From: an uncultured Eubacteriales bacterium
GTDB taxonomy: Bacteria; Bacillota; GCA-003054495; Carboxydocellales; JAJZTU01
DNA: 26,475 nt
Assembly (NCBI GenBank): GCA_964551785.1
Contig: CAZKEO010000001.1
Coordinates: 1-26,475, forward strand
Reading direction: 5' to 3'
The position numbers and the translations under genes were made by a program. The notes beneath the pieces are model-generated. The model searched no databases and was not told where the DNA came from. It was given only the letters and a program-made list of their open reading frames with translations. How positions within the stretch are numbered: position 1 is the first letter of the stretch; the number at the start of each line of letters is the position of its first letter. Of this stretch, positions 1 through 26,475 are shown one piece after another.

Positions 1-61
1 TGTATAATAAAGCCATGAAGTTGATAAATGACCATGCAAAAAGACCTGGTTCAAACTTCAT
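1..61 (-). CDS. atpF: ATP synthase F0 subunit b, N-terminus only (runs off window)
   Basis: AGGAGG RBS then ATG at 61 reading MKFEPGLFAWSFINFMALLY, matching the W-x-x-I-N-F TM start of b subunits; follows atpE. Confidence 0.85.
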   Translation of the reverse strand, partial: MKFEPGLFAWSFINFMALLY

Positions 62-101
62 TAACCTATAGCCTCCTTTCGTTCATCAAGGTTGCCTGTA
101 G

Positions 102-141
102 GAGTAAAGGAGCAGAGGGGATTCCCCTTGCTCCTTTACTC
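102..141 (-). other. Long GC-rich hairpin between atpE and atpF, no U-tract
   Basis: gagtaaaggagca(102-114)/tgctcctttactc(129-141) perfect 13 bp plus an inner gggg/cccc stem. Confidence 0.75.
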
Positions 142-153
142 TTCTCCCACTCC

Positions 154-390
154 TTACTGGACTTTAGCTGAAAGCATAAGTGCAATAACGAGACCATAAA
201 TGGTCAAGGTTTCCATGAATGCTAAGGCAATAAAGAGAAGGGTACGAATAGTTCCAGTCGCTTCGGGTTGGCGTGCGATAGATTCAAAAGCTTTACTGGA
301 AGCGATACCTTGTCCGATACCAGCTCCGAAAGCACTAATGCCAACAGCCAGAGCGGCACCTATAGCTATAAGACCTGCCTGATCTCCCAT
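154..390 (-). CDS. atpE: ATP synthase F0 subunit c
   Basis: GAGIGQG glycine motif, ARQPE loop, carboxylate in FMETLTIY; ATG at 390 chosen from RBS spacing. Confidence 0.98.
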
Positions 391-432
391 GTTTTTCCCC
401 CCTTTCACAGATGTCTGTTTTTCTACTAAACA

Positions 433-1131
433 TTAATGATGATGTTTTTCGGTTGCACCTCCAATATAGCTGGTAGCCAGCAGGGTGAACACGAAAGCTT
501 GAATAGCACCCGTCAGTAGTCCCAAAACTTGCATGGGAACTGGCGCAAAATAGGGGGCTAGGGACAAAAGAGTCCCAACTACCAATTCGTGACCAAAAAT
601 ATTCCCGTAAAGACGCATTGCCAGGGAAAGAGGTCTTACGAACTCCTCAACAATGTTCAGGGGAAGCATCATAGGAAATGGAGTGAGAAAATGCTTAAAA
701 TAACTAATCCCTTTTGCTGCTACGCCGAGAACATGAGTGGACAAGAAAACTGTAATTGCCAAAGCTGCTGTTACATTAATATTTGCCGTAGGAGGTATGA
801 ATGCGTTTATACCTGCGGGAGCATGACCTACCCAAGGTAACAAGCCAACATAGTTAGAGGCCAAAATGAAGAGGAAAAATGTACATAACAACGGGAAATA
901 TTTTTTCACTCTTTCAGAGTCTAGCATTCCTTCAAAGAAGTCATAGAGTGCTTCTATTAGGAATTCAAGAACATTTTGCATGCCTGATGGTATCTTTTGC
1001 ATATTACGGGTGGCTAATATTGCAATTATGGTTAAAACAACCATAACCGCCCACGTAGTGGTTAGATATATGCTTCCCCAACTAGCAAGAAGACCACCGC
1101 CATGCGCTGGTGCTGCAGCGCTACCGAACAA
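433..1131 (-). CDS. atpB: ATP synthase F0 subunit a
   Basis: PPTANINVT, RPLSLAMRLYGN (essential Arg), IQAFVFTLL; TTG at 1131 is 8 nt after GGAGG. Confidence 0.97.
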   Translation of the reverse strand: MFGSAAAPAHGGGLLASWGSIYLTTTWAVMVVLTIIAILATRNMQKIPSGMQNVLEFLIEALYDFFEGMLDSERVKKYFPLLCTFFLFILASNYVGLLPWVGHAPAGINAFIPPTANINVTAALAITVFLSTHVLGVAAKGISYFKHFLTPFPMMLPLNIVEEFVRPLSLAMRLYGNIFGHELVVGTLLSLAPYFAPVPMQVLGLLTGAIQAFVFTLLATSYIGGATEKHHH

Positions 1132-1234
1132 CCTTACCACCTCCTTCTTAATAAATTTTTTTATTGCTCATTGGATCTTAAGGATTGAATCCTCTTTATC
1201 CTTTGAATGATTACCTTTTGCGAAACTTGCTCAC

Positions 1235-1271
1235 AAAAAGCAAAAAATCCCTGCGGTTGTTGCCTCCAGGG
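1235..1271 (-). terminator. Weak terminator-like hairpin plus U-tract after atpI
   Basis: Minus strand ccctg...caggg followed by attttttgcttttt immediately after the atpI stop. Confidence 0.45.
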
Positions 1272-1652
1272 CTACTCATTGTGCTTTCGCACATACATCC
1301 TATTAAAATGTGAATTTTGCCTGAGTACCCATAGTACCTGACTTATAGTTACTCCTATTAAGATTCCTATACTTACTGCATATCCACCCCAATGGATAAC
1401 CAGATAGAGCAAGACTGCCAGGATGGCAAATCTCAGAAAATAAAGGAGCATCACCAAGATACTGCCCCACCTGGGAGCATTGAAAGACCATTGCACCGTT
1501 AACCGAAGTGAGTAAAAATGTCCTGCTGCAAGTAACATCCCGAAAAGTATTCCAAGTGCTAATATTTTAAGACTATCAGGATTTGTGAAAATGTTTACTA
1601 AATTAACCTTAATCTCGTGCGGTCCGGTTACACCCAGTATTACTCCGCGCAA
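1272..1652 (-). CDS. atpI: ATP synthase protein I (AtpI family)
   Basis: Four hydrophobic segments, LRFAILAVLLY motif, position before atpB; start uncertain. Confidence 0.8.
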   Translation of the reverse strand: MRGVILGVTGPHEIKVNLVNIFTNPDSLKILALGILFGMLLAAGHFYSLRLTVQWSFNAPRWGSILVMLLYFLRFAILAVLLYLVIHWGGYAVSIGILIGVTISQVLWVLRQNSHFNRMYVRKHNE

Positions 1653-1656
1653 AAGG

Positions 1657-1878
1657 TTATTCGCCCCCTTTGTCCGACACCATTATGTCATAAACTGATT
1701 TGAAGCCGGCTGCTGCTCCAAGTAAGACCATAGCGAGGGTGAACCATGGTTCTGTGCCTATTTTCCGGTCTATGAACGAACCTATCCAGTAGCCTAAAAC
1801 AGTGCCAGCCGCTACTGTAGCTCCCAAGGAAAAGATAACGCCCAATGCCTTGGTGTTTTCCCATTTTTTCTCTGCCAC
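1657..1878 (-). CDS. atpZ: AtpZ/AtpI-family small membrane protein
   Basis: G-x-x-LGYWIGSFIDRKIGTEPWF-x-x-x-x-x-LLG pattern typical of the ATPase_gene1 family. Confidence 0.88.
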   Translation of the reverse strand: MAEKKWENTKALGVIFSLGATVAAGTVLGYWIGSFIDRKIGTEPWFTLAMVLLGAAAGFKSVYDIMVSDKGGE

Positions 1879-2052
1879 TTGATCACCCCTTCATTCATGT
1901 CATCCCCTGCATATTTCGACACAAACGATCCGTATATGGTATAAGTTGGTGCGCAAATCGCCTTTGCTTAGTGACAGTTTTCGGGTTAATTGGTGATATA
2001 ATCAAATAACCGGTCATATTTTTACTTTAATAGTTTTCTTTGACATCTACAG

Positions 2053-2081
2053 TAATTCGCGGCTTTATGGTAAATTCCTGC
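2053..2081 (-). promoter_or_regulatory. Sigma-H-like promoter upstream of atp operon
   Basis: GCAGGAATT-N11-CGCGAATTA versus B. subtilis sigH consensus RnAGGAwWW-N11/12-RnnGAATww. Confidence 0.5.
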
Positions 2082-2117
2082 TGGGAAATGAAAAAATATT
2101 TAAATTTTTATACACAA

Positions 2118-3272
2118 TTAGCTACCATAATAAAAATCTTCGCCTTTATCTTGTAAGCCGAAATAATAAGCAATTGCTTGGATTATCCGCCCACTAGCTT
2201 TGCCATCTCCATATGGATTGACGGCATTTGCCATCCCACGGTAGGCTTCCCTAGAAGTGAGTAATTCCTCCAAATTTTGCACTAAATTTTGGCGGTCTGT
2301 ACCGACCATACGCACAGTTCCTGCTGTAACTGCCTCAGGACGTTCTGTGGTATCTCGTAGTACCAGTACCGGCTTACCCAGGGAGGGAGCTTCTTCCTGG
2401 AGACCTCCTGAATCAGTCAGCACCAAATGGCTATTATTCATCAAATTGATGAATGGTTGGTAATCAAGTGGTTCAATCAAAGTTACTCTGTCTAAACTAC
2501 CTAGAATTTCTTCAACTACAGCTCGGACTTTTGGATTTTTATGCACAGGAAAGACGATGTGAATATCAGGATAGCGCTCAATAATCTCTTTTAGACCGAG
2601 ATAAATCTGGCGCATTGGTTCTCCGAGGTTTTCCCTACGGTGGGTTGTCACTAAAATTACTCTGTGATTCACAAAGTCAATTTTTTGCAAATCAGGATCG
2701 GAGAACTGGTATGTGGAACTAACAGTTTGAAGCAAGGCATCGATTACGGTATTTCCGGTAACAAAAATATTTTCCGGATTAACACCTTCTCGCAGTAGAT
2801 TGGCACGCGATATAACAGTAGGGGCAAAGTGCAAGTCAGCAATCGCTCCAGTCAGTTTTCGATTCATTTCTTCCGGAAAGGGTGAGTATTTATTGCCAGT
2901 CCGCAAGCCGGCCTCAACATGTCCAACAGGAATCTGTAAATAGTAAGCTGCCAGACTTGCCACAAAGGTGGTAGTGGTATCTCCATGAACCAGGACGAGG
3001 TCTGGCTTTTCCTGTTCTAAGACCGACTTTAGGCCTGCCAAAGCTTTACCGGTCACATCAAAGAGCGTCTGGTTAGCCTGCATGATATCTAGATCATGGT
3101 CAGGTTTAATCTGAAATAAAGCTAAGACTTGGTCAAGCATTTCCCTGTGCTGGGCTGTGACTGCCACTACACATTGAAAAGCCTTTTCTGCTTCTAAAGC
3201 TTTTACCAGCGGAGCCATTTTAATAGCTTCAGGTCGGGTACCGAAAATAGCCATGATCTTCTTCCGGGTCAT
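2118..3272 (-). CDS. wecB: UDP-N-acetylglucosamine 2-epimerase (non-hydrolysing)
   Basis: FGTRPEAIKMAP, TAQHREMLDQ, HVEAGLRT, TDSGGLQEEAPSLG, NPYGDG motifs. Confidence 0.97.
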   Translation of the reverse strand: MTRKKIMAIFGTRPEAIKMAPLVKALEAEKAFQCVVAVTAQHREMLDQVLALFQIKPDHDLDIMQANQTLFDVTGKALAGLKSVLEQEKPDLVLVHGDTTTTFVASLAAYYLQIPVGHVEAGLRTGNKYSPFPEEMNRKLTGAIADLHFAPTVISRANLLREGVNPENIFVTGNTVIDALLQTVSSTYQFSDPDLQKIDFVNHRVILVTTHRRENLGEPMRQIYLGLKEIIERYPDIHIVFPVHKNPKVRAVVEEILGSLDRVTLIEPLDYQPFINLMNNSHLVLTDSGGLQEEAPSLGKPVLVLRDTTERPEAVTAGTVRMVGTDRQNLVQNLEELLTSREAYRGMANAVNPYGDGKASGRIIQAIAYYFGLQDKGEDFYYGS

Positions 3273-3326
3273 CAGAGGGTCACTCCTTATCTATATTCTG
3301 CCTGGGACAAAATCATACTTGTGCAC

Positions 3327-3659
3327 TTAAGGATTTGTGGAAATATATCCTTTACGGATTAGCTTGGTGACATGTGCTTGTACTGCCGATTGAATATCCA
3401 CACCATAAGTGTCCTCAAGCACATACATCATCGTAACGGCAGTCTGGGCTACATCCAGCAATTCATTGGTCATTCCCTGGACAACTTCTGCTTCTGCTTT
3501 TTCCTGTTGTTCACCGTTTATCCCACGAAACTTCCCAATGTACTGAGCGAGTTCCCCCATTTCTTCAGCTAGCTTGATTAGGGTGCTTTCGATGCTGACC
3601 TTGGACAGTCCATTCAGCCTTGGCAGCCGAATTTCTTTATAGTCCAATTGCTGTGGCAA
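3327..3659 (-). CDS. MazG-like nucleotide pyrophosphohydrolase
   Basis: KLAEEMGELAQ and NELLDVAQ, the E-E-x-x-E...E-x-x-D all-alpha NTP-PPase signature. Confidence 0.8.
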   Translation of the reverse strand: MPQQLDYKEIRLPRLNGLSKVSIESTLIKLAEEMGELAQYIGKFRGINGEQQEKAEAEVVQGMTNELLDVAQTAVTMMYVLEDTYGVDIQSAVQAHVTKLIRKGYISTNP

Positions 3660-3700
3660 GATAACAACCTCCCCCGCAGAAAAGTTCGCACTGATTTTGC

Positions 3701-4138
3701 TTATTTTTTTACTAGCTCAACTCCGGCCGCTTGCAGAAAACCTATCGCAAGCTGGTCGGGATAATCCCCTTCAAAAACAATCCGCTTAATCCCGGCATTG
3801 ATCAGCATTTTAGCACAGAGCACACAAGGCTGGGTAGTGGTGTAAATAGTGCCACCGGCAATACTCACACCATGTACGGCTGCTTGGATGATGGCATTTT
3901 GCTCAGCATGCACTGCAGTACACAATTCGTGTCTTTGACCAGAGGGTATTTTCAGTTGCTCACGCCGGCATCCTGTATCCACGCAATGAGCTACCCCTTG
4001 TGGGGCACCATTGTAGCCAGTTGTTAAGAGTCTATTTTCACAGACAATTACCGCACCCACCGTTCGCCTTAAACAGGTGGAACGTTTGGCAGCTACGTGG
4101 GCTATTTCCATAAAGTAGTCATCCCAAGATGGACGCAT
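3701..4138 (-). CDS. dCMP deaminase (ComEB/deoxycytidylate deaminase family)
   Basis: [21 protein letters not shown], Zn motif HAEQNA...PCVLC. Confidence 0.93.
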
Positions 4139-4162
4139 CAACTACACCTCCATTGCTAACGC

Positions 4163-5434
4163 CTAGCTGTTATAGAGTGGAAATTGTTGGCATAAATTTT
4201 TGACCATTGCTTTAGCTTTGTCTAAGTTGGCACTATCCTCTCGTCCAGTAATTGTAATATCAATAATTTCGGCAATAGTGGTCATTGCCTGTTCGTTCAT
4301 ACCCCTGGAGGTGGCAGCAGGTGTGCCAATCCGAACCCCACTGGTTACGAAAGGACTTGCTGGGTCGAATGGAATAGTGTTCTTATTGACAGTAACGCCA
4401 ACTGAATCGAGCAGGTGCTCTGCATCCTTACCGGTGATATTTTTATTTCTGAGGTCTACCAGCATGAGATGGTTGTCGGTGCCACCTGATACCAGGTTAA
4501 AGCCTCTATCAACCAAGCTCTGAGCCAGCGTTTTAGCATTCAGCACTATCTGCTTCTGGTAGGTTTTGAATTCTGGCTGCATTGCTTCCTTAAAGGCAAC
4601 CGCTTTAGCGGCAATCACGTGCATTAAAGGTCCTCCCTGGATACCAGGGAAAATCGCTTTATTAATGGCAGCACCATCTTTTGCTTTACAGAGAATCATG
4701 CCCCCTCTGGGACCGCGTAGGGTCTTGTGAGTGGTGGTAGTTACAAAGTCAGCATATGGAATGGGACTAGGGTGCTCACCTGTGGCAACCAAACCAGCAA
4801 TATGGGCCATGTCTACCATTAAGAGGGCACCAACCTCATCGGCAATTTCTCTAAGTTGCACGAAATCAATCGTCCGGGGATAAGCACTAGCTCCAGCCAC
4901 AATCATTTTGGGCTTGTGTTCAAAGGCTATGGCAAAAACCTTTTCATAATTGATTTTGCCAGTATCCGCATCAACGCCATAATCAACAAAGTTGAAATAT
5001 TGTCCCGAAATATTAACCGGGCTACCATGAGTTAGGTGACCCCCATGAGAGAGGTTCATCCCCAGCACAGTATCACCTGGTTTCAGAAAGGCAAAATAAA
5101 CTGCCGTATTAGCCTGGGCACCCGAATGGGGTTGGACATTGGCAAACTCGGCTCCAAAGAGCTCTTTGGCTCTGTCGATGGCTAACTGTTCCACAATGTC
5201 GACATATTGACATCCACCGTAATAACGTTTGCCAGGATAGCCTTCAGCATATTTGTTGGTTAAAACAGAACCTTGCGCAGCCATTACGGCCGGACTAACA
5301 AAGTTTTCTGAAGCTATCAACTCAATATTGTTTTGTTGCCTTTCTTTCTCGAGAGCCATCGCCCGTGCTACCTCAGTATCCACCTGTGCGATTAAATCAT
5401 TCCCAGGGTCAGTTGTCGTTAAAATCTCACCCAT
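4163..5434 (-). CDS. glyA: Serine hydroxymethyltransferase
   Basis: [24 protein letters not shown] lysine in [14 protein letters not shown]; second ATG chosen as start. Confidence 0.99.
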
Positions 5435-5463
5435 GCCAATCCCAACCTCCATTTATAATTTTA

Positions 5464-5913
5464 TTATTTGTTATACTTTACTTCTATTTCAGTAATCTTG
5501 TCTATCCTTCTTTGGTGACGGCCCTGAGCAAACTCGGTTCCTAACCAAGCACTAACTATTTCCCTAGCTACACCAAAACCAATTACCCTTTCTCCCATTG
5601 TCAAGATGTTGGAATCATTATGTTCCCTAGTTGCCTTGGCCGAGAAGGTATCATGGCAGAGTGCTGCTCTAATTCCAGGAATTTTGTTAGCGGCTATGGA
5701 AATTCCTATGCCTGTCCCACAGCAGAGAATTCCTTTGGCAAATTTCCCACTGGTTACAGCCTCACCCACTACTAAGGCTACGTCAGGATAATCCACCGAA
5801 TCCGTATTAAAAGTACCAAAATCCTGGTATTTTACCCCTTTTTCATCTAGCAACTTTTTTACTTCTTCTTTTAACAGGTATCCTCCGTGGTCACAACCTA
5901 GAGCCAACTCCAT
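5464..5913 (-). CDS. rpiB: Ribose-5-phosphate isomerase B
   Basis: GCDHGG, SVDYPD, CCGTGIG, REHNDSN, GRHQRR motifs. Confidence 0.97.
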   Translation of the reverse strand: MELALGCDHGGYLLKEEVKKLLDEKGVKYQDFGTFNTDSVDYPDVALVVGEAVTSGKFAKGILCCGTGIGISIAANKIPGIRAALCHDTFSAKATREHNDSNILTMGERVIGFGVAREIVSAWLGTEFAQGRHQRRIDKITEIEVKYNK

Positions 5914-5961
5914 TTAAATGAACACCTCCAAAAATCTGCTAAAAAAATTATGCAGAATATG

Positions 5962-5990
5962 AAATTCTACATTGTTCTCTGTTTCCCTTG
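5962..5990 (-). promoter_or_regulatory. Sigma-H-like promoter (AGGG variant) upstream of rpiB
   Basis: CAAGGGAAA-N11-GTAGAATTT. Confidence 0.4.
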
Positions 5991-6007
5991 TCCTATCTAA
6001 AAAAAAC

Positions 6008-6481
6008 TTATGCCAATTTTTGTTTTAGTCTATTGAGAATTTCCTTTAAGGCTGCTTCCAGTTCACAGACAACCTGCCGATACACCTCTAAACTGCCTCC
6101 AAAGGGATCGGCAATATCTTTACTAGTTTCGCCTGGAAAGGCAAATTGAGCGAGAGTGTAGGTTTTACTAAGTGCATCAGGCACTAAGGAAGTAACATAG
6201 CTAGCGTGCCTCCCTGTCATGGCGAGAATTAAATCAGCGTTTTCAAGTAAATCAGGTGCCAAGAGCCGGGCACGATGGTCGGCTAGACTGATGCCGGATT
6301 CACGTAAGACTTTGATGGCTTGGTCACTAGCATTCATCCCAGGATAAGCGGCAATTCCGGCCGAGGTAAATTCCAAGAGCTCTGCTTCACCCATCAAAGT
6401 CCAAAGGTGACGGGCGATTGCTTCAGCCATGCAGCTCCGACAGGTATTACCGGTACATACAAACAAGACCTTCGTTACCAT
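6008..6481 (-). CDS. ywlE: Low-molecular-weight protein arginine/tyrosine phosphatase (YwlE type)
   Basis: P-loop CTGNTCRS, DIADPFGG acid loop, synteny sua5-ywlE-rpiB. Confidence 0.88.
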   Translation of the reverse strand: MVTKVLFVCTGNTCRSCMAEAIARHLWTLMGEAELLEFTSAGIAAYPGMNASDQAIKVLRESGISLADHRARLLAPDLLENADLILAMTGRHASYVTSLVPDALSKTYTLAQFAFPGETSKDIADPFGGSLEVYRQVVCELEAALKEILNRLKQKLA

Positions 6482-6504
6482 TGAACCACTCCCTTCAAAA
6501 GCCT

Positions 6505-7557
6505 CTATGTAGCAATCAATTGATGTGCTGCCTTGGTCAAACGATTCATGATCGCTGTGCCAAGCTTTTCCCGCAGAAATCCCTCTGCTAAAATAACTTG
6601 AACCTGACGAGTATCAAACTCCCTAAGGGTACTATAGAGTCTAGCTGCTACAGTAGCCAATTCTGTCCTAGAGCCTACTAAAAGTACTTCTCCCGAGGTA
6701 TAGTTATGGATGGTTTGCTGGGTTGCCATAATTCCTACCTTGAGTCCCCGCTTACTGTAATCCTGATAGAGCTGCTGGATAGTTGCTACCATTTCAGGCT
6801 CACTTCCCTCGACCAGTATTAACGGAGCTGCAGGGGCATAATGCGTATATTTCATCCCTGGCGAACGAGGCGTTAAGGCGGTTTCGGCTAGTGCCGGATC
6901 CTGCTCGGGCAGCTCACCCAAGACTTCGGCTAGTTGTTCGGCGGTGATGCCCCCAGGCCTTAAGATTAACGGGGGATCCATGGTAATATCCAGCACTGTT
7001 GATTCGACTCCCACCCCTACCGGGCCACCATCGAGGATCATTTCGATCTTACCAGTCAAATCCTCCCAGACATGCTGGGCCGTAGTCGGACTGGGTTTCC
7101 CTGATAAATTGGCACTAGGTGCTGCTACTGGCACCCCAGCTGCCTGCAAGAGCGCCAACGCTACTGGATGGTCAGGCATCCGAACTGCTACCGTGGCCAA
7201 CCCTCCTGTCACTAGCTCTGGAACTATCGGAGCCTTAGGTAACACTAACGTCAGTGGCCCCGGCCAGAAGGCGTCAATCAGCTGGTGGGCTATTGGTGGC
7301 ACATCGGTAGTCAAGGATGCCAGCATTGCCACCTCGGCAATATGGACAATCAGTGGATTGTCACTGGGCCGCCCTTTGGCCTGATAGATTTTTTGAAGAG
7401 CTTCCGGATTAAGAGCGTCTGCCCCCAAACCATATACTGTTTCCGTAGGGAAGGCCACTAAACCTCCCTCGCGCAAAATGCTCGCGGCTCTTACCAAGTC
7501 GGAGTTCTCGTCGAGAGGGGCGCTAACGGTTACCATTTCCGTTTGTTTTAACATCAT
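6505..7557 (-). CDS. sua5: L-threonylcarbamoyladenylate synthase, long Sua5 form
   Basis: FPTETVYGLG, KGRPSDNPLIVH, APSANLSG, SPGMKYTHYAP; ATGA overlap with prmC. Confidence 0.97.
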   Translation of the reverse strand: MMLKQTEMVTVSAPLDENSDLVRAASILREGGLVAFPTETVYGLGADALNPEALQKIYQAKGRPSDNPLIVHIAEVAMLASLTTDVPPIAHQLIDAFWPGPLTLVLPKAPIVPELVTGGLATVAVRMPDHPVALALLQAAGVPVAAPSANLSGKPSPTTAQHVWEDLTGKIEMILDGGPVGVGVESTVLDITMDPPLILRPGGITAEQLAEVLGELPEQDPALAETALTPRSPGMKYTHYAPAAPLILVEGSEPEMVATIQQLYQDYSKRGLKVGIMATQQTIHNYTSGEVLLVGSRTELATVAARLYSTLREFDTRQVQVILAEGFLREKLGTAIMNRLTKAAHQLIAT

Positions 7558-8417
7558 GTCCTCCAGTTCGCCATTACGAAACGGTCTAAGCCCGCATAAT
7601 CCTTGATAATTTCGGCATCTTTCCAGTCTTCTCCACCAAGCAGGTTCAGTAGATCCGGACCCTGATCCCAGCCCATCTCCATAATTAGCTTGCCACCTGG
7701 CTTCAGAATTTGACTAGCTTGGGGTATTAACACCCGGTAAAGTTCTAAGCCGTCACTGCCACCATCTAGGGCTAGTTTTGGTTCATGTACTACCACCTCT
7801 AATTGCAGTTGGGCAATGTCGGCGCTAGGGATATAGGGTAGATTAGCCACTACCCAATCTACCTGGCCGGCTAAACTCACCGGTAATGCTGAAAGTAAAT
7901 TACTTTGCCGAAAGGTCACCCGTTCAGCTACTCCCTGTTGAATAGCATTTTGCTCCGCCAACGCTAAGGCCGCTGGAGATATGTCCAAGGCAAAGATTTG
8001 AGCGGTAGGGAGGTATTTCGCCAAACTTACAGCAATAGCCCCACTTCCAGTTCCTACATCTACAATGCAGGCCTGACCGGAAAGGGGGCGCAACGTATTT
8101 AAGACAGTTTCCACTAATAATTCCGTCTCTGGTCTTGGGATCAAGACCGCTGAACTAACTTTAAAGTCCAAACCCATGAATTCGCGGGTTCCAGTTAGGT
8201 AAGCAGTTGGCTCACCCTTTGCTCTCCTCGAAAGCAAGTTGTGATAGGTAGCGAGTTCTGTTTCAGACAATAGCCGCTCTGGCCTTATGTACAGTCCTGT
8301 CCGATCAACTTGTAAGACATGGCGCAGGAGAACCTCCGCATCTAAATCCTCCCCCAAAAAGCGGCGTCCGGCAACTAACGCCTCGGCCGCCTTTACTGGA
8401 AGGTTATTATTCCACAT
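7554..8417 (-). CDS. prmC: Release factor glutamine methyltransferase
   Basis: [30 protein letters not shown] (NPPY variant), ALDGGSDGL. Confidence 0.96.
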
Positions 8418-9474
8418 GCTTTAGTTTCTCCGCTTGTTCGGTTGTTATTAGGGCATTAATCATTTCATCGATATCGCCTTCTAGGATGGCCTCCATTCGA
8501 TGGAGTGTGAGCCCGATGCGGTGGTCGGTGACACGTCCTTGCGGATAGTTATAGGTTCGGATGCGCTCACTACTGTCCCCTGTCCCAACCTGGCTACGAC
8601 GGTCGCCCGACATCTTGGCATGCTGTTCAGCTTCAGCAGTTTCTAGGAGTCTGGCTCTTAAGACCTTCAAAGCTTTGTCTTTATTCTTATGCTGAGATTT
8701 CTCATCTTGACAGGATACTACTAGGCCAGAAGGAATGTGGGTAATCCGCACCGCCGACTGGGTAGTGTTAACTGACTGTCCTCCTGGGCCACTAGAGCAG
8801 AAAACATCAATCCGTAAATCATTGGGATCAATCTGCACATCGACTTCCTCTGCTTCTGGTAAAACTGCTACCGTAGCAGTAGAGGTGTGGATTCGACCCC
8901 CGGATTCAGTTGAAGGAATCCGTTGCACCCGATGTACACCGCTTTCAAACTTCAACTGGCTGTATGCGCCCTGACCTTCAATGGCAAAAACTACTTCCTT
9001 AAAGCCTTTAATATCTGTTTCGTTAGCACTTAAGATCTCAGTCCGCCAACCTTTGCGTTCAGCAAAGCGAGTATACATGCGGAAAAGCACCCCCGCAAAA
9101 AGGGCAGCTTCATCACCACCTGCTCCTCCCCGTATTTCCATAATGACGCTTTTGTCATCATTAGGATCTTTGGGCAGTAGGAGCACTTTCATTTTTTGCT
9201 CAAGGGTTATTTTATTTTCCTGCAGTTCCTCGTATTCAAGCTCGACCATTTCTTTAAAATCAGCTTCTTGATTCTCTGCCAGCATAGCTTTCGCGTCGGC
9301 GATGCCAGCTAATACTTTTTTATATTCCCGGAAGGCGCTGACAATTTCCAATAACCCTGCGTGGGCCTTGGCATATTGTTGCCATTCACTTTGATTGCTA
9401 ATAATTTCTTGGTCGCCTAGCAGCGCCCCAAGTTCTTCGTAACGTTCTTCCAGTGATTGAAGTTTATCTATCAT
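8407..9474 (-). CDS. prfA: Peptide chain release factor 1
   Basis: [11 protein letters not shown] anticodon-mimic motif, [10 protein letters not shown]. Confidence 0.99.
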
Positions 9475-9499
9475 CTTGCTTCCACCTCATATATTAAGC

Positions 9500-10360
9500 C
9501 TAATTTACGACGCCTTCAAAGGCTTTAATCGCTACTTCTACCTGACTATCATCCGGTTCCCGCGTAGTAAGTTTCTGCAAGAGTAACCCAGGAGCAATAA
9601 TCATTCTAATCAAAGGCCTTTGCCCATACTTCCCAGATAATTTAATGAGCTCATAAGAAATTCCAGCTACGAGGGGCATTAGCAAGAGCCGCGAAAGAAT
9701 CCGCCACCACAAGATCTGTTTGCCTAGGAAAGCAAAGAGAAAAATACTAACGACCATAACTATCAGTAGGAAGCTTGTTCCACATCTAGGATGTAGGGTG
9801 GAATACTTCTGGGCATTTGCTATAGTGAGCTCTTCGCCTGCTTCATAGGCATTAATGACTTTATGTTCTGCACCATGGTACTGAAAAACTCGTTGGATAT
9901 CTTTCATTCTGGAGATAATCACTACATACAAAATAAAAATGATGATCCGGATTAAACCTTCCACCAGATTTTGCGCCAAGACCCCTGGAAGATAAGGGTC
10001 AATTAATCTTGTCAGAGAGGTCGGGGCAACGATAAATAGGAGGATCCCCAGTCCCAAGGCAAAGCCCATACTTAAGGCTAACTCCTTGGTAGTGAGCTCC
10101 TCTTCCTCCTCTTCTAAAGACTGATTGGCAGAATAGGAGAGAGCTTGCATGCCGATTATCAGTGACTCCACCATCGCCACAACTCCGCGGAGGATGGGCT
10201 TTTTCAAGATGGGGAAACGCTTAGTCACCGATTTGATTTCCCGCTTATCCAGTACGATTTCTTGGTCACTTTTGCGTACCGCCACCGCCAAATGCTCGGC
10301 ACCACGCATCATTACCCCTTCGATAACCGCCTGACCACCGTATTGGCAGTTTTCTTTCAT
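9500..10360 (-). CDS. DUF1385 family membrane protein (putative metal-dependent enzyme)
   Basis: YGGQAVIEGVMMR, FQYHGAEHK, HPRCGTSF, TTREPD motifs; usual position after rpmE. Confidence 0.93.
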   Translation of the reverse strand: MKENCQYGGQAVIEGVMMRGAEHLAVAVRKSDQEIVLDKREIKSVTKRFPILKKPILRGVVAMVESLIIGMQALSYSANQSLEEEEEELTTKELALSMGFALGLGILLFIVAPTSLTRLIDPYLPGVLAQNLVEGLIRIIIFILYVVIISRMKDIQRVFQYHGAEHKVINAYEAGEELTIANAQKYSTLHPRCGTSFLLIVMVVSIFLFAFLGKQILWWRILSRLLLMPLVAGISYELIKLSGKYGQRPLIRMIIAPGLLLQKLTTREPDDSQVEVAIKAFEGVVN

Positions 10361-10391
10361 GTTAACCTCCTGAGTGACATTACAGAGTATT

Positions 10392-10419
10392 ACAGAAGAA
10401 GCAGAGCACTGTGCTCTGC
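10392..10419 (-). terminator. Hairpin after rpmE, probable weak terminator
   Basis: Perfect IR gcagagca(ctg)tgctctgc at 10401-10419 followed on the minus strand by ttcttctgt. Confidence 0.55.
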
Positions 10420-10429
10420 CTCGCTTTTC

Positions 10430-10627
10430 TTATAGACCATATTTCTTTTTGAATTTGTCCACCCGGCCGCCTGCATCAATAAATCTCTGCTTTCCTGTAT
10501 AAAAGGGATGGCATTTCGAACAAATCTCCACCCGCAGATTCGGTTTTACTGATCCGGTTTCAAAACTCTCGCCACAGGCGCAAGTTACGGTTGTTTCATG
10601 GTATTTAGGATGAATCTTTTCTTTCAC
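10430..10627 (-). CDS. rpmE: 50S ribosomal protein L31 (Zn-binding type)
   Basis: IHPKY, CACG...[17 protein letters not shown]. Confidence 0.99.
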
Positions 10628-10675
10628 GGGGCCTCACCTCTTTTCTAAAAAAATACCTGCTTTTACACGTTCTAC

Positions 10676-10704
10676 ATTATAGCATAGGGTATCCAAGTAT
10701 GCAA
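10676..10704 (-). promoter_or_regulatory. Sigma-A promoter for the rpmE-prfA operon
   Basis: TTGCAT-N17-TATAAT with extended -10 TG. Confidence 0.75.
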
Positions 10705-10777
10705 GATTTATTTGCCAGCAGATTGTTTTTGGTTTTGAAGAGACCAAAACACTTCAGCAGCTTTACTTAGCATTATC

Positions 10778-12037
10778 TTAGCGTACCGGGCGGCTAAAGC
10801 TACCTAATGCTGTATTGGGAAGTTCTGCTTGAAGTATCCGCAAGAACTCCGTGATGCCGAGAATTTCGTCCGTGCGCTGGGGCAGCAGGGGCCAAAAGTG
10901 GTCTGGATCAATGTTAAGGTTGCGGAATTGGATTAAATCTACCCCAGTCTCCTGCACCAGGCTGATTAAGGCGGCTAGTTCGTCCTCACTGTCTGTTAGG
11001 CCTGGCAAGGTCAGCAGGTTCAGGGAGACATATACTCCGTGGGCTTTGGCTAGCTTAATAGAGTCAATGACGTTAGCTAGGGAGTAGTCTTTGGGTCGGT
11101 AATAGCAATTATAGACTGCTTCACTCGGGCCATTCCTACTGACCCGAATGGCATCTAAGCCTGCTTAACCGATTTTCCGAATTGCTTCCGTATTGCCAGC
11201 GTTAGTATTAATGTTGATCGTGCCTTTGGTGGTTTGACTGCGCAAGGCTTGGATGGCCGGGGCTACCACGCTAAAGGAGAGGGAAGGCTCTCCTTCACAC
11301 CCTTGTCCGAAGCTAATGATCCCTTCCGGGGCATGCTCTAGGTGAGGTAAGGCTAGGTCCACAATCTCCTCCTGGGTGGGCATGAAGCTGATCCTTTGCT
11401 GGGGAGATGGGCAACATTCAGCTGGCTGTAAGGAAATACACCCCAAACAGTTAGCATTACAGACCGGCGAAACAGGGATGCCCCCCTCCCAACGGCTATA
11501 GAAAATATTTTGGGCTGTTAAACAACCATACTCGAGTGAACACTTGGCAAGCTGAGTCAGGATGCGATTTTGAGGGTGGAGGGCCACCTTTTGAGTAACT
11601 AGGTCCGTAAGGTCGCTAGTATTATAACTACAGGGATTCCATTTTGCAGGTCGGTCGGTTGGTACTGCGGCAACGTAAAACTGATCCCGATACATCCCAA
11701 CAGCTGTATAGCCCAGGAGGGGCAGGGGCTGCTGAGCACCCTTCCGCTGGTATGCTGGCAAGAGTGTACGCGTATAACCCTGCGGTAACAGTGCACCTAC
11801 TGCTAAAACTTTTTTATGAACCCCAACCGCTGAAACGGGCCCAAAATTACCCTGGGAGTCAATTCCTACCGGGATTGCCTCAGGAATCAGGGTCAGCGAA
11901 GCCCCTTCCGGAAGGGGGATCATCTCCTCTGGAAGAGGCTCTGTAAACCGGTCTCCTGTCCTGCCAGTCAGAAAATAACTAGGATGGTCATAGAGCCGTC
12001 CTTTGCTGTCGGCATAAAGCATGCTATATTGCATCAA
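10778..12037 (-). pseudogene. Radical SAM protein (419 codons) interrupted by one in-frame TAA at 11165-11167
   Basis: CNANCLGC motif and GCEGEP; the frame continues past TAA as AGLDAIRVS...YYRPKDYS...SLNLLTLPG into ORF 10778..11008 (same frame, 1260 nt total). Confidence 0.85.
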
Positions 12038-12053
12038 GAAGTCCTCCGCGCCA

Positions 12054-13322
12054 TTAACCTACTGCTTGGTTGGTTGCTTTGGTTTTAAGGGTATTCTCCA
12101 GCAGCTGTCGGTTGCTTTTGGTTTTGCTCAGGCTGTCTGATAACCGATCTACGGCGTCTGCCACTGTCAAATTCGCCATCTGTTTGCGGAATAACCACAT
12201 TAACTCCAATTCATCCTTAGAGAGCAGTAATTCTTCTTTCCGCGTTCCTGAGCGCTGGATATCAATGGCCGGGAAAATACGTCGGTCAGAGAGTTTGCGA
12301 TCCAGAATCAGTTCCATATTACCAGTGCCTTTAAATTCTTCAAAAATCACGTCATCCATCCTGCTACCAGTATCAACTAGGGCAGTGGCCAGGATGGTTA
12401 GACTCCCGCCTTCTTCGATGTTCCTAGCTGCTCCAAAAAAACGTTTGGGTTTATGGAGGGCACTAGGGTCAACTCCCCCTGAAAGTGTCCGGCCACTTGG
12501 TGGTACAATCAGGTTATAAGCTCGAGCCAACCTTGTAATACTATCTAACAAAATCACGACATCTTTTTTATGTTCTACCAGGCGCTTAGCCCGTTCTAAG
12601 ACCATTTCTGCGACTTTTACGTGATTTTCAGGTGGTTGGTCAAAAGTGGAGCTCAACACTTCACCCCGCACGCTCCGCTCCATATCGGTAACCTCTTCAG
12701 GCCGTTCATCAATCAAGAGCACCAGTAGTTCTATTTCCGGGTAATTTTGAGTAATACTGTTGGCAATTTCCTTGATAAGGGTAGTTTTACCTGCTTTGGG
12801 TGGTGCGACGATGAGACCACGCTGTCCTTTGCCCAAAGGAGCAATCAGGTCAATTAGGCGAGCAGAGAGTAGATTAGGCTTGGTCTCCATGGTGATACGT
12901 TGCTGGGGGTAAATCGGAGTAAGTGCGGCGAAGTGAATCCGTTCTTGTGATAGTTCTGGATTTAAGCCATTTACAGTTTCCACACGCAGTAACGCAAAGT
13001 AGCGTTCTGAGTCCTTTGGAGCCCTTACCTGGCCAGCAACCCGGTCTCCCGTTCGGAGGTCAAAGCGACGTATTTGGGAGGGCGAAACATAGATATCATC
13101 CTGGCTAGGCAAATAGTCAAACGGTCTTAAGAAACCATAACCATCAGGCAAGATCTCCAGTACGCCTTGGGCAAACAAAAGCCCATCCTTGACTGTCCGG
13201 GCTTTCATAATTTCAAAAACCAATTCTTTTTTTCTCAATTTAGAGTACCCTGCGATGTTCAAGTCTCTAGCGAAATGATATAACTCCTGCATGGTCTTGG
13301 CTTCTAAATCTGTGATATTCAA
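12054..13322 (-). CDS. rho: Transcription termination factor Rho
   Basis: [14 protein letters not shown], Walker [28 protein letters not shown]; TTG start after GGAGGG. Confidence 0.99.
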
Positions 13323-13372
13323 CAAATATTCCCTCCAAAGAGCATAATACAAATAGTTTGGCCACGGAAATT

Positions 13373-13864
13373 TTATTTTAGTCTACTGAGCTTCCGCTGT
13401 TGCCGATAGACCAAGGTTCGATGTAAAAAGCAATAAACTAGGGTACCCCAGACCACTGCATTAATTAGACTGCCTACGAAAAAGGGTGGCCCTAAAATTT
13501 GCAAATTATCCATTGAGAAAAAGGCCCTCAAAGAATCCAACGTCAAGCTGGGCTCTAATACCGGAACCTGGTGATCTAAAGAAAGCTGGGTTTTATTTTC
13601 GAGGATTATTTCCCCAATCAAATAATTAAAGGGAAAGAAAATCGTAAAGACAGCTGGCTTTAAAGCAGCAGTTGTCATCACTGCGGCTATCGTATTGATT
13701 CTCACCAATTTTGCGATGATCCAGGCCACCAAGATGCTAATAAAGGGCAAGGGCAGAAAATCTAAAGCAACTCCTAGCGCAACACCTTTGGCAATTTTGG
13801 CAGGGCTGTCTTTTAATCTTAAAATTTTGACATATTGATAGCGAAAATAGCGTCTTAACCGCAA
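13373..13864 (-). CDS. DUF2062 family membrane protein
   Basis: [20 protein letters not shown] motif, YLIGE, GSLINA. Confidence 0.85.
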
Positions 13865-13875
13865 GTTGCCGCCTC

Positions 13876-14355
13876 CTATATAAGTTTCTGAGCCAGGAAA
13901 AGCCTGGTCATTTGGCGATGGTAACGGGAAAATATCTCATAAACTGCGATGTATAATATAGTACCCAAGATTAGTGTGTTCAACAATGCACCTAAGAAAA
14001 AGGCTTTTCCTACGAGCTGATAAATTTTCCAGTCCAATTTAAGTAACCCATGCATGACATATCTTATGTGAGTTATTCCTTGACCGATTAACTTACTGCC
14101 AGTTACGAGGTCAAAATAAAACATGATTGGAAAAAGCGGCTTGAATATAACGTCTCCCAGGAAGCTCGCGGCCAAATTGCCCCTGACTAATCCAGCAATA
14201 AAGATAGCTAGTGGCACACCAAAGCCAAAGGTGGGGTAAAAATTGACACAGGCTCCCAACGCAAACCCCAGGGCGACTCTACCAGGCATATCTTTCAGTC
14301 GCAGAAATTTTAGAATGTTAAACCTAAGCTTTCTTCGCCAAGACACCATCGTCAC
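13876..14355 (-). CDS. DUF2062 family membrane protein
   Basis: FLRLKDMPGRVALGFALGACVNFYPTFG motif, GALLN. Confidence 0.85.
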   Translation of the reverse strand: MTMVSWRRKLRFNILKFLRLKDMPGRVALGFALGACVNFYPTFGFGVPLAIFIAGLVRGNLAASFLGDVIFKPLFPIMFYFDLVTGSKLIGQGITHIRYVMHGLLKLDWKIYQLVGKAFFLGALLNTLILGTILYIAVYEIFSRYHRQMTRLFLAQKLI

Positions 14356-14381
14356 CTCAAATGCACAAAATGAACCTTCAC

Positions 14382-15356
14382 CTAGAATACGGTGTTAATA
14401 TTATAAGAGGGCTTTTTGTCAAAACGGTGGATGGCTTCGATAAACCGCACAGTACCTGATTTACCACGCATTACAATAGTGTGCGTACGAGCACCCAAAG
14501 CAGTAAATTGGACCCCGTTGAGCAGGCTACTGCCAGTAATCCCGGTAGCTGAAAAAATCGCTTCTTCACCTTTAACGAGATCCTCCATCATAAGCACTTT
14601 CCGCACATCAACTATCCCCATCTGATGACAACGCTCAATTTCCGCTTCACTTTCCGGACACAAGCGAGCCTGCATTTCTCCACCCAGGCACTTTAAGGCA
14701 GCTGCCGCGATAACCCCTTCTGGTCCGCCACCAATTCCGATCATCATATCCACTCCAGAATCATCAATTGCAGTGGCAACAGCCGGTGAAACATCACCAT
14801 CACCGATTAGTTGAATTCTAGCTCCTGCTTTGCGAACCTCGGCAATTATTTGGTGGTGTCTGGGACGGTCTAAAATTACTACTGTGAGATCTTGCACTCT
14901 TTTATTGAGCGCAGCAGCTACTGCTTTTAAATTTGTTGCAACTGGAGCATTGATATCTATTTTGCCGGCCGCGGCTGGTCCAACCGCAATTTTGTCCATA
15001 TACATATCAGGTGCATGCAAGAGGCAACCTTTCGGTGCCGCTGCCAGTACAGCAATTGCCCCATTGACACCTTTGGCAACAATGTTAGTACCTTCTAGCG
15101 GGTCTACGGCAATATCCAAGGCCGCGCCCACCCCAGTACCTACTCTTTCGCCAATGAACAACATGGGGGCTTCGTCCATCTCACCTTCGCCTATTACCAC
15201 TACCCCATCGATGTCAATTGTATCAAAAACTGAGCGCATGGCCGTAGTTGCCGCATCATCAGCTGCATTTTTGTCTCCTCGACCCATCCAACGTGCCGCC
15301 GCAACAGCCGCAGCCTCGGTAACTCTAGCAAATTCCAAAGAAAGTAATCTTCCCAT
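14382..15356 (-). CDS. glpX: Class II fructose-1,6-bisphosphatase
   Basis: [45 protein letters not shown]; ATG at 15356 chosen from RBS. Confidence 0.98.
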
Positions 15357-15418
15357 ATCGACACCCCTTAATCTCATTAGTATAACATTATTAGCATTAA
15401 TGTGTTATCTTATTAGTT

Positions 15419-15447
15419 TATTTCTACATTCACTTGGAGTTTCCTGC
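15419..15447 (-). promoter_or_regulatory. Sigma-H-like promoter upstream of glpX
   Basis: GCAGGAAAC-N11-GTAGAAATA (GAAA instead of GAAT). Confidence 0.4.
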
Positions 15448-15465
15448 CCTTTCTGGGATAGCAGG

Positions 15466-15505
15466 CGAAAAAATTACTCTCCCTAGAAAAGCAGAGAGAG
15501 TAATT
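15466..15505 (-). terminator. Intrinsic terminator after tal
   Basis: aattactctc/gagagtaatt 10-bp IR, extended by G-U pairs, then TTTT on the minus strand. Confidence 0.8.
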
Positions 15506-15527
15506 GCTGTAACTATGCCATCATAAT

Positions 15528-16181
15528 CTATTTATTTTTTACCCCTTCCCAGTCTGCCAGAAACTTCTGGATCCCGAGGTCAGTGAGGGGATGCTGGGTC
15601 ATTTGCATAATTATTTTATAAGGTACTGTGGCAATATGAGCTCCTGCTTTCGCTGACTCAGTAACATGGATTGGATGCCGGACACTGGCGGCAATAACTT
15701 CTGTTTGATAGGCGTACTGTTCAAATATTTGGACAATCTCGTGGATTAGCTCCATCCCATCTTGACCCACATCGTCCAGTCTGCCTATAAAAGGACTTAC
15801 ATAGCTTGCACCAGCTAAGGCTGCCAGCAGGGCTTGGTTAGCTGAAAAAACTAAGGTGACATTTGTTTTAATACCTTCACCTGATAACAGCTTGGTAGCC
15901 TTCAATCCCTCTGCGGTCATAGGCACCTTGATTACAATATTAGGATGGATTTTGACTAACTCTTTAGCTTCCTTAACCATTTCGGCTGAGTCAAGACTAA
16001 TTACTTCGGCACTAATGGGGCCATCGACAATAGTACAAATTTCCTTAACTACTTCTTGAAAGTTACGCCCTTCTTTAGCTATTAGGGAGGGGTTAGTGGT
16101 AACCCCGCATATTACGCCTAAACTATGGGCTGCCCGCACTTCGGCAACATTCGCTGAATCAATAAATAATTTCAACTGCAC
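15528..16181 (-). CDS. tal: Transaldolase (small type)
   Basis: GVTTNPSL, Schiff-base Lys in VIKVP; Glu in SAEV and Phe in SPF favour transaldolase over FSA. Confidence 0.93.
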
Positions 16182-16200
16182 TACCTCCAGTAATTAGGAA

Positions 16201-17055
16201 TTATGCTTTGCCGTTACTACCAAAGATCCGGATTTTTTCTCTGATGACTGCCGTGGCAGCATCCCTAGCTGGTCCCAGTGCTTTTCTAGGATCAATTTCG
16301 TCAGGATCGCTCTCTAGCGCCTGGCGGCATGCCAAAACAAAGGCTTCGCGGATATTGGTGTCAATATTTACTTTGCAGACCCCTAGCTTGATGGCCTGTT
16401 GAATTGCTTCAGCTGGTACTCCTGAGGAACCGTGGAGCACAATAGGAGTATCTATTAAGGAGCGAATCTTTTCCAAACGAGCGAAATCCAACTCGGGCAC
16501 TCCTTTATATTGGCCATGAGCAGTTCCTATCGCAATAGCTAAGGCATCAACACCAGTCTCTTGAACAAAAATTCTAGCCTCTTCAGGATTAGTAAACATG
16601 GCATCTTTTTCGGAGACATGGATATCATCTTCCGTTCCTCCGATTTTCCCCAGCTCAGCTTCTACAGAGACCCCTACAGCATGTGCTACCTCAATAACCT
16701 TTTTGGTCAGGGCAATATTCTCCTGGAGTGGTAACTTAGAACCATCAATCATCACTGAGCTAAATCCAGCCCGAATACACTGCATTACTTGTTCAAAGCT
16801 CGTGCCGTGGTCTATGTGTAAAGCTACTGGGACTGTTGCCTTTTCGGCAGCAATCTTGGCCATACCAGTTATGTAATCTAATCCCGCATACTTGATAGCA
16901 CCTTGGCTTGCCTGCATAATCACGGGAGACCGCTCCGCTTCAGCAGCAGCAATGATGGCCTGAACAATCTCCATATTGTTGCAATTAAAAGCCCCCACGG
17001 CATATCCGCCTGCTCTCGCCTTTTTCAACAAATCTGTGATAGGTACTAAACCCAT
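16201..17055 (-). CDS. fba: Class II fructose-1,6-bisphosphate aldolase
   Basis: LHIDHG, SVMIDGS, VEAELG, AIGTAHG, VLHGSSG, KVNIDT. Confidence 0.98.
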   Translation of the reverse strand: MGLVPITDLLKKARAGGYAVGAFNCNNMEIVQAIIAAAEAERSPVIMQASQGAIKYAGLDYITGMAKIAAEKATVPVALHIDHGTSFEQVMQCIRAGFSSVMIDGSKLPLQENIALTKKVIEVAHAVGVSVEAELGKIGGTEDDIHVSEKDAMFTNPEEARIFVQETGVDALAIAIGTAHGQYKGVPELDFARLEKIRSLIDTPIVLHGSSGVPAEAIQQAIKLGVCKVNIDTNIREAFVLACRQALESDPDEIDPRKALGPARDAATAVIREKIRIFGSNGKA

Positions 17056-17094
17056 GAAACCAAACCTCCTTTATATTTCTATTAAATCAAAAAG

Positions 17095-17122
17095 TAAACT
17101 TGTACAGGGACGTACAAGTTTA
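17095..17122. promoter_or_regulatory. Perfect 11-bp inverted repeat in the fba leader (operator or terminator)
   Basis: TAAACTTGTAC-N6-GTACAAGTTTA; cttttt follows on the minus strand; about 40 nt from the fba ATG. Confidence 0.55.
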
Positions 17123-17184
17123 GTATTTTATATATATTATTAAAAAATTCCCTTTGTGAACAGTAATTTTTCGTGGCCCTACAG

Positions 17185-17871
17185 TTACCGCTGGTATTTA
17201 CTTTTTTTCTTTTTCCTAATCCCCGTTGGAGATAGTTTGGTTTTGTCCCAATATTCCATGCCATCTTTCCCCAATTCAATCATTTCCATATTCTTGATAT
17301 TGTCCAGGTCCTCTTGTGTTTCAGCATAAATGGTACCCATAGCCTCACATTCCCCACATTGGAGCTCTAAACGGTCAGGTAATACATCTACTTCTATTTT
17401 CACATTGCCACATTCGCAAAATAGATACCCATCCTCCGCGATATCATGCAAACAGTTTAGCACTTCCATCATGATATTCGGATTATTAATAAAGTCATCG
17501 GGATCCATTTCCTCTAGCAATTTGGAAATATCCTGCTCATAGGTTTCGACCAGTATTTCAACCTTATCCCTAGAGCCAATGTAACCTAACTCGATCTTGC
17601 TTTCAGAGCACACTATATTGAGGACATTTTCTGCCCAGATTTGCTTGCGGGAATAGTAAAACATATGCTTAGTTTCACACAGTACACAAGGCACCTGCAA
17701 CCAGAAGTTTTTGCGGTTTTTTGTACCAAGAATTAGTTTGGTGGCACCACAGCTACAACCTATTTGCACAGTTTTCTGTCCAGCGAAAGCAAACAGGGAT
17801 AAGCCGTGCATTTCAAATTTCCCACACATGGGGCAGCGCAGGGCGACTACCGTATCAGTAGTTAGCAACAT
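17185..17871 (-). CDS. Conserved Cys-rich hypothetical protein (probable multi Zn-ribbon)
   Basis: CPMCG, CSCG, CVLC..H, CECG, CGEC pairs; acidic middle; Lys-rich tail. Confidence 0.85.
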   Translation of the reverse strand: MLLTTDTVVALRCPMCGKFEMHGLSLFAFAGQKTVQIGCSCGATKLILGTKNRKNFWLQVPCVLCETKHMFYYSRKQIWAENVLNIVCSESKIELGYIGSRDKVEILVETYEQDISKLLEEMDPDDFINNPNIMMEVLNCLHDIAEDGYLFCECGNVKIEVDVLPDRLELQCGECEAMGTIYAETQEDLDNIKNMEMIELGKDGMEYWDKTKLSPTGIRKKKKSKYQR

Positions 17872-17897
17872 GATTAACACCCCTCTCGATATGATGT

Positions 17898-17926
17898 TAA
17901 TTCGCCACCGAAAAAGAAAATCCTCT
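17898..17926 (-). promoter_or_regulatory. Sigma-H promoter upstream of the Cys-rich gene
   Basis: AGAGGATTT-N11-GGCGAATTA, full consensus match. Confidence 0.65.
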
Positions 17927-17983
17927 TTTTTGTTAGGAGAAGCACCTCATTTGAGTAAACAATTCTGTCTGATTACTAGGTTT

Positions 17984-18355
17984 TCATAAGACTTTCTTTA
18001 CTAAAGCACGGACCTCATTAATATCAAATGGCTTGGTCACATAATCCGCGACACCCAAAGCCATTGCTTCAGCGATAATCTCAAGCTCACCATAAGCAGT
18101 CATTAAAATTACCTTTAGTTCTTTGGCTTCTTTCTTTAGCTGTCGGAGCACTTCTAGACCACTCATCCCAGGCATTTTCATATCCATTAAGATAAGGTCC
18201 GGTTGGAGCAAGTCTATCTTATTGAGGGCATCAGGGCCATTTTGGGCTAGCTCCACATTGTAACCTTCATCCTGAAAAGCTTCAAAAAGCAGTCTGCGCA
18301 CGCCCAATTGATCATCTACTACTAGTACAGTGAATACCCGTTCATTATCTGTCAC
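17984..18355 (-). CDS. spo0F: Single-domain response regulator, Spo0F-like
   Basis: VDDQLGVR, DMKMPGM, MTAYGELE, KPFDINE closely parallel B. subtilis Spo0F; lies between pyrG and fba as in Bacillus. Confidence 0.82.
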   Translation of the reverse strand: MTDNERVFTVLVVDDQLGVRRLLFEAFQDEGYNVELAQNGPDALNKIDLLQPDLILMDMKMPGMSGLEVLRQLKKEAKELKVILMTAYGELEIIAEAMALGVADYVTKPFDINEVRALVKKVL

Positions 18356-18407
18356 AAACTCCCCTCCCGCCTAGCTTTTATACTGGTATATTTGGTATTA
18401 TTTTGTA

Positions 18408-18436
18408 ATATTCTCCACGTTTTCCATTTTTCCTTT
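18408..18436 (-). promoter_or_regulatory. Sigma-H promoter upstream of spo0F
   Basis: AAAGGAAAA-N11-GGAGAATAT, full consensus match. Confidence 0.7.
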
Positions 18437-18442
18437 TTTGCA

Positions 18443-18482
18443 TAAATAAAAGCCAAGGAGAGAAAATCAATCTCTTTGGCTT
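18443..18482 (-). terminator. Intrinsic terminator after the sppA-Yip1 genes
   Basis: aagccaa/ttggctt plus gaga/tctc stem, then ttttattta on the minus strand. Confidence 0.7.
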
Positions 18483-18527
18483 AACAGAGGCTACTTTTAC
18501 TGGTGTATTGCGTTAGTGGTTTATTGC

Positions 18528-19253
18528 TTAGCTAATACCCTCAAACATTGGAGCCATCACCCCGATAATTGCTAACATTAGCATCCCTAAGAGGACTGTG
18601 CCCAGAAAGATCAGGGCAATTGGAGTTACCACTGTAGCCACACCACGTCCATAGGAAAACTGATGAACTTTTGAAATTCCAACTACAGGCAAGTATAACG
18701 AGGTGTAAATAAACAGAAACACAGATACCAAACTATTAATAACGGCTGGACCATTTACTACATAGATGAGGGTAGATACAGGGATGATTAAGATGTTTGG
18801 GAGACGCGCAACTCCTATCACAGCGAGCACTCCCAAAGCCCTGCCCTTACCTCCATACATTTCAGCCAACAGGTGTAATAGTGCGCTATTCATAAACCAC
18901 CAGGCTATTGTGAAGATTAAACCCGCTAACCCCGCAAGAATCACGACCCCCGGCTCAGTCATATAGGCCAGGAAACCTAATAGTTCTTTCGGTACATTAC
19001 CAGCTTTGGACATTTGCTCCAAAGCAGATGGGAGGCCGACAAAGATATTGACGATGTTTAGCAAAATTCCTACGATCAATACTATGTAAAAACTGTAAAG
19101 CACAGGAGGATTGAGCGCCAGTTTTCTAAAGGTCTCTTTGGGCTGAAATAGAATGCCATAGCACAATTCGATAAACGTCAAATTCTCCGTGGGACTGTTT
19201 TCTGGAGCTAACTCTGGCAGATCGTAGATATGGGTTCCCTCTTCTTGATTCAC
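18528..19253 (-). CDS. Yip1-domain membrane protein
   Basis: GILFQPKETFRKL motif, about 5-6 TM segments, GISKVHQFSYGRG; TAG/GTG 1-nt overlap with sppA. Confidence 0.8.
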   Translation of the reverse strand: MNQEEGTHIYDLPELAPENSPTENLTFIELCYGILFQPKETFRKLALNPPVLYSFYIVLIVGILLNIVNIFVGLPSALEQMSKAGNVPKELLGFLAYMTEPGVVILAGLAGLIFTIAWWFMNSALLHLLAEMYGGKGRALGVLAVIGVARLPNILIIPVSTLIYVVNGPAVINSLVSVFLFIYTSLYLPVVGISKVHQFSYGRGVATVVTPIALIFLGTVLLGMLMLAIIGVMAPMFEGIS

Positions 19254-20206
19254 TAGTTCAATCTCCTCTCTTGATACTGGAGTAAGCCCTTCAGTAGTTG
19301 TAGTTCAGGAGCAGAGAGACTATTTTGTCCTGGTGTCAGCAAGTACTGCTTGGAGCCAGTCAGCATAAACTCAAAGGGATTTTTCGCTCCTAGTTCTTTG
19401 ATGGTTGGCTCTCCCTCTATGCCTGCTAACTTCGCTGTATAACGAATCGCATAATTGTAATTACCAAGCTCGTCTACCAGTCCTAACTGTTTGGCTTGAC
19501 GTCCTGTAAAGATTCTGCCATCAGCTAACTTTTTGACTGCCTCGGGATCCATCTTGCGTCCTTTCGCGACCACATCTATAAATTGACCGTAGATATCATC
19601 TACCATCCCTTGCAGGATTAACCGCTCTTCAGCAGTCATTTGTCTATTATAGGTTCCGATATCTTTATGGGGACCACTCTTGATTACTTCTGGTTGAATT
19701 CCCAGTTTGCCAAATAGTCCCTGGAGATTCTGAGTTTCCATAATTACTCCAATACTACCTGTCATGGTAGCTGGATTAGCAATTATTCGATCAGCCTTAG
19801 CTGCTAACCAATAGCCGCCAGAAGCTGCAACATCACCCATTGACACTACTACCTTTTTGCCAGCTTTCTTAAGAGCATCTATTTCGTCACCAATTTCCTG
19901 GGCTGCTGGAGCACTGCCACCTGGGCTGTTTATTCTTAGTAGAACAGCTTTAATTGAAGGGTCTTCACTGGCGTCTTTTAACTGCTCCATCAAATCTTCG
20001 CTAGCAGCTATGGCAGTGTCAGCAAACAGACCAGCACCACCGCGTCCACCAACTATCACACCCTCTACATAAATGACACCGATAGCCTCACCCGATAAGC
20101 CACGTTTCCCTGGAACTACACCACTCTGCGGCTGCCTAATTGCTACTAAGAGCAACGGTATCAGAACAATGGCCAAAACTATAGAAATCACTACGCGCTT
20201 TTTCAT
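19253..20206 (-). CDS. sppA: Signal peptide peptidase SppA (S49, short form)
   Basis: N-terminal TM, RINSPGGS, DVAASGGY (catalytic Ser), TGSIGV, KSGPHKD, GLVDELG. Confidence 0.95.
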   Translation of the reverse strand: MKKRVVISIVLAIVLIPLLLVAIRQPQSGVVPGKRGLSGEAIGVIYVEGVIVGGRGGAGLFADTAIAASEDLMEQLKDASEDPSIKAVLLRINSPGGSAPAAQEIGDEIDALKKAGKKVVVSMGDVAASGGYWLAAKADRIIANPATMTGSIGVIMETQNLQGLFGKLGIQPEVIKSGPHKDIGTYNRQMTAEERLILQGMVDDIYGQFIDVVAKGRKMDPEAVKKLADGRIFTGRQAKQLGLVDELGNYNYAIRYTAKLAGIEGEPTIKELGAKNPFEFMLTGSKQYLLTPGQNSLSAPELQLLKGLLQYQERRLN

Positions 20207-20246
20207 AAACCCACCTCAATTTTTCCAATTAGGAAAAAAACTTTGG

Positions 20247-21872
<1,626 letters not shown>

Positions 21873-21924
21873 TCAATGCCCAGCTATTTCTATTATACTC
21901 GGAATGGACAAATAATACCGTTAT

Positions 21925-21953
21925 AGTTTATCTTTTTGGCGAAAACATGTCAA
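21925..21953 (-). promoter_or_regulatory. Sigma-A promoter for pyrG
   Basis: TTGACA-N17-TAAACT; a second TATAAT at 21892-21897. Confidence 0.65.
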
Positions 21954-21956
21954 GCC

Positions 21957-22238
21957 CTAAGCTTCCCATTCCTCATCATATTGTTTGAGCTGGCGTGGAG
22001 AACTCTTATCTCTAAGAAACCACATTCCGCTACCAATGTGCACAAAGCGATTATCTAGGTTTAATTCAGTATGCACCAAGGCCATCTGATGGCCTAAGTC
22101 ACGTCCATTTACAGGCTTTACGGATAGTACCTGACCAATTAATTCCCGGAAATAAATTGGTTCTCCCTTAACTTTTAGGATTTGATAGGCAATATCACCT
22201 ACTGACATATCCGGATGAAAGTTATCCGTAGCAGTCAT
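21957..22238 (-). CDS. rpoE: RNA polymerase delta subunit homolog, short form
   Basis: SVGDIAYQILK..GEP..F.EL, HTELNLDNRFVHIG..W.L pattern of the delta N-domain; directly upstream of pyrG. Confidence 0.8.
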   Translation of the reverse strand: MTATDNFHPDMSVGDIAYQILKVKGEPIYFRELIGQVLSVKPVNGRDLGHQMALVHTELNLDNRFVHIGSGMWFLRDKSSPRQLKQYDEEWEA

Positions 22239-22325
22239 CCCCACTTCTCCTCTCCAGGCTCAACCCAACCTGTGATTCGCTCATTGGTGTACCGCTCTAG
22301 GTTGTACGTTGGCTCAATTTTGTTT

Positions 22326-22355
22326 TTATTCGGCATGATGCCAAGTTTTCCCTGC
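22326..22355 (-). promoter_or_regulatory. Sigma-H-like promoter (AGGG variant) upstream of rpoE
   Basis: GCAGGGAAA-N12-GCCGAATAA. Confidence 0.45.
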
Positions 22356-22386
22356 TTAGGGAACAACTTTGAACTATTTTGCAAGT

Positions 22387-22417
22387 AAAAAGAGAGGACA
22401 TAAAGTCCTCTCTTTTT
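22387..22417. terminator. Perfect bidirectional-type intrinsic terminator after the cytochrome gene
   Basis: aaaaagagaggac-ataaa-gtcctctcttttt, 13-bp perfect IR. Confidence 0.9.
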
Positions 22418-22426
22418 GAGTCAGTC

Positions 22427-23503
22427 TTACTTTTTCTTTGCCTCTGCAACTGCTTTAGTGGTGACAGGTCCAGCTGGGAACCAGTGACAGGTATTACAAT
22501 AGGTACCTGTGACATTTGCTCCAGGCTGGTTCTTGTCATGGCAAGCAAAGCAGTTCAGTACGCCTTTATTGTTAGCGTAAGATGCGTGTTTACCCATCCA
22601 CTGAGCATCATGATCAGCAGGACGCTTTAGGTGACAACCATAACAATAAGAGTTCGCTCTTGCGAAGTCGGCAATCTGGTCTCCTGTCGAAGGTGTTGCA
22701 AACTTCTGACTTTCCTTATCATAGTGGCACTTGGCGCAGTTGTTGATATCTGCTCTGCCAGGTTTACCATGTGCTACTTTCCACAGCGGATTCTCGTGGG
22801 AAGGTAGAGAGGCTCTATCTGGCCAGTAGTGACAAGCTGCACACTTCGTAGTTACCTTGCGTGCTTCGTGACAATTGATACATACGAACATGTTAGGACG
22901 ACGTTGTACTCCAGGAGCTGCTTTTTGGGCCATTGTAGGATTCCACTGGTCATAGTTCTTGAACTCAGCACGCGTGGTAACTTTGCGTTCTGCAATGTTA
23001 CCATGGGCAATGAACCGGTGACAATCCAAACAAGTTACTTTTGCCTTATCATGCTGATCATGTGGGATAATAATGTCAGGCATCGGTGTGGCTACACGGT
23101 TATTCATGGCATGGCAATCTGTACAAGCCTTATTATCCACTTTGAAATTACGGGTGTTAATAGGCTTGGCAAAGTTGCCACTGTCATGAGCTGCTTTGAA
23201 GTCAGAAACCTTCACGTTGGTATGGCATTTTGTGCACGCAATCCGTGAATGCACGGAAGTCTGCCAGGTAGCTACTTCGGGCCACATTTCATGGCACTCG
23301 GAACACTCATTTCTAGCAATTACGGTATTATCCACCGCTTGGGCTGCAACATTTTCACCAGTAGTCGTAGTTGCTCCTCCTGTAGCTGTAGTTTGAGCAT
23401 TTGGCCCACATCCTACTACTAACAGTGCCATTAATAGCAGCATTACGGGAAAAATAAAAGCAACCTTAAAGAAGCGGGTATTGGCCATTACCTTTTTATT
23501 CAT
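22427..23503 (-). CDS. Decaheme c-type cytochrome lipoprotein (NapC/NirT-like N-terminal half)
   Basis: Ten CxxCH motifs counted (CSECH, CTKCH, CTDCH, CLDCH, CINCH, CAACH, CAKCH, CYGCH, CFACH, CNTCH); signal peptide with LVVG-C lipobox; strong AGGAGG RBS. Confidence 0.93.
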   Translation of the reverse strand: MNKKVMANTRFFKVAFIFPVMLLLMALLVVGCGPNAQTTATGGATTTTGENVAAQAVDNTVIARNECSECHEMWPEVATWQTSVHSRIACTKCHTNVKVSDFKAAHDSGNFAKPINTRNFKVDNKACTDCHAMNNRVATPMPDIIIPHDQHDKAKVTCLDCHRFIAHGNIAERKVTTRAEFKNYDQWNPTMAQKAAPGVQRRPNMFVCINCHEARKVTTKCAACHYWPDRASLPSHENPLWKVAHGKPGRADINNCAKCHYDKESQKFATPSTGDQIADFARANSYCYGCHLKRPADHDAQWMGKHASYANNKGVLNCFACHDKNQPGANVTGTYCNTCHWFPAGPVTTKAVAEAKKK

Positions 23504-23547
23504 TCTTCTTTTTCCCTCCTTTCACTTTTTTAAGAACCTAGTACAAG

Positions 23548-23576
23548 TTATTCGATTCAAATAATTATATTCCTCT
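23548..23576 (-). promoter_or_regulatory. Sigma-H promoter upstream of the decaheme cytochrome
   Basis: AGAGGAATA-N11-ATCGAATAA, full consensus match. Confidence 0.6.
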
Positions 23577-23619
23577 TTTGAAATTGCATTTTTGTTCGAC
23601 GATTTCATCTATTTTTAGA

Positions 23620-23649
23620 CAAAATTCGACACTCGCGGGGAGTGTCGAA
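23620..23649 (-). terminator. argS terminator hairpin containing two inverted TGTCGAA motifs
   Basis: ttcgacactc-gcggg-gagtgtcgaa 10-bp IR, then TTTTGT on the minus strand. Confidence 0.7.
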
Positions 23650-23681
23650 CCTATATCTTGTATCTATTATTTTCCAAGGCC

Positions 23682-25370
23682 CTACATACGCTCTGGGGCT
23701 GACAAACCTAAGAGCGTGAGGGTGTTCCTTAAGGTGATTCTCGCTGCATCAACCAGCACCAAACGAGCACTCCGTACTGGCTCCTCTTCTACCATTACCC
23801 GACAGGCATTATAGAAGCTATGAAAGTTACCAGCCAGCTCGTGGACATAGCGAGCTATCCGGTGTGGTTCGTGATTAATAGCCGCTTGGGATATCTCACT
23901 TGGCAAATCAGCAATTTTACGAATCAGTTCGAGTTCCTCAGTTTTTACTAGCACAGTATAGTCTACCGCCTCTGGCGCTGGTAAATGGAACCCATTTTCA
24001 GCAGCCTGGCGTAAAATACTACAAACACGGGCATGAGCATATTGGACATAATAAACTGGGTTTTCGGCAGATTGCGCTTTAGCTAGGTCTAGATCAAAAT
24101 CTAAATGACTGTCCGCACTACGCATGACAAAGAAGTAGCGGGCGGCATCTCTGCCAACTTCTTCAATGAGGTCATCGAGGGTAACAAACTCTCCAGAGCG
24201 TTTAGACATCCGGACGATTTCTCCACCTTTGTAAAGGCGTACTAATTGCATTAAGATTACATCTAAACTATCTGGGTTATAGCCAACTGCCTTGACAGCA
24301 CTCTTCATTCTGGCTACATGACCATGATGGTCAGCACCCCAAATATTGATTACCTGTTCAAAACCCCGGTCAAACTTATCCTTGTGATAGGCAATGTCTG
24401 CTGCGAAGTAGGTCGGTGTACCATTGCCGCGTACTACTACTTCATCTTTATCATCGCTAGATTCGCCAGTTCGGAACCAAAGGGCTCCTTCCAACTCGTA
24501 GATATAGCCTTTGGTCTTGAGGTCAGCTAGGACAGCTTGTACTGCGCCCGATTCGTGTAAGGTTTTTTCACTATACCAAATATCGTACTCGACTCCGAAT
24601 TTAGCCAAAACCTCCCGAATAGCGGTGATTTTTTCTGTCAAGCCCTGTTTAATGAACTCTTCCCGGCGCGGAGCCGACTCCCAGTCCAGATATGTAGCTC
24701 CCCCACGTTCAATCAGCTGCTTGGCAGTCTCAATAATATCTTGCCCATGGTAACCTTCTTCAGGGAAAGGTACCTGCTGACCCTGCAATTGCAGGTAACG
24801 TGCCTCTAGGGATTTACCGAAGTTTTCAATTTGATTGCCAATGTCATTAATGTAAAACTCTCTGGTAACTTGATGACCGCTGGCTACTAGTAAGCTGGCC
24901 AAGGTATCTCCTAAGGCTGCTCCCCTCGCATTGCCCATGTGCAATAAGCCAGTGGGATTGGCACTAACAAACTCGACCTGGACTTTTTTGCCTTGCCCTA
25001 CCTTGGTGTAGCCATACTGCGGACCTAAGTTAAGCACAACAGGCAACACTTGATAAACCCAAGCTGGCTCCAAGTGGAAATTGATAAAACCCGGACCAGC
25101 TATTTCTACTTTGGAAACCCCAGTCCCCGTTAATTCGAGATTATCCAAGAGGCATTGGGCGATTTGCCTAGGTGGTTGTTTGGCTTGTTTGGTAAGTAGC
25201 ATCGCAAGGTTGGTAGCAAAATCACCGTGATTCTTCTCTTTGGGGGTTTCTAAAACAAAATTGGGAAGCTGGTCAAAAGAAATTTGACCAGCTAGTTTAC
25301 TCTTTTCGGCAGAGGCAGTGATGGCGGCAGTTATTTTGCCCTTCACTTCCTGAACTATATCCTGCATCAA
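23682..25370 (-). CDS. argS: Arginyl-tRNA synthetase
   Basis: HGDFATN, GPGFINF, EFVSANPTGLLHMGNARG (HIGH), MSKRSGE, YYVQYAHAR. Confidence 0.99.
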   Translation of the reverse strand: MMQDIVQEVKGKITAAITASAEKSKLAGQISFDQLPNFVLETPKEKNHGDFATNLAMLLTKQAKQPPRQIAQCLLDNLELTGTGVSKVEIAGPGFINFHLEPAWVYQVLPVVLNLGPQYGYTKVGQGKKVQVEFVSANPTGLLHMGNARGAALGDTLASLLVASGHQVTREFYINDIGNQIENFGKSLEARYLQLQGQQVPFPEEGYHGQDIIETAKQLIERGGATYLDWESAPRREEFIKQGLTEKITAIREVLAKFGVEYDIWYSEKTLHESGAVQAVLADLKTKGYIYELEGALWFRTGESSDDKDEVVVRGNGTPTYFAADIAYHKDKFDRGFEQVINIWGADHHGHVARMKSAVKAVGYNPDSLDVILMQLVRLYKGGEIVRMSKRSGEFVTLDDLIEEVGRDAARYFFVMRSADSHLDFDLDLAKAQSAENPVYYVQYAHARVCSILRQAAENGFHLPAPEAVDYTVLVKTEELELIRKIADLPSEISQAAINHEPHRIARYVHELAGNFHSFYNACRVMVEEEPVRSARLVLVDAARITLRNTLTLLGLSAPERM

Positions 25371-25795
25371 CGCAGACCCTCCTCAATGGTGATGGATAGC
25401 TTATTATCACTTATTTTTTCTGAGCCAATTGTTAACTCATACTCTAGGTTAATACTTCCACCCTGCTCTGTCAAGTCAACTTCCACTTTGGAGGGCATCA
25501 CGGTAAGTTTCATGGCCCCATAGGGAGTTACATAGTTACCATGGTTTAATACTCCCACCTCGAATTCCTGCCGTAATTCTGCTGTCCCCATCCGATTCAA
25601 GATAACCCGATTGGTTTCTGCTTTTAACGATGTGGTGGTACCTTCCATGCCGGTAAGTTCGGTTTCATTGTAGATCAGATAGTAGCAGTCATTCTTGGTG
25701 TAGTAACTCCCTGGGGTAATCATTTCGATCGTATCTTCGTCACCCCAGTCAGCTTTCTGGATCCCTTTTACAGTGACCATTACTTGCTTGCGCAT
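25367..25795 (-). CDS. DUF1934 (YwiB-like) beta-barrel protein
   Basis: YLIYNETELTGMEGTTTSLK, YVTPYG motifs; stop overlaps the argS start as in many Firmicutes. Confidence 0.9.
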   Translation of the reverse strand: MRKQVMVTVKGIQKADWGDEDTIEMITPGSYYTKNDCYYLIYNETELTGMEGTTTSLKAETNRVILNRMGTAELRQEFEVGVLNHGNYVTPYGAMKLTVMPSKVEVDLTEQGGSINLEYELTIGSEKISDNKLSITIEEGLR

Positions 25796-25902
25796 TGGCA
25801 TCCGCCCCTTTCAACAAATTTCCATCAGGACGTTAAACTATGCTGCTTACTACAGTGTATACTTACCAATATAATCTAGTACATGTTATTTAAGCAGATT
25901 TT

Positions 25903-26475
25903 CTAAGCTAAAGCATAGCCGGCGTCAAAGGCGGCTTGATTGGCCTTCAGGAGTTGTGGTGGGATCTTGTCCACGAGGGCTTTCTCCCAAATTTCCCGGG
26001 CAATCCCCATCTTCTTGGCCAGCACTCCCACCAACACGACATTGGAAGATTTGGCATTACCTGCCTCCACTGCTTTACTTAGAGAATCTACTGCGATGAC
26101 CTTTTCCCGCTGGGTCTTGATGTTGTTGATAATGCCTTCGGGATATTGGGCTAGCCCAATAATTACTGGCATTGGCTCTATAATCTGAGTATTGACAATC
26201 ATGATACCATCCTGCTTCAGGTAGGGAAGCCACCGCAGGGCTTCTAACTGTTCAAACGCTAAAATGATATCTGCTTCACCTTGTTGGATTAAGGGGGAAT
26301 AGATATTTTCTCCCATCCGCACCTGGGTCACTACACTTCCACCGCGCTGGGCCATCCCGTGAATCTCGGACATTTTGACATCCTGCACAGTTTCCAAAGC
26401 TACCTGCGATAGTACTTTACTGGCGAGGATGGTACCTTGTCCACCTACACCTACCATTAGAATATTGGTAATTTT
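25903..26475 (-). CDS. iorB: Indolepyruvate:ferredoxin oxidoreductase beta subunit (start lies beyond window)
   Basis: ILMVGVGGQG, SEIHGMAQRGGSV, NVVLVG, ANQAAFDAG; frame is open to the window edge (KITNILM). Confidence 0.92.
   Translation of the reverse strand, partial: KITNILMVGVGGQGTILASKVLSQVALETVQDVKMSEIHGMAQRGGSVVTQVRMGENIYSPLIQQGEADIILAFEQLEALRWLPYLKQDGIMIVNTQIIEPMPVIIGLAQYPEGIINNIKTQREKVIAVDSLSKAVEAGNAKSSNVVLVGVLAKKMGIAREIWEKALVDKIPPQLLKANQAAFDAGYALA

Follow-up and report, generated by a model that had tools for sequence, protein, structure and literature searches.

The decaheme cytochrome gene at positions 22427-23503 of the analyzed window, a stretch of 26,475 nucleotides from the genome of an uncultured Eubacteriales bacterium, is identified from sequence comparison as pdcA, an ortholog of the gene for PdcA of Thermincola, and is not an orphan (this feature and all those located below lie on the minus strand). 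Taken as a whole, the comparisons make it probable that its product acts as a lipid-tethered heme relay in extracellular electron export of the Thermincola kind. Most of what is understood about how Gram-positive bacteria export electrons comes from four cytochromes of Thermincola. In the published model, the membrane-anchored ImdcA oxidizes menaquinol, PdcA, which is called periplasmic, ferries electrons across the space outside the membrane, the hexaheme CwcA crosses the cell wall, and the acceptor outside is reduced by OcwA (PMC7096707). Both PdcA and ImdcA have been made in E. coli, purified and studied electrochemically, and were redox-active over more than 400 mV, with recombinant Thermincola PdcA being active between about +100 and -300 mV (PMC7911101). 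The role of PdcA in Thermincola rests on localization and this in vitro electrochemistry, not on genetics (PMC7911101, PMC7096707), and the respiratory role that we would assign to the window protein is drawn by analogy from the same redox work and localization.

The reading frame is open under table 11 and encodes a c-type cytochrome of 358 amino acids plus a stop codon. Ten CxxCH motifs were found, with first residues at 67, 90, 127, 158, 208, 221, 256, 287, 318 and 336, whereas these residues, when shuffled 20,000 times, contained 0.06 motifs on average and at most 3; Cys32 is the sole cysteine outside these motifs. An earlier note, made from the letters of this DNA, had described ten CxxCH motifs, a lipobox at Cys32 and a Thr/Ala-rich linker, and all of these are present in the 358-aa frame. 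A ribosome-binding site, GGAGG (23514-23518), can be read from the sequence 10 nt 5' of the ATG. About 60 nt 5' of the start, a TATAAT (23564-23569) might serve as a -10 box, although it is a weak candidate that goes with no good -35 element and was not reported by a consensus scan.

The gene is bounded by terminators on both sides, as had been noted earlier. Upstream, the hairpin of the argS terminator (23625-23649; -21.5 kcal/mol, z -3.8), followed by a U-run, insulates pdcA from upstream transcription, and downstream the pdcA terminator (22387-22417; -19.3 kcal/mol, z -5.6) consists of a perfect 13-bp stem with an A-run on one side and a T-run on the other. The remark that partner and maturation genes are lacking nearby also holds, in that the other window genes covered by a Pfam scan, all of which are on the pdcA strand, gave housekeeping functions or domains of unknown function (atpB, UDP-GlcNAc 2-epimerase, glyA, rpiB, tsaC, prmC, prfA, rho, glpX, tal, fba, sppA, pyrG, rpoE-like, argS, DUF1934 and a POR subunit). 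No compositional anomaly was found in pdcA, whose GC content of 46.0% compares with 46.7% for argS and 45.1% for the window, and no Rfam family reached its gathering threshold in the window or in the rpsI spacer considered below.

The orthology with Thermincola PdcA is assigned because the two proteins are reciprocal best hits and because the window protein is placed within a supported PdcA clade. In BLASTP, it shares 68% identity with T. potens PdcA (ADG81219.1) over 306 aa, which cover the whole heme domain (E 8e-166). When T. potens PdcA was searched back into the genome of the window, pdcA came first (66% identity, E 2.7e-155), and the runner-up shared 37% identity (E 2.5e-39). A large protein search returned about 30 proteins of about 350-370 aa with 60-74% identity, each with ten hemes and a lipobox. 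A 90% cluster within this set contains ADG81219.1/WP_013119243.1 of Thermincola potens JR (locus TherJR_0333) and KNZ69445.1 of T. ferriacetica, both annotated "periplasmic decaheme cytochrome A"; the published PdcA sequence (Tfer_1887, PMC7911101 supplement) is that T. ferriacetica protein. A maximum-likelihood tree built from 77 members of the family recovered the PdcA clade (44 sequences) with support of 100/100 on a stem of length 0.74, and the window protein was grouped with P0002, P0003 and P0004 at the base of this clade as one of its three deep branches. A clear transfer from Thermincola was considered and is not supported, as the window protein forms a deep branch and is not nested within the Thermincola group. 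The Pfam families above threshold are generic class III or c7-type multiheme cytochromes only (PF14522, PF14537 and PF02085, with 50.9, 41.7 and 34.8 bits against cut-offs of 24.8, 25 and 22.9, respectively). The earlier comparison with Thermincola PdcA and ImdcA had therefore named the right proteins, and the novelty that it implied is lower, since the PdcA family has been named and partly characterized.

The genomic position of the gene differs from that in Thermincola. In T. potens JR the order is rplM-rpsI-pdcA-(small ORF)-amidase_3-LigB/AMMECR1, and the rpsI-amidase site holds an ortholog in 13 further distinct loci, from Thermincola-labelled metagenome-assembled genomes (MAGs), Phosphitispora sp. 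TUW77, HGW-Firmicutes-14, UBA2595 and others. The window gene does not occupy this conserved position; it lies between argS and rpoE, as do the orthologs in the sources of P0002 (73% identity) and P0004 (67% identity), and the gene for P0003 (80% identity in the heme domain) adjoins a SWIM-domain gene on a short contig, which represents a third context. The differing site does not exclude PdcA orthology because position does not define a protein family. What the earlier note had named as counting against its reading, a near-identical ortholog in the same position in all relatives, is not what was found, given 68% identity to the T. potens protein and a different position.

That pdcA was inserted into the argS-rpoE block, as proposed earlier, is borne out by comparison with five related genomes, two of the same family (G001 and G002), two of the same order (G003 and G004) and one Thermincola-labelled MAG (G019). 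In all five, argS and rpoE are adjacent and separated by 167-452 bp, compared with 1437 bp in the window, and the insertion is therefore real. One edge of the insert is marked by a conserved 35-nt rpoE leader element (22326-22360), which shows 82-88% identity in G001, G002 and the P0002 locus and has been retained just 3' of the pdcA terminator. Thus pdcA was truly inserted, with the terminator of argS on one side and the leader of rpoE on the other. Apart from the terminator, no direct or inverted repeats of the sort expected at a mobile element were found flanking pdcA. At the other site, the rpsI contig of the window's genome (C380) overlaps the amidase contig (C64) by 45/46 nt, and the resulting rpsI-amidase gap of about 940 bp is occupied by a dispersed repeat and yielded no pdcA remnant in blastx (E > 0.1); pdcA is also absent from this site in G001-G003. 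The window's GTDB class comprises five genomes, of which that of the window alone encodes a PdcA ortholog, and G001-G004 lack one. In trees of the flanking genes, carriers (the window and the sources of P0002 and P0004) and non-carriers (G001 and G002) fall into one family-level group, so the presence or absence of pdcA is polymorphic among close relatives. G001, G002 and the window branch in a different order in the two flanking-marker trees, and the pattern may stem either from a single gain with later loss or from recombinational spread.

The ten-heme domain (residues 67-342; 22478-23305), delimited by its motifs, His conservation and a 272-column alignment to ImdcA-like paralogs, is strongly conserved. 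All ten CxxCH motifs are invariant among 29 aligned orthologs. Exactly nine His residues lie outside the motifs, of which H85, H106, H148, H167, H236, H245, H298 and H306 are invariant in these orthologs, and H151, like M73, is nearly so. The nine extra His together with Met73 match the published tally for PdcA, namely nine bis-His hemes and one heme with a probable Met ligand.

Profile comparison further suggests where this domain came from. An hhalign comparison of the PdcA and ImdcA-like profiles gave a probability of 100% and an E-value of 4.5e-65 over 272 columns that include all ten hemes, with 32% identity, which makes PdcA and the helix-anchored, NapC/NrfH-like ImdcA paralogs over their full length. 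The NrfH model is itself matched (E 3.4e-21) by the ImdcA-like protein that the window's genome encodes. The window protein appears to resemble NrfH in an N-terminal tetraheme module (residues 61-170; 22994-23323), proposed from its heme-1 motif CSECHEM, phmmer, TIGR03153 and VIA-align: this motif (residues 67-73) aligns with CTSCHIM of NrfH and conforms to CxxCHxM, and by phmmer the solved protein most closely related in sequence is NrfH of D. vulgaris (2j7a_C; E 0.004, residues 61-170). NrfH TIGR03153 is also the top NCBIfam model (E 2.5e-7). The heme-free AlphaFold model of the window protein reached a mean pLDDT of 74. In VIA-align, its top match was again 2j7a_C, with a modest Z score of 5.7 (next 3.4), an rmsd of 4.6 and 26% identity over 115/145 residues; Foldseek found no significant match in the PDB (NrfH was at the top with E 0.8-2.2), and VIA-align gave no match for the six-heme part at the C-terminus (residues 230-345). 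In the ImdcA-like group, a membrane helix immediately precedes the heme-1 block "FC..CH.M.PE", whereas such a helix abutting heme 1, the arrangement that characterizes NapC/NirT/NrfH proteins, is missing from the window protein. On the strength of the ImdcA paralogy and the NrfH matches, PdcA looks like a NapC/NrfH-derived decaheme cytochrome in which the helix was swapped for a lipobox and a flexible linker.

This kinship raises the question of whether PdcA is itself the menaquinol dehydrogenase, a lipid-held protein of NapC/NrfH type that passes electrons from the quinone pool directly to outside acceptors. Such a role would agree with the CxxCHxM motif and the subsequent PE..TWQ.S.H block that are common to the ImdcA-like group and NrfH, with NrfH apparently being the best structural match of the predicted model, and with the alignment of Lys103 to Lys82 of NrfH, which we take to be the conserved Lys of the heme-1 quinol site. 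However, a disordered linker of about 34 residues lies between anchor and heme 1, in contrast to ImdcA-like proteins and NrfH, where the helix runs right up to heme 1, and the NrfH and NapC models score far below their curated cut-offs (30.8 against 134.2 bits for TIGR03153, 21.2 against 24.1 for NapC/NirT PF03264, and 14.9 against 310.6 for TIGR02161). In addition, EPR of purified PdcA detected low-spin hemes only, whereas ImdcA has a high-spin signal, a type associated with quinol sites (PMC7911101), and the window's genome keeps several helix-anchored paralogs for the quinol task. We therefore regard a dehydrogenase role as improbable, and slightly more so in its strictest form, in which PdcA-type proteins have kept the heme-1 quinol site (CxxCHxM plus the Lys) and act alone. 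If that form were true, a single mobile gene could link the menaquinone pool to outside acceptors unaided, which would account for pdcA travelling and surviving as a monocistronic unit at three or more genomic sites. Modelling of PdcA and ImdcA was not achieved by the authors of the electrochemical study (PMC7911101).

The relay reading that we prefer has PdcA held at the membrane by a lipid. The signal peptide and lipobox occupy residues 1-32 (23408-23503; Cys32 codon TGT at 23408-23410), with a helix at 10-29 in the model. The N-terminus agrees with the pattern sought for lipoproteins, in which [LVI][ASTVI][GAS]C follows a charged N-region and then a hydrophobic segment and the Cys falls among the first 35 residues: K3, K4, R10 and K13 are followed by a hydrophobic segment (14-30) and the lipobox L-V-V-G-C32. 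Lgt is encoded in the window's genome. Residues 33-66 (23306-23407) constitute a flexible tether rich in Thr, Ala and Gly, with pLDDT below 50 for residues 33-53. Omp85 was not found in this genome, whose assembly is 86.6% complete, which fits a single-membrane cell.

Whether the protein stays on this anchor bears on how PdcA is to be understood in Thermincola as well. The T. ferriacetica PdcA made in E. coli was recovered in the soluble fraction with the N-terminus TAPEK, 10 residues past the lipobox Cys, and its start after an A-P-A site was taken by the authors as ordinary signal-peptide cleavage matching SignalP (PMC7911101). Together with the term periplasmic used in reviews (PMC7096707), this is the case for a freely soluble shuttle between membrane and wall, which would have an ordinary signal peptide or be released from its anchor and thus have no lasting lipid tether. 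The TAPEK N-terminus argues against a lipid anchor, unless it is due to clipping in the linker, and processing in E. coli need not mirror that in the native host. Among the 29 aligned orthologs, by comparison, G31-C32 is invariant (29/29), whereas the linker, including any AxA site, varies in length and sequence, and the window protein has no AxA site within 20 residues of the hydrophobic segment. Because the Gly-Cys pair is fixed while the linker varies freely, we consider a lipid-tethered PdcA rather likelier than a free "periplasmic" protein, and a wholly soluble shuttle unlikely. No discussion of a PdcA lipobox was found in the papers searched.

The predicted partners of a tethered PdcA are encoded elsewhere in the genome, an assembly of 596 contigs and 2.65 Mb. 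It contains at least 24 ORFs with three or more CxxCH motifs, including six helix-anchored NapC-like paralogs, and at least five ResB/CcsA pairs. With the imdcA-cwcA cluster of the Thermincola-labelled MAG G019 as the query, an ImdcA homolog (43%) was found on contig C300, and contig C134 was found to carry a homolog of a 17-heme protein (57%) and of the hexaheme CwcA (36%, E 6e-56), the two being ordered as in the G019 cluster. Five multiheme ORFs were compared with the PDB by sequence, and neither an OcwA-type surface reductase nor an OmcS-like protein was recognized among them, the sole match being a weak one to Hmc. As judged from homology, the ImdcA-like and CwcA-like proteins, the multiheme ORFs and the ResB/CcsA pairs fit the Thermincola electron-export chain. 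The earlier reading of the cytochrome as a stand-alone, lipid-anchored electron conduit is supported in part: the anchor is well supported by the Gly-Cys pair, conserved in 29/29 orthologs, but the protein would not be a self-sufficient conduit, since PdcA is one relay between ImdcA and CwcA in the published model and homologs of both, as well as several ResB/CcsA pairs, are encoded elsewhere in this genome.

We propose that the precursor is exported by Sec, that Lgt would then lipidate Cys32, with cleavage of the signal peptide just ahead of this residue, and that System II (ResB/CcsA), encoded elsewhere in the genome, would attach the ten hemes. The mature protein of about 327 residues would hang on its disordered Thr/Ala tether of about 34 residues at the outer face of the cytoplasmic membrane, where its predicted heme chain, with a second His ligand at nine hemes and Met at one, may receive electrons from a helix-anchored menaquinol dehydrogenase of NapC/NrfH type (the ImdcA-like paralog on C300) and pass them to cell-wall cytochromes (the CwcA-like hexaheme on C134), with respiration of extracellular acceptors as the likely purpose. 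Lipidation, electron path and physiological acceptor are all deduced for the window protein; the orthology, the motif conservation, the ImdcA paralogy, the insertion and the presence of partner homologs were shown. In evolutionary terms, an ImdcA-type cytochrome may have had its membrane helix replaced by a lipobox and tether, and in this lineage the gene is a single-gene unit, equipped with a ribosome-binding site and a terminator of its own, at argS-rpoE instead of rpsI-amidase.

The protein might also serve some other process, as a donor to soluble reductases outside the membrane, in electron uptake or as an electron store. Multiheme cytochromes of this size are often promiscuous, the gene is monocistronic with neighbors that give no functional hint, and pdcA appears dispensable because it is absent from the sampled relatives G001-G004. 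Nevertheless, the PdcA orthology and the arrangement of ImdcA-like and CwcA-like homologs as in Thermincola favor the same chain, and we consider such other roles very improbable.

These results extend PdcA to a second lineage, labelled Carboxydocellales, and supplement the model in three respects: PdcA is paralogous to ImdcA over its full length, both appearing to derive from a NapC/NrfH-type module; the lipobox in every ortholog examined suggests that the "periplasmic" carrier is probably membrane-tethered; and pdcA behaves as a self-contained single-gene unit, present or absent among close relatives and found in different housekeeping gaps. The lipobox invariance, the ImdcA paralogy and the relocation are refinements of a known system and not a new system.

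Several known systems can be compared with the window protein. MtrA/DmsE of Shewanella is likewise a ten-heme protein of similar size, with a proposed function as a relay from a quinol dehydrogenase to surface reductases. MtrA is seated inside an outer-membrane porin. The window protein has no match to TIGR03508 (MtrA/DmsE) at E <= 1, and the resemblance is one of analogy, not of family membership. Other cytochromes of the same genome do match TIGR03508. With NrfH of Desulfovibrio vulgaris (PDB 2J7A/2VR0), the first four hemes of the window protein align, and the CxxCHxM motif and a conserved Lys are common to both, although NrfH and the NapC/NirT/CymA quinol dehydrogenases have four hemes compared with ten, and the window protein lacks their membrane helix. 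ImdcA (TherJR_1117/Tfer_0070) and its 12-heme relatives are homologous over ten hemes, including the heme-1 block C..CH.M.PE..TW..S.H, but ImdcA has an uncleaved membrane helix right before heme 1 and a high-spin heme, whereas the window protein carries a lipobox and a linker of 34 residues, and its hemes, judged by analogy to PdcA, are presumably all low-spin. The closest counterpart is Thermincola PdcA itself, with the same ten heme motifs, nine extra His, lipobox, S/T/A-rich linker and single-gene layout. It differs in that its gene lies at rplM-rpsI-[pdcA]-amidase instead of argS-rpoE and in that the host of the window belongs to a different GTDB class; and whereas PdcA has been treated as soluble in the literature, the conserved lipobox suggests a tethered protein.

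In the genome assembly to which the window belongs (G000), rpsI and the amidase gene are separated by a ~940-bp gap, at the site occupied by pdcA in Thermincola, and this gap is made up of a dispersed repeat family. The gap lies outside the window, on two contigs of this assembly (C380:2596-2821 and C64:7135-7894; loci L069 and L068), and contains an internal 53-bp inverted repeat. Two modules, each of ~200-250 bp, were found again on more than 60 other contigs at 75-92% identity and are frequently located at contig ends; the dispersed family is probably the cause of the fragmented G000 assembly. Comparison of the gap with Rfam revealed no match at gathering thresholds.

Within the window, a 35-nt element was observed upstream of the rpoE-like gene (22326-22360, minus strand; AGCAGGGAAAAC..T..CAT.ATGCCGAATAA). 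It retains 82-88% identity in two relatives from the same family without pdcA (G001 and G002) and in the argS-[pdcA]-rpoE locus of P0002. This element may represent a leader or operator of the delta-subunit-like gene. A radical-SAM-like gene with a CNANCLGC motif (10778-12037, minus strand) is apparently split into a 290-aa ORF (11165-12037) and a 76-aa ORF (10778-11008), ~155 bp apart. A frameshift or an assembly error could account for the split, or the gene could be a pseudogene; no Pfam match at E ≤ 0.01 was obtained for the 290-aa ORF. In addition, two DUF2062 paralogs of 163 and 159 aa are arranged in tandem between rho and glpX (13373-14355, minus strand).

Further multiheme genes are present in G000. 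Contig C134 (locus L081) carries homologs of the 17-heme protein and of the CwcA-like hexaheme, together with a further 11-heme protein, matching the gene order that G019, a Thermincola-labelled MAG, shows in its imdcA-cwcA cluster, and the ImdcA-like gene is positioned on a short contig, C300 (locus L089).

Variation was also observed among the PdcA proteins and in a sister group. In one PdcA subclade (P0014, P0016, P0019, P0021 and P0024; loci L013 and L035), CATACH or a similar CxxxCH motif replaces CxxCH at heme 1, so that a simple motif count yields nine hemes, and every other position is conserved. The sister group, at 43-46% identity (P0040, P0043, P0045, P0046, P0049-P0051 and P0054), has ten hemes, and its N-terminal layout is intermediate between those of ImdcA and PdcA: whereas PdcA carries a lipobox and tether, these proteins lack a lipobox and have a hydrophobic segment in the N-terminal region, which is followed by a linker of ~20 residues, in contrast to the helix directly preceding heme 1 in ImdcA.
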